In this document: positions 1-64,000 of the stretch, piece by piece | How the letters are laid out: each line of letters begins with the position of its first letter | Numbering within the stretch: position 1 is the first letter of the stretch | Source: Escherichia coli | GTDB lineage: Bacteria; Pseudomonadota; Gammaproteobacteria; Enterobacterales; Enterobacteriaceae | Assembly: GCF_013122565.1 (NCBI RefSeq) | Contig: NZ_CP053258.1 | Length of the DNA: 64,000 nt | Direction: 5' to 3' (one strand) | Position numbers and translations under genes: made by a program | The notes under the pieces: model-generated | What the model saw: the letters and a program-made list of their open reading frames with translations, nothing else | Told to the model about the DNA's origin: nothing | The model's database searches: none

Positions 1-199
1 GCAGCAATTGATTAATCAGGTCAACGAATACATAAACAGTAAGCAATGGCCTGGTAAAGCGGCGATTGGTCGCCTGAAAGGTGAGGAACTGGCGCAATAT
101 AATTTGTGGCTGGATTATCTGGACACACTGGAACTGGTCGATACTTCCGGTGCGCCAGATATTGAATGGCCTACGCCTCCGGCAGTTCAGGCCAGATGA
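1..199 (+). CDS. Tail fiber assembly protein, alternate copy, C-terminal fragment (5' end truncated by window edge; frame starts at position 2)
   Basis: Translation ...LAQYNLWLDYLDTLELVDTSGAPDIEWPTPPAVQAR matches conserved Tfa C-terminus; converges on and overlaps the minus-strand tfa at 171-764. Confidence 0.55.
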   Translation, partial: QQLINQVNEYINSKQWPGKAAIGRLKGEELAQYNLWLDYLDTLELVDTSGAPDIEWPTPPAVQAR

Positions 200-764
200 C
201 ATCCGGCGCAGTGCTGGTATCTGTTACCGTCACCGCGTCAATATAATCCAGCACGGCGTTAAGTCGGGTTGTTTCTGCCTGCGTCAGCTTCCGCCCGGCC
301 TGTAATTTCAGTTGAATCAGACTGATGGAAGCCATTGCAGCATCGATCAGCGACTGGCGCTGTGCTTCTGCCGCGTCTACTGCGGCACTATGCTGTGCCT
401 CAGTATCTGTCACCCATTTCTCACCATCCCATTTATCGTATGGCGTTAACGGTGAAAGCGTGACATAACCGTCTTTGATGGCACCGATATAATCCACTGT
501 AACAGCTGCGCCATTTTCTGTTGAGTAAACAGTCTCATTGCGATGGTCTTCTTCATGGCTCCATCCCTTACCCGTAAATACTGCCACTCTTCCCGGAATG
601 TATTCGCCCGGGTCAATACCAGTGGAACAGGCGGGCATACTTACGCCAGTATTAATATATTCATCAGACCAGCCAGTATATTCATACGTAACTGCCTCAT
701 AATAAAAACAACGCATATTACCAGGTACTGTAGCCAGCCCATTTTCATCAAAAACAGGTTTCAT
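171..764 (-). CDS. Tail fiber assembly protein (P2 gpG-like)
   Basis: 197 aa; conserved Tfa C-terminus ...VLDYIDAVTVTDTSTAPDVIWPELPEA; directly downstream of tail fiber gene with start/stop overlap. Confidence 0.85.
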   Translation of the reverse strand: MKPVFDENGLATVPGNMRCFYYEAVTYEYTGWSDEYINTGVSMPACSTGIDPGEYIPGRVAVFTGKGWSHEEDHRNETVYSTENGAAVTVDYIGAIKDGYVTLSPLTPYDKWDGEKWVTDTEAQHSAAVDAAEAQRQSLIDAAMASISLIQLKLQAGRKLTQAETTRLNAVLDYIDAVTVTDTSTAPDVIWPELPEA

Positions 765-2278
765 TATGCAGCCCTCACAATATAATTAAAGGCGATGTTA
801 CGTGGACGGTTTTCATTAGCTGTTGGCACGACACGAGAGGCGTCGAATCCAAGGTCATCGGTTTTGCCTATAGCAGTTGTGTTATTCGCCATTGTCGCTG
901 ATCGTGTTCCTGCATCGTAAAAAGCCCCTCTGATTGCATCAAAAGACATGCCGATCCCGCCATCTGCGAATCCCTCAATATTTCTTATTGCATCCCCCTG
1001 TGAAGATAATAATTGTCGCCCGGCATCCACTCCACGTCCGTCATCCCAGCCACGAATAAATTCACCGCGTAAATCAGGCAATTTATTTGTCGGATAAACC
1101 TTTGCCAGTTCCGGGTATTCTTCAGCAGAAAAAGCCGCACCATTGCATTTTAGCCAGCCTGTTGGCGGAGTGGCGGAAGGCCACGGGACAGGCACACCAA
1201 CGGGTAATGCCGAACCTTCTCCCAAACCAAGGTATGCGAGAAGACCAGCCACATCCTTTCCACTCAAATTGGTAAGCGTATTGTCCAGCGGTTGTTTACC
1301 TGCCAGCGCATTAAGCATTGTCGTGGCAAAGTTCGGATCATTCCCCAGTGCCGCCGCCAGTTCGTTCAGTGTATCCAGTGCCGCGGGTGCAGAACCCACC
1401 ATTGCTGCAATCGCTGATTTCACAAAAGCCGTAGTGGCAATCTGTGTATTGTTGACCGACTGCGCCGCCGTGGGGGCTGTTGGCGTTCCGGTGAGTGCCG
1501 GACTCGATAGCGGCGCTTTCAGTGCCAGCGCATTGTTAATGGTGGTACTGAATTTCGGATCATTGTTAATGGCTACAGCTATTTCTTTCAGCGTGTCCAG
1601 CGTGGCTGGCGCACCATTAATAAGAGCCGTCAGTGCCGCCTGAACAAACTCGGTGGTCGCAACCTGCGTGGTGTTATTCCCCGCCGCTGGCGTTGGCGCT
1701 TTGGGTGTCCCGGTAAACGTAGGACTTTCTTTCTGTGCATACTGTGAATGCGGGTCCGGTGCGGCAAGATGTTTTGCCATCTGATCATCTGCGTACACCT
1801 TCAGCTCCAGTACCTTATCATCCACATACTTGCGGGTTGCCAGCACTACGGCAGGGTCGATTTTCAGGGTGATATTGTCCGTGCTGCTGGTAATCAACAC
1901 CATACGCACGGTCTGGGTACGCCCGCTGCCTTCAGCCAGTTGCGGCTTATAACTTTCCGGGCAGTTGCCCACGGCAATCAATGCCCCGGACTCATCAAAC
2001 AGGCCCACTTCACGTATCCACCAACCGCCCTCGTTTTCAGGGATCACCTGTTCAGCAATAATCTGGCTGCTGTTCTGCGGGTCGATATAGAGCATATTCA
2101 GCGCAGCCCGGCGTTTCTCATTTACCAATGCTGTCTGCTTTGCGTCCGGCGTTGGCAATGTTCCACCGCCATCGCCGACCGCCATATGGGTAATTTTTAA
2201 AGGCACACCGAGCGCGGCGGCGCTGGCAAGGTTCGCCGCGCCAATATCCGTCAGCAGGGTATAAAATTTTGTGCTCAT
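764..2278 (-). CDS. Tail fiber protein (P2 gpH-like N-terminus, Mu S/P1 S-like C-terminal receptor-binding part)
   Basis: 504 aa; N-terminal MSTKFYTLL...MAVGDGGG and repeat block ...LNELAAALGNDPNFATTMLNALAGKQP typical of P2 H; ATGA overlap with upstream gpI. Confidence 0.9.
   Translation of the reverse strand: MSTKFYTLLTDIGAANLASAAALGVPLKITHMAVGDGGGTLPTPDAKQTALVNEKRRAALNMLYIDPQNSSQIIAEQVIPENEGGWWIREVGLFDESGALIAVGNCPESYKPQLAEGSGRTQTVRMVLITSSTDNITLKIDPAVVLATRKYVDDKVLELKVYADDQMAKHLAAPDPHSQYAQKESPTFTGTPKAPTPAAGNNTTQVATTEFVQAALTALINGAPATLDTLKEIAVAINNDPKFSTTINNALALKAPLSSPALTGTPTAPTAAQSVNNTQIATTAFVKSAIAAMVGSAPAALDTLNELAAALGNDPNFATTMLNALAGKQPLDNTLTNLSGKDVAGLLAYLGLGEGSALPVGVPVPWPSATPPTGWLKCNGAAFSAEEYPELAKVYPTNKLPDLRGEFIRGWDDGRGVDAGRQLLSSQGDAIRNIEGFADGGIGMSFDAIRGAFYDAGTRSATMANNTTAIGKTDDLGFDASRVVPTANENRPRNIAFNYIVRAA
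1217..1242. other. Candidate Din-family invertase crossover site (cix/gix/hix-like) inside tail fiber gene
   Basis: TTCTCCCAAACCAAGGTATGCGAGAA; left half matches the recalled consensus TTCTCnnAAACC with central AA, right half degenerate; lies at the constant/variable boundary of H. Confidence 0.3.
1289..1723. repeat. Internal tandem duplication (two units of about 216 bp, about 72 aa each) inside the tail fiber gene
   Basis: Protein units PTFTGTPKAPTPAAGNNTTQVATTEFVQAALTALINGAPATLDTLKEIAVAINNDPKFSTTINNALALKAPL and PALTGTPTAPTAAQSVNNTQIATTAFVKSAIAAMVGSAPAALDTLNELAAALGNDPNFATTMLNALAGKQPL; coordinates approximate. Confidence 0.7.
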
Positions 2279-2880
2279 GGATTCACTCTCATTGTGTCAA
2301 TAACATGGACCGCCCCACCTTCATGCGCGGTGCCGCCGGAAATAATTGTTTCGTTGATATACGGATAGATCGTGATTTCTTCGCCAAGATAGCTGGCGGC
2401 TCCCACCCAATGCGGGCCGCTGGTCTGCAGGTTGATGGACATGCCGATCATGTGACGGCTACATGGTTTGGCATCGCTTATCAGTCGCTCAAGTTCCAGA
2501 TAGGTATCTTCAGTGATGCCCTGGTCCTGCACGCCGATATCCAGACGAAACGTGCCCGGTGCCTCTCCGGTCTGCCACCACTCAATAATGCGGATCAGAA
2601 AACCGAACGGCTCCACCACCCGCCGCACGGCACTGGTGGTCCCTTTATGCTGATGAATATAAAAAGCATCCTTCACCACCTGGCGCTTGACGCTTTCTGT
2701 CCAGCCCTCGTCCCAGCGATCCACAGAGAACGCCCAGGCGAGATAAGGCAGGAAACTGATCGGACAGGTTGCCGGATTCCACAAGTCACGCAGCGGCACC
2801 TGCAGATCAGAAATCCCGCTACAGGTCTGCGCCAGTCGGCGCTCCAGTGAAGTTGAACCCGGTGGCAGCAGACTATTCAT
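2275..2880 (-). CDS. Baseplate/tail protein (P2 gpI-like)
   Basis: 201 aa; position and overlap pattern in J-I-H-G block. Confidence 0.8.
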   Translation of the reverse strand: MNSLLPPGSTSLERRLAQTCSGISDLQVPLRDLWNPATCPISFLPYLAWAFSVDRWDEGWTESVKRQVVKDAFYIHQHKGTTSAVRRVVEPFGFLIRIIEWWQTGEAPGTFRLDIGVQDQGITEDTYLELERLISDAKPCSRHMIGMSINLQTSGPHWVGAASYLGEEITIYPYINETIISGGTAHEGGAVHVIDTMRVNP

Positions 2881-3781
2881 CCGTTCCTCCGTTGGTCACG
2901 CTCCACTGCGTACATGATGCCGCCTGCGTTTTGTTCAGAACCACATCCGCCAGCGGAGAAGCCAGTTCCACACGTTGAACACCTTCAACATGCAGCGCGG
3001 CAAAAATAGCACTACGGCGAATATCCCGACCGAGCCGCGTCTGACTGGCGATGTACCTCTGCAGGCTGACTTTTGCCGCTGCCATTACCGGCTCTGCTTC
3101 CGGTCCCGGATAAAGAAAAATGGTGGCTTCCACACGGTACGGGATGATTTCTGCGCTGCGAACCGTCAGACGGTCAGCCACCGGGCGGACGTTCTCACTG
3201 TTCAGGGCTTTCTCCACCACGTCCAGTAAGTCTTTTTCTGCAGTTCCGTCGCCTTCGCGACTCAGGACAGTCAGCACCACCTCTGCAGGTGCCGGACTGG
3301 TTGCACTGGCATCCGCCACCCGACCGTCGGCGCTTCGGGCATGAAATTCATAAGCTGCAGTTGGCCCCGCAACTGAAAGTCCTTCAAAGGCTGCAGGCAC
3401 ACGCAGGCGTAACGCTTCATCACTTTCCATCACAGCCGCAACAGGCGGTACAGCGTCATCATCAGCAGGTGTCACCGTCAGGCGTTTCACGTTGTAGTTG
3501 GCAGCAATTTGGTCAAGGTCTCCGCCCATCGCGTAAGCCACCATCACCGCCTGCGCGGCTTCGTTAATGCGCTGGCGCAGAAGCAATTCACGGTAAGCGT
3601 TCTCCTGCAACAATTTGGTGACGGGTTCAGATTCAAGCTCCAGCGTACGCATCACTGCTTCCTGCTCATCTTTCGGATGAAGCGCCACAAATTCGGCCTT
3701 GCGTTCGGAAAGCAGCGTCTCAAAGTCCGGCACATCCACAATCTGCGGCGCAGGTAACTGCGAAAGGTCAATCACTGCCAT
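2873..3781 (-). CDS. Baseplate assembly protein (P2 gpJ-like)
   Basis: Start trimmed to MAVIDLSQLPAP... giving 302 aa as in P2 J; synteny. Confidence 0.85.
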   Translation of the reverse strand: MAVIDLSQLPAPQIVDVPDFETLLSERKAEFVALHPKDEQEAVMRTLELESEPVTKLLQENAYRELLLRQRINEAAQAVMVAYAMGGDLDQIAANYNVKRLTVTPADDDAVPPVAAVMESDEALRLRVPAAFEGLSVAGPTAAYEFHARSADGRVADASATSPAPAEVVLTVLSREGDGTAEKDLLDVVEKALNSENVRPVADRLTVRSAEIIPYRVEATIFLYPGPEAEPVMAAAKVSLQRYIASQTRLGRDIRRSAIFAALHVEGVQRVELASPLADVVLNKTQAASCTQWSVTNGGTDE

Positions 3782-4127
3782 TCTCTGCTCCTGTTGATAC
3801 GGAAAGGGAAACAGGCACACCGTTATTCCGCCGCCCGGTCAGCTCCACCACCATTGAACCGTCAAAATTGCTGTTGATGGTGATGGAATCCAGCGTCATC
3901 CTTGGCTCCCAGCGACTCAGCGCCACATACACTGCCGACATGACCTGCAGGTGTAATGCCGGATTTTGTGGCTGGTCTATCAGTGCCGACAGCAGGGAAC
4001 CATATTCCCGACGGGCAATGCGGCTACCCTGCGGCGTCAGCAAAATGTCCCGCACCGACTGGCGCAGATGGTCCGTGTCTGTAATAGTTTTTCCGTTGTT
4101 CTGACTCATGCCGATATACAGCGTCAT
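3768..4127 (-). CDS. Baseplate protein (P2 gpW-like)
   Basis: 119 aa; ...DILLTPQGSRIARREYGSLLSALIDQPQ... resembles gpW; ATGA overlap with V. Confidence 0.8.
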   Translation of the reverse strand: MTLYIGMSQNNGKTITDTDHLRQSVRDILLTPQGSRIARREYGSLLSALIDQPQNPALHLQVMSAVYVALSRWEPRMTLDSITINSNFDGSMVVELTGRRNNGVPVSLSVSTGAENGSD

Positions 4128-4702
4128 ACCGGGCCTCCGGTTGTATCGCCGCCTTTCAGGACGCCAGTATGCTGATGCGCATCAACCACGATCCCGTTAG
4201 AACTCATCGCTCCGCCGCCCTGGGTAACGCCACCATTGATCACAACTTCGCTGTTAATGCGCGTGCGGTCAGCCTCCAGTACAAACTCACTGGTTTTCAG
4301 GGTGATATTGTCAGCGGCCTCAATGACCATGGATTTGATGCCCCTGACATACCAGCGCCCGGTGGCGGGTTCGTATTCAAACCAGCCACCGTCTGGGTAC
4401 TCAACCACGTTGCCGTCCTCAGAGTCTGAAGGTGGTGGAAACTGATTTGAGTAGACAGCAGGCAGGGCAAACGCGGTTTCCAGATTGCCACCCAGGCTGA
4501 ACAGCACAACCTGCTCGCCCACAGACGGTTTCCACCAGGTGCGCGATTTGCCCGCGCGCAGTGTCAGCCAGTTAATCCAGTTGGTTTCGAGGTCGCCCGT
4601 TTTCACCCGACACAGCCAGTTTTCCCGGTCCACTTCGGTGACTACACCTGTGCGAATCAGATTGGTGATAAGGCGCATGATTTCGGTTAGTTGTGCATTC
4701 AT
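4124..4702 (-). CDS. Baseplate spike/assembly protein (P2 gpV-like)
   Basis: 192 aa; MNAQLTEIMRLITNLIRTGVV... aligns with P2 V N-terminus. Confidence 0.85.
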   Translation of the reverse strand: MNAQLTEIMRLITNLIRTGVVTEVDRENWLCRVKTGDLETNWINWLTLRAGKSRTWWKPSVGEQVVLFSLGGNLETAFALPAVYSNQFPPPSDSEDGNVVEYPDGGWFEYEPATGRWYVRGIKSMVIEAADNITLKTSEFVLEADRTRINSEVVINGGVTQGGGAMSSNGIVVDAHQHTGVLKGGDTTGGPV

Positions 4703-4750
4703 GTCGACGATATTTGCACAAACATATATTGTGGGACATTGAGTCAGAAA

Positions 4751-4768
4751 TGTATGACTTACTACACA
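4751..4768. promoter_or_regulatory. TGT-N12-ACA dyad (P2-type late promoter activator element) upstream of V
   Basis: tgtatgacttactacaca; P2 late promoters carry a TGT-N12-ACA dyad bound by Ogr-type activators. Confidence 0.3.
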
Positions 4769-4795
4769 ATGTTTATCCGCGCAAAGGAGTTACAG

Positions 4796-5701
4796 ATGAC
4801 ACAAATCGGTATCTATGGATATTGCTTCACGAAAGAATTTACTTTTAAAGGAGGGACACTGATACCTCGTTACAAATCCTTTAAGGAACTAAAAGAGAAT
4901 AAATGCGATGGAAGCGAATATGTATTAAGTGGATTTTTCTCTCCCGCACATGCTTCTGAAAACACCGTCACTCAAATAATTTATGATCTTTCAGCTGTTT
5001 TAAGTTTCATTGAACAAAAAAATGTAATCATATCAAACTTCCTAGAGGAACATGAAACACCTGAAAAGTTAGATAATAATTTCCCACTAAAATTGAAGTC
5101 AAAAAGAAAGTCATCACTAGGAATAATTGTTGAAGATTACTTCTCTGAAAAGAGTCGCTCAGCGTTCATTGAGCTTGCGATGGATAAACTTCATAGAAAT
5201 ATTAATTCTCATCAAAACCCTTTTAGAACTGCGTTCTATAAGTCTATATTTTCTTTTAGGGAAAGAATGGACTATGTAGATGTTAAATACTTCCTTAATT
5301 TCTCAGCATTAGAATCCCTGTGCAGATATATCGATAACGAGTCGACATCTAGTTATACACCACAAATAATTACAAAGGTTTTAAAAGATTATGGTTTTAA
5401 TGTATCTAAAGAAGGCAACCCTGTACCACAAAGAAACGTGATTCACTATTGCACGCTTCGAAACTCTCTATTCCACAATGGAAATTATATTGGATACATT
5501 AAGAAAGATGATCCAAGCAGTATCATTAAATTAAGTGATTATTATTCAAATCTAAATTTACTTTTACCTTTAGTATTAATGAAATATATAGGATTCGATG
5601 ATGGATTAATTAACTGGGACTCATGGATAGACTATGAACCATTTCTCGCCCTCAGGCCTAAAAACTTAACTCCATCGAATGGTAAACAATCAATTAGATA
5701 G
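4796..5701 (+). CDS. AT-rich cargo gene: hypothetical protein with Rx4H motif (HEPN-like, abortive-infection-like candidate)
   Basis: About 301 aa from MTQIGIYGYCF with AGGAG RBS upstream; low GC relative to flanks; antisense to the S-V tail operon; motif RNSLFH. Confidence 0.7.
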   Translation: MTQIGIYGYCFTKEFTFKGGTLIPRYKSFKELKENKCDGSEYVLSGFFSPAHASENTVTQIIYDLSAVLSFIEQKNVIISNFLEEHETPEKLDNNFPLKLKSKRKSSLGIIVEDYFSEKSRSAFIELAMDKLHRNINSHQNPFRTAFYKSIFSFRERMDYVDVKYFLNFSALESLCRYIDNESTSSYTPQIITKVLKDYGFNVSKEGNPVPQRNVIHYCTLRNSLFHNGNYIGYIKKDDPSSIIKLSDYYSNLNLLLPLVLMKYIGFDDGLINWDSWIDYEPFLALRPKNLTPSNGKQSIR

Positions 5702-6136
5702 CCAGCGCAATAATACATCGTGGGTTAAGGATTCTACGTCATCATTAATACCTAACAAACGACGCTCTGCGTAACGGACCTCCGGTCCTTTGCGACTAAC
5801 GCGATCACGCAGGCCGTAATGGTGAACACGGGCAATACGCTGCACCTTGCCTTCAAACTGTACGCTGGCAGAGTCGGCGCTGGCGGCAGTTTTCAGGTAT
5901 TTTGTGGTGCGCAGCTTTGCAAACATCTGACGTTTGATGCGCCCCTTCTTGCTACGTGCTGTTACCCTGCGCGGTTCATAACTGCTGCCATCTGGATTGC
6001 GCTGCATCCTGATATTCTGCTGCTGTGTCCGGCGCAGTTCCTGCGCCAGCTGGCGCATCATGCGGCTTCTCGTGGCTGGTTCCAGATTCGCCAGCAAGGC
6101 ACTCAGCCAGTCGTCCACCTTCTGCAGTTCAGCCAC
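5690..6136 (-). CDS. Tail completion protein (P2 gpS-like)
   Basis: 148 aa; synteny R-S-V. Confidence 0.85.
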   Translation of the reverse strand: MAELQKVDDWLSALLANLEPATRSRMMRQLAQELRRTQQQNIRMQRNPDGSSYEPRRVTARSKKGRIKRQMFAKLRTTKYLKTAASADSASVQFEGKVQRIARVHHYGLRDRVSRKGPEVRYAERRLLGINDDVESLTHDVLLRWLSN

Positions 6137-6581
6137 GTTTCACCGTCCACATTTCTTCAGGTGCATCAGGTTCCGCTACAGCTTCAACGCTCGACACACT
6201 GCCGTCAGTGCTGACCAGCACACGCTCCGTCAGTTGCAGGTTCAGGCTGATATCACAGACATCGTTGCGCAGAATATCCACCTCAAAGGTGAATAGCTTT
6301 TCCCGTAACGCCAGGTTATTGATAGCATCGGGCTGGTTATCCCTCAGCCACAGCAAAACCGGGGCCATCAGCAGATTCTGGTCGCCGCTGAAATCCTCAA
6401 TCACCACGTTCAGGGTGTAACGGTACTCCCATGACATGGAGCTGGCCCCCGTGGCAACCAGCGAACCGTTATCCACAAACAGATGCAGTTTGTCCGGGTT
6501 ATTGCGGACATAAGGCACCGCTTTATTGAGGGCGTGGCGCAGGGATTGTGGTTTGTTCACTGTTTCGCTCCTGACACGCAA
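6129..6581 (-). CDS. Tail completion protein (P2 gpR-like)
   Basis: 150 aa; synteny. Confidence 0.85.
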   Translation of the reverse strand: MRVRSETVNKPQSLRHALNKAVPYVRNNPDKLHLFVDNGSLVATGASSMSWEYRYTLNVVIEDFSGDQNLLMAPVLLWLRDNQPDAINNLALREKLFTFEVDILRNDVCDISLNLQLTERVLVSTDGSVSSVEAVAEPDAPEEMWTVKRG

Positions 6582-6813
6582 TAATCATGTCCACTTTGTC
6601 TGCACAGACCGCCCAGGCGGCCTCCGTTTCATCCAGCAACGCGTTCAGATTACCGTTAGTGCGCGGCGTTGCCTGATCCAGCCGACACGGCGTCACTCGC
6701 GGACAACCACTGACGGTAAGCTGCACCTCCGGTGAGTGTCGGACGTTCCCGCAGCCGGATAATGTCAGCAGGCAAAGGAGTATCAGCCCAGCGGCGTAAA
6801 TCCTCGTTCTCAC
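6523..6813 (-). CDS. Outer-membrane spanin lipoprotein (P2 LysC / Rz1-like), overlapping lysB and R out of frame
   Basis: 96 aa; lipobox LTLSGC in MRTRIYAAGLILLCLLTLSGCG; Pro-rich. Confidence 0.7.
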   Translation of the reverse strand: MRTRIYAAGLILLCLLTLSGCGNVRHSPEVQLTVSGCPRVTPCRLDQATPRTNGNLNALLDETEAAWAVCADKVDMIIACQERNSEQTTIPAPRPQ

Positions 6814-7084
6814 GTTTCAGTTCCTCAATCCGATGTTGTCGTTGTCTCAGCAGTGCACTGGTCTGTTCTGCTTCGGCGTAGAGCCGCGCCTGCTCCCGGT
6901 TGTTGGTTTCAGCCAGAATGGACAGACTGATCAGCTGGCTATTTTTCTTCGTTAGTTCGTGCGCTTTACTTTTCAGCGCCGCGCGCTGCGTTTCGATGGT
7001 ATGGCTGGCGCTGTTAAGCCGCCACGACTGCCAGCCCAGCGCAACGAGTGCCAGCGCCGCCACTACCGCCAGCGCACGTGTCAT
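6656..7084 (-). CDS. Inner-membrane spanin (P2 LysB / Rz-like)
   Basis: 142 aa; N-terminal TM segment then coiled-coil rich in R/E/Q. Confidence 0.8.
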   Translation of the reverse strand: MTRALAVVAALALVALGWQSWRLNSASHTIETQRAALKSKAHELTKKNSQLISLSILAETNNREQARLYAEAEQTSALLRQRQHRIEELKRENEDLRRWADTPLPADIIRLRERPTLTGGAAYRQWLSASDAVSAGSGNAAH

Positions 7085-7596
7085 AGTCCAGCTCCTTTAA
7101 GGCACCAGGCCATCTCCCGCGCACGGCGGTTATCCAGCCCCTGATTAAACACACCTTTTACATACACCCAGCGCGGCAACTGTCGGCACGCATCCGCCCA
7201 GCGCCGCTGATTGAGCAATTTCACCAGCGTGGAACTACAGGCATTGCCCGTCCCCACGTTGAAGGCAAACGACACCGTAGCGTCATACACCTTCTGCGGT
7301 GGCTGTTGCTTCACACACCTTTCCAGCGCCCGCTCCACACGCAGCACGTTGGAGATCAGCCCTTCTGCTGCCTGTCGCTCCGTGATTGTTTTGCCGGGAA
7401 TGACGCCCGATGTATTACCAATGCCGTCGGTCCAGACACCCGCGCTGCACTGATACGGCTGCAGACGACAGCCTTCGTAATCGGCGATCAGTTTCAGTCC
7501 CTCCACGGAGGTGTGAAGCTGCTGAAAACCCGGCAGCGTGGCAGCAATAGCCAGCACAGCCCCGACAAGGCAGCGTTTAACGATTGATGGATTCAT
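7081..7596 (-). CDS. SAR-type endolysin (T4-lysozyme/GH24-like, resembles phage 21 R)
   Basis: 171 aa; N-terminal hydrophobic CLVGAVLAIAATL then EGLKLIADYEGCRL...WTDGIGNT catalytic region. Confidence 0.85.
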   Translation of the reverse strand: MNPSIVKRCLVGAVLAIAATLPGFQQLHTSVEGLKLIADYEGCRLQPYQCSAGVWTDGIGNTSGVIPGKTITERQAAEGLISNVLRVERALERCVKQQPPQKVYDATVSFAFNVGTGNACSSTLVKLLNQRRWADACRQLPRWVYVKGVFNQGLDNRRAREMAWCLKGAGL

Positions 7597-7792
7597 AGTC
7601 CTCCCGCGAGATCTGCCCGTCGCGCAGAAGCTGGTAGGCTTTGTGTTTGTAGTACCAGTTGATAGCCAGCATCAGCACACCGATCATCAGGCCGCCCAGC
7701 GTTGAGGCATCCTTGATGGACAAATCACCCAGCCAGGCCAGCACAACGGCGATGCAATACGTGATAAAGGCGCTGATTCGCTCAAGCGTCAT
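7577..7792 (-). CDS. Holin (small two-TM, pinholin-like)
   Basis: 71 aa with two hydrophobic segments and charged C-terminus; immediately upstream of endolysin. Confidence 0.65.
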   Translation of the reverse strand: MTLERISAFITYCIAVVLAWLGDLSIKDASTLGGLMIGVLMLAINWYYKHKAYQLLRDGQISREDYESINR

Positions 7793-7795
7793 AAT

Positions 7796-7999
7796 TCAGT
7801 CCCATAGCTGGACGGTCTGCACGGTGGTGGTGGTCGGAATGTCCGGCAGCTCCACCTGCAGCCCGTGAGGTAAAAAGGGGCCAAATTCGGCAAGCCCCGG
7901 ATTTGCCTTCAGTACCTGCTCCGTGACACCCTGCGTGCGCCCGTAATGACGCCAGCAAAGCGCGTCCACCGTGTCATACTGATGCGCACGCACTTTCAT
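7796..7999 (-). CDS. Tail protein X (P2 gpX-like)
   Basis: 67 aa, same length and position as P2 X. Confidence 0.7.
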   Translation of the reverse strand: MKVRAHQYDTVDALCWRHYGRTQGVTEQVLKANPGLAEFGPFLPHGLQVELPDIPTTTTVQTVQLWD

Positions 8000-8526
8000 C
8001 AGATAAGCTCCACTGTGCAGTGCGGCGCATCCTGTACCCGGCAGATGGCCCAGCGGGCGTCACGCCACAAATCACCGCTGGCTTCTGCCAGTTCCTCGCC
8101 CCGCTTCACACCGGATGCCGTGGCGTCATAGTCCTGGTAACGTTCGTTGAGCATGGCGCGAGCCCAGCAGTAAACCGCGTTGAAATAGTGCTGAATTCGC
8201 TCGCTTTTCCCGTCCAGCTGTTCCGCCGGAACCTCTGCCAGCGAGGCATATCCCAGCATCTGCTGGCGTCTGCGAAACTCATACAGCTCTGCGTTGACCT
8301 CCGAAATTGCCGACAGCGCAACCTGCTTTAAACGCGGCTGCGTCACCGTGCCGTCAGTGCGCATCACACTGCGAAACTCCGACAGGTCCACATCAGGCCA
8401 GAACGGCGTATTTCTGATGATTTCCGCCTGTTCCGGTGCCTGTTCTGGCGCAACAAACTTCATGCTGCTTTCTCCTGAAATAGAGGGCGGTGGACGGGGT
8501 TTTGATGTGGCAGTGCCTTTCGCCAC
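7999..8526 (-). CDS. Capsid completion protein (P2 gpL-like)
   Basis: 175 aa; C-terminal ...DLWRDARWAICRVQDAPHCTVELI resembles gpL. Confidence 0.8.
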   Translation of the reverse strand: MAKGTATSKPRPPPSISGESSMKFVAPEQAPEQAEIIRNTPFWPDVDLSEFRSVMRTDGTVTQPRLKQVALSAISEVNAELYEFRRRQQMLGYASLAEVPAEQLDGKSERIQHYFNAVYCWARAMLNERYQDYDATASGVKRGEELAEASGDLWRDARWAICRVQDAPHCTVELI

Positions 8527-8558
8527 CCCGTGCCGCCCGTGCGCGGGGGCACGTTCTG

Positions 8559-9209
8559 TCAGCGGCTGTCATTGCGCAGTCTGCGCTCCAGCTGCTGTTT
8601 GTCTTTTTTCACGCCACAGCGGGGATCGAGCTGTAACGCATGGTTGAGATGATTAAGGGCGGAAGCCGGATTGCTTTCACTCAGGACAGCGCCAATCGCT
8701 TTATGCAGACGCGCCCGTGACTGGTCCGGCATATCCAGACCGTCTGTCAGCTCCAGCGTCTGCAGCAACAGATCGGCATCAAAGCCGGTGGCGGCAAGCA
8801 TTGCGCTCTGCGCGGCGTCTGCCATTTCCTCTGCCAGCACGGTCTGCACGTTGCGGTTACCCAGCGGCATCACCCAGCCATGACGCAGGGCATGACGCCC
8901 GATCTCCAGCGCCCCGGCATAATCTCCGGCATCAATACGCCACAGCATCACGTACATCAGCACGTCATCCTGTTGAGCGCCTCCGGCAGCCAGGACACCC
9001 TCTGCCCAGGCGGCGTACTTCGGCAGCAGCTCCACCTTGATTTCCGCTTTTTTGACCGTGGACTGAACGCCCTTGAGACGGCGGCGGTCTTCCGCCAGTT
9101 GCAGCAGCATCAGGTCATAGCCCGATGCGTGGCGAACACTGCCGCCCTCGCGGGCGGCCTGTTCAGCCTGAACGCGCAGGCGATGCTGCCGTGCGGGACT
9201 CAGGCTCAT
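8559..9209 (-). CDS. Terminase small (endonuclease) subunit (P2 gpM-like)
   Basis: 216 aa; synteny between N and L. Confidence 0.8.
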   Translation of the reverse strand: MSLSPARQHRLRVQAEQAAREGGSVRHASGYDLMLLQLAEDRRRLKGVQSTVKKAEIKVELLPKYAAWAEGVLAAGGAQQDDVLMYVMLWRIDAGDYAGALEIGRHALRHGWVMPLGNRNVQTVLAEEMADAAQSAMLAATGFDADLLLQTLELTDGLDMPDQSRARLHKAIGAVLSESNPASALNHLNHALQLDPRCGVKKDKQQLERRLRNDSR

Positions 9210-9212
9210 GGA

Positions 9213-10271
9213 TTACGCTCCGGTTTCGGCTGCGGCGGCGCTGAAATCACCAATCTGGATATTTTCCACCAGTGCGGCGCAGCGGTAGTCCTCAACCACA
9301 TAGGCTTCGTTAACGGATTCAAAGTTTTCAATCCGGTCACGTTTCGGGTTGTCGATAACTGAACGGCGGCGGGTGTCTTCCTGCCAGTAGATGGACAGGT
9401 TATCCAGACGGGTGATCAGCAGCGCATTCGGCGGGAAGAACGGCGCACGCACGGCCTGCAGGCCACCCATGCGTTTCTGACTGATGATCATATCGGCAGC
9501 CAGTTTTTCACTGTTTTCCTGCTCTTTGTTGACCAGCGGGAAATACTTGTCAGACAGCAGTTCACGACCGCAAATCACCACCAGATCGTCATCGTCCTGG
9601 TAGACCACGTCGATAAGCTCATTGACGGCATCCATCACCACGGCGTCCAGGTTGGCATATTCGCCACCTTTCCCGACTTTCACTGCGCCCGGTGTGGTTT
9701 CACCGCCCGTGGTGGTGCTGCCCATGACGTGATCCGGTGCATCCTCACGGATTTTCTGCAGCCAGCCTTTATTCACATCCTGCAGTAGCGGGTTTTCGCT
9801 ACGGTTGGAGGTTTTCGCACGCTTCACGCCGTTAAAGCCGATCATGATGCGGTCCAGTGCCTGACGTTTCACGATGGCGTCACGGATACGCACCTGAAAA
9901 TCCTGAAACTTCGCCCACAGGTCCAGCTTCGCGTAGGTCAGCACCGTGTCAAAGTTGGTCTGCTCGCATTTATATTCCACATCGACCATCAGCGTCGGAT
10001 CGACAGGTTCACGCTCTTTCGCGGTGGTATCAGTGGTTCCGGCAATGGTGCTGCCAACTCCCAGCCCCAGCAGCTGACCGGACTGCTCAGTCACTGGCGT
10101 GACGTTAATCAGCGTCAGGAAAGCGGCGGACTGCTGGATCTGGTCTTCCAGCGTCTGCTGCACAGACGGCTCCACGGTGAATTTGCTGGACAGTTCTTCA
10201 ACTGCCACACCGTTCAGACGCGCCAGCTGCTGCAGGTAAGCGTTAAAAGCAAAGCGGGTATTCTTCTTCAT
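9213..10271 (-). CDS. Major capsid protein (P2 gpN-like)
   Basis: 352 aa; synteny O-N-M. Confidence 0.9.
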   Translation of the reverse strand: MKKNTRFAFNAYLQQLARLNGVAVEELSSKFTVEPSVQQTLEDQIQQSAAFLTLINVTPVTEQSGQLLGLGVGSTIAGTTDTTAKEREPVDPTLMVDVEYKCEQTNFDTVLTYAKLDLWAKFQDFQVRIRDAIVKRQALDRIMIGFNGVKRAKTSNRSENPLLQDVNKGWLQKIREDAPDHVMGSTTTGGETTPGAVKVGKGGEYANLDAVVMDAVNELIDVVYQDDDDLVVICGRELLSDKYFPLVNKEQENSEKLAADMIISQKRMGGLQAVRAPFFPPNALLITRLDNLSIYWQEDTRRRSVIDNPKRDRIENFESVNEAYVVEDYRCAALVENIQIGDFSAAAAETGA

Positions 10272-10287
10272 CGGGTTTTGTGCTCCA

Positions 10288-11121
10288 TCAGCAATTGGTC
10301 AGAGTGTCAGCGGGGGCGTTACCGCCTGTTGCACGCTGGCGGTAGTCCTGGCGGCTGTCTTCATGACTTAGCTTGTCCACCAGTTCGTTAAAGGCGGTCA
10401 GCTGTGCCTGCAGGGCAGTCTCCAGCTCAGACAGGCGTTCTTCCTGCTCAGACAGGGATTTTTCGGTGCGTGCGCTCAGGTTCTGCTGCTCAGTGGCGAC
10501 CAGCTCCACGGCCTTATGCACATCAGAGAACCGGGCGTCATCGGACTGCTCTTTTTTGGTAAACAGCGCCGTGACGCGGGCAAACAGGGACGGTTTGTCG
10601 TCTTGGATTTCTTCCAGTTCGATCACCGTTTCCTCTGCAGCGGTAAAGAGATTGGCAGGATTCTGCTTGCGGTTTGCCAGCGGGTTATGGGCTGCACTGG
10701 CGCTGAATGTCAGCATTTCCGTACCCAGACTGGCAGGGTCATCAGTGGCAGCCAGGCCGACCAGGTAGGCTTTGCCCGTATCAGCGAACTTCGGGCTGAC
10801 TTCCATAGAGGTGAATAATTTCTGGCCTTTTTTCACCAGTTCCACCAGGGACTCCGTTGGCTCAACGTCGGCATACAGCGCCATCTTGCCTGCCAGCGGA
10901 CCTTCCGTGATTTCTTCAGCAAACAGCGCCGTCACCTTGCCGTAGCGGTTAAAGGTGCTGTCCGGCAGATAAGACTTGATGTGCTCAAGGTTAATCAGCG
11001 CGGTATACACCGCCGGGTTGTAGCTGGCTGCCATCTGTTCCAGCCATTCACGCTGGATTTCGCGTCCGTCGGTGGTGGCACCTTCCACCCCGATGCGAAA
11101 ACGCTTTGCTTTCACTGTCAT
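10288..11121 (-). CDS. Capsid scaffolding protein (P2 gpO-like)
   Basis: 277 aa; acidic/coiled-coil C-terminal part; divergent from P. Confidence 0.85.
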   Translation of the reverse strand: MTVKAKRFRIGVEGATTDGREIQREWLEQMAASYNPAVYTALINLEHIKSYLPDSTFNRYGKVTALFAEEITEGPLAGKMALYADVEPTESLVELVKKGQKLFTSMEVSPKFADTGKAYLVGLAATDDPASLGTEMLTFSASAAHNPLANRKQNPANLFTAAEETVIELEEIQDDKPSLFARVTALFTKKEQSDDARFSDVHKAVELVATEQQNLSARTEKSLSEQEERLSELETALQAQLTAFNELVDKLSHEDSRQDYRQRATGGNAPADTLTNC

Positions 11122-11199
11122 GAGCCGTGCTCCGTTAGAAAAAACTTACTGGAGCCTTATGGTTGCGGTGATGGGGGCAGTGAAACAATGCGCGGTATT

Positions 11200-11217
11200 T
11201 GTACCGACAACCACACA
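11200..11217. promoter_or_regulatory. TGT-N12-ACA dyad in the divergent O/P late promoter region
   Basis: tgtaccgacaaccacaca, about 80 bp upstream of the O start codon. Confidence 0.35.
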
Positions 11218-11263
11218 AACCGCAGGCGGGGAAAGCCTTCATTCAAGGCTGTAGGTTTGTGCC

Positions 11264-13030
11264 ATGAACACCACACTGACACCCGCAGATCTCGATCCCC
11301 GTCGGCAGGCCATGCTGCTGTACTTTCAGGGATACCGCGTAGCCCGCATTGCTGAAATGCTGGGCGAGAAAGTTGCAACCGTTCACAGCTGGAAAAAACG
11401 CGACAAGTGGGGTGACTATGGGCCGCTGGATCAGATGCAGCTCACCACCGCCGCACGCTACTGCCAGCTCATCATGAAGGAGCACAAAGAAGGGAAAGAT
11501 TTCAAAGAGATTGACCTGCTGGCGCGCCAGTCTGAGCGCCACGCGCGGATCGGCAAGTTTAACAATGGCGGCAACGAATCCGACTTAAACCCTAACGTCG
11601 CCAACCGCAACAAAGGCCCACGCCGTCAGCCGGAAAAGAATGTTTTCACCGATGAGCAGATTGAGAAGCTGGAAGAAATCTTCCATTCCTCCATGTTCAA
11701 CTACCAGCGCCACTGGTGGGAAGCCGGAAAAACCAACCGCATCCGCAACCTGCTGAAGTCACGCCAGATCGGCGCGACCTTTTACTTTGCCCGTGAAGCC
11801 CTGATTGACGCCCTGCTGACCGGACGTAACCAGATTTTCCTTTCCGCCAGCAAGGCACAGGCCCACGTCTTTAAGCAGTACATCATCGACTTCGCCAAAG
11901 AAGTGGAGGTGGAGTTGAAAGGCGATCCGATGGTGCTTCCTAACGGGGCCACGCTTTACTTCCTCGGCACCAATGCCCGCACGGCCCAGAGTTATCACGG
12001 CAACCTGTATCTGGATGAATATTTCTGGATACCGAAATTCCAGGAGCTGCGCAAAGTGGCTTCCGGTATGGCTATTCACAAGAAATGGCGACAAACCTAT
12101 TTTTCCACGCCATCCAGCCTGACACACAGTGCTTATCCGTTCTGGTCCGGTGCGCTATTCAACCGTGGGCGCAACAAAGCCGATAAGGTGGACATCGACC
12201 TGTCCCACAGCAATCTGGCCCCCGGCCTGCTGTGCGCAGACGGGCAATACCGCCAGATTGTCACCGTGGAAGATGCAGTGCGCGGCGGATGTAACCTGTT
12301 CGACCTCGATCAGTTACGCATGGAGTACAGCCCGGACGAATACCAGAACCTGCTGATGTGCGAGTTTGTGGACGATCTCGCGTCTGTGTTCCCACTCAGC
12401 GAGCTGCAGGCGTGCATGGTGGACAGCTGGGAAGTCTGGACCGACTTTCATGCACTGGCACTGCGCCCATTTGGCTGGCGCGAAGTGTGGATCGGTTATG
12501 ACCCGGCGAAAGGTACGCAGAACGGCGACAGTGCCGGATGCGTGGTGGTGGCACCGCCAGCCGTGCCGGGCGGCAAGTTCCGCATTCTTGAGCGTTACCA
12601 GTGGCGCGGGATGGACTTTCGCGCCCAGGCTGACGCCATCAAAAAACTGACCGAACAGTACAACGTGACCTATATCGGCATCGACTCAACCGGCGTTGGT
12701 CACGGGGTTTATGAGAACGTGAAAGCGTTCTTTCCTGCCGTCCGGGAGTTTGTCTACAACCCCAACGTTAAAAACGCCCTGGTACTCAAGGCCTACGACA
12801 TTATCAGCCACCGCCGTCTGGAGTTTGACGCCGGGCACACCGACATTGCGCAGTCATTCATGGCAATCCGTCGCGCCACCACCGCCAGTGGCAACCGCCC
12901 GACCTATGAAGCCAGCCGCAGCGAAGAAGCCAGCCACGCCGATCTGGCCTGGGCAACGATGCACGCACTGTTTAACGAACCGCTGCAGGGCGAATCCGCC
13001 AATACCAGCAATATTGTGGAGATTTTTTGA
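11264..13030 (+). CDS. Terminase large (ATPase) subunit (P2 gpP-like)
   Basis: 588 aa; divergent from O as in P2. Confidence 0.9.
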   Translation: MNTTLTPADLDPRRQAMLLYFQGYRVARIAEMLGEKVATVHSWKKRDKWGDYGPLDQMQLTTAARYCQLIMKEHKEGKDFKEIDLLARQSERHARIGKFNNGGNESDLNPNVANRNKGPRRQPEKNVFTDEQIEKLEEIFHSSMFNYQRHWWEAGKTNRIRNLLKSRQIGATFYFAREALIDALLTGRNQIFLSASKAQAHVFKQYIIDFAKEVEVELKGDPMVLPNGATLYFLGTNARTAQSYHGNLYLDEYFWIPKFQELRKVASGMAIHKKWRQTYFSTPSSLTHSAYPFWSGALFNRGRNKADKVDIDLSHSNLAPGLLCADGQYRQIVTVEDAVRGGCNLFDLDQLRMEYSPDEYQNLLMCEFVDDLASVFPLSELQACMVDSWEVWTDFHALALRPFGWREVWIGYDPAKGTQNGDSAGCVVVAPPAVPGGKFRILERYQWRGMDFRAQADAIKKLTEQYNVTYIGIDSTGVGHGVYENVKAFFPAVREFVYNPNVKNALVLKAYDIISHRRLEFDAGHTDIAQSFMAIRRATTASGNRPTYEASRSEEASHADLAWATMHALFNEPLQGESANTSNIVEIF

Positions 13031-14064
13031 TGGGAAAGAGTAAGAAGAACCGAGCTGCGGCGACGAAACAGATCCAGCTTAAAAGTCAAACTACAGCCGA
13101 AGCATTCAGCTTCGGCGATCCCGTTCCTGTTCTGGACCGCCGAGAATTACTGGACTATGTGGAATGCGTACAGATGGACCGTTGGTATGAGCCGCCCGTC
13201 AGCTTTGACGGACTGGCGCGCACCTTCCGCGCTGCAGTGCATCACAGTTCCCCGATTGCAGTAAAGTGCAACATTCTGACCAGTACCTACATCCCTCACC
13301 CGCTGCTCAGCCAGCAGGCTTTTTCACGTTTTGTGCAGGACTATCTGGTATTTGGTAACGCCTACCTGGAGAAACGCACGAACCGATTCGGTGAAGTTAT
13401 CGCCCTTGAGCCTGTGCTGGCAAAATACACCCGACGCGGGTTAGACCTGGATACCTACTGGTTTGTGCAATACGGCATGACTACACAGCCGTATCAGTTC
13501 ACGAAAGGCAGCATTTTTCACCTGATGGAACCGGATATCAACCAAGAGATCTACGGCCTGCCCGGTTATCTTTCTGCCATTCCGTCAGCCCTGCTCAACG
13601 AGTCCGCCACGCTGTTCCGCCGCAAGTATTACATTAACGGCAGCCACGCAGGCTTCATCATGTACATGACCGACGCCGCGCAGAACCAGGAGGATGTAAA
13701 CAACCTCCGTAACGCGATGAAAAGCGCCAAAGGACCAGGCAACTTCCGTAACCTGTTTATGTACTCGCCGAACGGCAAAAAGGACGGGCTTCAGATCATC
13801 CCATTGTCTGAAGTCGCGGCAAAGGATGAGTTTCTGAATATCAAAAATGTTAGTCGCGATGACATGATGGCGGCACACCGCGTGCCGCCGCAAATGATGG
13901 GGATTATGCCTAATAATGTTGGGGGGTTTGGGGATGTGGAGAAAGCGAGTATGGTATTTGTGAGGAATGAATTAATTCCTCTACAAAGGCGTTTAGAAGA
14001 GCTTAATTTGTGGCTAGAAGAGGAAGCCATAAAATTCAAACCATACAATTTATCAGATAATTAG
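13027..14064 (+). CDS. Portal protein (P2 gpQ-like)
   Basis: 345 aa; ATGA overlap with P. Confidence 0.9.
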   Translation: MMGKSKKNRAAATKQIQLKSQTTAEAFSFGDPVPVLDRRELLDYVECVQMDRWYEPPVSFDGLARTFRAAVHHSSPIAVKCNILTSTYIPHPLLSQQAFSRFVQDYLVFGNAYLEKRTNRFGEVIALEPVLAKYTRRGLDLDTYWFVQYGMTTQPYQFTKGSIFHLMEPDINQEIYGLPGYLSAIPSALLNESATLFRRKYYINGSHAGFIMYMTDAAQNQEDVNNLRNAMKSAKGPGNFRNLFMYSPNGKKDGLQIIPLSEVAAKDEFLNIKNVSRDDMMAAHRVPPQMMGIMPNNVGGFGDVEKASMVFVRNELIPLQRRLEELNLWLEEEAIKFKPYNLSDN

Positions 14065-14070
14065 AATCAT

Positions 14071-14108
14071 GGCCCTAGTATATTATCATTTTCACTAGGG
14101 CTTTCTTT
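14071..14108. terminator. Hairpin between convergent portal and RT genes (bidirectional terminator candidate)
   Basis: ggccctagt ... actaggg stem followed by ctttctttc. Confidence 0.4.
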
Positions 14109-15869
14109 CTATATGCTGCATATTTTTTTATAATGTTCAAAAACATCTTTAAAAGTGTTGAGTATTATTTCAAAACCACTAAAATCAACTTTTCGTTTTT
14201 TATCCCTAACTACTTTCACAGAGAAAACATGTTTCCCATATTCAGTTTTTGAGTCCCCATCGTTCTTTTTGTTAAATTTTTTACCACCAAGAATAGTTGA
14301 TAATACATCATGAGTAAAAAGATCTTCCATCGCAGTCTGCTCACCAGTAGCACTTAAAGGCGTTAGAATGATATAGAGATTTTTAAAGACATGGATAAAT
14401 CTCATTTTTCTCATTTTATTGGTATCATCGGGGCAGCTCTTAACATTATTTTTAAGGAAATTCAAAATCTCATTAGAACCAGAATCGTTGTCCAATACCA
14501 TGATAACCGGGTGCTTAGGAATGCTTCCATAGTAGCTTGAATATTCATCCATATATCTTTCGATGAATTTTTTAAGATCTGCGCTACCTCCAGACATATT
14601 AATAAAATAACTTGACTTCTCATCAGATTTAAAAATATTCAAGTTGATATCATTTCCTTTACCGTCTGTGCTTTTCTTGAGCAACTCAGGAAATTTGGCA
14701 GAAAGTGAACGAATAGCTGATTTTAAATATACTCGATCAGTTTTGCCTTCTGTCAAGATTGTCGGGGAAGCATGTCCATGAAAAAACTTGTAGTAAATAA
14801 ATTTACTATATGCCTTCTCTCGTACATTCAGCTTTAACCTGTAGTTTTTTAATGTAATATGAATAGGCGCATATTTTTCAGGCTGTTTACTTATTTTATC
14901 TTGTATGTTATTAAATTTATCAATCTGGTCAATAAACCCAAATCTTCCCTCTAGTTTTTCGATACTCCCCACGACTAGCTTACCATCTTCATCAGGTAGC
15001 TTATATTCTCCCTTACTATAAAGTGAATGAGCTAATGCTCTTGTTTTATTCGAATATTTCCTATCAACGTTAACAAATCTATTTATAGTAAGTCCCGTAA
15101 CTTCTTGTCTCGTGGATTTGTACGAGATCCTTGTTTTAGCATCATTAATATCAAAACCAGCACGTTTTATTTCACTGACAAGAATGCTCCCCAAGACAAC
15201 CCCCTCAGGAAGAGATATTGCCAAATCGGTAGGAAATTCTTTTTTATTAGTTGAAAACGTGATGTCATCGGCATAACGACTATATGAACAACCTAAACTC
15301 TTTGCTAATTTAGCTAATCTAATATCCATAATGCTACAAATTAAGTTTGTTATCACTGGAGAACACGGGCTACCCTGAGGCAAACTTCCCTTATAGCATG
15401 CGGCTTTAGCTAAAGTAGTGGCGACAATCGGATTTAATAAGAAATCCCTATTGGATAGGAAGTACCCTCTCACTCGCCCAAAATTAAAGCTTTTGAAAAA
15501 ATCCTTAAGATCAATATTGAGTATTATATTTTTCCCACGATGTCTGAAAGCATTGGAAATTATTGACTTATTTCTTTCAAAACCAAAGGAGTAATTGTTT
15601 TTAATTTTTTTAATTTTGAAAGTTTCATCTCTACACTCCATTAAAAGATCGGCTATTCGTCTTTGGAGATCTTTCAAACTATCTTCTGGCGCAGAAATCA
15701 ATCTGACTCCCTTACCTTTTTTTGGAATAGAGAAATCTTTATACTGATTATCAGTACCAATTCTGTAAAGAATATTCGTTAAAAACACCAACTTAACATC
15801 TAGCAATTTTGCCAAGTCAGCACGAGATGCTGCGACTTTCAAAAGTAGTAATTTAGAAGTTGCGACCAT
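14109..15869 (-). CDS. ret: Retron reverse transcriptase with C-terminal TOPRIM domain (RT-TOPRIM fusion; consistent with retron-Ec67 / Retron-Eco2 RT)
   Basis: 586 aa; RT motifs [23 protein letters not shown] (res 199-202); TOPRIM-like TEGKTD (373-378) and VLDNDSG (458-464); strongly AT-rich. Confidence 0.9.
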
Positions 15870-15904
15870 AATTATATTTTATCGTAGAAGTTAGTAAGAG
15901 AGGA

Positions 15905-16040
15905 AGAACGCATGTAGGCACTCCTTCGCACAGCACAACGGCCCTATAGCGACGAAACAAGGATGTCAGGGATGCGATTCCACCTGCCATTAAAATCACT
16001 GGTTGTGATACACAACCAACAAATCTGCCTACATGCGCAT
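15905..16040 (-). ncRNA. msr-msd: Retron msr-msd-like non-coding RNA locus flanked by a1/a2 inverted repeats
   Basis: 12-bp inverted repeat cgcatgtaggca at 15909-15920 and 16026-16037 with about 105 bp between them; internal hairpin ggttgtg-tat-cacaacc; a2 lies 40 nt upstream of the RT start. Confidence 0.5.
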
Positions 16041-16108
16041 AAATGAAACTACCATTTCAACGTCTTCATTTCCAGTAATATATTTCAAATATCTACACTG
16101 AGCGCGCG

Positions 16109-16127
16109 CTCGTATCCCCGCCACGCC
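16109..16127 (-). other. Candidate cos cohesive-end site
   Basis: Minus-strand GGCGTGGCGGGGATACGAG; first 13 nt match the 186/P2 cohesive end as I recall it (GGCGTGGCGGGGA...). Confidence 0.4.
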
Positions 16128-16171
16128 TGCCCGCTTTATGTAGTGGTTTTCATGCAGGTGCATGATCTACG

Positions 16172-16196
16172 CAAAAGCCCGCCAGTTCTGGCGGGC
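16172..16196 (-). terminator. Rho-independent terminator ending the A/tum early transcript
   Basis: Stem gcccgccag/tggcgggc with T-tract on the minus strand. Confidence 0.55.
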
Positions 16197-16469
16197 CTTA
16201 GCAAAAACGATCCTCAAACGATCATGCAATCTCATGCAGCATAGACATGCACAGACGAGTAAAGCGAATCGGACCTTACGCAAGGTGAACTCCTCAGCGG
16301 GCATAATCAGTATGTCGGAAGATCTCTAAAAATAAATAATTCGGTTAACAGGTATGCTTACAAAAGCATATATTTGATTAAAAATCATGTAAGGGGGAGG
16401 ATCTCAAACTGAATCGCCACGGGTTTTACAAATTTCGATAGTCTCTCTAACGTTTCGGCTGAGGTCAAA

Positions 16470-16895
16470 ATGAAAAGCTTTTACGTATTAATTTTAATTC
16501 TGGTTGCAAGCTTTGTTAGCGTCCCAGTTCAGGCGGTAACAGCTAAAAACTATGAGAAAGGAACTAAAGCTCAACAGAAATCAATATCTTACCTTTCATG
16601 TGCATTCTATGGCAGTAGCACACAATTAGATCCTAGCTACACGGAGCAAGTACCTACAGCCGATATCAAGATATTACAGAAAGCAGCTTACCACGCTTAC
16701 AACGATGCGCTCTCATACTTTGGCTATGAGGAACCAGATCACGAACAACGCATAATTGATTATGCTGAATTTGTGGCGTCGCAAGAAGCTGTGTTATGGG
16801 ATAAGCCGGGAATGAATGGAAAGCAGGTAACACTAATTGCTCGTTCTCTCTACAATGAGAGTAACTGTAACTTGTTACTGGACTCAATTAAGTAG
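16470..16895 (+). CDS. AT-rich cargo gene: small secreted protein of unknown function
   Basis: 141 aa; signal peptide MKSFYVLILILVASFVSVPVQA; GAGG RBS; low GC. Confidence 0.7.
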   Translation: MKSFYVLILILVASFVSVPVQAVTAKNYEKGTKAQQKSISYLSCAFYGSSTQLDPSYTEQVPTADIKILQKAAYHAYNDALSYFGYEEPDHEQRIIDYAEFVASQEAVLWDKPGMNGKQVTLIARSLYNESNCNLLLDSIK

Positions 16896-17054
16896 GAAAA
16901 AGATGGTATTTTGCCCGTAGTTTCAACCTTAATCTCCGAACCTGTCGCAGAACGGGCGTTCACTCATCAAATAAACGCCACACCTAACGCCTCACTGTAC
17001 TCGTTGTTCAACCTTGCTGACGCCAGAACCAAGTTCAGACGCCAGCAACTTTTC

Positions 17055-17288
17055 TTAATGCAGCCAGCTGTCGTCTTCCCACACCTTCTGCATAATCTTC
17101 ATCACTTGTTTTCTTTCTTCGTCCAGTTGCAGTCCGGTCAGTTCCACACCGTTAGAGCTACCTTTGCGGATGCGAATTACCGTTTTGGGATACAGGGGGC
17201 GCAGATTGCGGTAAAGCTCGGATTCAAGGGCGTCCAGGGTAGACTGGCTAATCTTCTGCTCTTTATCGATCATTATTTCAATGCGCAT
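17055..17288 (-). CDS. DinI-family protein (Tum antirepressor C-terminal-domain-like)
   Basis: Start trimmed to MRIEIMIDKEQ... (GAGGTG RBS); pattern MRIE...LDALESEL...WEDDSW resembles DinI. Confidence 0.7.
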   Translation of the reverse strand: MRIEIMIDKEQKISQSTLDALESELYRNLRPLYPKTVIRIRKGSSNGVELTGLQLDEERKQVMKIMQKVWEDDSWLH

Positions 17289-17298
17289 AAAGGTCACC

Positions 17299-17487
17299 TC
17301 AGCTGATGACATCCATTGAGCGGTTGTATTCGTGGGTTCTGATTTTTGCCATGAGTTCATCAGTCAATTCAGAAACCCACTGCAGAGCCAGCCCCTTCTC
17401 TTCATCACTACACTCACTAGCCGCTACAAGCTTAAGAAAAAAATCAATGCGCTGGAGCTTCAAAGACTCCAAAAAATAGTCCTGCAT
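17299..17487 (-). CDS. Small protein upstream of DinI-like ORF (possible N-terminal part of a Tum-like antirepressor)
   Basis: 62 aa; directly downstream of a LexA box; separated from the DinI ORF by a frame change. Confidence 0.5.
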   Translation of the reverse strand: MQDYFLESLKLQRIDFFLKLVAASECSDEEKGLALQWVSELTDELMAKIRTHEYNRSMDVIS

Positions 17488-17529
17488 CTTTCCTCCTATG
17501 ACACCAAAGCAATACTGTATATATAACCA

Positions 17530-17545
17530 CTGTTTATATTTACAG
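17530..17545. promoter_or_regulatory. LexA box (SOS operator)
   Basis: CTGTttatatttACAG fits CTGT-N8-ACAG with AT-rich spacer; a second half-site tactgtatatata lies just upstream. Confidence 0.6.
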
Positions 17546-17639
17546 TATATAATAATCTTACTGATGTAAAACGTTTTTTTACGTTCATCAGCCTGAAATG
17601 CCTGGTATTATTAAGAGCACGAATTGTTAACCCGCGTAA

Positions 17640-20054
17640 TTAATACAGGTTCCGCCACTTATCATCTTCCTGCAAACGCTGGTTCCGATAGAAGATACGC
17701 AGGCCTGCTCCTGACGGAATACTGCCGCCGCGAAGGAGTAAATCGACCTCTTTCTCGCTGCCATCAAATCCTCTGGACTTCAGTTCATAGACGAGCTGCT
17801 GTCGCTGATGGTCTGTAATTCGCTGTTTGTAGTCTTTACGCCGTTTCGGTTTCACCAGGCGTAACCTTGCAGCCAGTTCCCGGCGCTCTTTTTTGCTCAT
17901 ACTGTGCAGGTATTCGTGCAACTCCTTGTCATCCATGCGGGTAATGTCCGTTCTGGTATCCCCATCAGCTGATTTGTCTTTCCCTTGTTGGTTCAAATTT
18001 TCAGCAAGGGGACAGTTATTGCCACGAGTCCAAGGGGCGCAAGCGCCCTGGTCGGCTACCGCCTCCTGAACGTCAACGGCTTTACGAACCATTTTCCACT
18101 TCACTGCATGAGTGCAGATCTTGCCCTCTGCAATGGGTGACCAGATGCCATAAATACGAATGCCGTGATCGCCATAGGCGGTCGGCTCTTCGTTAATTTC
18201 ATAAGCAGTTCTGATGAGGTGATATTTGCGGGGAACCAGTACGCCGCCCTGCTTCATGATGTAAGTGGCAAAACAACCAGCATCAGCAGCAGCCAGGATT
18301 GCATCAAGGCGCGGGTTATCCAGTACCGGCGCACCTGCTTTTTTGTCCCCCTGTTGCCTTGCCGCCTGACCAGCCAACAATCGCAGTTCACGGTAAGCCT
18401 GACGCCCCGGAATGCCAAAGAAGCGGAATTGCTGAACACGATGCAAAGACGCCCAGGCATTCACGTATTCAGCGTTATCACGCAGAGATTTACCCGTTTC
18501 CTTGCTGATCTCGCCAGCCAGACCACGCCCGTCAATGTTCTTACTGATGTATTTCGCGATGTAGCTTGTTGGCGTACCTTTGCGCGGGTTTATCAGCTCA
18601 GACTTAAAGCGTGGTCCCGTGTTATTACCCAGCTCCTCGCGGTCTTCACGAATGGCAAACTTACGCAACAAAGCAGTAATGGCTCGGCGATCTTTTTTGC
18701 GCATAAAACACAACAGGTGCCAGTGCACTGTACCGTCATGATGCGGCTCAGCCACCCGCACGCCATACCAGCGCAATCCGGCTTTGTGCATCGCTTTACG
18801 AAATGCAGCAAACATGCCGACCAGATAATCACTGCTTTGTCTTACCGTCGCGTTTGTCCAGGTCGGGTTTGGTCTGCCGTTATTTAGCGTGGAATGGAAA
18901 CGTGACGGACAGGTGATGGTGTAGAAAACGGCGCAGTCACCGCGCATTTCCGCGATAAGCTCCAGACCTTTAACACAGGCCATCATCTCATTGCGGCGAT
19001 GCGCAGGGTTGCTGCTGCTGGCGTTTACCACGTCTTCCATATCCAGCGTGTCGCCGTCTTCGTTCACCAGTTCATGAGAACGAAAAAACTCCAGCGACTT
19101 ACGGCGCTGCTCACGTTTATGCATCACGGCTTCATAGCTGACATAGGGAGATGCTTTTTTGCTGACCAGGCAGACAGCGCGCAACTGCTCTTCCCGCCAT
19201 TCGCAACGCATCTTCCATAATTTCCGATACCACCAGTCGGCGCACAACATACGCGCCAGCGAACCCGGAATGAGTTCATAGGGCACGGGTTTACGGCGGT
19301 TTCTTTTCCGGCGGAGTTGCTCAAACGCAGGTGGGATGACATCCAGTCGCAGGGTTTCTGCTGCCACCCTTTCCCATGTCTTGCGGATTTCTTCTGGCTT
19401 AACGTCATCGGTGGCATACAAATCGCCACAAGCTGCATCAAGGCACATGCTCATATGCGCAGCTACCAGGGTGGACAGGCGTTTCACCTGATCCTGACTC
19501 ATTTCAGGCAGGATCAGCAGGCCGTCCAGCCCTTCCTGGCTCGCCATAAAGCGAAAAGCAGTGGATAGCTGACTGTCGCGTACATGCTCCAGCCGTTCCA
19601 GACATGGCTTAATCGTCTCACGCAAATAGCGGGAATAAGCCTTTGGCCTGCCCAGGCTGCTGAAGTATTCAATACGTTGCATCAGCGGCTTGCTGATATG
19701 GGAAGGCTGGGCGTTAACGTCCGCCAGAATGACCATGTCTGGATTAAAACGCTGCTGCTCATGCGCCAGCTTTGCCCGGCTAATGAGCTTATCCTGCTCT
19801 ATTTCGCGTTGGACAGGATCACGGGATTCATTAAAGAAATAACGCTCCCAGACCTGATCACTCAGAGCCTCGCGGCGCAGTTGTTCCTGCTCGTTATCGG
19901 CAGCGTACAGAGTGATCAGGTTTGAAAGCGCAGAAACCGGCGCAACTTCCGCCGGGTCCAGATAAGGGTTAATGGCCTTTTTCGGGCTGTTCCATGAGAA
20001 TGCTGCGGCGACCTCGTTAAAGCCGCTGCAGTTGTTCATATCATCATGGCTCAT
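17640..20054 (-). CDS. Replication initiation protein (P2 gpA-like rolling-circle nickase)
   Basis: 804 aa; position downstream of early genes; stop/start overlap with the methylase gene. Confidence 0.9.
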
Positions 20055-20908
20055 GCACGCACTCCGTACATGGCAGAACTATCCACGCCACGCGAAGGAT
20101 CAAATCCCACCCAGCAGCGCGCCCCGGAAACAGCAATGATTTCTGTTGCAGATTTACTCTCGCCAGCCGACACGCCGATGCTGCGTTTTGCCTTGATGTA
20201 GTGGTGAGTGAAATTGCGATACAGCGAACGAATCAGGGATGTGTCACTGTTAGAAACAATGACCGGATGTCCTTCAGATGCTCGATGTTCAAGAACGGAT
20301 GCCAGGTGATACTGGTCATCTTCAGTGAAACCATCAGTGTGATAGCCGGAAAACGTACCGTCATACGGCGGATCGCAATACACCACATCCCCCGCCTTCA
20401 ACATCGCCAGCGTTTCATCAAAGCTGGCGCAGATAAACGTTGCCCGCTGGGCTTTTTCTGCAAATGCGCGAATTTCTTTTTCAGGGAAATACGGATTTTT
20501 ATAATTACCGTAGGGAATGTTGAAATGCCCGCTCTTGTTATAGCGACATAAACCACGGTAACCGTGACGATTGAGATACAGGAAATATACCGCTTTCATG
20601 AAATCAGTAATTTCAGTGGAGTAATTAAACTCCTGCCTTATGTTGTAATAAGCCACCTCCCTGTTTGCGATCTCAAATAAAACTCTGGCGCGAGATATAA
20701 ACGATTCACAATCAGCGGCAACCTTTTTATAGAGGTTGATTAAATCAAGATTAATATCCGCAACCAGATAGCTTGGATAATCCGTCTCCATCATCACAGC
20801 ACAGGAACCCGCGAAAGGTTCAACCAGTCGCGGGCCAGCAGGAAGGTGTTTTTTCAGTTCGGACATAATTGCGGTTTTATTTCCCGCCCATTTCAGGATG
20901 GTGCTCAT
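20051..20908 (-). CDS. DNA adenine methyltransferase (Dam family, orphan)
   Basis: Start trimmed to [11 protein letters not shown]; motif I-like FAGSCAV and motif IV DPPY (VYCDPPYDG). Confidence 0.85.
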
Positions 20909-21132
20909 ACAGCACCTCCGTTGTAATGTTTGCCTTTCAGCTCTGCGATTTCCTGACAGGTAATGCAAAGCTGCACTCCCGGAATGGCGCGGCGTCGTGC
21001 TGGCGGAATTGGCGCTTCACATTCAATGCAAAGTACGCGTGACACGCCCGGTGATTTGGCACGGGCTGCACGGATATGGCGCTGGCGTTCTTCTTCAACG
21101 CGCTGCTGTACGAGATCCATTGCATCAGCCAT
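20905..21132 (-). CDS. DksA/TraR-family C4 zinc-finger protein
   Basis: 75 aa; CIECEAPIPPARRRAIPGVQLCITCQ (CxxC-N17-CxxC). Confidence 0.75.
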   Translation of the reverse strand: MADAMDLVQQRVEEERQRHIRAARAKSPGVSRVLCIECEAPIPPARRRAIPGVQLCITCQEIAELKGKHYNGGAV

Positions 21133-21371
21133 TAGTGGATCTCCTGCGCTTCGTTCTGGATTGCTTCAGCAGTGACACGCAGCAGTTCTGCCGCTTCGAC
21201 GTGGTTTAGCTGGCGGGATGTGATATGACACGCCAGGCTATCAAGGCGAGCTGCCATTGCTTCAGCCCTTGCCCGGCGCTCTTCCAGACGAGCCTCTGTC
21301 AGTAAAATATTAAGCCCTGCGTCATCCGGTCCGGTTTTAGTCGTGAGGGTTTCAATATTACGCATAATCAA
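21132..21371 (-). CDS. Hypothetical phage early protein
   Basis: 79 aa ORF in early operon, start/stop overlap with the downstream gene. Confidence 0.5.
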   Translation of the reverse strand: MIMRNIETLTTKTGPDDAGLNILLTEARLEERRARAEAMAARLDSLACHITSRQLNHVEAAELLRVTAEAIQNEAQEIH

Positions 21372-21432
21372 TTCTCCTGAATTTAGATAAAGGAATGCCC
21401 GGCGGGTTTACGCCATGAATTTCATTAGTTGG

Positions 21433-21774
21433 TTAATTCGGCATGGTTAGCCGTCTGGGAAATAAGCTCACCACTGCACGAAAATGATTCATTGCTTTAA
21501 TCAGCTCCCGCTTTTCGTCAGTGGTCAGCTCATTAATGCTGATGCTATGACGTTCAGCTGGAATTTTTGCCATAAAGAATATAGCAGCTAGTGCCCGTTT
21601 ATTTTGTTCATTATTGATATCCCGTGGATCACGCATATCTTTAATAAACCGCTCAAGCTCTGACTCAATATTCAGGCCAAAAACTTTCGCCCTTAATTCC
21701 GCTATGTGATTAAGTCCATTCAGGCGTTCACCGGGGCTTAATGGAACAGTCGCCGCAGCGCCATTAATTGCCAT
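21433..21774 (-). CDS. Hypothetical phage early protein
   Basis: 113 aa ORF in early operon. Confidence 0.5.
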   Translation of the reverse strand: MAINGAAATVPLSPGERLNGLNHIAELRAKVFGLNIESELERFIKDMRDPRDINNEQNKRALAAIFFMAKIPAERHSISINELTTDEKRELIKAMNHFRAVVSLFPRRLTMPN

Positions 21775-21796
21775 AATTCATATCCCCAAAACGCAA

Positions 21797-22021
21797 CTAT
21801 CGTTCTTTGTTCTTACGGTAACGTTCAAGAGGAGATACATTTTTTCGTATCGTCTCTTTAACCTGCTCTCCCCGTAAAAACGTCCCATCCTTTAACGCGA
21901 AAAAGTAACTGCCATCGCCCGACAATGACGGATAGCAACAGAGCAAATCATCTTCAGGTACTGAATAACTCTCCCCTCTGTAACGAAACTGATAAACCAC
22001 TTCACTTTCTGCCGCATACAT
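21797..22021 (-). CDS. Hypothetical phage early protein (overlaps next ORF in another frame; one of the two may be spurious)
   Basis: 74 aa ORF. Confidence 0.3.
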   Translation of the reverse strand: MYAAESEVVYQFRYRGESYSVPEDDLLCCYPSLSGDGSYFFALKDGTFLRGEQVKETIRKNVSPLERYRKNKER

Positions 22022-22188
22022 TTGGACTTTCTCCGTTTCCTCATGGTCAATTCAGACAGCAATTCATCTTGTGAATGACATGGATGCCAGCGTTTTCCAT
22101 CCTCACCCGTGATCCAGCCGTGACCGTAGTGCATTGCCGGGCTTTGTTTTACCAGCAGCGATGCAAATGATGGTTCTTTCGTCAGCAT
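21892..22188 (-). CDS. Hypothetical phage early protein (fil/dhr position of phage 186)
   Basis: ORF trimmed to MLTKEPSF start; immediately downstream of cII-like gene. Confidence 0.4.
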   Translation of the reverse strand: MLTKEPSFASLLVKQSPAMHYGHGWITGEDGKRWHPCHSQDELLSELTMRKRRKSKCMRQKVKWFISFVTEGRVIQYLKMICSVAIRHCRAMAVTFSR

Positions 22189-22195
22189 AAGCACC

Positions 22196-22705
22196 TCACA
22201 GCAAACCGAATGAAGCACCGAGGCCAGTCACGGTATCAACTGCACTCGCCATCGCAGGGTTAGCCTGTAAACGGGCCTGCAATGAAACAGCAGCCAACGC
22301 CATCAGTCGTGTTACAGAGTTAATGCTGCTGATAGCATCACGACGACCTGCACTGGTTTTTACATCGCCAGATACCGCACCTGCAGCAACACGCCCGATC
22401 TCTGCGGTTGCACTCATGACGTAATGTGGCAGTTTCTCTTTTGCCACCTCATTAATCGGTACGCATGGCAGGCAGTGAATCTGAGCCAGAAAACCATCTA
22501 CCAGCGTTGAATCTTCAGTCAGATCGGTAAGCAGCCAGATTTCTGGTGCGGTTAATAAATGAGGTTGAGCCGGGTTCAGCTTGTTCCGCAGAATCTGCAC
22601 ATTCATGCCAGCACGTTCTGCCAGTTGCACCAGGTTGTGGCGCAGCGCGAATGCACGACAGGCTTCATCAAAATGTGGATGTTTGGAAACTTGGTAATCA
22701 AACAT
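22196..22705 (-). CDS. cII: CII-like transcriptional activator (phage 186 CII family)
   Basis: Start trimmed to [24 protein letters not shown]...; resembles 186 CII as recalled. Confidence 0.7.
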
Positions 22706-22737
22706 GGTCGACACCTCTGATGTATCCCAAAATGGAA

Positions 22738-22959
22738 CTAGTTGAATACAACATTGCAATCAGTAAGTGCATCAACGGTAAGAGCAGCAAGGTTGATCAT
22801 TACTTTTTCTCTTTTCTTGTCTTTACGAAGACGATGCCGAGGAATGCGACCATCCGCCAACATATCGTTGATTGTGTCGATTGAAAGACCAGTAAGTTCG
22901 CTATAACGCTCGATTGTGACGTGTGGCGTATTCAGAGTTATTGAAATGTTAGGGGTCAT
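22738..22959 (-). CDS. apl: Apl/Cox-like excisionase and lytic-switch regulator (HTH)
   Basis: Start trimmed to [33 protein letters not shown]...; divergent from cI-like gene. Confidence 0.6.
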
Positions 22960-23008
22960 GATGCAACATCTCCTATTGGCTTGTGGTGAGCCTGTAGTAA
23001 TCGCGACA

Positions 23009-23024
23009 AGTACCCAATTGGGTA
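23009..23024. promoter_or_regulatory. Perfect 16-bp palindrome in the apl/cI switch region (operator candidate)
   Basis: gtacccaattgggtac; a related half-site agtacccaag recurs at about 23079-23088. Confidence 0.4.
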
Positions 23025-23054
23025 CAAAACTGATACTAGGATCGCAAAAGAGAT

Positions 23055-23651
23055 ATGTCAACATCAAAGTACCCAAGTGAGATCAAAATAAATCCCAATA
23101 AAGGTGGTAAGGCTGCGATTGAGCGATTAGTCGAAGCCTATGGCTTTACGACACGACAGGCTTTAGCTGATCACTTGGAAGTATCAAAAAGCACACTAGC
23201 GAACAGGTATTTGCGGGATACATTTCCTGCTGACTGGATAATCCAATGTGCTCTTGAAACAGGAACCTCCCTCAAATGGTTAACTACCGGACAAGGCCTT
23301 AAGCAAAGCTCGCTGACAGCAGCTACAGAAGAGCTTGTTAAGTTTCGCCTTGCCGCAGGCAAAATGATTGAAGACGGTTCATATGTCTTCGATTCATCAT
23401 TTCTTCCTGCAAACCTTTCATCACCAATTGTTATTCAGGATGGACTCGTCACATACATTTGTGATCAAAAATTTTCTGAAGTACTTGATGGAAACTGGTT
23501 AATCAATATCGACGGAACCTATTCCATTCGAAAAATCACAAGGCTTCCTAAAGGAATGATTAAAATTACAACAGCAGAGAATAGCTTTGAATGTGCATTT
23601 TCTGATATTGAAGTGGTTGCTTGTATAAGAAGTACAATAGTCTCGAATTAA
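23055..23651 (+). CDS. cI: CI-like immunity repressor (186 CI type)
   Basis: 198 aa; position between switch region and int; N-terminal HTH-like segment. Confidence 0.7.
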   Translation: MSTSKYPSEIKINPNKGGKAAIERLVEAYGFTTRQALADHLEVSKSTLANRYLRDTFPADWIIQCALETGTSLKWLTTGQGLKQSSLTAATEELVKFRLAAGKMIEDGSYVFDSSFLPANLSSPIVIQDGLVTYICDQKFSEVLDGNWLINIDGTYSIRKITRLPKGMIKITTAENSFECAFSDIEVVACIRSTIVSN

Positions 23652-23671
23652 TATAGTAAAAGGATTTTAAA

Positions 23672-25348
23672 ATGAATTCATTTGCCATCGTTATACTCTT
23701 ATTAGCATTTCTCGCCCCTGTTCTAGCTGTAATATTATTTAAACAAAGTAAAAAACACAAAGCGGCTATAGATAACCTGACAGCTAACAACATAGCCCTT
23801 TCTAACCAACTGATTGAAAATCAAGAAAAACTAGCACAGACCGTACGAGAATTATCAGATCTTGAAGGGCGAGCAGCACCATTGTGGCAATACGAAGAAT
23901 TGCACAGCGCAGTAATGGATGCAGAGAATAAGATAAAAAATGCGGACTCAATAGCCAAGCAAAAAATAGATGAAGCCCAAATTAAGGCGGCTAAAACAGT
24001 AAACGAAGCAAATTATCAAGCTCAGATAACAATAAGCAACGCTAATAGCGAAGCTATAGCAATCACCAAAGACGCTCGCGATGCACGCCTGAAAGCCAAA
24101 GAACGTCTTGATAATGCTAATAATAAAGCAAATGAGCTAATCTCAAATGCTAATGACAATGCAGTAAAAATTATTTCTGATGCAGAAGAAAGAGCAAAGG
24201 AGATTGCTGGTTCAGCATATGAAGCTAAAGAGTTTGCAGAAAAATATGAAGCAGTTGCAAAATCAATGAAAAATAAAATTGAAGGTTATGGTGATGAATG
24301 GATCATCCCTAACCGTAGTGTACTTGATGAGCTGGCAGAAAATTATGAATTTACAGATGCAGGCAAGGAATTACAAAAAGCCAGAGAGTTAACCAAATCA
24401 TTAATAAAAACTAATAAAGCTGCTTCGTGTGATTATGTTGAGCAAAACAGGCGTAATACTGCCATAAACTTTGTTTTGGATGCCTTCAATGGAAGAGTTG
24501 ACAGTATTTTATCAAAAGTCAAACACAACAATTTTGGAAAACTTTCCCAAGAAATAAAAGATGCATTTCAACTAGTAAATTACAATGGCTCTGCCTTTAG
24601 GTCCGCAAAAATAAGTGACATCTATCTTCAGGCAAGACTCAACGAGCTAAAATGGGGTGTAGCAGTTAATGAAATTATGCTCGAAGAAAAAGAAGAGCAA
24701 AGAAGGATTAAAGAACAGCTTCGTGAAGAGGAAAGAGCTCGTAGAGAATATGAAAAAGCGATAAAAGAAGCTGAAAAAGAAGAAAAAGCTATTCAGCAAG
24801 CTATAAATAAAGCAACGAAAGAACTTATGCTTGCAAATGAAGAACAACGCTTAGCTTTAGAGCAAAAAATAGCTGAACTACAGTTAAAATATGAAGAAGC
24901 TGAAGCTAAAAATCAACGAGCTATTTCTATGGCTCAACAAACCAGATCAGGCCACGTCTATATCATTAGTAATATTGGTTCATTTGGCGAAGATGTATAT
25001 AAAATTGGAATGACACGCCGCCTTGAACCACTTGATCGTGTTCGTGAACTCGGAGATGCTAGTGTTCCTTTTTCGTTCGATGTTCATGCGATGATTTATA
25101 GTGATGATGCACCATCATTAGAAAACCATCTGCATAAAGTTTTCAACGAAAAGCAGGTCAATAAAATTAACTCACGAAAAGAGTTTTTTAACGTAAATTT
25201 AAAAGAAATCAAATCAGTTATTGAAGACATGAACATCAACGCCCACTGGACAATGTTTGCAGAGGCGAAAGAATATAGAGAGTCTCTAGCTATTGAGCAG
25301 GAGCGCAAAGCAGCCACTTCCGCCAACGATGAACTACATGTTGCTTAG
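23672..25348 (+). CDS. AT-rich cargo gene: membrane-anchored coiled-coil protein with C-terminal T5orf172 (GIY-YIG-like) domain; DUF4041-type architecture; defense candidate
   Basis: 558 aa; N-terminal TM helix, long K/E/A-rich coiled coils, C-terminal GHVYIISNIGSFGEDVYKIGMTRRLEPLDRVRELGDASVPFSFDV; co-directional with cI and int. Confidence 0.85.
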   Translation: MNSFAIVILLLAFLAPVLAVILFKQSKKHKAAIDNLTANNIALSNQLIENQEKLAQTVRELSDLEGRAAPLWQYEELHSAVMDAENKIKNADSIAKQKIDEAQIKAAKTVNEANYQAQITISNANSEAIAITKDARDARLKAKERLDNANNKANELISNANDNAVKIISDAEERAKEIAGSAYEAKEFAEKYEAVAKSMKNKIEGYGDEWIIPNRSVLDELAENYEFTDAGKELQKARELTKSLIKTNKAASCDYVEQNRRNTAINFVLDAFNGRVDSILSKVKHNNFGKLSQEIKDAFQLVNYNGSAFRSAKISDIYLQARLNELKWGVAVNEIMLEEKEEQRRIKEQLREEERARREYEKAIKEAEKEEKAIQQAINKATKELMLANEEQRLALEQKIAELQLKYEEAEAKNQRAISMAQQTRSGHVYIISNIGSFGEDVYKIGMTRRLEPLDRVRELGDASVPFSFDVHAMIYSDDAPSLENHLHKVFNEKQVNKINSRKEFFNVNLKEIKSVIEDMNINAHWTMFAEAKEYRESLAIEQERKAATSANDELHVA

Positions 25349-25406
25349 CAATGTATGTTTCATAGTAATCACACATTGATTACTGGTTACATATACAGTT
25401 AAATTT

Positions 25407-25430
25407 AGCCCTCTGATATGAGGGCTTTTT
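25407..25430 (+). terminator. Rho-independent terminator after the cargo gene, abutting the int start codon
   Basis: agccctc-tgatatg-gagggct followed by TTTTT; a second hairpin agtaatca/tgattact at 25364-25384. Confidence 0.6.
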
Positions 25431-26486
25431 ATGGCAGTACGAAAACTAACCACAGGGAAATGGCTTTGCGAATGTTACCCCGCCGGACGTAGCGGACGCC
25501 GTGTGCGTAAACAATTCGCCACCAAAGGCGAAGCACTGGCCTTCGAGCGATACACCATGGGGGAAATAGAAGCAAAGCCCTGGCTGGGCGAATCAGTGGA
25601 TCGTCGGACACTGAAAGATATGGTTGAGCTATGGTTCAAATTACATGGCAAATCTCTTACTGCCGGACAGCATGTCTACAACAAGCTGCTGTTGATGGTT
25701 GACGCCTTGGGAAATCCCCTTGCAACTGATCTCACCTCAAAAATGTTTGCTCACTATCGCGATAAACGCCTTACTGGTGAAATCTACTTCAGTGAAAAAT
25801 GGAAGAAAGGAGCAAGCCCAGTTACTGTTAACCTGGAGCAAAGCCATCTAAGCAGCGTTTTCAGAGAACTTTCCCGCCTGGGTGAATGGACACTTCCAAA
25901 CCCATTAGAGAAGATGCGCAAATTCACTATCGCAGAAAAGGAAATGGCATGGCTTACACATGAGCAGATTATCGAATTACTGTCTGACTGCAAACGTCAG
26001 AACCCAATTCTGGCACTGGTGGTAAAAATATGTCTAAGTACAGGCGCACGTTGGCGAGAAGCAATCAATCTTACCCGCTCACAGGTCACCAAGTACCGAA
26101 TCACCTTTGTGAGAACGAAGGGGAAGAAAAACAGAAGCATCCCTATCAGTAAAGAGCTTTATGAAGAGATCATGGCGCTCGATGGGTTCAATTTCTTCAC
26201 AGACTGCTATTTTCAATTTTTATCCGTGATGGAAAAAACGTCTATCGTTCTCCCTCGCGGTCAACTGACACACGTTCTGCGCCATACGTTTGCGGCGCAC
26301 TTCATGATGTCGGGTGGAAACATCTTGGCCTTACAAAAAATTCTCGGACACCACGATATAAAAATGACTATGCGTTATGCGCATCTGGCACCGGATCATT
26401 TGGAAACGGCGCTCCGTTTCAATCCACTGGCAACGTTACCAAATGGCGACAAAGTGGCGGCAGCGGTTGGCATTACCCCGCAATAA
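25431..26486 (+). CDS. int: Tyrosine site-specific integrase (P2/186-like)
   Basis: 351 aa; C-terminal catalytic region ...LRHTFAAHFMMSGGNILALQKILGHHDIKMTMRYAHL (R, H-x-x-R, Y). Confidence 0.9.
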   Translation: MAVRKLTTGKWLCECYPAGRSGRRVRKQFATKGEALAFERYTMGEIEAKPWLGESVDRRTLKDMVELWFKLHGKSLTAGQHVYNKLLLMVDALGNPLATDLTSKMFAHYRDKRLTGEIYFSEKWKKGASPVTVNLEQSHLSSVFRELSRLGEWTLPNPLEKMRKFTIAEKEMAWLTHEQIIELLSDCKRQNPILALVVKICLSTGARWREAINLTRSQVTKYRITFVRTKGKKNRSIPISKELYEEIMALDGFNFFTDCYFQFLSVMEKTSIVLPRGQLTHVLRHTFAAHFMMSGGNILALQKILGHHDIKMTMRYAHLAPDHLETALRFNPLATLPNGDKVAAAVGITPQ

Positions 26487-26542
26487 CCACCACTGACCAC
26501 CACATTAAGTTATTGTTTTTTATCTAACTTATTGTTTTTATT

Positions 26543-26570
26543 AACCCATTTAGATAAGTGGGTTTTTTGT
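26543..26570 (+). terminator. Hairpin plus T-tract in the prophage-host junction (terminator; att region candidate)
   Basis: aaccca-tttagataag-tgggtt followed by TTTTTT; preceded by imperfect direct repeats ttattgttttt. Confidence 0.5.
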
Positions 26571-26587
26571 TGCCTAAAATTTATCTA

Positions 26588-27124
26588 CTACCCTGCAACC
26601 CTCTCAACCATCCTCAAAATCTCCTCGCGCGATAGCGGCTTACGGTCGGTGACAAAATGCAGCGTCATCCCCTCAATAAACGCATCAAGCGCGCGGGCGG
26701 TTCCGGGTTCAAACCATTGTTCGAGCGTTTGCTGACTGCGCTGCATCCAGTTTTGCATTACCGTTTTTAATAGCGGTTTTCGGCTAGCCAGCGCGTAGAG
26801 CTGGTACATCAGCTCCATGTTATCCGGCGTTGCCACCTGTGAGCTGTAGATCATATCGGTGATAGCCTGGCATGCGCCTTGAGCATCACGAACATCGCTA
26901 AAAAATGCCTGATATTGCCGGGACATGATCTCAGTAAAACTGCTGAACGCCTCCAGCAACAACTCATCAATTCCTGAAAAATAGTAGGTCATCGATCCCA
27001 ACGGTACCCCGGCAAGGGTAGCAATTTTGCGGTGCGTAACAGCATGTATTCCGTAAAGTTTCACCGCCTCCAGCGTGGCCTGGATAATTTTTTCTCGCCG
27101 TTGCGGATCGTTAGCGCGACGCAT
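26588..27124 (-). CDS. rcdA: TetR-family transcriptional regulator RcdA (YbjK)
   Basis: Trimmed to [21 protein letters not shown]... (178 aa); synteny with ybjJ. Confidence 0.9.
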
Positions 27125-27207
27125 GTCATTTCCTCTCTCTGCAATTGTGTACAAATGTACACAACCTTGCTAATGTTGTCTTCCCTCTTCTTATTTTGAC
27201 GTGATCT

Positions 27208-28416
27208 ATGACCGTAAATTCTTCACGTAATGCATTGAAACGCCGAACCTGGGCGCTGTTTATGTTCTTCTTTTTGCCAGGCCTGTTAATGGCGTCCTGG
27301 GCAACCCGTACGCCTGCTATCCGCGATATTCTCTCTGTCTCGATCGCTGAAATGGGCGGTGTTCTCTTTGGTCTGTCGATCGGTTCGATGAGCGGTATTC
27401 TCTGCTCGGCGTGGTTAGTGAAACGCTTTGGGACACGTAATGTCATCCTGGTCACGATGTCCTGCGCATTGATCGGGATGATGATATTAAGTCTGGCACT
27501 CTGGCTGACATCGCCCCTGCTCTTCGCGGTTGGTCTCGGTGTCTTTGGGGCAAGTTTTGGTTCTGCGGAAGTGGCGATAAACGTTGAAGGTGCCGCCGTT
27601 GAGCGAGAAATGAATAAAACGGTTTTGCCGATGATGCACGGTTTTTATAGCCTGGGCACGCTGGCAGGCGCTGGTGTCGGGATGGCACTGACGGCCTTTG
27701 GCGTTCCGGCAACGGTGCACATTTTATTGGCGGCGCTGGTGGGCATCGCGCCTATTTATATCGCCATTCAGGCAATCCCTGACGGTACGGGCAAAAATGC
27801 TGCCGATGGCACCCAGCATGGCGAAAAAGGCGTACCTTTTTATCGCGATATCCAGTTGCTGTTGATTGGTGTTGTAGTGCTGGCGATGGCCTTTGCCGAA
27901 GGTTCTGCCAACGACTGGTTACCCTTATTAATGGTTGACGGTCACGGTTTTAGCCCTACTTCCGGCTCGCTGATTTATGCCGGTTTTACCCTGGGGATGA
28001 CCGTTGGACGCTTCACCGGCGGTTGGTTCATCGACCGTTACAGTCGCGTTGCCGTGGTTCGTGCCAGTGCACTAATGGGGGCGTTGGGTATTGGGCTGAT
28101 TATTTTTGTCGATAGCGCCTGGGTCGCTGGGGTGTCTGTTGTACTCTGGGGACTGGGTGCCTCGCTGGGCTTCCCGCTGACCATTTCTGCCGCCAGCGAT
28201 ACCGGCCCCGATGCACCAACCCGCGTCAGTGTGGTAGCAACGACCGGTTATCTGGCTTTCCTCGTCGGGCCGCCGCTGCTGGGCTATCTCGGCGAACATT
28301 ATGGATTACGTAGTGCAATGCTGGTTGTACTGGCGCTGGTTATTCTCGCGGCTATTGTCGCGAAAGCCGTCGCCAAACCCGATACCAAAACGCAAACGGC
28401 GATGGAGAATAGTTGA
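27208..28416 (+). CDS. ybjJ: MFS transporter YbjJ
   Basis: 402 aa polytopic membrane protein; K-12 synteny. Confidence 0.9.
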
Positions 28417-29231
28417 TGAGCATTAAATTAATTGCGGTAGACATGGATGGTACTTTCTTAAGCGATCAAAAAACCTATAACCGTGAGCGGTTTATGGCTC
28501 AGTATCAGCAAATGAAAGCACAAGGCATTCGCTTTGTGGTCGCCAGCGGGAATCAATATTATCAGTTGATCTCTTTCTTCCCTGAAATTGCTAATGAAAT
28601 TGCCTTTGTGGCTGAAAACGGCGGCTGGGTAGTGAGCGAAGGCAAAGATGTTTTTAATGGCGAGCTGTCGAAGGATGCGTTTGCTACTGTCGTGGAACAT
28701 TTGCTGACGCGCCCGGAAGTGGAAATTATTGCCTGCGGAAAAAATAGCGCCTATACACTCAAAAAATATGACGATGCCATGAAAACGGTGGCGGAAATGT
28801 ATTATCACCGTCTGGAATACGTCGATAACTTTGACAACTTAGAAGATATCTTCTTTAAGTTTGGCCTGAATCTTTCCGATGAACTGATTCCACAAATACA
28901 AAAAGCATTACATGAGGCCATCGGCGATATTATGGTGCCGGTCCACACCGGCAACGGCAGCATCGATCTGATTATCCCCGGCGTACATAAAGCCAATGGC
29001 CTTCGCCAACTGCAGAAATTATGGGGAATAGACGACAGCGAAGTAGTGGTCTTTGGCGATGGCGGTAACGATATTGAGATGCTGCGTCAGGCAGGCTTTA
29101 GTTTTGCTATGGAAAATGCCGGCAGCGCGGTCGTCGCAGCTGCAAAATACCGGGCAGGCTCCAATAACCGTGAAGGCGTACTGGATGTGATCGATAAAGT
29201 GCTTAAACACGAAGCGCCATTTAACCAATAA
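28416..29231 (+). CDS. ybjI: HAD-family (Cof-like) phosphatase YbjI
   Basis: [15 protein letters not shown]... (DxDGT motif); ATGA overlap with ybjJ. Confidence 0.9.
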   Translation: MSIKLIAVDMDGTFLSDQKTYNRERFMAQYQQMKAQGIRFVVASGNQYYQLISFFPEIANEIAFVAENGGWVVSEGKDVFNGELSKDAFATVVEHLLTRPEVEIIACGKNSAYTLKKYDDAMKTVAEMYYHRLEYVDNFDNLEDIFFKFGLNLSDELIPQIQKALHEAIGDIMVPVHTGNGSIDLIIPGVHKANGLRQLQKLWGIDDSEVVVFGDGGNDIEMLRQAGFSFAMENAGSAVVAAAKYRAGSNNREGVLDVIDKVLKHEAPFNQ

Positions 29232-29315
29232 AACGGCAGCACGCCCGGCAACACAATACCAGAATGAAGGTTGCATAATTCGCGGAAATTAACCCGCTGC
29301 ATTATTTCAGGCGAA

Positions 29316-29600
29316 ATGTTTATGAAAAATTGTCTACTGTTGGGCGCGCTTTTAATGGGCTTTACTGGTGTGGCGATGGCGCAAAGTGTCACCGTCGATG
29401 TGCCGAGTGGATACAAAGTGGTTGTGGTTCCTGATTCAGTCAGCGTTCCACAAGCGGTCAGCGTCGCGACTGTGCCGCAAACCGTCTATGTGGCTCCTGC
29501 GCCAGCTCCGGCTTACCGCCCGCATCCTTATGTTCGCCATCTTGCCAGCGTAGGTGAAGGGATGGTTATCGAACACCAGATTGACGACCATCACCATTAA
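29316..29600 (+). CDS. ybjH: Small secreted protein YbjH
   Basis: MFMKNCLLLGALLMGFTGVAMA signal peptide; 94 aa. Confidence 0.8.
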   Translation: MFMKNCLLLGALLMGFTGVAMAQSVTVDVPSGYKVVVVPDSVSVPQAVSVATVPQTVYVAPAPAPAYRPHPYVRHLASVGEGMVIEHQIDDHHH

Positions 29601-29606
29601 TTCGAG

Positions 29607-29642
29607 AATGCCTGATCGCACAAAGCAATCAGGCATTTTTTT
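29607..29642. terminator. Bidirectional rho-independent terminator between ybjH and mdfA
   Basis: aatgcctgat ... atcaggcatt stem flanked by T-tract. Confidence 0.7.
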
Positions 29643-30873
29643 ACCCTTCGTGAGAATTTCCCATCTGTTTATCTTTTAAAAAGATAACCATCAGCGACAG
29701 CCACAAAATTCCGTTGACAAGGTTGAAGAGATTAAACAGTCCGTTGCCCCCGTTCAGCCAGGCATGTTTGCTGATTTCAATACCGACGGTAAAGATCAGC
29801 ATTTGCAGCATTCCCATCGCCGCAGAAACCGTACCTTTACTCATATCGCTGGCAAACAGGGTTAATCGCACCAGTCCCGCATTCGCCAGACCAATACCGA
29901 AAGCATAAATACTTAACCCGGCGGTCATCCATAAATACGCGTGCGATGAGATAACCGTTGCCGCAGCAGCGACCAACAGACCAATCATAATCGGCCAGCC
30001 GCCCATAATAATCAGCGAACGTACGGTGCGGCGCGAGGTCAGACGCGCTAACAGCAAGTTACCCGCAATTAACGCCCCGAAAATAGGCACTTGCAGCAAA
30101 CCATATTCATAGCTGCTCAACTGCTCGCCGGTAATGATGATAATCGGCGACTGGGCGATCCACGCCAGCAACGGCAGGCTAACGAATCCCAGCGCCAGCG
30201 CCCCCGCCACAAAGCGACCGTTCTTCAGCACCAGCTTATAATCACGACCGAGTTCTTTCAGCGACAGTTTCTCGCCTATACGCGTGGCGGTTTCAGGCAT
30301 GGCTCGTTGCAGACCGAAAAAGGAGATCGCTGCCAATGCGGCAAACAAGACAAACATCCCCTCCCAGGGCAGCACATGGATCCACGCCGCGCCCACCAGC
30401 GGACCAAGTAGCGGAGCAATCAGCGCCACGTTCGCCATCAGCGCGGTGATCTTGATACAAACCGCCTCTTCGAAGGATTCCTGAATTGCGGCGTATCCCA
30501 CAGCGCCAATGAAACAGAGGCTTATGCCCTGCAAGAAGCGCAACAGGGTGAATTGTTCAATGTTTTGCGCCAATAATATTGCCAGACAGGTGACAATAAA
30601 CCACACCACACCCGCCAGCATCACCGGCCGGCGACCAATACGATCCGACAGCGGCCCCAGGAGCCATTGTAAAAACATCCCGCCCGCCAGATACGCGGTC
30701 ATCGAAGTAGGAACCCAATCAATGCCCGCCTGATATTGTTCCACCACGGCCAACATACCGGGTTGAATCATATCGTTGCCGATATAGGTTGAAAATTCGT
30801 AAAGCACCAGACAGAGAGGGAAAAGTAACGCCTGACGTCCAAGCCTGGCACCGGAAGCTAATTTATTTTGCAT
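29641..30873 (-). CDS. mdfA: Multidrug efflux MFS transporter MdfA (Cmr)
   Basis: Trimmed to [14 protein letters not shown]... (410 aa). Confidence 0.95.
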
Positions 30874-31157
30874 GCAATTTCTTCGCCAATAATAATCGCG
30901 CAAAGTTTAATAAAAGCGCAGCTAACGAGAAAGCGAATTTTGTAGCTGAAACCGCGGTTAAGCACATTCTTACATTATTGCGAGTATAGCTACGCTTTCT
31001 TTAAGTTTTATTTAACCTATGCCCGTTACAATCACCCACCGTAAACAGGCCGCTTGAGGGAAATAAGACGATGCCGCTTTACCCAGTTTAACCTGCACTT
31101 TATTCTCAACGACTTGCCTGTATTGGCTCCCTTTTAATCACTTTGCGTCGGGAAGTT

Positions 31158-31754
31158 ATGCTGGAAAATTTGAATCTCTCTCTATTCTCTCTTATTAACG
31201 CGACGCCAGACTCGGCTCCGTGGATGATCTCGTTGGCGATTTTTATTGCTAAAGATTTGATTACCGTGGTGCCGCTGCTGGCCGCGGTACTTTGGTTGTG
31301 GGGGCTTACAGCACAACGGCAACTGGTGATAAAAATCGCTATCGCGCTGGCGGTCAGCCTGTTTGTGTCCTGGACGATGGGACATCTTTTTCCGCACGAC
31401 CGACCGTTTGTCGAAAATATCGGCTATAACTTCCTGCATCATGCGGCGGATGACTCATTCCCGAGCGATCACGGTACGGTGATTTTCACCTTTGCACTGG
31501 CATTTTTATGCTGGCATCGCCTGTGGTCCGGCTCACTTTTAATGGTGCTGGCCGTCGTCATTGCCTGGTCGCGCGTTTATCTTGGCGTCCACTGGCCGCT
31601 GGATATGCTCGGTGGATTGCTGGCAGGTATGATTGGCTGCCTTAGCGCCCAGATTATCTGGCAAGCGATAGGGCATAAACTCTATCAACGTCTGCAATCG
31701 TGGTATCGCTTCTGTTTTGCATTACCGATCCGCAAAGGCTGGGTGCGTGACTGA
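31158..31754 (+). CDS. ybjG: Undecaprenyl-diphosphate phosphatase YbjG (PAP2 family)
   Basis: Trimmed to MLENLNLSLFSLINATPDSAPW... (198 aa). Confidence 0.9.
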   Translation: MLENLNLSLFSLINATPDSAPWMISLAIFIAKDLITVVPLLAAVLWLWGLTAQRQLVIKIAIALAVSLFVSWTMGHLFPHDRPFVENIGYNFLHHAADDSFPSDHGTVIFTFALAFLCWHRLWSGSLLMVLAVVIAWSRVYLGVHWPLDMLGGLLAGMIGCLSAQIIWQAIGHKLYQRLQSWYRFCFALPIRKGWVRD

Positions 31755-31811
31755 TCTCTGCTAAAAAGTGTAGTATTGAGCGGCTCGCTTCAATAACTAT
31801 TCAGAGGGATT

Positions 31812-32570
31812 ATGGAAACACGTCGCGAAGAGCGTATCGGGCAGCTGCTGCAAGAATTAAAACGCAGCGATAAGTTACATCTTAAAGACGCCGCCGCCCT
31901 GCTTGGGGTTTCGGAGATGACGATTCGTCGCGATCTGAACAACCACAGTGCGCCCGTCGTTTTGCTCGGCGGCTATATTGTTCTGGAACCGCGCAGTGCC
32001 AGCCATTACCTGTTAAGCGATCAAAAATCCCGCCTGGTGGAAGAAAAACGCCGGGCGGCAAAACTGGCTGCGACACTGGTAGAACCCGATCAGACCCTCT
32101 TTTTTGACTGTGGCACCACCACGCCGTGGATTATTGAAGCGATTGATAATGAAATCCCTTTTACCGCCGTTTGTTATTCGCTAAATACCTTTCTGGCGCT
32201 GAAAGAGAAACCCCATTGCCGCGCATTTCTGTGCGGTGGTGAATTTCACGCCAGCAACGCCATTTTCAAACCCATCGATTTTCAGCAAACGCTGAATAAT
32301 TTTTGCCCGGATATCGCTTTTTATTCTGCGGCGGGCGTGCATGTCAGTAAAGGCGCTACCTGTTTTAATCTTGAAGAGTTGCCGGTAAAACACTGGGCCA
32401 TGTCGATGGCGCAAAAGCATGTGCTGGTTGTCGACCACAGTAAATTTGGCAAGGTGCGTCCGGCGCGCATGGGTGACCTGAAACGCTTTGATATTGTGGT
32501 GAGTGATTGTTGCCCGGAAGATGAGTATGTGAAGTACGCGCAGACGCAGCGTATTAAGTTGATGTATTAA
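31812..32570 (+). CDS. deoR: DeoR deoxyribose operon repressor
   Basis: METRREERIGQLLQELKRSDKLHLKDAAALLGVSEMTIRRDLN...; 252 aa. Confidence 0.95.
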   Translation: METRREERIGQLLQELKRSDKLHLKDAAALLGVSEMTIRRDLNNHSAPVVLLGGYIVLEPRSASHYLLSDQKSRLVEEKRRAAKLAATLVEPDQTLFFDCGTTTPWIIEAIDNEIPFTAVCYSLNTFLALKEKPHCRAFLCGGEFHASNAIFKPIDFQQTLNNFCPDIAFYSAAGVHVSKGATCFNLEELPVKHWAMSMAQKHVLVVDHSKFGKVRPARMGDLKRFDIVVSDCCPEDEYVKYAQTQRIKLMY

Positions 32571-32616
32571 TGAAGTATAACCGGATGACGTTTCGCGCCA
32601 TCCGGTTATCACAAAA

Positions 32617-33819
32617 TTAAGAGAACCAGCTGCCGAACCACTGATGGAATTTCATCATCACGAAATCCCACATCCGACCAAAGAATCCGCCCTCTTCCAC
32701 ATTTTCCATCACGATCAGCGGACGCTGCTCAATGGATTTACCGTTAAGCTGGAAATCAATGGTGCCGACAACCTGACCTTTTTTCAGCGGTGCGGTAAGC
32801 TGCGGTTCCGTTAACGTGTAGCTCGCCTTCAGGTTTTTCAGCTGCCCACGCGGTATGGTCACTGAGCCCGCTTCGCCTGCCCCGAGATTCACTTCGCTCT
32901 TATCACCAAACCAGACGCGCTGAGTCACAAAGGTGGCATCAGGTTTAATTGGCGTCACGGTTTCAAAGAAGCGGAAACCCCAGGTCAATAATTTCTCAGA
33001 CTCATTAAAACGGATACGGTCAGTTTTCGCCCCCAGCACTACGGAGATTAAACGCATATCACCCTGGGTAGCCGAAGCAACCAGATTATATCCCGCGCCT
33101 GCCGTGGTTCCTGTCTTCATGCCATCAACATTCAGATTGCTGCTCCACAGCAGACGGTTACGGTTAGGCTGACGAATTTTGTTGAAGGTGAACTCTTTCT
33201 CTTTATGAATGGCGTACTCTTCCGGCACATCGTGGATCAATGCTTTACCCAGCAATGCCATATCGCGCGCGGTACTGAACTGCCCCGGCGCATCCAGACC
33301 GTGCACCGTCTGGAAGGTAGTGTTGGTCAGACCCAGTTTTTTGGCATAACCATTCATCAAACCAATAAATGACTCCTGGCTCCCGGCAACGTAATCGGCC
33401 AGCGCAATACAGGCGTCATTACCGGACTGGATAATCACACCTTTGTTCAAGTCTGCCACCGAAACCTGATCGCCCGGTTTGAGGAACATTACCGATGAAC
33501 CACGCAGTGCCGGATTTCCCGTCGCCCAGGCATCTTTACCGACCGTCACCATATCGGTGAGTTTAATCTTATCGGCCTTAAGCGCCTGCCCAACCACATA
33601 GCTGGTCATGATTTTAGTCAGGCTTGCGGGATCCAGTTTCTCATCCGCATTGCCTTCTGCCAGCACTTTACCGCTGGCGTAATCCATTAAAATCCATGCA
33701 CGCGCATCCACGCTCGGCGCTTCAACGGTTTGTTCCGCCGCGAATGCCGTTGGGGCAAAAAGGAATAAAAATGCAGAACCCGCTGCAAGACCACGAAGGA
33801 GAGAGGAGTATTGCGTCAT
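32617..33819 (-). CDS. dacC: D-alanyl-D-alanine carboxypeptidase DacC (PBP6)
   Basis: Trimmed to [20 protein letters not shown]... (400 aa); SxxK motif context. Confidence 0.95.
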
Positions 33820-34064
33820 AAATGCCACCCGAGTATCCATTCAAAAAAATACGTTATATCGCCGTATGATAAGTTCGGTGATTAATAACGCACACACAAA
33901 CTTAAAGAAACCGTAAGTTGGTAAAGTTTTTAAAGTTTATGCAATATCCTGCCGCTTCGCTGCTTCTGGTGTCATTTTTTTGCCAGCTGTTGCTTAAAAG
34001 TTAACTTTACTTCACCATCGGAGTCCTGTTCAGCCTGTGGCTGCCTGTCGGAAAAGGGGGGAGT

Positions 34065-34691
34065 ATGATTACGCTGTGGGGTCGGAATAATTCAACTAAC
34101 GTAAAAAAAGTATTGCTGACGCTCGAAGAACTGGAACTACCTTATGAGCAAATTCTCGCGGGCCGTGAGTTTGGGATAAATCACGATGCTGATTTTCTGG
34201 CGATGAACCCTAACGGGCTGGTGCCGTTGTTACGTGACGACGAAAGTGATCTCATTCTTTGGGAATCAAACGCCATTGTCCGCTATCTGGCGGCACAGTA
34301 CGGGCAAAAACGTCTGTGGATCGACTCACCGGCACGTCGTGCGGAAGCGGAAAAATGGATGGACTGGGCAAACCAGACACTCAGTAATGCTCATCGCGGG
34401 ATCCTGATGGGATTAGTCAGAACACCACCCGAAGAGCGCGATCAGGCCGCCATTGATGCCAGTTGCAAAGAGTGCGACGCCCTGTTTGCCCTGCTCGATG
34501 CGGAACTGGCAAAAGTAAAATGGTTCTCTGGCGACGAGTTTGGTGTGGGCGATATCGCTATCGCACCGTTCATCTACAATTTGTTTAACGTTGGCCTGAC
34601 CTGGACACCGCGTCCAAATCTGCAACGCTGGTATCAGCAACTCACTGAACGCCCCGCAGTGCGCAAAGTGGTGATGATTCCCGTTAGCTAA
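34065..34691 (+). CDS. gstB: Glutathione S-transferase GstB (YliJ)
   Basis: 208 aa; K-12 synteny. Confidence 0.9.
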
Positions 34692-35803
34692 TTGCGTGGG
34701 CTAACTTTAAGTAATTCCCCAATGGACTCGTCGGTGAGAACGTATAAATAACCGTCGGGTCCAGTGCGAACATCACGAATTCGCTGCCCTCTGTCCGTTA
34801 AAATACGGCCATCTTCTGTCACTTTGTCGCCGTTGACGCTCATCACAATGACATCTTTATCTTTCAGCGCGCCAATAAATAATTTTTGCTGCCACTGGGG
34901 GAATTTATCGCTGTTATAGAAGGCCATGCCGCTCACGGCGGGCGAATCTTTCCAGTAAAAAACAGGTTGCTCGGTCCCGGCGACGATCTCCCCTTTCGCT
35001 TCCGGTATCTTAAAGCCTGAATAGTTGATTCCCCAGGTTGCCAGCGGCCAGCCGTAGTTTTTGCCTTTTTGCGGGATATTAATTTCATCACCTCCGCGCG
35101 GGCCATGTTCATTCAGCCACAGTGCATTACTCCACGGATTCATCGCCATTCCTTGCGGATTACGAATGCCATAAGACCAGATCTCGGCGCGCGCACCGGA
35201 TTCCTTTATAAAAGGATTATCATCCGGGATTTCGCCCTGGTCGGTCAGTCGCACCAGTTTGCCCTGTAATTTATCCAGATCCTGCGCCGTCGGGCGCTGA
35301 TTGTTTTCGCCCAGAGCAATAAAAAGATAACCTTTACCGTCGAATACCAGCCGCCCGCCAAAATGGTTGCCGGTAGACAGTTTTGGCATCTGGCGAAAGA
35401 CGGTGCGAAAGTCGGTCACTTTTGAGAGATCATCACTTAAGCGGCCATAACCCACAGCAGTTCCGGCTTTGCCATCATCACCAACTTCGGAATAACTTAA
35501 CCAGATGCGGCGAGACTGAGCAAAATCAGGCGCTAAAACCACGTCCAGCAGGCCGCCCTGCCCGTGCGCCCAAACGTCCGGAACTCCGGAAAGCGGCGCA
35601 GATAATCCTTTTCCTGCTTGCCAGTGACGCAACTCGCCGCCGCGCAGAGTGATTAACATACCGTGATTGTCGGGTAAAAAGGCCAGCGCCCAGGGATGGT
35701 CGAGTTTGTCTTGCAGTACTTCGACATTTACCGTTGCAGGAGCCGCCCAGAGAGCGGAAGAAAGACAAATAAGGGGCACAAGGAAAAAGGATTGTCGATG
35801 CAT
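34688..35803 (-). CDS. yliI: PQQ-dependent aldose sugar dehydrogenase YliI
   Basis: 371 aa with signal peptide; synteny. Confidence 0.9.
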
Positions 35804-35913
35804 AACGCCTCCGGATTGACTCTGGCTTAAAGCGTAGTCAGTGGAGGAGATAACAAATTCATTTTTACAAAAACTTAAACATGAAGGGGGAGACGCTTTC
35901 TCCCCCTTAGTTT

Positions 35914-36297
35914 TCAGGCCTTCTCAAGCATGGCGTGCTTCTGCAGGCTCTGGATACTCAGCGTTAAGCTCATCAGACAATTTTCAAGCTTATCGGCGTT
36001 GACGGTAATAACAGTCGGGCAATCATGGTGCCCACTCATCAAACATACTGCGGCTGTCGCTAATGCTTCTTCAGCATGATGAAGAGCACTCCACTCTTCC
36101 TGATCCAGATGAAGATTCAACCGCAGCGATTTATCGTGCAGTTCGCGATTCAGTTTAAAAAAGTTATCTCGTAGATGATTGCTTTCGCTGACGGACATGT
36201 ATCCTTTTGCCTTCCTCAGTTGCACGTATGCGGCGAGGTCAACGCGTGCGTCGATCAACCGGTTCAGCAGATCGATTCGCTGTCTGTCAACGAACAT
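35914..36297 (-). CDS. bssR: Biofilm regulator BssR (YliH)
   Basis: Trimmed to MFVDRQRIDLLNRLIDARVDLAAY... (127 aa). Confidence 0.9.
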   Translation of the reverse strand: MFVDRQRIDLLNRLIDARVDLAAYVQLRKAKGYMSVSESNHLRDNFFKLNRELHDKSLRLNLHLDQEEWSALHHAEEALATAAVCLMSGHHDCPTVITVNADKLENCLMSLTLSIQSLQKHAMLEKA

Positions 36298-36509
36298 ACT
36301 TCGATCCTCCTCTTTCCAGCCTTGTTGCAATTAAATAGTATGGCTATTTTTTGAGCAAAATGCTGTCCAGGATCAATTCTTCACGCCGAATTAACAAAAT
36401 TTACATTTCCTTCGCCTCCGCCAGCGAATGAGATTGCGATACAAATTTTATCCAGAACTCTGTAGAATCCCTGCCCTGACCTTTCCTGTAACTGAATATT
36501 TTTTAAGCT

Positions 36510-37835
36510 ATGAGCAAAGTAACTCCCCAGCCGAAAATCGGCTTTGTTTCCCTTGGCTGTCCGAAAAACCTTGTCGATTCAGAGCGTATTCTCACCGAAC
36601 TCCGCACTGAAGGTTATGACGTGGTACCGAGCTATGACGATGCGGACATGGTGATCGTCAACACCTGCGGCTTTATTGACAGCGCGGTACAAGAATCACT
36701 GGAAGCCATTGGTGAAGCGTTGAATGAAAACGGCAAGGTAATTGTGACCGGGTGTCTGGGGGCAAAAGAAGATCAGATCCGCGAAGTCCACCCGAAAGTG
36801 CTGGAAATCACCGGGCCTCATAGCTATGAGCAGGTTCTGGAGCACGTTCATCACTACGTGCCAAAACCGAAACACAACCCGTTCCTGAGCCTGGTGCCAG
36901 AACAAGGTGTCAAACTGACGCCGCGTCATTATGCTTATCTGAAAATTTCTGAAGGCTGTAATCACCGCTGCACCTTCTGCATTATTCCGTCTATGCGCGG
37001 CGATCTGGTGAGCCGTCCGATTGGCGAAGTGTTAAGTGAAGCGAAACGTCTGGTAGATGCTGGCGTTAAAGAGATTCTGGTGATCTCGCAGGATACTTCC
37101 GCCTATGGCGTTGATGTTAAACATCGTACTGGCTTCCACAACGGCGAGCCGGTAAAAACCAGCATGGTCAGCCTGTGCGAACAGTTATCGAAACTGGGGA
37201 TCTGGACACGTCTGCACTACGTTTACCCTTATCCGCATGTGGACGACGTCATCCCACTGATGGCAGAAGGCAAAATCCTGCCGTATCTGGACATTCCGTT
37301 GCAGCACGCCAGCCCGCGCATTCTCAAACTGATGAAGCGTCCGGGTTCTGTAGATCGCCAACTGGCGCGCATCAAACAGTGGCGCGAAATCTGCCCGGAA
37401 CTGACCCTACGCTCAACCTTTATTGTCGGCTTCCCTGGCGAGACAGAAGAAGATTTCCAGATGCTACTCGACTTCCTGAAAGAAGCGCGTCTGGATCGCG
37501 TTGGCTGCTTTAAATACAGCCCGGTTGAAGGTGCAGACGCCAATGCCCTGCCTGACCAGGTTCCGGAAGAAGTGAAAGAAGAACGCTGGAACCGTTTCAT
37601 GCAGCTGCAGCAGCAGATTTCCGCCGAGCGCCTGCAAGAGAAAGTGGGCCGTGAAATTCTGGTGATTATCGACGAAGTGGACGAAGAAGGCGCTATTGGT
37701 CGCAGCATGGCAGATGCACCGGAAATCGACGGCGCGGTTTATCTCAATGGTGAAACCAACGTTAAGCCGGGTGATATCCTGCGTGTGAAAGTCGAGCACG
37801 CCGATGAGTACGATTTGTGGGGTAGCCGGGTTTAA
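36510..37835 (+). CDS. rimO: Ribosomal protein S12 methylthiotransferase RimO (radical SAM)
   Basis: 441 aa; CxxxCxxC in ...[14 protein letters not shown]... Confidence 0.95.
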
Positions 37836-38019
37836 TTAATCTAAAGGCAGATCTAACAAGGATATTGTTCTTCGATCTGCCTCTACTACCCTTCCCGATG
37901 TCCTACCCTTACGCACAAAATCCCCTGACGCATAAATCGAGAAAAATGAATCGTACTCGAGGCAACTCTCACTTTTTCACACCAAATTAAAGTTTTGATC
38001 GCAATTACTTGAAATAAGC

Positions 38020-38045
38020 GTAATGGTTACTATAGTAAACATTAC
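38020..38045. promoter_or_regulatory. Imperfect palindrome overlapping a -10-like TATAGT upstream of the toxin-antitoxin pair (autoregulatory operator candidate)
   Basis: gtaatggttactatagtaaacattac. Confidence 0.4.
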
Positions 38046-38060
38046 CACAAGGATGGATGT

Positions 38061-38447
38061 ATGGGTGTGTATAAGGCAAGGCGATTCAGCCAAAGCACGA
38101 AAAAACTTGGTATTCACGATAAAGTTCTCATGGCTGCCGCTGAAGAAGTGATGCAAGGCATATGGGAGGCTGATTTAGGTAGCGGTGTCATCAAAAAACG
38201 GTTACCCCTCCAACAAGGAAAGAGTGGTGGAGCCAGAACAATTATCTTTTTTAAATCAGCAAATCATGTGTTTTTTTATGATGGTTGGTCCAAGAGTGGT
38301 CTAAGCAGTAAAGGAACCAAAGAAATCGAAGATGATGAACTGGCAGCCTACAAAAAAATGGCAAATGCATTTCTGGCCTTTAGCAATAAGCAAATAGAGG
38401 ATTTGATCGAAACTGGCTTCTTGATTGAGGTGAAAAATGAGCGATAA
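38061..38447 (+). CDS. Type II toxin, RelE/ParE superfamily (HigB-2-like), toxin-first arrangement
   Basis: 128 aa; ...GKSGGARTIIFFKSANHVFFYDGWSKS... pattern typical of this toxin family. Confidence 0.65.
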   Translation: MGVYKARRFSQSTKKLGIHDKVLMAAAEEVMQGIWEADLGSGVIKKRLPLQQGKSGGARTIIFFKSANHVFFYDGWSKSGLSSKGTKEIEDDELAAYKKMANAFLAFSNKQIEDLIETGFLIEVKNER

Positions 38448-38766
38448 ATTACAAATGATGCTGGAAGATGCAAAGGAACTGAATGCATTGGGCCTGATGT
38501 CTGATAGTGAGGTTGATGCCATTGCCGTCATGGTCAAAGCCCGTGAAGTCAGCGCCCGTATAGCCAAAGTCAAATCAATGACGGGTGAAGAGATCAAAGC
38601 CATCCGCACCCGATACGGCATGTCACAATCCGTGCTGGCACATACAATGGGAATGTCAAAAGAAAGTGTCTCGAAATGGGAACGTAATGAAATAAAACCG
38701 AGCGGCCCGGCACTACGTATTTTGAATACATTGGCAATAAAAGGGCCGGAAGTTTTTGCAAAGTAA
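38437..38766 (+). CDS. HTH (Xre/NadS-like) antitoxin
   Basis: 109 aa; C-terminal HTH ...YGMSQSVLAHTMGMSKESVSKWERNE...; 11-bp overlap with toxin gene. Confidence 0.65.
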   Translation: MSDKLQMMLEDAKELNALGLMSDSEVDAIAVMVKAREVSARIAKVKSMTGEEIKAIRTRYGMSQSVLAHTMGMSKESVSKWERNEIKPSGPALRILNTLAIKGPEVFAK

Positions 38767-38835
38767 AATGTTTGCAAATGATTTACCACATTCATTAGTA
38801 CCCCTTGATTCAGGGGTACTAACACTATTCTAATT

Positions 38836-40164
38836 CTACTGCCAGCTAATCTGCGCCCTGCCGTTTTTCTTACTCTTATACAGCCGCTCATCTGCCAGCA
38901 TTTTCAAGCGTTCGACGGTAGTACATTCATTTGAATGCGCTATACCGATACTGGTGCTTAAATTAATGCTTCCCACCTGGAAATGAACAATTTCTTTTAG
39001 AATCGATAGCAACTCTTCCAGCGTTCCACCCGTATAAATCACCGCAAATTCGTCACCGCCGAAGCGGTAGACTTTACCTTTATCTACGGGGATCTGTGAT
39101 TTAAGGATTTTCACCACTTTCATCAACACTTCATCGCCCAGCAAATGACCGAAGGTGTCGTTAATGTTTTTGAATTTATCGACGTCAAACAGGCACAAAT
39201 ATCCGCCTTTTTCCGGCAGGGCTTTTAAATCTTCGTCAAAGGATTTTCTGCCCATTGCTTTGGTCAGGTCGTCCAGGAACGCTGAGTTATACAGACTGTA
39301 GAGTTTTTTGACATCGGCAGCCGAAAAGAAAAGCCCGCCATCCAGTACACGTTCAAAATGGTTATTAATGATGGCTTCTTTCTCCACAATACCACGATTA
39401 ATCACTCTGCGTACCATATAGAGGCAACTGGTACCCGATATCACTGCCACCAATGCGGCAAAGAAAATAATCAATGTACAGACCCGCAAATAAACATCTT
39501 TTTTATACGCAAATACGTACAATCCTGTCGGCAAATAGGCGAAGTGCTCCATCGCTTCCGAAACGGTGAAGATGGCGTTTTTAGCATTATATTCATCACC
39601 GGTCACCGGTTTACCGTTCTTAAACAGAGAGAACATCAGGTTTTCGCTATCCATCGCCAGCGATTTTGACAGTAAAGAAAAACGCTCCAGACCAAGCAAA
39701 AATATCAGACTACGATTGTGAGTTACCGGATAGAGGTAATAGACGAAGGTTTTACCGTCAAAAGAGATAAACCCTGTATTTTTGACATGTCGATACTTCA
39801 CAACCTGCATAATATCTGCACAATAATTTTTCTCGAACTCCTTTACCTGAATACATTCGTCACTGGAAATCAGATAAGGACCGACATCGTACAAATAAGA
39901 GGGTGAAACCGAGTCGGCGTAAGCTGTGCGTAAGCCAACCAACAGCTGTTCCTCCGTGGGATTTAGCGTGTTGATAAGATCAATTGCCACGCTACGCCGA
40001 TATTCAGCAATATTTGCCACCGCAAAAGCAGTATCAATAACGGACTGTTTCAGGCTATACACCCGTTCCTTTACCATTTGAGTGTAGATCCCGCAGGCAA
40101 CTGCTGAAATCATGATAAAAATCAGCAGACTGACTGTAAGTACGAACTTATTGATTCTGGACAT
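38836..40164 (-). CDS. dgcI: Diguanylate cyclase DgcI (YliF)
   Basis: 442 aa; GGDEF motif in ...[12 protein letters not shown]... Confidence 0.9.
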
Positions 40165-40171
40165 ACGTAAA

Positions 40172-42520
40172 CTACTCTTTTACTAATTTTCCACTTTTAT
40201 CCCAGGCGGAGAATGGCATGGGTTTCTGGTACAGATACCCCTGAGCCTGAACACATCCTAATTTGATTAATTCGCGCGCAACGTCTTCGCTCTCTACGCC
40301 TTCCGCAATCACCGGGATCCGGTTATAGCGTGCCAGGTCGAAAATAATGCGCACAATTTTTCCCGCAGTACCGAAAATATCGCCGGTAAATTGCGAGTCC
40401 ACCTTTATGCTGTCTGGATTAATTTCATAAAAACGTTTCAGGTTTGACAAACCGGTGCCAAAGTCATCAATCGATATCCGTACCCCTTGTTTACGCAGTT
40501 GTTCAATATTGAGATAAAAATGTTCATTAATTCGCTCGATCACGGTTTCAGTGATCTCAACACAGAGGCTGTTCGCCTTCAGGCCATTTTCTTTCATGAT
40601 GGTGGTAAAACGCTCATGAAAGTGCGGTTCGTTTAACTGCCAGGGCGAAACATTAATATGCAGTAAGAAATCATCCTTCAGCGATGCACGCTGACTAAAA
40701 TGTCTGAATTCACCCATTGCCGTTTTAATAATCTGATAACCCAGCTCATTGATAAACCCGATATCTTCAGCAATGGTAATGAACTTCAGCGGTGAAATGA
40801 TCCCCCGCTCCGCAGACACCCAACGGCACAACGCCTCCGCGCCCAGAATGGCGCGGGTGTTAATATCAACGATCGGTTGATAGACGAGGAATAGTTCGCC
40901 AATTTCCATTGCATGGCGAATATTACGCGCAATCCAGATATTCTCTTCTATTTCGTTGAGTTTCGCGTCATCACAGAAAATAAACTCGGAGAACATATGG
41001 TCACGGATACTGGAAATCGCCAGTTTCAGTTTTTCTGCGTAACTCCAGGCGTTTTCCCCCTGCAAAGGTTCACAAATGGCAGACTTATGGATGCGCAGAT
41101 TGCGGTAGCCAAAGCTGCTGTCAAAATCGTTTACCATCGCTATTTTACGGGTAAATGTCTGTACATTTTCCCGACACAGAAGTAAATAGAGATCGGCATT
41201 GAATGTCACGATATCGCAGCATTGTGCATATTTCTCGGCAATTCGCTGACACAATTTCCTGACGATTTTATTACGTTCATCAACACCAAACACCGCTTCC
41301 ACGGCTTCCAGACCACACAGTTTGATGATCCCCACAGCCAGATACTGATTATTGTTGGACTCAATAATCGCCATATTTTTAATAAAACCACTTTCCTGAT
41401 CGTAAGAGATCAGTGAGAGCAATTTATTTGACCGTTCAATTTCGGCATCTTTCATTTCCGCGATCGAATTTTTGATGCTGATAATCTCTTTCGCATCGCC
41501 TTCGCGAATTTTCAGAGCCTCGATCTGATCCGTTGAGTCAGGCAAAAACGCCAGCGTATTAACCAGCTCTGTCATTTCAGAAAATTGCCGACGGAACACA
41601 CGAGTGGTCATTAAATAAACCACCAGCAATACGATAATAATGAACGCAAACGGCAGATAAAAAAGTTTATCTGAGGCGTTCAATAAATTACCACCCGGAT
41701 AATAAAAATAGATTTCGAATAATGCGTTGTTTGGCACCGCTGATGTTTTTTCGATATATTTAGTATCGACAGAATCAATAATATTATAATTACCTTCGCT
41801 ATTATAAATAATCAGTTTTTCACGAGCGAGTTGATTCTTGGCAATGATCTCATGGCCTTGTTTCAAAAATAGAACTTCATCATTAGCGCTGATTTGATCA
41901 AGATACTCGTTCAGATATCGCCAGTTTAAATCGACATGAATTTTATCCACCGCTAACAAATCGTGATCTTTGCCGTTGATGCGTAGCGTAAAAGAGATAC
42001 ATTTTTTACCCGGACGATCAAAGCAATTGTAGGCCGGATTCCAGCTGTTGTTAGAGTCATCTGAAGCCACCGACCACGGTCGTTTCGATGGGTTAAAATC
42101 GGCAAAAATAACCCGCCCTGACTCGTCGACAAGCGGTCCATTTACTTGTTCCTGATGATAAACAACGATTTTATCGTTCGCCCTCCGCGAAAAGAGATAA
42201 TATTTATTATCATCAAGTACCAGTCCCACCGAGTCTAAAAATGGCATCATTTCCATTTTCAGGATCACAGCGCGTTGAATCTCCTCTGTATTTTTTAATA
42301 AATACAGTGAGTCCTTTAATGTCAGGGCCGAACGTTCAATATCTTTAAAGAAATAGCCAACGTTTTTCTGAATAAGTTCAAAGCGGCTATCGGCACGTTT
42401 TACCGCGCGTTCCGATACCAGTTGATAGTTAATGATGAAAAAAAGGCCAATAAATGACAGTGCTGCCAATAAAAATAAAATTATCAGCCTTATCTTTATC
42501 TTTTCGTATAAACTCAGCAT
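40172..42520 (-). CDS. pdeI: c-di-GMP phosphodiesterase PdeI (YliE), EAL domain
   Basis: Trimmed to [18 protein letters not shown]... (782 aa); EAL motif present. Confidence 0.9.
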
Positions 42521-42697
42521 GTTAATACATTTAACAAAATAACTGTCTGAACGCTGTGCCGCTGCAAAAACAGTCCCTTGCTGCGGCTTTTTAACCAAAT
42601 TACCCGATTCTACAAAATCAGCAGAAAGTTACAACACTTGCTTAGGGCAATAATTTCCTGTGAGGTGATTACTCTTTCAAGCAATATTCAAACGTAA

Positions 42698-43609
42698 CTA
42701 TCCTTTAATTTTCGGATCCAGCGCATCGCGTAAACCATCGCCCAACAAATTGAACGCCAGTACAGTCAGAAAAATAGCCAGGGCCGGAAAAACAGCGACA
42801 TGCGGCGCGATAACCATATCCGCTCGAGCCTCATTGAGCATTGCTCCCCACTCTGGTGTCGGCGGCTGCGCACCGAGGCCGAGAAATGACAGGCTGGCGG
42901 CAGAGATAATCGAGGTACCAATCCGCATGGTGAAAAACACCACGATAGAAGAGACGGTCCCAGGCAGGATATGACGCAACAAAATGGTCATATCGCTGGC
43001 ACCAATACTGCGTGCTGACTCAATAAAGGTTTGCTGTTTCAACACCAGCGTGTTGCCGCGCACCAGGCGGGCAAACGCGGGGATGGAAAAAATGGCGACT
43101 GCAATAATCACGTTAGCAATGCCGCTTCCCAACACCGCAACAACAGCGATCGCCAGTAAAATACCCGGGAAGGCAAACAGCACATCGCAAATGCGCATGA
43201 TCAGCCGATCCCACCAGCCTTCATAATATCCAGCCAGCAAACCCAGCAACGTCCCTATCGCCGCACCGATAAACACGGCAAACACGCCCGCCGCCAGCGA
43301 GATTTGCGCACCAACCAGGACACGGCTGAAAATGTCACGCCCCAGTGAATCGACGCCAAACCAGTGCTGCAAAGAAGGTCCGTTATTCAGATTGTCATAA
43401 TCAAAATAATTTTCGGCGTCATAGGGAGCGATCCAGCGTGCAAAAATGGCCACCACAATCAATAAAATAACGAATAATGCGGCGGTCATCGCCATATGCT
43501 GACGGCGAAATCGTCGCCAGAATTCATGCCACGGTGTACGTACCTGGTCAGGTTTGACCAGTGGCATGGCGTTTAACACCGCCTGACGTCGCCAGTTAAA
43601 TAGTCGCAT
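42698..43609 (-). CDS. gsiD: Glutathione ABC transporter permease GsiD
   Basis: 303 aa permease; synteny gsiABCD. Confidence 0.9.
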
Positions 43610-43611
43610 CC

Positions 43612-44532
43612 TTACTTGTACCTGATAGCCGGGTTAATGGCGGCGTAAAGCACATCCACCACTAAGTTGATAAGAATAAATTCCAGCGAGAAAAGCAGAA
43701 TTTCCGCCTGAATCACCGGGTAATCGCGCATTTCTACGGAGTCAACGAGTAAGCGTCCAAGTCCGGGCCAGTTGAAAACTTTCTCCACCACGATGGAACC
43801 ACCGAGCAAAAAGCCAAACTGTAAGCCCATCATGGTCACTACCGGGATCATCGCGTTGCGTAGCCCGTGTTTGAGGACAACCCAGGTTTCGCTCACCCCT
43901 TTCGCCCTCGCGGTACGCATATAATCTTCGCTTAAAACGTCGACAAACGACGCGCGGGTAAAGCGCGCCATCACGGCGGCCACTGCCGCGCCGAGCGTCA
44001 GGGAGGGTAAAATGTAGTGCTGCCAACTGTCTGCTCCCACGGTCGGCAGCCAGCCCAGTTCAACAGAGAATACCTGAATTAAAAGCATCCCCAGAGCAAA
44101 TGCCGGAAACGAGATCCCCGACACCGCAATGGTCATACTCAATCGATCCGGCCAACGGTTACGCCAGACGGCGGCGATAATTCCCGCCGCCATACCAAAT
44201 ATCACCGCCCAGACCATACTGGTTATGGTCAGCCACAGCGTTGGCATAAAGCGGCTGGCAATCTCATCGGCAACCGGACGACGCGACACCATCGACAGGC
44301 CAAAATCCCCCTGCACAGCATTGCTGATATAGTGCCAGAACTGGTGATACAGCGGCTGATCCAACCCCAGCTGCTGACGCACCAGTTCTATAACCTGCGC
44401 ATCAGCTTCGGGCCCGGCAATCAATCGCGCCGGATCGCCGGGCAGCATATGGACAAATAAAAACACCAGCACCGAGACGATAAACAGCGTCGGAATCAAC
44501 CCCAGCAAGCGTTTGATAACGTAATTAAGCAT
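43612..44532 (-). CDS. gsiC: Glutathione ABC transporter permease GsiC
   Basis: 306 aa permease. Confidence 0.9.
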
Positions 44533-44549
44533 TCCACTCCCTGCGTTGC

Positions 44550-46088
44550 TTATTGCAAATCCGCGTCTTCAAAGCTGAAGCCGGTGTCTGGCATGATCCA
44601 AAAACCGGTCAGGTTTTTACTGTGTGCCGACACCAGTTTTTCTACCACCAGCGGGATCCATGGCGATTCTTGCCAGATGATATCCTGCGCCGCCTTATAT
44701 AAGCGGGTCTTTTCCGCCGGATCATTAGTTTTCAGTGCCTGAGACAGGAAGTCATCCACCTGTTTATTGCTGTAAAACGCGGTATTAAACAGCGTCGGTG
44801 GCCAGTTTTGCGAGGCAAACAGCGGCGATAGTGCCCAGTCAGCTTCGCCGGTTGAAGCCGACCAGCCAGTGTAGAACATCCGCACGCCGCTCTCTTTTTG
44901 CCCTTTACCTTCAACTTCTGCCGCCCGCTGTCCGGCATCCATCGCAGTCACCTGGGCTTTAATCCCGACCTGCGCTAACTGCTGCTGGGTAAATTGCAGC
45001 ACTTTCTGCGCGGTGCTGTGGTTATGTGACGACCACAGCGTGGTACTGAAACCGTTGGGATATCCCGCCTCTTTCAGTAATTCGCGCGCTTTCACTGGAT
45101 CGTAAGGCCACGGTTTATAACTTTGCGCGTAGGCGATACTCGGCGGTACCACACCAGTAGCTGGCGTTGCATAGCCCGCGAAGGCCACTTTCACCAGCGC
45201 CGGGCGGTTAATGGCGTAATTCAGCGCCTCACGGACCTTCGGGTTATCGAACGGCTTTTGCGTCACGTTCATACTGATATAACGCTGCATAATTGACGGA
45301 CTGGCCATCAACTCTATATTTTTGTTTTTTTCCAGCAGTGCGGCCTGCTCGTAAGGAATGGGGAAAGCAAACTGCGCTTCACCGGTTTGCAGCATTGCCG
45401 CGCGGGTGTTGTTATCCGCCACCGGACGCCAGGTTATGCTGTCCAGTTTGGGCAATCCTGGCTGCCAGTAACCCGCGAATTTTTTCACCTTCACAAAATC
45501 GGTCTGATTCCAGGTATCCAGTTCATACGGTCCGGTTCCCACCGGATGAAAACCAATCTCCTTGCCATATTTTTCCAGCGCTGCCGGTGAAATCATCGCG
45601 GTCGCCGGATGGGCAAGAATATTAATAAACGCTGAGAACGGCTGTTTGAGGGTAATCTTTACCGTTGTCGGATCGATCGCTTCCGTTTTGGCAATATTCT
45701 TATACAGGTTGTAGCGTTTAAGATGATTCGCCGGATCGCTGGCCCGGTCCAGATTCGCTTTCACCGCCGCTGCGTTGAAATCGGTGCCATCCTGGAATTT
45801 AATGCCTTCCCGCAATTTCACGGTGTATGTAAGGCCGTCATCGGAAACGGTATAACTCTCCGCCAGCACGTTTTTCAGTTTCATCTCTTTATCCAGACCA
45901 AACAGCCCCTGGTAAAACGATTTCGCTACGGCCTGAGATAACGTGTCATTTGCGTCATACGGATCGAGCGTGGTGAAGTTCGATCCTACCGCTACCACCA
46001 CATCTTTGGCAGCGAATGCACAAGATGCCATCAACGCTGTCGCAATGCCCAGCGCCACTAACCCACTACGGTGTACAGCTCTTGCCAT
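44550..46088 (-). CDS. gsiB: Glutathione-binding periplasmic protein GsiB
   Basis: Trimmed to [26 protein letters not shown]... (512 aa). Confidence 0.9.
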
Positions 46089-46107
46089 TTTATTCTCCGC
46101 CTGAATG

Positions 46108-47979
46108 TTATCTACGCATGAATGCGTATTCTGATTGTGGTTGTGCGACGTAATGCCCCGGCCCGACGCATTGCAACGAGACGGCTGCCACCTCTTCGCC
46201 ACGCAGATGAATATTGCTGGGAAGATCGTCCGACAGCAGTACACGCTGCGGTCGTTGTCGGGACGGTTCAGCGACCGGAACTGCCGCCAGTAATTTACGC
46301 GTATAAGGATGCTGCGGGTTTTCGAAGACCGCGCGCCGTGGACCAATTTCAACAATTTGCCCGAGATACATCACCGCCACACGATGACTAATCCGCTCTA
46401 CCACAGCCATATCGTGGGAGATAAACAGATACGCAATGCCGAAATCACGCTGGAGATCGAGCAACAAGTTGATAATCTGCCCGCGAATAGAAACATCCAG
46501 CGCCGAAACGGCTTCGTCGGCAATGATCACTTTTGGATTCAATGCCAACGCGCGAGCAATGCAGATGCGCTGGCGCTGACCGCCGGAAAACTCATGCGGG
46601 TAACGCCAGGCATGTTCAGGTAACAGGCCCACGCGCTCCAGCAACCACGCAACGCGTGCAGCCGCGTCTTTACCTGGCAATAAACCGTGTACACGCAGCG
46701 GTTCGATAATCGAATCACCGATGGTCTGACGTGGGTCCAGCGAAGCGTAAGGGTCCTGAAAAATAAACTGAATATCCCGGCGCAATGCCTGAAGTTTGCC
46801 GGGTGACAAGGTATCGATTCGCTGACCGTTAAAGATAATTTCGCCGCCCTGCGATTCGACCAGGCGCAGCAACGCCCGCCCGGTAGTGGATTTACCGCTG
46901 CCAGACTCGCCCACCAGCGATAGCGTTTCGCCAGGCCAGAGATCAAAACTGACTTTCTCAACGGCATGCACTTCCCGCGTTACGCGATTCAACAAACCGC
47001 TGCGCAAAGAGAAACGGGTGACCAGATTACGCACCCGTAAAACAGGTTCGCCATCCACCACCGTTTTCTGCTCGATGGGGGGTCCCTGTTTCGCTGGATG
47101 TTCAAGCGATATCAACGGGAAACGTCGGGGATAATCTAACCCTTTCATCGCACCAAGTTGCGGAACAGCAGCTAACAGCGCACGGGTGTGAGGATGTTGC
47201 GGCGCATGAAAAATCTGTTCGACGGTACCCGTTTCCACCGCCTCGCCCTGATACATCACCAGTACCCGATCGGCAATCTCTGCCACCACGCCCATATCGT
47301 GCGTGATAAAGATAACGCCCATCGACATCTCTTTTTGCAATACTTTGATTAATTGCAGGATCTGCGCCTGAATAGTGACATCCAGCGCGGTGGTTGGCTC
47401 ATCGGCAATCAGCACCGCCGGGCGGCATGACAGCGCCATCGCAATCATCACTCGCTGGCGCATCCCGCCAGAGAGTTGATGCGGATAACGTGAAAGGATG
47501 GTTTGTGCCTCCGGAATGCGTACCTGATCCAGCATCCGCTTCGCCTCGACCATCGCTTCTTCACGACTGGCGTTTTGATGCAGACGAATTGATTCGGCAA
47601 TCTGTTCACCCACAGTAAATACCGGGTTCAGCGATGTCATCGGCTCCTGAAATATCATCGCCATATCCGCACCGCGCACATGGCGCATTTGTGCAGCGCT
47701 CTGCTCGCTAAGTTCAATCACTTCGCGACTGCGCCGCCGCAACAGCATTTGATCGCACTGCACTAAACCGCCCGCCTGTTCCAACAGGCGCATCAATGCC
47801 AGCGCAGTCACTGACTTACCGGAGCCGGATTCGCCAACAATTGCCAGCGTCTCACCGCGTTGCAGGCTAAAAGAGAGATTGCGGACCGCAGCTATTTTCT
47901 GCTGGTCCTGCATAAAGGCAATATTCAGATTTTCAACCGCCAGCACATCACCGGCATCAAGTTCATCACTGTGTGGCAA
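46108..47979 (-). CDS. gsiA: Glutathione ABC transporter ATPase GsiA (two ABC domains); apparent TTG start
   Basis: 623 aa if initiated at TTG 47977-47979 preceding [11 protein letters not shown]...; duplicated Walker A GESGSGKS. Confidence 0.85.
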
Positions 47980-48931
47980 CGGTGTCCCCTTTTTCACGGT
48001 AGATACCGGTGGTTGGCGTATCGCCTGCGTAGCCCCAGGCGCGATACATTCCTTCGGTGTTAAACGGTAGCGCGACATTCCCTTCATGGTCGATAGCGAT
48101 TAAGCCACCGTTACCGCCAAGCGCAGGGAGTTTTTCCATTACTACCCGCTCGCAGGCTTCCGCGAGACTTAATCCGCCGTAATCCATTAACGCGGCGATG
48201 TCATATGCCGCCAGCGAGCGGATGAAGACTTCGCCCGTGCCGGTACAAGAAACCGCCACACTGGCATTATTGGCGTAGCATCCGGCACCCACTAAGGGGC
48301 TATCGCCAACTCGTCCGGGTAATTTATTGGTCATTCCGCCCGTGGACGTGGCTGCCGCCAGATTGCCGTCTAAATCCAACGCCACGGCCCCCACGGTGCC
48401 CATTTTCTGTTTTTCATCCAGTGGCGCACCGCTATGGTCGAGGACTGTTGCCCCTTCCTCGCGCGCTGCCAGTAGTTGTTCATAACGCAAAGGCGTGGAG
48501 AAAATCTCCGGTGAGACGCGCTCCATGCCATGAGCAAACGCAAAATTTTCTGCCCCTTCGCCAATCATCATCACGTGCGCGCTTTGCTCCATCACCAGCC
48601 GGGCGGCAAGAACCGGATTACGCAGATGACTAACGCCCGCCACCGCACCGGCTTTCAGGGTGTTACCATCCATCACACAGGCGTCCAGTTCATGGGTTTC
48701 ATCACGCGTAAAGACAGCGCCAATTCCGGCGTTAAACAGTGGACACTCTTCCAGCAGACGCACCGCTTCCGTCACCACATCCAGTGCACTTTCGCCCGCT
48801 TCCAGCATTTTCTGCCCGGTTTCAACAATGGCAGACAATGCCTCGATGTAGCGTAATTCCTGTTGCAGACTCATCTGTGCGCGGCTAATTGCACCTGCGC
48901 CGCCATGAATTGCAATGACTGCTTTGCCCAT
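47966..48931 (-). CDS. iaaA: Isoaspartyl peptidase / L-asparaginase IaaA
   Basis: 321 aa; [19 protein letters not shown]... Confidence 0.95.
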
Positions 48932-49134
48932 AGTATTCGTCCATTAAGGGTGGCTCGCCACTTTTGTTATAAATATCAGAATTTTTATTAATTACTCATT
49001 CAATTTTTGAATATAGAAAGATGGATATGGCATGTAAAGGCAGGAGCCAGCGCTACGCCCGAGGTGGAATACAGTCCGTGGCATTTTTCTGACATAATAG
49101 GCAAATTCGATTTTCCCTCCGCAGGAGTGTTTTC

Positions 49135-50370
49135 ATGGAATTTACCACCGGATTGATGTCGCTCGACACCGCGCTTAATGAGATGCTTTCTCGCGTCACC
49201 CCACTGACCGCCCAGGAAACGCTGCCACTGGTACAGTGTTTTGGACGTATTCTGGCGAGCGATGTCGTTTCGCCACTGGATGTCCCGGGTTTTGATAACT
49301 CCGCTATGGACGGCTACGCGGTGCGTTTAGCCGATATTGCCTCCGGGCAACCGCTGCCCGTTGCCGGTAAATCCTTTGCCGGTCAGCCGTACCATGGTGA
49401 ATGGCCTGCGGGTACCTGCATTCGTATTATGACCGGTGCGCCGGTGCCGGAAGGCTGCGAAGCGGTGGTGATGCAGGAGCAGACTGAACAAACGGACAAT
49501 GGCGTGCGTTTTACTGCTGAAGTGCGTAGCGGGCAAAATATTCGCCGTCGCGGTGAAGATATCTCTGCAGGTGCGGTTGTTTTCCCGGCGGGAACTCGCC
49601 TGACTACCGCAGAGCTGCCAGTAATTGCTTCACTGGGGATTGCCGAAGTTCCGGTGATTCGTAAAGTGCGTGTAGCGCTTTTTTCTACCGGTGATGAACT
49701 CCAGTTGCCCGGTCAGCCGCTGGGCGACGGCCAAATCTACGATACCAACCGTCTCGCCGTACACCTGATGTTAGAACAGTTGGGATGCGAGGTAATCAAC
49801 TTAGGGATTATCCGCGACGATCCACATGCCCTGCGCGCCGCATTTATTGAAGCCGACAGCCAGGCGGATGTGGTGATCAGTTCCGGCGGTGTTTCAGTGG
49901 GTGAAGCGGATTACACCAAAACGATTCTTGAAGAGCTGGGGGAGATCGCCTTCTGGAAGCTGGCGATTAAACCAGGTAAACCGTTCGCGTTCGGTAAACT
50001 CAGCAATAGCTGGTTCTGCGGCCTGCCGGGCAACCCGGTTTCAGCGACGCTGACCTTCTATCAACTGGTACAGCCTTTGCTGGCAAAACTAAGCGGTAAC
50101 ACCGCCAGCGGCCTGCCCGCGCGCCAGCGCGTACGCACAGCGTCCCGCCTGAAAAAAACGCCAGGTCGCCTTGATTTCCAGCGCGGCGTGCTGCAACGCA
50201 ACGCCGATGGAGAACTGGAAGTGACGACCACCGGACATCAGGGTTCACATATATTTAGCTCCTTTAGCCTCGGCAACTGCTTTATCGTGCTGGAACGCGA
50301 TCGCGGCAATGTGGAAGTGGGCGAATGGGTGGAAGTAGAACCGTTTAACGCATTGTTCGGAGGCCGGTAA
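49135..50370 (+). CDS. moeA: Molybdopterin molybdenumtransferase MoeA
   Basis: 411 aa; synteny with moeB. Confidence 0.95.
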
Positions 50371-51119
50371 TGGCGGAACTCAGCGATCAGGAGATGCTGC
50401 GCTATAACCGGCAAATCATTCTGCGCGGTTTTGATTTTGACGGTCAGGAGGCGCTAAAAGATTCTCGTGTGCTGGTAGTCGGCCTCGGTGGACTCGGCTG
50501 CGCAGCCTCGCAGTATCTGGCAAGCGCCGGTGTCGGCAACCTGACGCTGCTCGACTTCGACACGGTTTCGCTCTCGAATCTGCAACGCCAGACGCTGCAC
50601 AGTGATGCTACGGTCGGGCAACCGAAGGTGGAATCCGCCCGTGACGCCCTGACGCGGATCAACCCACATATCGCGATTACGCCAGTCAATGCACTGCTGG
50701 ATGACGCAGAACTTGCAGCATTGATTGCTGAACACGATCTTGTGCTCGACTGTACGGATAACGTTGCGGTACGTAATCAACTGAACGCAGGCTGTTTTGC
50801 CGCGAAGGTGCCGCTGGTTTCCGGCGCGGCAATTCGTATGGAAGGGCAAATCACGGTCTTCACTTATCAGGACGGCGAGCCTTGCTATCGCTGCCTTAGC
50901 CGTTTGTTTGGCGAGAACGCGTTAACCTGCGTAGAAGCAGGCGTGATGGCACCGTTGATCGGCGTAATTGGTTCGTTGCAGGCAATGGAAGCGATCAAAC
51001 TGCTGGCAGGTTATGGTAAACCGGCCAGCGGGAAAATCGTCATGTACGATGCGATGACCTGTCAGTTTCGTGAAATGAAACTGATGCGCAATCCGGGGTG
51101 TGAGGTGTGCGGGCAGTAA
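50370..51119 (+). CDS. moeB: Molybdopterin-synthase adenylyltransferase MoeB
   Basis: 249 aa; GLGGLGC nucleotide-binding motif and C-terminal CxxC. Confidence 0.95.
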   Translation: MAELSDQEMLRYNRQIILRGFDFDGQEALKDSRVLVVGLGGLGCAASQYLASAGVGNLTLLDFDTVSLSNLQRQTLHSDATVGQPKVESARDALTRINPHIAITPVNALLDDAELAALIAEHDLVLDCTDNVAVRNQLNAGCFAAKVPLVSGAAIRMEGQITVFTYQDGEPCYRCLSRLFGENALTCVEAGVMAPLIGVIGSLQAMEAIKLLAGYGKPASGKIVMYDAMTCQFREMKLMRNPGCEVCGQ

Positions 51120-51206
51120 TTGCCACCTCCAGGCCTGATAAGACGTGGCAGGCATCGGTGCACTCCGCCACGTCATCAGCAATTTATGAGGATGCAGAAC
51201 GTCCGG

Positions 51207-51869
51207 TTAAATCGACGTTCTGCCAAACGCTCCCTGCCAGTCCTGCTCAAACTTCGCCACAGCGGCATCAACCGCCGGATAGCTAATCATATGTTGTGCC
51301 ACATCCAGTGGCAGAGTAATTGATTCACATCCTGCCAGTAAGCAGTCCAGCGCCTGACGCGGGGTTTTGAAACTCGCGGCTAACACTTTCGCCCGCGGCG
51401 CATGCATTTTCAATAACTGGTGTAAGTCGGTCACAGTCTGAATACCGCTACCGCCCTGAGCATCAATACGATTAACGTAAGGCGCAACATATTCCGCACC
51501 TGCCAGCGCCGACAGCAGCCCTTGTGCTGCGCCATATACCGCGGTTCCCAGCGTCGGAATCCCTTCCGCTTTTAACATCTTAATCGCTGCCAGCCCCTCG
51601 GTGGTAACCGGAACTTTCACCACGATATCCGCAATAATAGAACGCAATTTACGTGCGTCATTCACCATCCCTTCAGCAGTGGTAGCCATTACCTGGGCAA
51701 ACAGACGCCCCTGACCGCCCATCGCTTCATGAAGTTGCGGAAGCACAACCTCCAGCGGTTTTTTACCCGCGGCGATAATGCTTGGGTTAGTGGTCACACC
51801 CGCCAGCGGAAAAATACGTGACAGCGCCTTCACCGCAACAACGTCTGAAGTATCCAGATACAGTTCCAT
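51207..51869 (-). CDS. fsaA: Fructose-6-phosphate aldolase 1
   Basis: Trimmed to [31 protein letters not shown]... (220 aa). Confidence 0.95.
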
Positions 51870-51999
51870 AAACATCCTCAAAATGTACTTTTTGTCTGAA
51901 TGTAGACTATCACGGGAAAACTCTCTGAACAGTTGACGCACATCAATCTAACTTTCATTCGAAAGTATTTTAATGTTTGAACGAAACAGAGAGGCAACT

Positions 52000-52899
52000 A
52001 TGATTTTCAATATTCAGCGCTACTCGACCCATGATGGCCCCGGTATCCGCACGGTCGTATTTCTTAAAGGCTGTTCGCTGGGCTGCCGATGGTGTCAGAA
52101 CCCGGAAAGCCGCGCCCGAACGCAGGATCTGCTGTATGACGCACGACTGTGTCTGGAAGGCTGCGAGCTGTGCGCTAAGGCCGCGCCGGAAGTGATTGAG
52201 CGCGCACTGAATGGCTTGCTTATTCATCGGGAAAAGTTAACCCCGGAGCATCTGACGGCGTTAACCGACTGCTGCCCGACACAGGCGTTAACCGTGTGTG
52301 GGGAAGTGAAAAGCGTTGAGGAGATCATGGCGACCGTTCTGCGCGATAAACCGTTTTACGATCGCAGCGGCGGCGGCTTAACGCTTTCTGGCGGTGAACC
52401 GTTTATGCAGCCGGAAATGGCGACGGCGCTACTGCAAGCCTGCCACGAGGCCGGCATTCATACTGCGGTAGAAACCTGTCTGCATGTGCCGTGGAAATAT
52501 ATCGCCCCTTCTCTGCCCTATATCGATCTGTTTCTTGCCGATTTAAAACACGTCGCCGACGCGCCGTTTAAACAGTGGACCGACGGTAACGCCGCCAGGG
52601 TGCTGGATAATCTGAAAAAACTCGCTGCGGCGGGGAAAAAAATCATCATCCGCGTACCGCTGATTCAGGGCTTTAATGCCGACGAAACCGCTGTAAAAGC
52701 CATTACCGATTTTGCCGCCGACGAGCTGCACGTTGGCGAAATCCATTTCCTGCCCTACCACACGCTGGGCATCAACAAATATCACTTACTTAATCTGCCC
52801 TATGACGCCCCGGAAAAACCGCTTGATGCGCCAGAACTGCTCGACTTTGCCCAGCAGTATGCCTGCCAGAAAGGGTTAACCGCGACCTTACGAGGATAA
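52000..52899 (+). CDS. pflE: Glycyl-radical enzyme activating enzyme PflE (YbiY)
   Basis: Trimmed to [36 protein letters not shown] (radical SAM CxxxCxxC). Confidence 0.9.
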
Positions 52900-52904
52900 C
52901 AACC

Positions 52905-55337
52905 ATGACCACACTGAAACTGGACACGCTCAGCGACCGCATTAAAGCGCACAAAAATGCGCTGGTGCATATTGTGAAACCGCCGGTTTGTACCGAGCGC
53001 GCGCAGCACTATACCGAGATGTATCAACAACATCTCGATAAGCCGATCCCGGTACGTCGCGCGCTGGCGCTGGCACATCACCTGGCGAATCGCACCATCT
53101 GGATCAAGCACGATGAGTTGATCATCGGCAACCAGGCAAGCGAGGTTCGCGCCGCGCCGATCTTCCCGGAATATACCGTCTCGTGGATCGAAAAAGAGAT
53201 TGATGATCTGGCAGATCGTCCCGGTGCTGGTTTTGCGGTGAGCGAAGAGAACAAACGCGTTCTGCATGAAGTGTGCCCGTGGTGGCGCGGTCAGACCGTA
53301 CAGGATCGCTGCTACGGCATGTTTACCGATGAGCAAAAAGGTCTGCTGGCGACCGGAATCATTAAAGCGGAAGGCAATATGACCTCCGGCGATGCGCACC
53401 TGGCGGTGAATTTCCCGCTGCTGCTGGAAAAAGGTCTTGATGGTCTGCGCGAGAAAGTAGCGGAACGTCGCTCGCGCATCAATCTGACGGTGCTGGAAGA
53501 TTTGCACGGCGAACAATTCCTGAAAGCGATTGATATCGTGCTGGTGGCAGTCAGTGAACACATTGAACGTTTCGCTGCCCTGGCGCGTGAAATGGCCGCG
53601 ACCGAAACTCGCGAAAACCGTCGCGATGAACTGCTGGCGATAGCAGAAAACTGCGATCTTATCGCCCACCAGCCGCCGCGGACTTTCTGGCAGGCGCTGC
53701 AACTGTGTTACTTCATCCAGTTGATTTTGCAGATCGAATCCAACGGTCACTCGGTATCGTTTGGTCGTATGGACCAGTATCTGTACCCGTATTATCGTCG
53801 CGACGTTGAACTCAACCAGACGCTGGATCGCGAACACGCCATCGAGATGCTGCATAGCTGCTGGCTGAAACTGCTGGAAGTGAACAAGATCCGCTCCGGC
53901 TCGCACTCAAAAGCCTCTGCGGGTAGTCCGCTGTATCAGAACGTCACCATTGGCGGGCAAAATCTGGTTGATGGTCAACCAATGGACGCGGTGAATCCAC
54001 TCTCTTACGCGATCCTCGAATCCTGCGGTCGCCTGCGTTCCACTCAGCCTAACCTCAGCGTGCGTTACCACGCGGGAATGAGCAACGATTTCCTCGACGC
54101 CTGCGTACAGGTGATCCGCTGCGGCTTCGGGATGCCGGCGTTCAACAACGACGAAATCGTCATCCCGGAATTTATTAAACTCGGTATTGAACCGCAGGAC
54201 GCTTACGACTATGCAGCAATTGGCTGTATAGAAACCGCCGTCGGTGGCAAATGGGGCTATCGCTGTACCGGCATGAGCTTTATCAACTTCGCCCGTGTGA
54301 TGCTGGCGGCGCTGGAAGGTGGTCGAGACGCCACCAGCGGCAAAGTGTTCCTGCCACAAGAAAAAGCGTTGTCAGCGGGTAACTTTAACAATTTCGATGA
54401 AGTAATGGACGCGTGGGATACGCAAATCCGTTACTACACCCGCAAATCAATCGAAATCGAATATGTCGTCGACACCATGCTGGAAGAGAACGTGCACGAT
54501 ATTCTCTGCTCGGCGCTGGTGGATGACTGTATTGAGCGAGCAAAAAGTATCAAGCAAGGCGGCGCGAAATATGACTGGGTTTCTGGCCTGCAGGTCGGCA
54601 TTGCCAACCTCGGCAACAGCCTGGCTGCAGTGAAGAAACTGGTGTTTGAACAGGGCGCGATTGGTCAGCAACAGCTGGCTGCCGCACTGGCGGATGACTT
54701 CGACGGCCTGACGCACGAGCAGCTGCGTCAGCGGCTGATTAACGGTGCGCCGAAGTACGGCAACGACGATGATACTGTCGATACGCTGCTGGCTCGCGCT
54801 TATCAGACCTATATCGACGAACTGAAGCAGTACCATAACCCGCGCTACGGACGTGGTCCGGTTGGCGGCAACTATTACGCGGGTACGTCGTCTATCTCCG
54901 CTAACGTACCGTTTGGCGCGCAAACTATGGCAACGCCAGACGGACGTAAAGCCCACACCCCGCTGGCAGAAGGCGCAAGCCCGGCCTCCGGTACTGACCA
55001 TCTTGGCCCTACTGCGGTCATTGGCTCGGTGGGTAAACTGCCTACGGCAGCGATCCTCGGCGGCGTGTTGCTCAACCAGAAACTGAATCCGGCAACGCTG
55101 GAGAACGAATCTGACAAGCAGAAACTGATGATCCTGCTGCGTACCTTCTTTGAAGTGCATAAAGGCTGGCATATTCAGTACAACATCGTTTCCCGCGAAA
55201 CGCTGCTGGAAGCGAAAAAACATCCGGATCAGTACCGCGATCTGGTAGTGCGCGTCGCGGGCTATTCCGCCTTCTTCACCGCGCTCTCTCCAGACGCACA
55301 GGACGATATCATCGCCCGTACCGAACATATGCTGTAA
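52905..55337 (+). CDS. pflF: Glycyl-radical enzyme (pyruvate formate-lyase-like) PflF (YbiW)
   Basis: 810 aa; C-terminal glycyl radical motif region ...RVAGYSAFF... Confidence 0.9.
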   Translation: MTTLKLDTLSDRIKAHKNALVHIVKPPVCTERAQHYTEMYQQHLDKPIPVRRALALAHHLANRTIWIKHDELIIGNQASEVRAAPIFPEYTVSWIEKEIDDLADRPGAGFAVSEENKRVLHEVCPWWRGQTVQDRCYGMFTDEQKGLLATGIIKAEGNMTSGDAHLAVNFPLLLEKGLDGLREKVAERRSRINLTVLEDLHGEQFLKAIDIVLVAVSEHIERFAALAREMAATETRENRRDELLAIAENCDLIAHQPPRTFWQALQLCYFIQLILQIESNGHSVSFGRMDQYLYPYYRRDVELNQTLDREHAIEMLHSCWLKLLEVNKIRSGSHSKASAGSPLYQNVTIGGQNLVDGQPMDAVNPLSYAILESCGRLRSTQPNLSVRYHAGMSNDFLDACVQVIRCGFGMPAFNNDEIVIPEFIKLGIEPQDAYDYAAIGCIETAVGGKWGYRCTGMSFINFARVMLAALEGGRDATSGKVFLPQEKALSAGNFNNFDEVMDAWDTQIRYYTRKSIEIEYVVDTMLEENVHDILCSALVDDCIERAKSIKQGGAKYDWVSGLQVGIANLGNSLAAVKKLVFEQGAIGQQQLAAALADDFDGLTHEQLRQRLINGAPKYGNDDDTVDTLLARAYQTYIDELKQYHNPRYGRGPVGGNYYAGTSSISANVPFGAQTMATPDGRKAHTPLAEGASPASGTDHLGPTAVIGSVGKLPTAAILGGVLLNQKLNPATLENESDKQKLMILLRTFFEVHKGWHIQYNIVSRETLLEAKKHPDQYRDLVVRVAGYSAFFTALSPDAQDDIIARTEHML

Positions 55338-55476
55338 TCTCCTCAGCCCGGTAACGGTTGTTGCCGGGCGAAAATACTCATCCCATCGATATTATTTTAA
55401 TCCGAAATAAATTTGTGCTCCGCGTCCCATTGTCATTACACTGTGGCGGTTTGCATTCATTGTCAGGAGCACATCT

Positions 55477-56292
55477 ATGAGCGTAAAAGTTATCGTCACA
55501 GACATGGACGGTACTTTTCTGAGCGACGCCAAAACGTACAACAATGAGCGTTTTATGGTGCAATATCAGGAACTTAAAAAGCGCGGCATTGAGTTCGTTG
55601 TCGCCAGCGGTAATCAGTATTACCAGCTTATTTCGTTCTTTCCTGAGCTAAAGGATGAGATCTCTTTTGTCGCGGAAAACGGCGCACTGGTTTACGAAAA
55701 TGGCATGCAGTTGTTCCACGGCGAATTAACCCGACATGAATCGCGGATTGTTATTGGCGAGTTGCTGAAAGACAAGCAACTCAATTTTGTCGCCTGCGGT
55801 TTGCAAAGCGCGTATGTCAGCGAAAATGCCCCCGAAGCATTCGTCGCACTGATGGCAAAACACTACCATCGCCTGAAACCTGTAAAAGATTATCAGGAGA
55901 TTGACGACGTACTGTTCAAGTTTTCGCTCAACCTGCCGGATGAACAAATCCCGTTAGTGATCGACAAACTGCACGTAGCGCTCGATGGCATTATGAAACC
56001 CGTCACCAGTGGTTTTGGCTTTATCGACCTGATTATTCCCGGTCTACATAAAGCGAATGGTATTACGCGGTTGCTGAAACGCTGGGATCTGTCACCGCAA
56101 AATGTGGTAGCGGTTGGCGACAGCGGTAACGATGCGGAGATGCTGAAAATGGCGCGTTATTCCTTTGCGATGGGCAATGCTGCGGAAAACATTAAACAAA
56201 TCGCCCGTTACGCTACCGATGATAATAATCATGAAGGCGCGCTGAATGTGATTCAGGCGGTGCTGGATAATAAAGCGCCGTTTACTCTTTAA
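55477..56292 (+). CDS. ybiV: HAD-family sugar phosphatase YbiV (SupH)
   Basis: 271 aa; [15 protein letters not shown] (DxDGT). Confidence 0.9.
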
Positions 56293-56333
56293 TAATTGCC
56301 GATTCATTTTATTGAGAAAGTGCGCGTCGTCAT

Positions 56334-56431
56334 GCCGGATGCGGCGTGACCGCCTTATCCAGCCTACAAAATCATGCAAATTCAACATATTGCGATACGC
56401 TGCCAGGTCTGATAAGCGTAGCGCATCAGGC
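56334..56431. repeat. REP/BIME element (two REP units in opposite orientation) plus adjacent hairpin at 56456-56482
   Basis: gccggatgcggcgtgaccgccttatccagcctac and ggtctgataagcgtagcgcatcaggc match the E. coli REP consensus. Confidence 0.8.
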
Positions 56432-56491
56432 AATTTTGCATTTGTCATCAGTCTCAGTAGCCCTGACATTATCAGGGCTACTGGTAATAAC

Positions 56492-58084
56492 TTACTCGAT
56501 CCCTTTACTACGCAGGTAATCTTCGTAATTACCGCTAAAGTCGATCACGCGTTCCGGGGTGATTTCCAGAATACGGGTCGCCAGGGAGCTTACAAACTCA
56601 CGGTCGTGAGAAACAAAGATCAGCGTGCCCTGATACAGTTCCAGTGCCATGTTCAGCGACTCGATGGATTCCATATCCAGATGGTTGGTCGGTTCGTCCA
56701 TGATCAGAATGTTTGGCTTCTGCATCATTAACTTACCAAACAGCATCCGCCCTTTTTCCCCACCGGAAAGCACTTTAGCTGGCTTTTTGATGTCGTCCTG
56801 GCTGAACAGCAAACGACCGAGAATGCTGCGTACCGCCTGCTCGTCATCGCCTTCCTGCTTCCACTGACTCATCCATTCGAACACGGTCAGATCATTTTCG
56901 AACTCATATTCGTGGTCCTGAGCGTAGTAACCAATGCGCGCATTTTCAGACCATTTTACGGTGCCGCTCTCCGGTTGCAGATCGCCCACCAGCGTTTTCA
57001 GCAGCGTTGATTTACCGACGCCGTTGGTACCCAGTACCGCCAGTTTTTCACCGACTTCCAGCAGCAGGTTGAGATTTTTAAACAGCGGACCGTTATCAAA
57101 CCCTTTGGTCAGACCTTCCACTTCCAGCGCGTTACGGAACAGTTTCTTATCCTGTTCAAAACGGATGAACGGGTTCTGACGGCTGGAGGCTTTCACCTCT
57201 TCCAGTTTGATTTTATCAATCTGGCGCGCGCGCGAAGTTGCCTGGCGAGATTTCGAGGCGTTGGCGCTAAAGCGGCTAACGAAAGATTGCAGCTCAGCAA
57301 TCTGCGCTTTCTTCTTGGCGTTATCAGCCAGCAGACGTTCACGCGCCTGGGTCGCCGCCGTCATGTACTCATCGTAGTTGCCCGGATAAACGCGCAGCTC
57401 ACCGTAATCCAGATCCGCCATGTGGGTACAAACCATGTTAAGGAAGTGACGGTCGTGCGAGATGATGATCATGGTGCTGTCACGCTCGTTCAGCACCTGT
57501 TCCAGCCAGCGAATGGTGTCGATGTCGAGGTTGTTGGTCGGTTCGTCGAGCAGGAGAATGTCTGGATCAGCAAACAGCGCCTGCGCCAGCAGCACACGAA
57601 GCTTCCAGCCAGGAGCAACTTCACTCATCGGGCCGAAGTGCTGTTCCACTGGAATTCCCACGCCAAGCAACAGTTCACCGGCGCGAGCTTCCGCAGAGTA
57701 ACCGTCCATTTCGCCGTATTTCACTTCCAGATCGGCCACTTTATAGCCGTCTTCTTCACTCATTTCCGGCAAAGCATAGATGCGGTCACGCTCCTGCTTC
57801 ACTTCCCACAACTCTTTATGCCCCATGATCACCGTATCCAGCACAGTGAACTCTTCAAAGGCAAACTGATCCTGACGCAGCTTACCAATGCGCTCGTTGG
57901 GATCGAGGGAAACGTTACCCAACGTCGGCTCTAAGTCGCCGCCGAGGATCTTCATAAAGGTGGATTTACCACTACCGTTCGCGCCAATCAGGCCGTAACG
58001 GTTGCCGCCGCCAAATTTGACGGAAATGTTTTCAAACAACGGCTTACTGCCGAACTGCATGGTGACGTTACTGGAAACTAACAC
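56492..58084 (-). CDS. ybiT: ABC-F family ATPase YbiT
   Basis: 530 aa; two ABC domains ([20 protein letters not shown]). Confidence 0.95.
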
Positions 58085-58302
58085 AGGCGTATCCTGAAAA
58101 GAGATATGACAAACCGCGCATTATGCCATAAGTCTGAAAGAAGATCCTGCTCCTCGCTTAAGGTCTACACTCAAGCCAAAGGCAAAAAATGTGATTTCGT
58201 ACACATCTGATTTCACTGTGAGCTGGAATGAACTTATAATGCGCTTCCAATACTCTAATATTCTCAACCCAATGGCCTGCCAGGCACAAAATCTCGCTTA
58301 AC

Positions 58303-59223
58303 ATGAATATGAAATTGAAAACATTATTCGCAGCGGCCTTCGCTGTTGTCGGCTTTTGCAGTACCGCCTCTGCGGTAACTTATCCTCTGCCAACCGACGG
58401 GAGTCGCCTGGTTGGTCAGAATCAGGTGATCACCATTCCTGAAGGTAACACTCAGCCGCTGGAGTATTTTGCCGCCGAGTACCAGATGGGGCTTTCCAAT
58501 ATGATGGAAGCGAACCCGGGTGTGGATACCTTCCTGCCGAAAGGCGGTACTGTACTGAACATTCCACAGCAGCTGATCCTGCCGGATACCGTTCATGAAG
58601 GCATCGTCATTAACAGTGCAGAGATGCGTCTGTATTACTATCCGAAAGGGACCAACACCGTTATCGTGCTGCCGATCGGCATTGGTCAGTTAGGCAAAGA
58701 CACGCCTATCAACTGGACCACCAAAGTTGAGCGTAAAAAAGCAGGCCCGACCTGGACGCCGACCGCCAAAATGCACGCAGAGTACCGCGCTGCGGGCGAA
58801 CCGCTTCCGGCTGTCGTTCCGGCAGGTCCGGATAACCCGATGGGTCTGTATGCACTCTATATCGGTCGCCTGTACGCTATCCATGGCACCAACGCCAACT
58901 TCGGTATCGGCCTGCGTGTAAGTCATGGTTGTGTGCGTCTGCGTAACGAAGACATCAAATTCCTGTTCGAGAAAGTACCGGTTGGTACCCGCGTACAGTT
59001 TATTGATGAGCCGGTAAAAGCGACCACCGAGCCAGACGGCAGCCGTTATATTGAAGTCCATAACCCGCTGTCTACCACCGAAGCCCAGTTTGAAGGTCAG
59101 GAAATTGTGCCAATTACCCTGACGAAGAGCGTGCAGACAGTGACCGGTCAGCCAGATGTTGACCAGGTTGTTCTTGATGAAGCGATCAAAAATCGTTCCG
59201 GGATGCCGGTTCGTCTGAATTAA
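58303..59223 (+). CDS. ldtB: L,D-transpeptidase LdtB (YbiS)
   Basis: 306 aa; signal peptide; YkuD active site HGCVRL. Confidence 0.95.
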
Positions 59224-59280
59224 TCTTCAAAACGTAAAACAAAGGCGGACTCATAATCCGCCTTTTTTATTTGCCAGACC

Positions 59281-60399
59281 TTACCAGGCCGGGAGCATAA
59301 CCAACAAAACATATCCCACCAGCGCCGCCCACAACAGCATCGGTATTGAATAGAGATGGAAACGCCACCAGATGCGGCGATCGTTCGCCATACGTAGCGC
59401 AATCAAATTTGCCAGCGATCCGGGTAATAACCCAAAGCCACCTACGTTTACCGCCCATGCCAGTAATAAAGACGGCGGCACATAGTTCAGCAACAATATG
59501 GTACTCGGCACGTTACTGATCACCTGCGATAAACCGATTGCCGTTAACCATAACCCGGGTTCAGATAAATGACTCACGTTAACCAACACGCCTTGCAACG
59601 CTGGAAGCTGGGTCAGTAAATGGACGTCGATAAACATCGCCATAAACACCAGCAGCAACGTCCAGTCCACACTCAACACCACGCGACGTGCCAGCAGCGC
59701 AAAGCCCGCCGCCACAATCACCAGTCCCCACAGCTCTTGTTTGAACTCCAGCGCCGTCAGAAAAACGATATACAGCCCCAGACAACTCCACACCAGCCGC
59801 GGTTTCCACTCCGGCGTTTGCACCCCAGTATGGTATTGCAGCGCCTTTCCAGGGAAACAACACCAGCACAACAGCATGAGTGTCAGCATCATTGCGCCAG
59901 CCAGCGGTGCCATTTGGGCAATAAATCCGGCAAACGAAAGACCAGAACGTCCCCAGATAAGAATATTTTGCGGGTTGCCAATTGGCGTCAGTAGCGAACC
60001 AGCGTTGACTGCCAGCGCCTCAAAAATAATCAGCCGATTAACCGGGATCTCACACAGTCTTTTTAGCGTGATAGTCAGCGGAACAACAATAAACAGCGCG
60101 ACATCGTTGGTCAGAAAGGTAGAAAGCAGCGCCGCCGCCAGCACCATAAACATCGCCAGCCGACGCTCTGTAGCAAAGCGGCGCACCATTTTGCGCCCCA
60201 GCACATCAAAATAACCGCTTAACTCCACACCTTTGGTCAGCAGCATCAGGCCGCTTAATGTGATGATGGTGTGCCAGTCGATAGCAGCAGGCCAGGATTT
60301 CGGTGCAAAGGGCACGAAAAAGCTTAATCCGATACCAACAAGAATTAATAACTGAAAAAAACGATCGCCTTGCAGCGTGCGTAAAAAAGGCAGGCTCAT
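59281..60399 (-). CDS. ybiR: Inner membrane transporter YbiR
   Basis: 372 aa polytopic membrane protein; synteny. Confidence 0.9.
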
Positions 60400-60863
60400 T
60401 TGGCACCGTGTTTCTGGGTAAACAAACGAAAAGCGTCGAGCGTCTCTTCACTAACATGGTGCTCCATGCCTTCCGCGTCGCGACGGGCGATTTCCGGACT
60501 GACGCCCAACACCAACAAGAAATTTTCGACTATCTGATGTCGCTCGCGGCTTTCCTGCGCCAGCTTCTCTCCTTCTGCCGTTAAAAACACGCCACGCCAG
60601 GGGATCATTTCAATCAGCCCCATGGTTGCCAGCCGCTTAAGCATTTTAGCCACCGTCGGTTGCGAAACTCCCAAACGAGCAGCCATGTCTACCTGACGAG
60701 CTTCCCCCACTTCCCTGATCAAGTCAGAAATCAGCTCAACGTAATCATCAATAAGCTCGCGCCGATGCGCCTCTCTGACCTGGCGGAACCCTTCAACGTG
60801 CTCTTCCACGTTCACTAACTGCGTCACTTTTTTTGCTGTTGGCGTACCTGCGCGACGACTCAT
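60396..60863 (-). CDS. mntR: Manganese-responsive repressor MntR
   Basis: 155 aa; [29 protein letters not shown]... Confidence 0.95.
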
Positions 60864-61048
60864 TGTGCTTCCTCATTATGGTGACGCATACATAGCGTTC
60901 TCATTTCGTGCGCACATTGTAAACCAGAGTTGCGAAGGTACAAAAAATTAACGTTTTAGCAATAGCTATATAATATAGCCTGTGCTATATCTGTATGTAA
61001 TGCAATCATCCCTCAAGGATCGACGGGATTAGCAAGTCAGGAGGTCTT

Positions 61049-61177
61049 ATGAATGAGTTCAAGAGGTGTATGCGCGTGTTTAGTCATTCTCCCTTTAAAG
61101 TACGGTTAATGCTGCTCTCTATGTTGTGCGATATGGTCAACAACAAACCGCAGCAAGATAAACCTTCAGATAAATAG
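61049..61177 (+). CDS. mntS: Small protein MntS (rybA locus)
   Basis: 42 aa MNEFKRCMRVFSHSPFKVRLMLLSMLCDMVNNKPQQDKPSDK; GGAGG RBS. Confidence 0.85.
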   Translation: MNEFKRCMRVFSHSPFKVRLMLLSMLCDMVNNKPQQDKPSDK

Positions 61178-61448
61178 CGGCGTCGCGGTACGCCGCTTCA
61201 CTCCTGCTTTTATGCAGGCATAACGCGTTTTGGTCTGAAAAACCCCACTTTTTGTCGGATTTGCAATCCCCTTCGCAAAAGATTTGTTCGTCAGTAGTTG
61301 ACCTGAACGGCGGCTCGCTCTATCTTCTTGCAGCCCTGCGTATATTGCGGCTCGCGGATGCGGACCCCTTTCCCCTCTTCACGCACTCTTGCAGGTATTG
61401 ACCCTTGACGCCAGGGTAAGCACATGGCGTTTGTTACGATAGTGGCAT

Positions 61449-63032
61449 ATGAATTTAACCCTCAAAGAATCGCTTGTTACCCGTAGCCGGGTATTTAGCC
61501 CGTGGACTGCGTTCTACTTTTTACAGTCGCTATTAATTAACCTCGGCTTAGGTTACCCCTTCAGTTTGCTCTACACCGCTGCATTTACGGCTATTTTGCT
61601 TTTGCTATGGCGAACATTGCCTCGCGTACAAAAAGTTCTGGTCGGTGTCAGTTCGCTGGTGGCGGCTTGTTATTTCCCTTTTGCTCAGGCCTACGGCGCG
61701 CCTAATTTCAATACATTGCTGGCATTGCACTCCACCAATATGGAAGAGTCGACCGAAATCCTGACGATTTTTCCGTGGTACAGCTACCTGGTCGGCTTAT
61801 TTATTTTTGCGCTCGGCGTAATAGCAATCAGGCGAAAAAAAGAGAATGAAAAAGCGCGCTGGAATACCTTCGACAGCCTGTGTCTGGTATTCAGTGTGGC
61901 GACATTTTTTGTTGCTCCCGTGCAAAACCTGGCCTGGGGTGGCGTATTTAAACTGAAAGATACTGGCTATCCGGTATTTCGTTTTGCTAAGGATGTCATC
62001 GTCAATAATAACGAGGTGATTGAAGAGCAAGAACGGATGGCAAAACTTTCCGGAATGAAAGATACCTGGACGGTCACTGCCGTTAAGCCGAAGTATCAGA
62101 CCTATGTGGTGGTGATCGGTGAAAGCGCGCGTCGCGATGCCCTCGGTGCCTTTGGCGGTCACTGGGACAATACCCCGTTTGCCAGCAGCGTTAACGGTTT
62201 GATATTTGCTGACTACATTGCCGCCAGTGGCTCCACGCAGAAATCGCTTGGCTTAACGCTCAATCGCGTAGTCGATGGCAAACCACAGTTTCAGGATAAC
62301 TTTGTCACCCTGGCAAATCGCGCGGGCTTCCAGACCTGGTGGTTTTCCAACCAGGGTCAAATCGGCGAATACGATACCGCTATCGCCAGCATCGCCAAAC
62401 GAGCAGATGAAGTGTACTTCCTGAAAGAAGGTAATTTTGAAGCAGATAAAAACACGAAAGACGAAGCGTTACTGGATATGACCGCTCAAGTGCTGGCGCA
62501 AGAGCACTCGCAACCGCAGCTGATTGTTCTGCATCTGATGGGCTCGCATCCGCAGGCCTGCGACCGGACACAAGGAAAATACGAAACCTTTGTGCAATCG
62601 AAAGAAACGTCGTGCTATCTCTATACTATGACGCAAACGGACGATTTACTGCGCAAGCTGTACGATCAGTTACGCAACAGCGGCAGCAGCTTCTCGATGG
62701 TTTACTTTTCTGACCACGGTCTGGCCTTTAAAGAGCGCGGCAAAGACGTGCAATACCTTGCCCATGATGATAAATATCAGCAAAATTTCCAGGTGCCTTT
62801 TATGGTCATTTCCAGCGACGATAAAGCGCATCGTGTGATTAAAGCCCGCCGCTCAGCCAATGACTTCTTAGGCTTTTTCTCCCAGTGGACGGGAATTAAA
62901 GCGAAGGAAATTAACATCAAATACCCGTTTATATCTGAGAAGAAAGCCGGGCCGATATACATCACCAACTTCCAGTTACAGAAGGTGGATTACAACCATC
63001 TCGGAACCGATATTTTCGACCCGAAGCCTTAA
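61449..63032 (+). CDS. opgE: Phosphoethanolamine transferase OpgE (YbiP)
   Basis: 527 aa; N-terminal membrane helices then sulfatase-like domain. Confidence 0.9.
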   Translation: MNLTLKESLVTRSRVFSPWTAFYFLQSLLINLGLGYPFSLLYTAAFTAILLLLWRTLPRVQKVLVGVSSLVAACYFPFAQAYGAPNFNTLLALHSTNMEESTEILTIFPWYSYLVGLFIFALGVIAIRRKKENEKARWNTFDSLCLVFSVATFFVAPVQNLAWGGVFKLKDTGYPVFRFAKDVIVNNNEVIEEQERMAKLSGMKDTWTVTAVKPKYQTYVVVIGESARRDALGAFGGHWDNTPFASSVNGLIFADYIAASGSTQKSLGLTLNRVVDGKPQFQDNFVTLANRAGFQTWWFSNQGQIGEYDTAIASIAKRADEVYFLKEGNFEADKNTKDEALLDMTAQVLAQEHSQPQLIVLHLMGSHPQACDRTQGKYETFVQSKETSCYLYTMTQTDDLLRKLYDQLRNSGSSFSMVYFSDHGLAFKERGKDVQYLAHDDKYQQNFQVPFMVISSDDKAHRVIKARRSANDFLGFFSQWTGIKAKEINIKYPFISEKKAGPIYITNFQLQKVDYNHLGTDIFDPKP

Positions 63033-63066
63033 AAACAAAAATCCGCCCCGAGAGGCGGATTTTTTA
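63032..63066. terminator. Bidirectional rho-independent terminator between opgE and ompX
   Basis: aaaaacaaaa-atccgcc-ccgaga-ggcggat-ttttt. Confidence 0.75.
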
Positions 63067-63080
63067 TATCACCAAAGTGA

Positions 63081-63596
63081 TTAGAAGCGGTAACCAACAC
63101 CGGCAATCCAGGTGCCTACGTCAACGCTACGAATACGGCTCTGCTCGTAAGAGAAGTCCAGAGCAACGTTTTCCATCGGGTTGAACTGCAGACCAGCACC
63201 GTAGGAGAAACCGTAGTCGCTGGTGTCGTGTTTGTAGGTCGGGTATTCAGTGGTCTGGAATTTACCATAACCCACACCCACTACACCGTAGATGCTTGCC
63301 CAGTCGTTAATGCGGTAAGCCGGACCAGCAGTGATGCCGTAGTACTGGTTTTTGTTGTAGTCACCAGAGCTTGCAGTACGGCTTTTCTCGGTGTAAGTGA
63401 AAGAACCGATCACACCCAGCGGGCTGTTGTCTTCTTCATAGCGGTATTTCAGGTTGAAACCGCCCATTTTGTTCATTTGGCCCTGAGCGTCGCTCTGTGC
63501 GTAACCGCCAGTTACGGTAGAAGTCGCAGCTACGGAAGTACCTGCGGTGAAAGCCAGAACTGCGGCCAGTGCTGAAAGACATGCAATTTTTTTCAT
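63081..63596 (-). CDS. ompX: Outer membrane protein X
   Basis: Trimmed to MKKIACLSALAAVLAFTAGTSVA...; C-terminal ...AGVGYRF. Confidence 0.95.
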   Translation of the reverse strand: MKKIACLSALAAVLAFTAGTSVAATSTVTGGYAQSDAQGQMNKMGGFNLKYRYEEDNSPLGVIGSFTYTEKSRTASSGDYNKNQYYGITAGPAYRINDWASIYGVVGVGYGKFQTTEYPTYKHDTSDYGFSYGAGLQFNPMENVALDFSYEQSRIRSVDVGTWIAGVGYRF

Positions 63597-63948
63597 AACC
63601 ACCTCAAATGTGATTCAAATAAGTCCTAAGTTTTAAATATATCAAAAATTAATGGGAAACTCTTCGCGATTTGTGATGTCTAACGGGCCATTTCATGTAA
63701 CAGAACGTTTCCATACACCGCTATCCATCTAAATTTAAATCACTTTTTCAGAGAACTGCGTAAGTATTACGCATGTTTTCCCTGTCATTCATCCAGATTA
63801 TTCCTAATCACAAGACTAATGATTCCATCAATCCTGGCGCATTTTAGTCAAAACGGGGGAAAATTTTTTCAACAAATGCTCAACCAGCATTGGGTATATC
63901 CAGTACACTCCACGCTTTACTTAAGTCTAGATATTTGTGGGAGAAAGG

Positions 63949-64000
63949 ATGCCTGGTTCATTACGTAAAATGCCGGTCTGGTTACCAATAGTCATATTGC
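63949..64000 (+). CDS. rhtA: Threonine/homoserine exporter RhtA, N-terminal fragment (3' end beyond window)
   Basis: MPGSLRKMPVWLPIVIL...; GGAAAGG RBS; divergent from ompX. Confidence 0.8.
   Translation, partial: MPGSLRKMPVWLPIVIL

Follow-up and report, generated by a model that had tools for sequence, protein, structure and literature searches.

The TTG start of gsiA and its 14-nt overlap with iaaA in Escherichia coli, an already annotated junction that looks derived by stop codon loss

The coupled ATGA and TGATG gene pairs described by Huber et al. (2019, 2023) are same-strand operon neighbours in which the start codon and Shine-Dalgarno sequence of the downstream gene lie inside the upstream coding sequence. 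These pairs overlap by 4 or 1 nt. Coupling is most efficient at spacings of -4 to +3 nt and falls strongly as the overlap grows from -4 to -25 nt (reporter studies covered in a 2025 review, PMC12548453). Huber et al. (2023) took only spacings of -8 to +10 nt as predictive of coupling and judged independent initiation more likely for the +10/11 class (PMC10666635). Loss of the upstream stop codon is a known route to gene overlaps (Fukuda, Nakayama and Tomita 2003, as cited in PMC12548453). In E. coli K-12 MG1655 (NC_000913.3), iaaA (b0828) is annotated at 866568-867533 and gsiA (b0829, NP_415350.2) at 867520-869391, and the literature groups iaaA with gsiABCD as one locus, and places it in a predicted CysB regulon.

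We analyzed the iaaA/gsiA junction within a stretch of 64,000 nucleotides of an E. coli genome (assembly GCF_013122565.1, contig NZ_CP053258.1), referred to here as the window. Both genes lie on the minus strand of the window (Table 1). The pair is similar to the coupled ATGA/TGATG pairs in that the genes are same-strand operon neighbours and the downstream start and Shine-Dalgarno sequence are inside the upstream coding sequence, but it differs from them in that its overlap is 14 nt, which is outside the -8 to +10 nt range. We found that the annotated K-12 start is the same TTG, giving the same 623-aa product, the same iaaA stop and the same 14-nt overlap. While the window strain and K-12 MG1655 are approximately 98% identical and GsiA carries a few substitutions (e.g., D11 for N11), the junction is unchanged. 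Furthermore, the RefSeq annotation of other E. coli genomes places the start and the overlap as in the window, and at least 5131 of 5422 complete E. coli genomes carry a 100% match to the 54-nt junction, a stretch that includes the Shine-Dalgarno sequence along with the TTG and the iaaA stop. Since the feature is identical to the standard curated K-12 annotation, the TTG start and the 14-nt overlap are ordinary and already known.

The window is collinear with K-12 850.5-888.0 kb at approximately 98-99% identity, without ybiU. It also carries an insert of approximately 1 kb, encoding a RelE-family toxin and a helix-turn-helix antitoxin, between dgcI and rimO, and a P2-like prophage from position 26558 downward, inserted beside rybB.

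Table 1. Positions of the iaaA/gsiA junction and of neighbouring features, numbered from the first letter of the window.
Feature	Position	Strand	Description or basis
gsiA initiation codon TTG	47977-47979	-	Followed by PHSDELD; matches K-12 annotation
gsiA CDS	46108-47979	-	623 aa; fused double ATP-binding subunit of glutathione ABC importer; NF007613 match
gsiA Shine-Dalgarno AAGGGG	47986-47991	-	Inside iaaA codons; 6-nt spacer (ACACCG) to TTG
iaaA CDS	47966-48931	-	321 aa; beta-aspartyl peptidase; NF007589, 707.5 bits, 1-321 of 321
iaaA stop TGA	47966-47968	-	Across gsiA codons 4-5 (aGT GAt); ORF ends ...VATQ*
iaaA/gsiA overlap, 14 nt, TTGCCACACAGTGA	47966-47979	-	Dual-coding; ORF coordinates
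iaaA codon AAA (Lys314)	47990-47992	-	iaaA stop TAA here in most relatives
gsiB	44550-46088	-	Next operon gene; ORF and collinearity with K-12
gsiC	43612-44532	-	ORF and collinearity with K-12
gsiD	42698-43609	-	ORF and collinearity with K-12
Promoter-like site upstream of iaaA, TTTACA-17-TATATT	49010-49038	-	10/12; weak, not significant alone

A preliminary description of this DNA had taken the TTG codon before PHSDELD as the gsiA start, and both the sequence and the identical annotation of K-12 MG1655 bear this out. In the gsiA frame the junction reads GGG ACA CCG TTG CCA CAC AGT GAT GAA CTT GAT, and 623 codons plus a stop are contained between the TTG and position 46108. The same description had stated that no in-frame ATG yields a product of this length, and indeed the ATGs of the gsiA open reading frame at 48087, 48078, and 47913 (Met23) give 659, 656, and 601 aa, respectively. 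GsiA translated from the TTG scored 1370.6 bits against the NCBIfam equivalog NF007613 (curated cut-off of 1077 bits), with protein residues 1-623 corresponding to profile positions 1-623 of 623. The 659-aa open reading frame scored 1369.6 bits and matched only from its residue 37, so the 36 extra residues gain nothing. The duplex between the gsiA Shine-Dalgarno sequence and the 3' end of the 16S rRNA was calculated at -7.8 kcal/mol, the best of four candidate starts in the open reading frame, and its distance of 6 nt from the TTG is within the 5-9 nt expected for a genuine initiation site. In our reading, AAGGGG, within the last iaaA codons, places ribosomes at the TTG, and the first ATP-binding domain of the resulting protein begins approximately 12 residues in. 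In the PDB we found homologues only (DppD, OppD/F, and Rv1281c) and no structure of GsiA, and we used the homologues to place the start of this domain: the alignments of E. coli DppD (8z1v_C) and Mycobacterium tuberculosis Rv1281c (8j5q_D) with GsiA begin at GsiA residue 12-13, which corresponds to residue 4 of these homologues. Overall, we consider it highly likely that gsiA starts at TTG 47979-47977.

Conservation of the start was assessed with 80 gsiA loci, one genome per species and from species other than Salmonella, from which 20 Enterobacteriaceae iaaA-gsiA junctions were aligned. The homologous codon, which sits 11 codons before the conserved VLAVENL strand, is NTG in all 20 aligned junctions. 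Its T and G are invariant and only the first base varies (T, G, or A), which is the signature expected of an initiation codon. The codon is TTG in Escherichia, including E. albertii, three Citrobacter, Superficieibacter, and Pseudocitrobacter; GTG in Lelliottia, Enterobacter, Phytobacter, Siccibacter, and Pluralibacter gergoviae; and ATG in Leclercia, Cedecea, and other Enterobacter. In several genera (Lelliottia, Enterobacter MGH24, Pseudocitrobacter, and Siccibacter) it is the sole candidate start, longer forms being ruled out by an in-frame stop a few codons before it. The Shine-Dalgarno sequences of relatives occupy the same place in the junction alignment and read AAGGAG, TAAGGAG, or TAAGGGGG. 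In comparisons across Escherichia and Citrobacter, the 36 codons before the TTG show 56-81% identity in the gsiA frame, as against 93-98% for the same DNA in the iaaA frame, and GsiA downstream of the TTG shows 75-89%. The low identity in the gsiA frame compared to that in the iaaA frame indicates that the stretch upstream of the TTG evolves as iaaA and not as gsiA.

The 14-nt overlap given in the preliminary description also held, with the TTG opening at 47979 and the iaaA stop closing at 47966, and every Escherichia and Citrobacter locus sampled carries the same 14 nt. The 3' end of iaaA reads ...GTT GCC ACA CAG TGA. Elsewhere in the family the junction is organized differently. In most sampled Enterobacteriaceae, the last residues of IaaA are ...G-I-Y-R-E, its TAA stop is contained in the gsiA Shine-Dalgarno sequence (CGN GAA TAA GGA G), and 9-11 nt separate this TAA from the gsiA start. 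We found GAA-TAA-GG at the junctions of Leclercia, Lelliottia, Enterobacter, Phytobacter, Superficieibacter, Pseudocitrobacter, and Siccibacter, while GAA-AAA-GG occurs only in Escherichia and Citrobacter among the genera sampled. Salmonella LT2 also has TAA. Our single source for the Salmonella junction is a deletion primer given in PMC5485302 (Table 1), which reads ...ACCGGGAATAAGGAGCCGCAG ahead of the cassette priming site. The other Enterobacteriaceae junctions (i.e., Salmonella, Leclercia, Lelliottia, Enterobacter, Phytobacter, and others) share with the window the gene order, the position of the start followed by P-H-S-[DE]-E, and the position of the Shine-Dalgarno sequence. They are unlike the window in having TAA within the Shine-Dalgarno sequence, a gap of 9-11 nt, and often a GTG or ATG start, while the window has AAA, an IaaA that is 8 residues longer, and a spacing of -14 nt.

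Orthologues without the overlap thus carry TAA where the window has the sense codon AAA, and a change from TAA to AAA lets iaaA read 8 codons further (KGDTVATQ) to the TGA inside gsiA codons 4-5. Judged from sequence, the overlap looks derived, a by-product of the lost iaaA stop, with the TAA-to-AAA polarity taken from the outgroup distribution. In the ancestral junction, the gsiA Shine-Dalgarno sequence would have contained the iaaA TAA (GAA-TAA-GGAG), with 9-11 nt between this stop and the gsiA start. This is the same in kind as the stop-loss overlaps of Fukuda et al. (2003), and the single-base difference between TAA and AAA explains the 3' extension of iaaA. Given that Salmonella has TAA, a history of a single event is uncertain and there may have been more than one. 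Since TTG is also found in genera that do not have the overlap (Superficieibacter and Pseudocitrobacter), the TTG and the overlap are independent features.

The preliminary description had further placed iaaA and gsiA in one operon, in agreement with the reference annotation. The overlap leaves no space at the junction for a terminator or a promoter, so co-transcription is almost unavoidable, and iaaA and gsiABCD would probably be transcribed together. A promoter and terminator scan of the minus strand returned nothing at the iaaA/gsiA junction and was not significant either way; two promoter-like sites were found across the region compared to 2.7 expected from shuffled sequences.

Published start-site data bear on how this junction is used. 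INRI-seq profiles start sites in vitro on a synthetic pool that contains every K-12 initiation region from -30 to +150 (PMC9825163). At the gsiA start it recorded 0 CPM in all five replicates with the template present in the pool at 151 CPM, and the starts of gsiB, gsiC, and gsiD were detected (PMC9825163). This shows that the isolated gsiA site initiates poorly in vitro. Approximately 30% of annotated starts are undetected by INRI-seq, and those undetected tend to have stronger predicted structure (PMC9825163). With so many annotated starts missed, the zero for gsiA is weak evidence either way and neither confirms nor refutes the TTG. The Ribo-RET signal at the annotated gsiA start is likewise 0. 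In the part of the TRAINSPOTTER N-terminomics tables available to us, the N-terminus of IaaA is present and that of GsiA is absent, and a Salmonella riboproteogenomics paper and an eLife paper on the anti-Shine-Dalgarno sequence contained nothing on gsiA. Overall, neither a directly determined N-terminus nor a start-site peak for GsiA came out of the published data consulted. The recombinant Salmonella protein, made from the annotated gsiA coding sequence, is an active ATPase of approximately 70 kDa (PMC5485302), which indicates that a protein of that length is functional and does not locate the native start.

Finally, the preliminary description had argued that the overlap implies translational coupling of gsiA to iaaA. 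We find coupling plausible, but it is not implied by a 14-nt overlap: a spacing of -14 nt is beyond the values associated with efficient coupling (about -8 to +10 nt), and gsiA is equipped with a Shine-Dalgarno sequence of its own. A literature search under the current names and the older ones (ybiK-yliABCD) found no experiments on iaaA-gsiA coupling. The predicted local hairpin from -30 to +15 of gsiA has a free energy of -9.7 kcal/mol, the strongest of the five initiation regions of the operon, and within it the Shine-Dalgarno GGGG is base-paired to iaaA codons. In E. coli, a 10-bp helix (CACCGGUAUC/GAUGCCGGUG) is predicted to enclose the gsiA initiation region (MFE z-score of -2.1). The duplex formed by its arms is calculated at -15 to -19 kcal/mol in Escherichia and at -4 to -5 kcal/mol in Citrobacter, where the helix is lost, as it is in other genera. 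Since the helix is confined to Escherichia, there is no conserved coupling structure. We infer that translation of gsiA would be weak on its own, owing to the TTG and the partly paired Shine-Dalgarno sequence, and that it may be helped to some degree by ribosomes ending iaaA, through unfolding of the hairpin and/or a short backward re-initiation after termination. To our knowledge, the Gsi transporter does not include IaaA among its subunits.

The alternative that survives best is that gsiA initiates independently at the TTG via its own Shine-Dalgarno sequence and that the overlap is a neutral by-product with no functional coupling. The good spacing and pairing energy of the Shine-Dalgarno sequence are consistent with this, as are the position of most relatives at +9 to +11 nt, a class judged likelier to initiate independently (Huber et al. 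2023, PMC10666635), the drop in coupling efficiency with larger overlap (PMC12548453), and the lack of conservation of the Escherichia-specific helix. Against it, the isolated initiation region gave zero initiation in vitro despite the presence of its template (PMC9825163), and the predicted local hairpin takes up part of the Shine-Dalgarno sequence. Furthermore, ribosomes finishing iaaA must cross the Shine-Dalgarno sequence and start of gsiA and can hardly do so without some interaction, whether positive or negative. We regard wholly independent initiation as a serious contender that falls somewhat short of an even chance, and the choice between some coupling and independent initiation with a neutral overlap is a roughly even one. 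Taken as a whole, the explanation that we prefer (i.e., a TTG start, a derived overlap, and probable co-transcription with partial help from iaaA) is very probably the best one.

The remaining alternatives concern the position of the start. An in-frame GTG at 47997-47995, 18 nt upstream of the TTG, would give 629 aa and a 32-nt overlap with iaaA. While this codon is an in-frame start-type codon in both E. coli K-12 and the window, its Shine-Dalgarno pairing is weak (-3.0 kcal/mol), E. albertii and a divergent E. coli-like genome have GCG instead, and Citrobacter does not conserve the six residues that this start would add. In Lelliottia, Enterobacter, and Pseudocitrobacter, in-frame stops precede or replace it, lying between the GTG position and the conserved start, and INRI-seq Table S3 (PMC9825163) calls no alternative gsiA start. 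We therefore consider initiation at the GTG very improbable. An in-frame ATG start, either at 48087 or 48078 or internally at Met23 (47913-47911), is even harder to credit, although ATG is the commonest start codon and a mechanical open reading frame list begins at 48087: the upstream ATGs have no Shine-Dalgarno pairing (0.2 and -1.5 kcal/mol, respectively), the first is ACG in E. albertii and the second is gone in several loci, their 36 extra residues add nothing to the GsiA profile score and evolve as iaaA-synonymous noise, and Met23 is Glu in all three Citrobacter loci (AFEQEQ) and, given the homologue alignment from residue 12-13, would delete the first strand of the ATP-binding domain, a loss that, from the general ABC ATPase fold, would be expected to damage function.

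Given that the TTG start is already annotated, this analysis matters little beyond annotation hygiene. A mechanical choice of the ATG at 48087 (659 aa) would be incorrect, and the reference TTG is well supported by comparison. What we add is small: an origin of the overlap in stop codon loss, and the observation that the start-site datasets consulted contain no direct experimental confirmation of the TTG. Cloning of gsiA or deletion of iaaA should take into account that iaaA contains the ribosome-binding site and the first five codons of gsiA. Finally, we raise a proposal that we hold tentatively and consider rather unlikely: that the stop loss in Escherichia and Citrobacter, by turning a gap of +10 nt into an overlap of -14 nt, left the weak gsiA TTG unable to initiate alone, in line with its silence in vitro and the pairing of its Shine-Dalgarno sequence with iaaA codons, and gated by ribosomes finishing iaaA, either positively by unfolding or back-scanning or negatively by occlusion. 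If such gating were true, the dosage of GsiA relative to IaaA and GsiBCD would have been rewired specifically in this lineage.

The E. coli from which the window derives is of a somewhat divergent lineage, since the closest complete E. coli genome shares only approximately 98.2% identity with the window over 24 kb. We found that the QHP-Y-T motif of the window GsiA, which follows the first ATP-binding domain, carries a histidine and reads QHPHTRALL, while the motif is otherwise conserved. The segments reading RFSLRSG and KQGPP in the window protein also differ from K-12 GsiA, which has a proline and an alanine there, respectively.

The features of the window that were compared with K-12 (MG1655, NC_000913.3) are listed below. 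Collinearity with K-12 ends at K-12 position 887988, next to the rybB small RNA gene, and one end of the window is a P2-like prophage. Over window positions 1-25000, Klebsiella phage KP12 (OM835953) is 95.7% identical across 80% of the sequence and Escherichia phage vB_EcoM-813R9 is 96.2% identical across 79%. The insert between dgcI and rimO contains two small genes which overlap by 11 nt and probably form a type II toxin-antitoxin pair. ybiU is missing from the window, and the second K-12 match of the segment adjoining the gap, located near artJ, suggests that a REP-type repeat lies at the edge of the deletion.

Window features compared with K-12
Feature	Window position	Strand	Remark
P2-like prophage	1-26558		K-12 counterpart absent
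~1-kb insert, dgcI/rimO interval	37841-38836		~40 nt in K-12
RelE-family gene	38061-38447	+	Pfam RelE PF06296 match, E 7e-33
Helix-turn-helix (HTH_3) protein gene	38437-38766	+	weak MqsA-antitoxin match
gsiA	46111-47979	-	
ybiU gap	56271-56456		ybiU (K-12 857735-859234) replaced by ~42 nt; range also takes in the adjoining segment
Segment adjoining ybiU gap	56313-56456		144 nt; also 86% match to K-12 899674-899818

Among the gsiA loci from other genomes, that of one E. coli assembly (L003, NZ_CM174221.1) is in two pieces, of which one encodes an ABC protein of 510 aa and the other is a pseudogene fragment. Since at least 70 consecutive A occur at locus positions 4318-4352, upstream of the latter piece, the split probably reflects either an artefact of the assembly or an insertion.

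The adjacency of iaaA and gsiA is conserved in the two Budvicia loci (L034, L035) and in Burkholderiales and other non-enteric loci (L040-L083), including Achromobacter, Bordetella, Paraburkholderia, Variovorax, and Cupriavidus. At these loci the two genes are separated by 30-110 nt and the GsiA N-termini are different. Since the adjacency extends far beyond Enterobacteriaceae, the association of the isoaspartyl peptidase with the glutathione transporter is old.

Follow-up and report, generated by a model that had tools for sequence, protein, structure and literature searches.

The BIME-1 class of elements (also called RIB or RIP) is defined by a z1 and a y REP joined by a long conserved linker, which often carries an IHF site, with a single copy per locus (PMC3333891). 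REPs are also known from rearrangements. F'128 amplification and lambda bio junctions are cited examples of REP-REP recombination events, in which a REP element adjoins the rearranged segment (PMC1525189), and IS621 has REP target specificity (PMC1525189). A further point of comparison is the E. coli accessory-gene hotspot, at which conserved flanks bracket alternative contents in conspecific genomes. In this study, we analyzed the interval between ybiV and ybiT in a 64-kb stretch of E. coli DNA (the window), where ybiU is absent and a REP-linker-REP element is found.

In MG1655 and in one K-12-lineage genome, the gene order is ybiT-ybiU-ybiV, with an intervening ybiU of 1,266 bp that encodes 421 amino acids; the K-12 order on which a sequence-only reading of this DNA had relied was thus correct. 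The interval between ybiV and ybiT in the window (positions 56293 to 56491) comprises only 199 bp according to the open reading frame (ORF) listing and the sequence, confirming that ybiU is missing at this position, and the description of the roughly 200-bp gap as two inverted REP units plus a hairpin was likewise borne out, since both REPs and a 12-bp hairpin were located. A tblastn search of the whole 64-kb window with K-12 YbiU (E ≤ 1e-3) found no homologue, so that the refuting condition named in that reading, ybiU elsewhere in the genome, was negative over these 64 kb. The window's YbiV shows 98% amino acid identity to YbiV of PT62 and 96% to that of K-12, and its YbiT is 99 to 100% identical to E. 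coli YbiT. The only extra match, at 28416 to 29222, is a YbiV paralogue with 52% identity, which aligns with the PT62 gene annotated ybjI. The features of the locus are as follows.

55477-56292, plus strand: ybiV, sugar phosphatase of 271 amino acids (ORF listing; name as annotated in matching RefSeq genomes)
56271-56292, plus strand: allele-specific ybiV tail, NKAPFTL* (last seven codons and stop), recognized by a drop in BLAST identity
56293-56303: probable deletion junction, about 11 nt without demonstrable homology to ybiU-bearing alleles
56304-56333: spacer that shares homology, in anchored alignment versus shuffles, with the 30 nt on the left side of the BIME of ybiU-bearing alleles
56334-56367, plus strand: REP of the y type, two mismatches to the consensus GCCGGATGCGGCGTGAACGCCTTATCCGGCCTAC
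56368-56404: BIME linker of 37 nt with an IHF-like site, ATTCAACATATTG
56405-56431, minus strand: REP of the z type, inverted relative to the y REP, one mismatch to GCCTGATGCGCTACGCTTATCAGGCCT; an inverted-repeat search pairs both REPs
56455-56483, minus strand: stem-loop with a 12-bp stem and a 5-nt loop, no U-tract (inverted-repeat search)
56492-58084, minus strand: ybiT, ABC-F ATPase of 530 amino acids (ORF listing)

Some observations concern the surroundings of the locus. Among complete E. coli genomes, the best match to the window shows 98.6% identity over 24 kb, and none of the species-representative genomes yielded a YbiV match of 100%. Divergence is unusually high at positions 55250 to 55750, which span the intergenic region of ybiW and ybiV together with the beginning of ybiV: the first 250-nt bin shows 86 to 88% identity to K-12 and ST131, and neighboring bins mostly 94 to 99%. 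This suggests a second recombinant or divergent block close to the ybiU indel. A prophage of the P2 family occupies positions 1 to 26558, as seen from its genes for capsid, tail, terminase, and a replication endonuclease, and has no counterpart at this place in PT62; related P2-like prophages carry variable accessory modules. Compared with PT62, the window has an additional segment of about 1 kb between rimO and dgcI (37841 to 38836), and the two overlapping ORFs of this segment (38061 to 38447 and 38437 to 38766) are predicted to encode a RelE-family toxin (PF06296) and an HTH_3/MqsA-like antitoxin.

The REPs were identified by matching to y and z consensus sequences; neither consensus was matched in 100 shuffles. 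For the z unit, a generic z consensus was used. In the linker, a candidate IHF site was recognized by eye, with one mismatch to the consensus WATCAANNNNTTR. The 108-bp REP-linker-REP unit is present at at least 33 places per genome in 5,425 of 5,426 E. coli genomes, and full-length copies including the linker occur at other genomic loci with 87 to 90% identity; the ybiV-ybiT gap itself contains one such unit only. Like BIME-1, the gap element combines inverted y and z REPs with a long conserved linker and an IHF-like site, stands singly at its locus, is intergenic at transcription-unit 3' ends, and is highly repeated per genome. Judged from its sequence, it fits a BIME-1-type element by the published definition, and nothing about it is unusual in comparison.

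Between the BIME and ybiT, the hairpin starts 8 nt past the ybiT stop codon on the ybiT strand. Its arms (56455 to 56466 and 56472 to 56483) are 100% complementary over 12 bp, and the predicted RNA fold of the stem-loop has a free energy of -27.5 kcal/mol. No intrinsic terminator was called in a consensus scan of the gap, the hairpin having no U-tract. A strong hairpin is found at the equivalent position in every allele class and in Citrobacter with differing stem sequences, which is consistent with compensatory change, and the hairpin is probably a conserved ybiT 3' structure.

We classified the interval in 5,426 complete E. coli genomes by BLAST coverage thresholds, under which about 80 to 90 genomes fall in no class. 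The following states were counted.

K-12-type ybiU, at least 90% nucleotide identity: about 4,086 of 5,426 genomes
Divergent "type-2" ybiU, 75 to 77% nucleotide identity, at the same position: 159 of 5,426 genomes
Empty junction (spanning the ybiV end and the spacer, at least 80% coverage): 1,053 of 5,426 genomes
The window's own empty version, 100% identical over 75 nt: 11 of the 1,053 empty genomes
DUF6960 cassette replacing ybiU, BIME, and hairpin: 36 to 41 E. coli genomes

About 4,245 ybiU-bearing genomes are thus observed alongside 1,053 empty ones, in agreement with the presence/absence polymorphism that the sequence-only reading had considered. Its term "strain-specific" does not hold, as the empty junction recurs in about a fifth of the species and in E. 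albertii, whose type strain (one E. albertii genome) has an identical architecture. The remaining approximately 1,040 empty genomes carry a version about 93% identical to that of the window in the junction; among them are ST131, an APEC O1:K1:H7 strain, and a Nissle-type strain, all of which belong to phylogroup B2.

In total, the interval shows at least seven states between the same ybiV and ybiT flanks. The DUF6960 cassette (L004:3892-4923) contains a pseudogene fragment and genes for a 93-amino-acid hypothetical protein and a 129-amino-acid DUF6960 protein, is AT rich by eye, and occurs in ATCC 8739 among E. coli and also in E. whittamii (L040). In some genomes, a DUF4261 gene at another location also matches the first 150 nt of the cassette. 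Cassette alleles have neither the BIME nor the ybiT hairpin, and their ybiV tail is that of the empty alleles. Further states are ybiU with IS621 within the BIME, ybiU with a LacI/MFS/TIM-barrel island, and a gutted ybiU (HH97). The island, one for sugar utilization, was seen in Nord122 and similar genomes, where it separates ybiU from ybiT (L006:3737-8814) and encodes a TIM-barrel protein, an MFS transporter, and a regulator of the LacI family; the insert overlaps the ybiU 3' end and takes the place of the entire spacer, BIME, and hairpin.

IS621 in HB-Coli0 (L005:7723-9001) sits exactly at the boundary of linker and z REP of the ybiT-adjacent BIME, in agreement with its published REP specificity (PMC1525189). 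In HH97, the same boundary is occupied by an insert that is unannotated and, at about 1.24 kb (L008:5144-6384), similar in size to IS621. The equivalent position in the window is 56404/56405, and IS621 is absent from the window. Since five of 30 genomes in an evenly spaced sample of matches break at this boundary, insertion there appears to be common. It is an event unrelated to the ybiU indel.

With conserved ybiV and ybiT flanks bracketing alternative contents in conspecific genomes, the interval resembles an E. coli accessory-gene hotspot. It differs in being small (0.2 to 6.7 kb), in having no tRNA or integrase, and in the position of its allele boundaries, which fall within the 3' portions of the adjoining genes (at codon 265 in ybiV and at the 3' end in ybiU); this speaks for homologous replacement and against site-specific integration.

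To place the empty allele, species-representative genomes were scanned with the window's YbiV, which yielded 40 enterobacterial loci. We observed ybiU directly downstream of ybiV in seven genera (Citrobacter, Klebsiella, Raoultella, Enterobacter, Lelliottia, Pluralibacter, and Huaxiibacter); the next gene after ybiU is ybiT in Citrobacter species. This adjacency across outgroup genera argues for the presence of ybiU as the ancestral condition, and we infer from it that the empty state arose through loss of the gene. Salmonella enterica subsp. diarizonae (L025) has a rearranged locus: ybiU is on the opposite strand and precedes ybiV, REP-like palindromes come after ybiV, and ybiT does not occur within 6 kb.

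The empty alleles of the window, PT62, ST131, and E. albertii are colinear, each with 221 nt from the ybiV tail to ybiT and no indels, which argues for a single origin. Identity among the three empty versions is only 86 to 89% over tail and gap, compared with 97 to 100% for the adjacent ybiT within E. coli, and this difference points to old age. The empty allele would accordingly have persisted across species while recombination homogenized its flanks, although gene conversion or rapid evolution of the BIME, and not age, may account for part of the high divergence seen in the gap. Loss or damage of ybiU is found in several further genomes: Escherichia sp. MOD1-EC7003 has a 5' deletion in the gene, its interior is replaced in HH97, and ybiV is directly adjacent to ybiT in bacterium UBA5654 and in Superficieibacter. 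Including the cassette replacement in E. coli and E. whittamii, ybiU is a dispensable gene that was lost or damaged independently several times. Its product is a Gig2-like/DUF1479 protein (PF07350), with the structures 2DBI and 2CSG deposited under uninformative names. Among the listed titles and abstracts of publications mentioning ybiU, none concerns its presence or absence or this locus.

We derived the breakpoints from BLAST coverage and register-anchored alignments. Identity to ybiU-bearing genomes is 100% up to positions 56270 to 56272 and then stops abruptly. These positions are not the deletion endpoint; they mark the beginning of the allele-specific ybiV tail: in all allele classes YbiV has 271 amino acids with the same Pro-Phe, and the last seven codons differ. 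The tail class of the window is shared only by other empty alleles and the DUF6960-cassette alleles, and the empty-allele tail agrees with either ybiU-bearing tail class at 12 to 16 of 24 nt. A microhomology noticed by eye at the deletion endpoints (GGATAA versus GGATTAA) was dismissed: the tail of ybiV has retained both its length and the conserved Pro-Phe, which identifies it as part of ybiV and not as DNA from beyond ybiU. In the short and diverged stretch that contains the junction, no microhomology is demonstrable.

On the other side of the gap, K-12-type alleles and the E. coli type-2 allele were likewise observed to have the BIME beside ybiT, with unchanged orientation and register, and Escherichia sp. 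E1V33 has a truncated copy next to ybiT. Being at the same place in ybiU-bearing alleles, the BIME is not a deletion scar. Unanchored local alignment of the 41-nt spacer with the K-12 spacer was not significant (102 to 298 of 2,000 shuffles reached the score). Anchored against the K-12 spacer, the 30 nt left of the y REP gave a score that was reached by one of 3,000 shuffles for the window, by 15 of 3,000 for the ST131 version, and by nine of 3,000 for the E. albertii version. When all 41 nt were included in the anchored test, significance was lost for the ST131 and E. albertii versions, and we therefore claim no homology for 56293 to 56303. The in-register homology over 30 nt places the junction at about 56293 to 56303 and thus 30 nt or more away from the REP. 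The five ybiU-bearing E. coli alleles inspected all have a hairpin and T-run terminator between ybiV and ybiU, and none has a REP there, so that REP-REP recombination would have had no left partner. As in the published REP-REP events, a REP element adjoins the rearranged segment; the difference is that the REPs of the window are not at the junction and that there is no second REP across the deleted segment.

The ybiU genes themselves form two deeply divergent lineages. At the nucleotide level, K-12-type ybiU is 82 to 86% identical to ybiU of the Citrobacter freundii complex and only 75% identical to type-2 ybiU, which is present in some E. coli and two other Escherichia genomes. In distance (neighbor-joining [NJ]) trees of 21 sequences, K-12-type ybiU grouped with the C. 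freundii complex in 96% of bootstrap replicates (60% at codon positions 1 and 2), and Escherichia monophyly received 0%; the ybiV tree gave the expected Escherichia clade. Type-2 ybiU forms its own Escherichia clade, and two or more Escherichia genomes outside E. coli carry it at this site. The K-12 ybiV tail equals that of Citrobacter at 23 of 24 nt (by eye), with the preceding 36 nt being Escherichia-like. At the other end, K-12 ybiU resembles type 2 and differs from Citrobacter in its last approximately 40 nt, as does the spacer behind it. The putative mosaic is found at the following location.

L002:3874-5270 (K-12-lineage genome): K-12-type ybiU, putatively mosaic, no counterpart in the window

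These patterns suggest that the common E. coli ybiU is a mosaic xenologue resulting from an old allelic replacement by Citrobacter-like DNA, with putative crossovers at ybiV codon 265 on the left and within the last approximately 40 nt of ybiU on the right. The type-2-like 3' end of ybiU in the K-12 allele further argues that the recipient had a resident ybiU rather than an empty site.

The reading that we favor as the likely one is that the window carries an old ybiU-loss allele of single origin at a multi-allelic hotspot, with the BIME as a bystander. The sequence-only reading had instead suggested an event mediated by REP sequences. By such a route, recombination between REP copies on both sides of ybiU, or a REP-associated transposase, would have removed ybiU and left the BIME as a scar. 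In keeping with such an excision, the BIME fills most of the residual gap, REPs are documented targets of recombination and insertion (PMC1525189), and the ybiT-adjacent BIME was hit by IS621 in other strains. Excision through the REPs is nevertheless highly improbable and already largely refuted: the BIME is intact, with the same orientation and register, in ybiU-bearing alleles, the 30 nt to its left are homologous between alleles so that the junction falls outside the REP, and a REP between ybiV and ybiU was found in zero of the five ybiU-bearing E. coli alleles inspected. Instead, we infer non-REP illegitimate recombination as the mechanism of the deletion.

Two further explanations concern the history of the alleles. 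If the empty state were ancestral for Escherichia, ybiU would have been gained by insertion, and the import of the majority ybiU, seen in the grouping of the K-12-type ybiU body with the C. freundii complex (96% bootstrap) and in the Citrobacter-like K-12-type ybiV tail, speaks for this. We regard a gain as unlikely, since the right crossover of the import lies inside the last approximately 40 nt of ybiU and thus replaced a resident gene, type-2 ybiU is a separate Escherichia clade at the same site, and the adjacency of ybiV and ybiU is family-wide. The empty allele could also be a secondary recombinant that received its ybiV tail from a DUF6960-cassette haplotype and its spacer, BIME, and hairpin from a ybiU-bearing one by illegitimate joining. 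The ybiV tail of the E. coli cassette allele indeed agrees with that of the window at all 24 nt, the nucleotides after the stop codon, AATTGCCGATTC, resemble by eye the 3' half of the cassette-allele terminator hairpin, CAATTGCCCCGATTTC, and the BIME is common to empty and K-12 alleles and absent from the cassette allele. The likeness to the cassette terminator spans only about 12 nt by eye, however, and insertion of the cassette into an empty-type allele accounts for the common tail equally well, which makes a recombinant of this kind very unlikely.

According to the favored reading, loss of ybiU from a resident locus, the ancestral Escherichia order would have been ybiV, terminator, ybiU, spacer, BIME-1, hairpin, and ybiT. 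A deletion of about 1.46 kb would have taken out ybiU with its promoter, the terminator of ybiV, and some 50 nt of the downstream spacer, leaving the BIME and the ybiT 3' hairpin untouched. Vertical inheritance, together with homologous recombination in the conserved flanks, would then have kept the empty allele, which now occurs in E. albertii, in roughly one in five E. coli genomes, and as a rare third version, that of the window. With ybiV and ybiT now convergent, the BIME at their 3' ends would be a bystander, and the loss would belong to a series of independent events in which a dispensable gene disappeared or was replaced.

The absence of ybiU is an ordinary accessory-gene polymorphism that is already visible in public annotations. 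Its analysis corrects two assumptions, namely, that the order of genes in K-12 can be taken as the default and that an event was REP mediated whenever the gap contains a REP, and it documents a small multi-allelic hotspot. The ybiU-less junction is usable as a marker to distinguish B2-type empty, rare window-type, and ybiU-bearing alleles. It is conceivable, if quite unlikely, that the ybiV-ybiT interval represents a long-lived trans-species balanced polymorphism in which the absence of YbiU is actively maintained. Absence would then be advantageous, for example, in B2/ExPEC-type and E. albertii lifestyles, with most other E. coli keeping the Citrobacter-derived replacement ybiU, and this would imply a niche-dependent function for a gene that is still listed as an uncharacterized member of the "y-ome." The Citrobacter-like mosaic ybiU provides an example of inter-genus allelic replacement and could inform studies of YbiU function.

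Follow-up and report, generated by a model that had tools for sequence, protein, structure and literature searches.

The DNA analysed here, referred to as the window, is a 64-kb stretch of the Escherichia coli genome that contains the divergent genes mntR and mntS, separated by a spacer of 185 bp. Every base of this spacer was identical to that of K-12 MG1655, and the core region ybiR-mntR-mntS-opgE was found in 5421 of 5426 complete E. coli genomes. The two genes are placed as follows:

60396..60863, minus strand: mntR, a DtxR-family repressor of 155 aa, divergent to mntS, with the Pfam domains PF01325 and PF02742 and 100% identity to PDB 2H09
61049..61177, plus strand: coding sequence of mntS, 42 aa

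A sequence-only reading of the window had drawn attention to a 15-mer in the spacer, GCTATATAATATAGC (the same string as gctatataatatagc; 60965..60979, plus strand), as an AT-rich near-palindrome with a perfect TATAAT about 70 bp before mntS. The description was accurate. The 7-nt arms, GCTATAT and ATATAGC, are fully complementary around a central A and form a perfect 7+1+7 inverted repeat; the TATAAT occupies 60969..60974 of the plus strand and agrees with the consensus at 6/6 positions; and the last base of the 15-mer lies 70 bp from the mntS ATG, within the mntR-mntS interval. The bare palindrome or TATAAT is not above chance frequency. Three perfect 7+1+7 palindromes were observed in the window against 4.1 ± 2.0 expected from Markov-1 simulations, and TATAAT occurred in 19 copies when both strands were counted. 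The 15-mer stands out because its two arms are half-sites that belong to two different MntR operators, and the arrangement of these operators is given below:

60954..60971, either strand: MntR box 1, TTTTAGCAATAGCTATAT, with the core TTAGC-N4-GCTAT, which matches at 9 of 10 positions; it covers -45..-28 relative to the mntS transcription start
60972, either strand: single base (A) that separates the two 18-bp boxes
60973..60990, either strand: MntR box 2, ATATAGCCTGTGCTATAT, whose inverted repeat is perfect and whose core matches at 10 of 10 positions; it covers -26..-9 relative to the mntS transcription start
60965..60979, either strand: the 15-mer, a palindrome at the junction, in which the 1-bp spacer is flanked by the right half-site of box 1 and the left half-site of box 2

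A second perfect inverted repeat, ATATAGC and GCTATAT around ctgt (60973..60990), overlapped the 15-mer, whose right arm doubles as the left arm of this repeat. GCTATAT therefore recurs as a direct repeat at a distance of 19 bp. It makes up the right half of box 1, ATATAGC makes up the left half of box 2, and the arms of the 15-mer point outward. The core ATAGC-N4-GCTAT was common to the K-12 mntH operator, both mntP sites and, twice, the mntS spacer, so that the comparison with characterized MntR operators came out in favour of both boxes:

K-12 mntH, MntR operator: ACATAGCCTTTGCTATGT
K-12 mntP, MntR operator, site 1, with the TTAGC variant as in box 1: ATTTAGCCAAAGCTATGT
K-12 mntP, MntR operator, site 2: ACATAGCTTAGGCTATAT

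A position weight matrix for MntR was made from these three non-mntS sites only (one of mntH and two of mntP). Among the 63,983 positions of the window, box 2 ranked first (21.1 bits) and box 1 second (16.2 bits), and the third-best match reached 13.5 bits. This third match, ATTTTGCTTTTGCTATGG (61593..61610), was located inside opgE and is probably a chance match.

Both boxes have the features of an MntR box, namely an 18-bp inverted repeat with the ATAGC-N4-GCTAT core, and the 15-mer itself does not, with its arms facing outward across a 1-bp gap. The earlier suggestion of an MntR-type half-site arrangement thus stood in part: the arms are half-sites, but the matrix ranks and the mntH and mntP cores assign them to two separate operators, and the 15-mer is not one operator. 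Very probably, the 15-mer is the seam of two abutting 18-bp MntR operators and no unit of its own. According to a cryo-EM report (PMC11275975), two MntR sites overlap the mntS promoter; PMC4361602 states that MntR:Mn represses mntS; and a PmntS-egfp reporter was repressed by Mn only with MntR present (PMC9806134). The paired MntR sites at the mntS promoter are already published, and the element is a known part of a well-studied regulon. A secondary citation and the motif evidence suggest that MntR contacts these exact bases directly.

Conservation was analysed in 80 Enterobacteriaceae loci that were collected via the MntR protein, and the motif played no part in their selection. The alignment comprised 74 distinct mntR-mntS spacers and showed a conserved island at 60941..61001. 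The core of box 2 was exact in all 74 spacers, the core of box 1 deviated at no more than one position in 72 of them, and the core-to-core distance was 19 bp in 74/74; the distance to the mntS ATG ranged from 51 to 81 bp. The segment TGCTATATC (60983..60991, -16..-8 of the mntS start) was likewise invariant (74/74). The perfect junction palindrome existed in 18/74 spacers, and in the other 56/74 the symmetry was lost while the MntR cores were kept. TATAAT was found in 19/74 spacers, and the replacement hexamers were TACAAT, TAAAAT, TAAGAT, TAGAAT, TAAAAC, TACAAC, TAGAAC, TGTAAT, and AGTAAT. Position 60971 was fully degenerate (A 27, T 22, C 20, and G 5). Since the palindrome and TATAAT were variable while the boxes, their spacing and TGCTATATC were fixed, selection acts on the latter and not on the junction palindrome.

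The pattern TAnnnT was kept in 63/74 spacers and lost in 11/74, and the same bases also flank the MntR boxes. The right flank of box 1 (60969-70) was conserved at 99% and 96%, compared with 58% and 82% for its mirror positions (60955-56), and the spacer A (60972) was conserved at 95%. The conservation of this flank and of the spacer A hints at an extra constraint on TAnAAT.

Two further conserved segments were observed outside the boxes. CTGTATGTAAT (60991..61001), which comprises the discriminator plus the initial bases of the mntS transcript, was 91–100% conserved in the 74 species; promoter or start-site constraints are the only explanation offered here. CAAAAAATTAACG (60941..60953), located between the boxes and the mntR -35, was 85–100% conserved and could be involved in autoregulation or act as an UP-like element. 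The DNA upstream of mntR in Leclercia adecarboxylata NCTC13032 (locus L039) was without both MntR boxes and without mntS, and its likeness to the E. coli spacer ended at about window position 60955.

The promoter elements of the spacer and the end of the transcript are the following:

60999, plus strand: transcription start of mntS/rybA (A), from the TSS-seq data of Kim et al. (2012)
60983..60991, plus strand: TGcTATATC, putative extended -10 (-16..-8), within the right half of box 2
60969..60974, plus strand: TATAAT hexamer, which could act as a -10 only for a minor upstream promoter
61176..61197, plus strand: GC-rich hairpin found by folding, at the 3' end of the 205-nt rybA/mntS RNA (60999..61203)
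60909..60943, minus strand: mntR promoter, with its transcription start at 60909 and the putative hexamers TACAAT (-10, 60921..60916) and TTGTAC (-35, 60943..60938)

In Table S1 of Kim et al. (2012; PMC3415461), rybA has a single transcription start, supported by 1402 reads, at NC_000913.2 852270 (minus strand). The corresponding '-50 + TSS' 51-mer, TAACGTTTTAGCAATAGCTATATAATATAGCCTGTGCTATATCTGTATGTA, ending in CTGTATGTA, mapped uniquely to 60949..60999 of the window, and the coordinate conversion agreed, which placed the start at the A at 60999. Apart from the row of rybA, the same table contained no start between ybiP and mntR. Relative to 60999, TATAAT lies at -30..-25 and the 15-mer at -34..-20, and the two boxes span -45..-9 of the promoter of this Mn- and MntR-regulated gene. 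The default promoter scan of the spacer called zero promoters on the plus strand, and the promoter assignments therefore rest on the TSS data.

The sequence-only reading had proposed TATAAT as a -10 element, and the mapped start argued against this. A -10 hexamer is expected about 6–9 nt from the start, but 25 nt separate the end of TATAAT (60974) from 60999, so that the published start puts it outside the -10 distance of the mapped promoter; moreover, only 19/74 spacers keep it, compared with the invariant TGCTATATC. TGcTATATC is likely the extended -10 of the mapped mntS/rybA promoter, an assignment drawn from its position relative to 60999 and its 74/74 invariance. Its hexamer, TATATC, matches the -10 consensus at 4/6 positions, ends without the usual T and depends on the TG extension. 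Caution is thus advisable with such motifs, since a TATAAT can be perfect without being the -10. TGTAAT (60996..61001), with a start near 61008, was also considered as a -10 and was rejected, because the mapped start at 60999 falls inside it.

The rybA transcript was reported to be 205 nt long (PMC4361602). Counted from 60999, it reaches 61203, and this length fits the mapped start because the end of the RNA then falls 6 nt past the GC-rich hairpin. The 5' end of rybA differed among public records, at window positions 60982, 60999, and 61006 (K-12 853064, 853047, and 853040, respectively). The current RefSeq annotation has an rybA of 340 nt, from 60982 to 61321 (K-12 852725..853064); an old GenBank record and an sRNA table (PMC4676190) have 89 nt, starting at 61006; the Storz and Imlay labs work with 205 nt. 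Among these three recorded 5' ends of rybA/mntS, single-nucleotide data were found behind 60999 only. The SMRT-Cappable-seq supplements held no entry for mntS or rybA, and the Rfam search gave no family at the locus, with a chance snoRNA (E = 0.93) as its sole match.

The start of mntR was listed at 852360 with 24 reads (Kim et al., 2012; PMC3415461, Table S1), which corresponds to 60909 of the window. The MntR boxes are thus located at -45..-81 of the mntR promoter, with their centres near -53 and -72.

Three other readings of the palindrome were weighed against that of an operator seam. According to one of them, TATAAT is the working -10 of a second, minor upstream promoter of mntS/rybA, with TTAACG (60948..60953) as the -35 and a start at about 60982; MntR would still repress this promoter, with box 1 over the promoter spacer and the -10, and box 2 over the start. 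TATAAT, a perfect consensus hexamer, could serve such a promoter because the RefSeq rybA ncRNA feature of K-12 begins 8 nt past it (853064, window 60982). However, the TSS-seq data contained no start at 852280-852289 (old coordinates) and only the one at 852270, and an RNA of 205 nt counted from 60982 would stop within the loop of the hairpin. Shimada et al. (2014; PMC3946193) predicted an mntS promoter of the form TTAACG-16-TATAAT in this spacer, which came from sigma-70 holoenzyme SELEX, but the distance from TTAACG to TATAAT counts as 15 bp here. The retention of TAnnnT in 63/74 species with a degenerate third position is what a -10 would show, and TTAACG was 95–100% conserved; both can also be explained by the flanks of the MntR boxes and the neighbouring mntR promoter, and a key -10 position was lost in 11/74 species (TAAAAC, TACAAC, TAGAAC, TGTAAT, and AGTAAT) while TGCTATATC was invariant. 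We consider such an upstream promoter unlikely, though worth keeping in mind.

A promoter in the opposite direction is far less probable still. Here, TATATT (60977..60972) and ATTACA (61001..60996) on the minus strand would be the -10 and -35 of a divergent mntR promoter, and the -10 elements of both genes would stand back to back in the palindrome. A consensus scan gave ATTACA-18-TATATT on the minus strand, and the same combination was predicted for mntR-ybiR by Shimada et al. (2014; PMC3946193). The mapped mntR start at 60909, however, has its own TACAAT and TTGTAC about 55 bp away, and no row for a minus-strand start near 60965 exists in Table S1 of Kim et al. (2012). ATTACA and TATATT were both highly conserved, but this is already covered by box 2 and the start region of mntS. 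The last reading regards the 15-mer as a stand-alone palindromic site of another dimeric protein or as a cruciform-forming element. A stable cruciform would require longer arms than these A/T-rich ones of 7 bp with a loop of 1 nt. A perfect 7+1+7 inverted repeat would suit a dimer; such palindromes are nevertheless at the chance level in the window (3 observed and 4.1 expected), and the perfect symmetry was present in 18/74 species only, whereas the inward-facing MntR repeats were invariant. This reading has hardly any probability left.

The seam of two MntR operators offers a simple account of the palindrome. Each operator is an inverted repeat of the form nnATAGC-N4-GCTATnn with A/T-rich outer flanks. 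Since the outer flanks of MntR half-sites are AT or AT-like, TATAATATA arises automatically where ...GCTATAT, A and ATATAGC... abut. The abutment of the boxes thus yields the outward-facing palindrome and, in E. coli, the TATAAT, so that a palindrome with TATAAT follows from the geometry of the two inverted-repeat operators as a by-product. With plentiful Mn2+, dimers of Mn-MntR would fill both boxes and cover -45..-9 of the mntS/rybA promoter; RNA polymerase would be shut out and mntS repressed. When Mn is scarce, the boxes would be free and mntS strongly transcribed, and the high TSS read count in minimal medium would represent this derepressed state. Since the boxes cover -45..-9, their position fits repression through occlusion of RNA polymerase, which is the most likely mechanism. 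For the use of PmntS as a Mn biosensor, the functional core should be taken as 60954..60991.

Prophages were found inserted within the palindrome, and the sequences concerned are as follows:

60969..60977, either strand: TATAATATA, the core duplicated at both prophage ends (attB crossover core), with a likeness that extends over GCTwTATAATATAkC
NZ_CP043414.1, locus L086, 8508..39370: prophage of strain EC42405, with attL at about 8520..8560 and attR at about 39300..39345
NZ_AP031375.1, locus L085, 642..9545: prophage remnant of 8.9 kb in strain 160-11H1, between mntR and mntS

The spacer was interrupted at the palindrome in 30/5426 complete E. coli genomes. When a 91-bp query across the operator was used, the match ended at about window position 60977 in 30 genomes, and the integrase-side junction was carried by exactly 30/5426 genomes. 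In strain EC42405, GCTATATAATATAGCC and GCTTTATAATATAGCC flanked a P2-family prophage of 30.8 kb, which had a tyrosine integrase beside attR. Its junctions read ...GCTATATAATATAGCC / attgc... at attL and ...gatgctt / TATAATATAGCCTGTGC... at attR, so that the core present at both ends coincides with the centre of the 15-bp palindrome. This prophage was complete and contained CI, CII, Fil, ogr/Delta, and P2-family capsid, terminase and tail genes. The arrangement has the features of an attB site: a prophage between direct core repeats (up to 16 bp, with 1 mismatch), an integrase at one end, and most genomes empty. The integrase is a tyrosine recombinase (PF00589), and its gene adjoins the junction on the mntS side. 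The locus of Citrobacter sp. R56 also diverged directly after ATATAGC. It is therefore highly probable that the palindrome, as an additional use alongside the MntR boxes, is the attB core of a P2/186-like temperate phage family. Such use leaves the conservation of the site unexplained in genomes that carry no prophage, which make up more than 99%, and a search of the phage collection with the attP arm gave no match to a free phage genome. A literature search on mntS with prophage or attB gave nothing on point.

The 8.9-kb remnant in strain 160-11H1 contained a retron-like reverse transcriptase together with an integrase, CI, CII, Fil, a Dam methylase, and a truncated replication endonuclease and portal gene. 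The reverse transcriptase (254 aa; L085 963..1727, minus strand) was encoded beside a serine O-acetyltransferase. Its best PADLOC match was RT_VI (63 bits), its matches were only those of generic retron reverse transcriptases, and no PDB relative was found at 1e-5. It may be linked to the retrons Ec67/Ec86 at '19 min'.

The spacer of Citrobacter sp. R56 (locus L014) matched that of E. coli as far as ATATAGC, box 1 included, and beyond this point gave way to unrelated A/T-rich DNA. The inserted DNA encoded a Cys/His-rich protein of 265 aa (ORF 308..1105, minus strand) with no PADLOC match, and no mntS was found within the 1.5 kb examined. This insert looks like a different element at the same point.

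The attP reconstructed from the junctions, agATAGTtaatGCTTTat-a-atATAGCcattGCTAAat, was identical to the double MntR operator of the host at 26/37 positions, and its box-like parts scored 11.4 and 21.2 bits with the matrix made from the mntH and mntP sites. Because of this resemblance, both prophage junctions keep pairs that are like MntR boxes, and the junctions predict that mntS retains box 2 and its -10 after integration. It is conceivable, although rather unlikely, that the mimicry of the double operator by attP is selected: upon lysogeny, an mntS promoter under MntR control would be rebuilt at attR and a double box placed beside mntR at attL, or MntR of the host would help to control integration and excision. 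The likeness may otherwise be a relic of shared attP/attB ancestry or reflect the core-site preference of the integrase. If a role of MntR in integration or excision were true, it would couple phage recombination to manganese status. A prophage site inside an operator is a modest curiosity, and it could show how phages choose and preserve regulatory DNA.

The mntS boxes are of the same kind as the operators of mntH and mntP in E. coli: all are 18-bp inverted repeats with the ATAGC-N4-GCTAT core, under the same regulator and the same Mn-dependent control. However, mntH has a single site, and the two sites of mntP are 40 bp apart from centre to centre and lie far upstream. Compared with mntH and mntP, abutting boxes with a 1-bp gap existed at mntS only.

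A closer counterpart of this spacing is provided by the MntR arrays of mneP and mneS in Bacillus subtilis, which were studied by cryo-EM. According to that report (PMC11275975), 18-bp sites composed of two 9-bp inverted repeats are separated by 1 bp, as at mntS, and are likewise bound by dimers of a DtxR-family MntR; the authors point out the identical site spacing at mntS. The mntS spacer has the same tandem layout at 60954..60971, 60972, and 60973..60990. The arrays of mneP and mneS have four sites and activate an exporter, whereas the two sites at mntS repress. The residues that the report names for the dimer-dimer interface of B. subtilis MntR are Lys20, Tyr22, Asp27, and Glu55, and 1/4 was kept in E. 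coli MntR: in the alignment to chain 1ON1, K20 corresponds to V52, Y22 to E54, D27 to D59 (kept), and E55 to I87. With three of the four interface residues changed, cooperativity via the same contacts is doubtful, and any cooperativity of the two E. coli MntR dimers would need other contacts than in B. subtilis.

As a promoter element, TATAAT resembles the sigma-70 -10 in all six positions, yet it stands upstream of the mapped start by the 25 nt given above. TGcTATATC resembles the extended -10 promoters in having the TGn extension, which is typical where the -35 is weak. As an attachment site, the palindrome is similar to the attB sites of the P2/186 family, in which a short A/T-rich and partly palindromic core is duplicated at the prophage ends and the integrase gene lies by one end. 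The attB described here differs from these in that it sits in a repressor operator pair of a promoter region, not at a tRNA or a gene end, and in that the phage arms also resemble MntR boxes.
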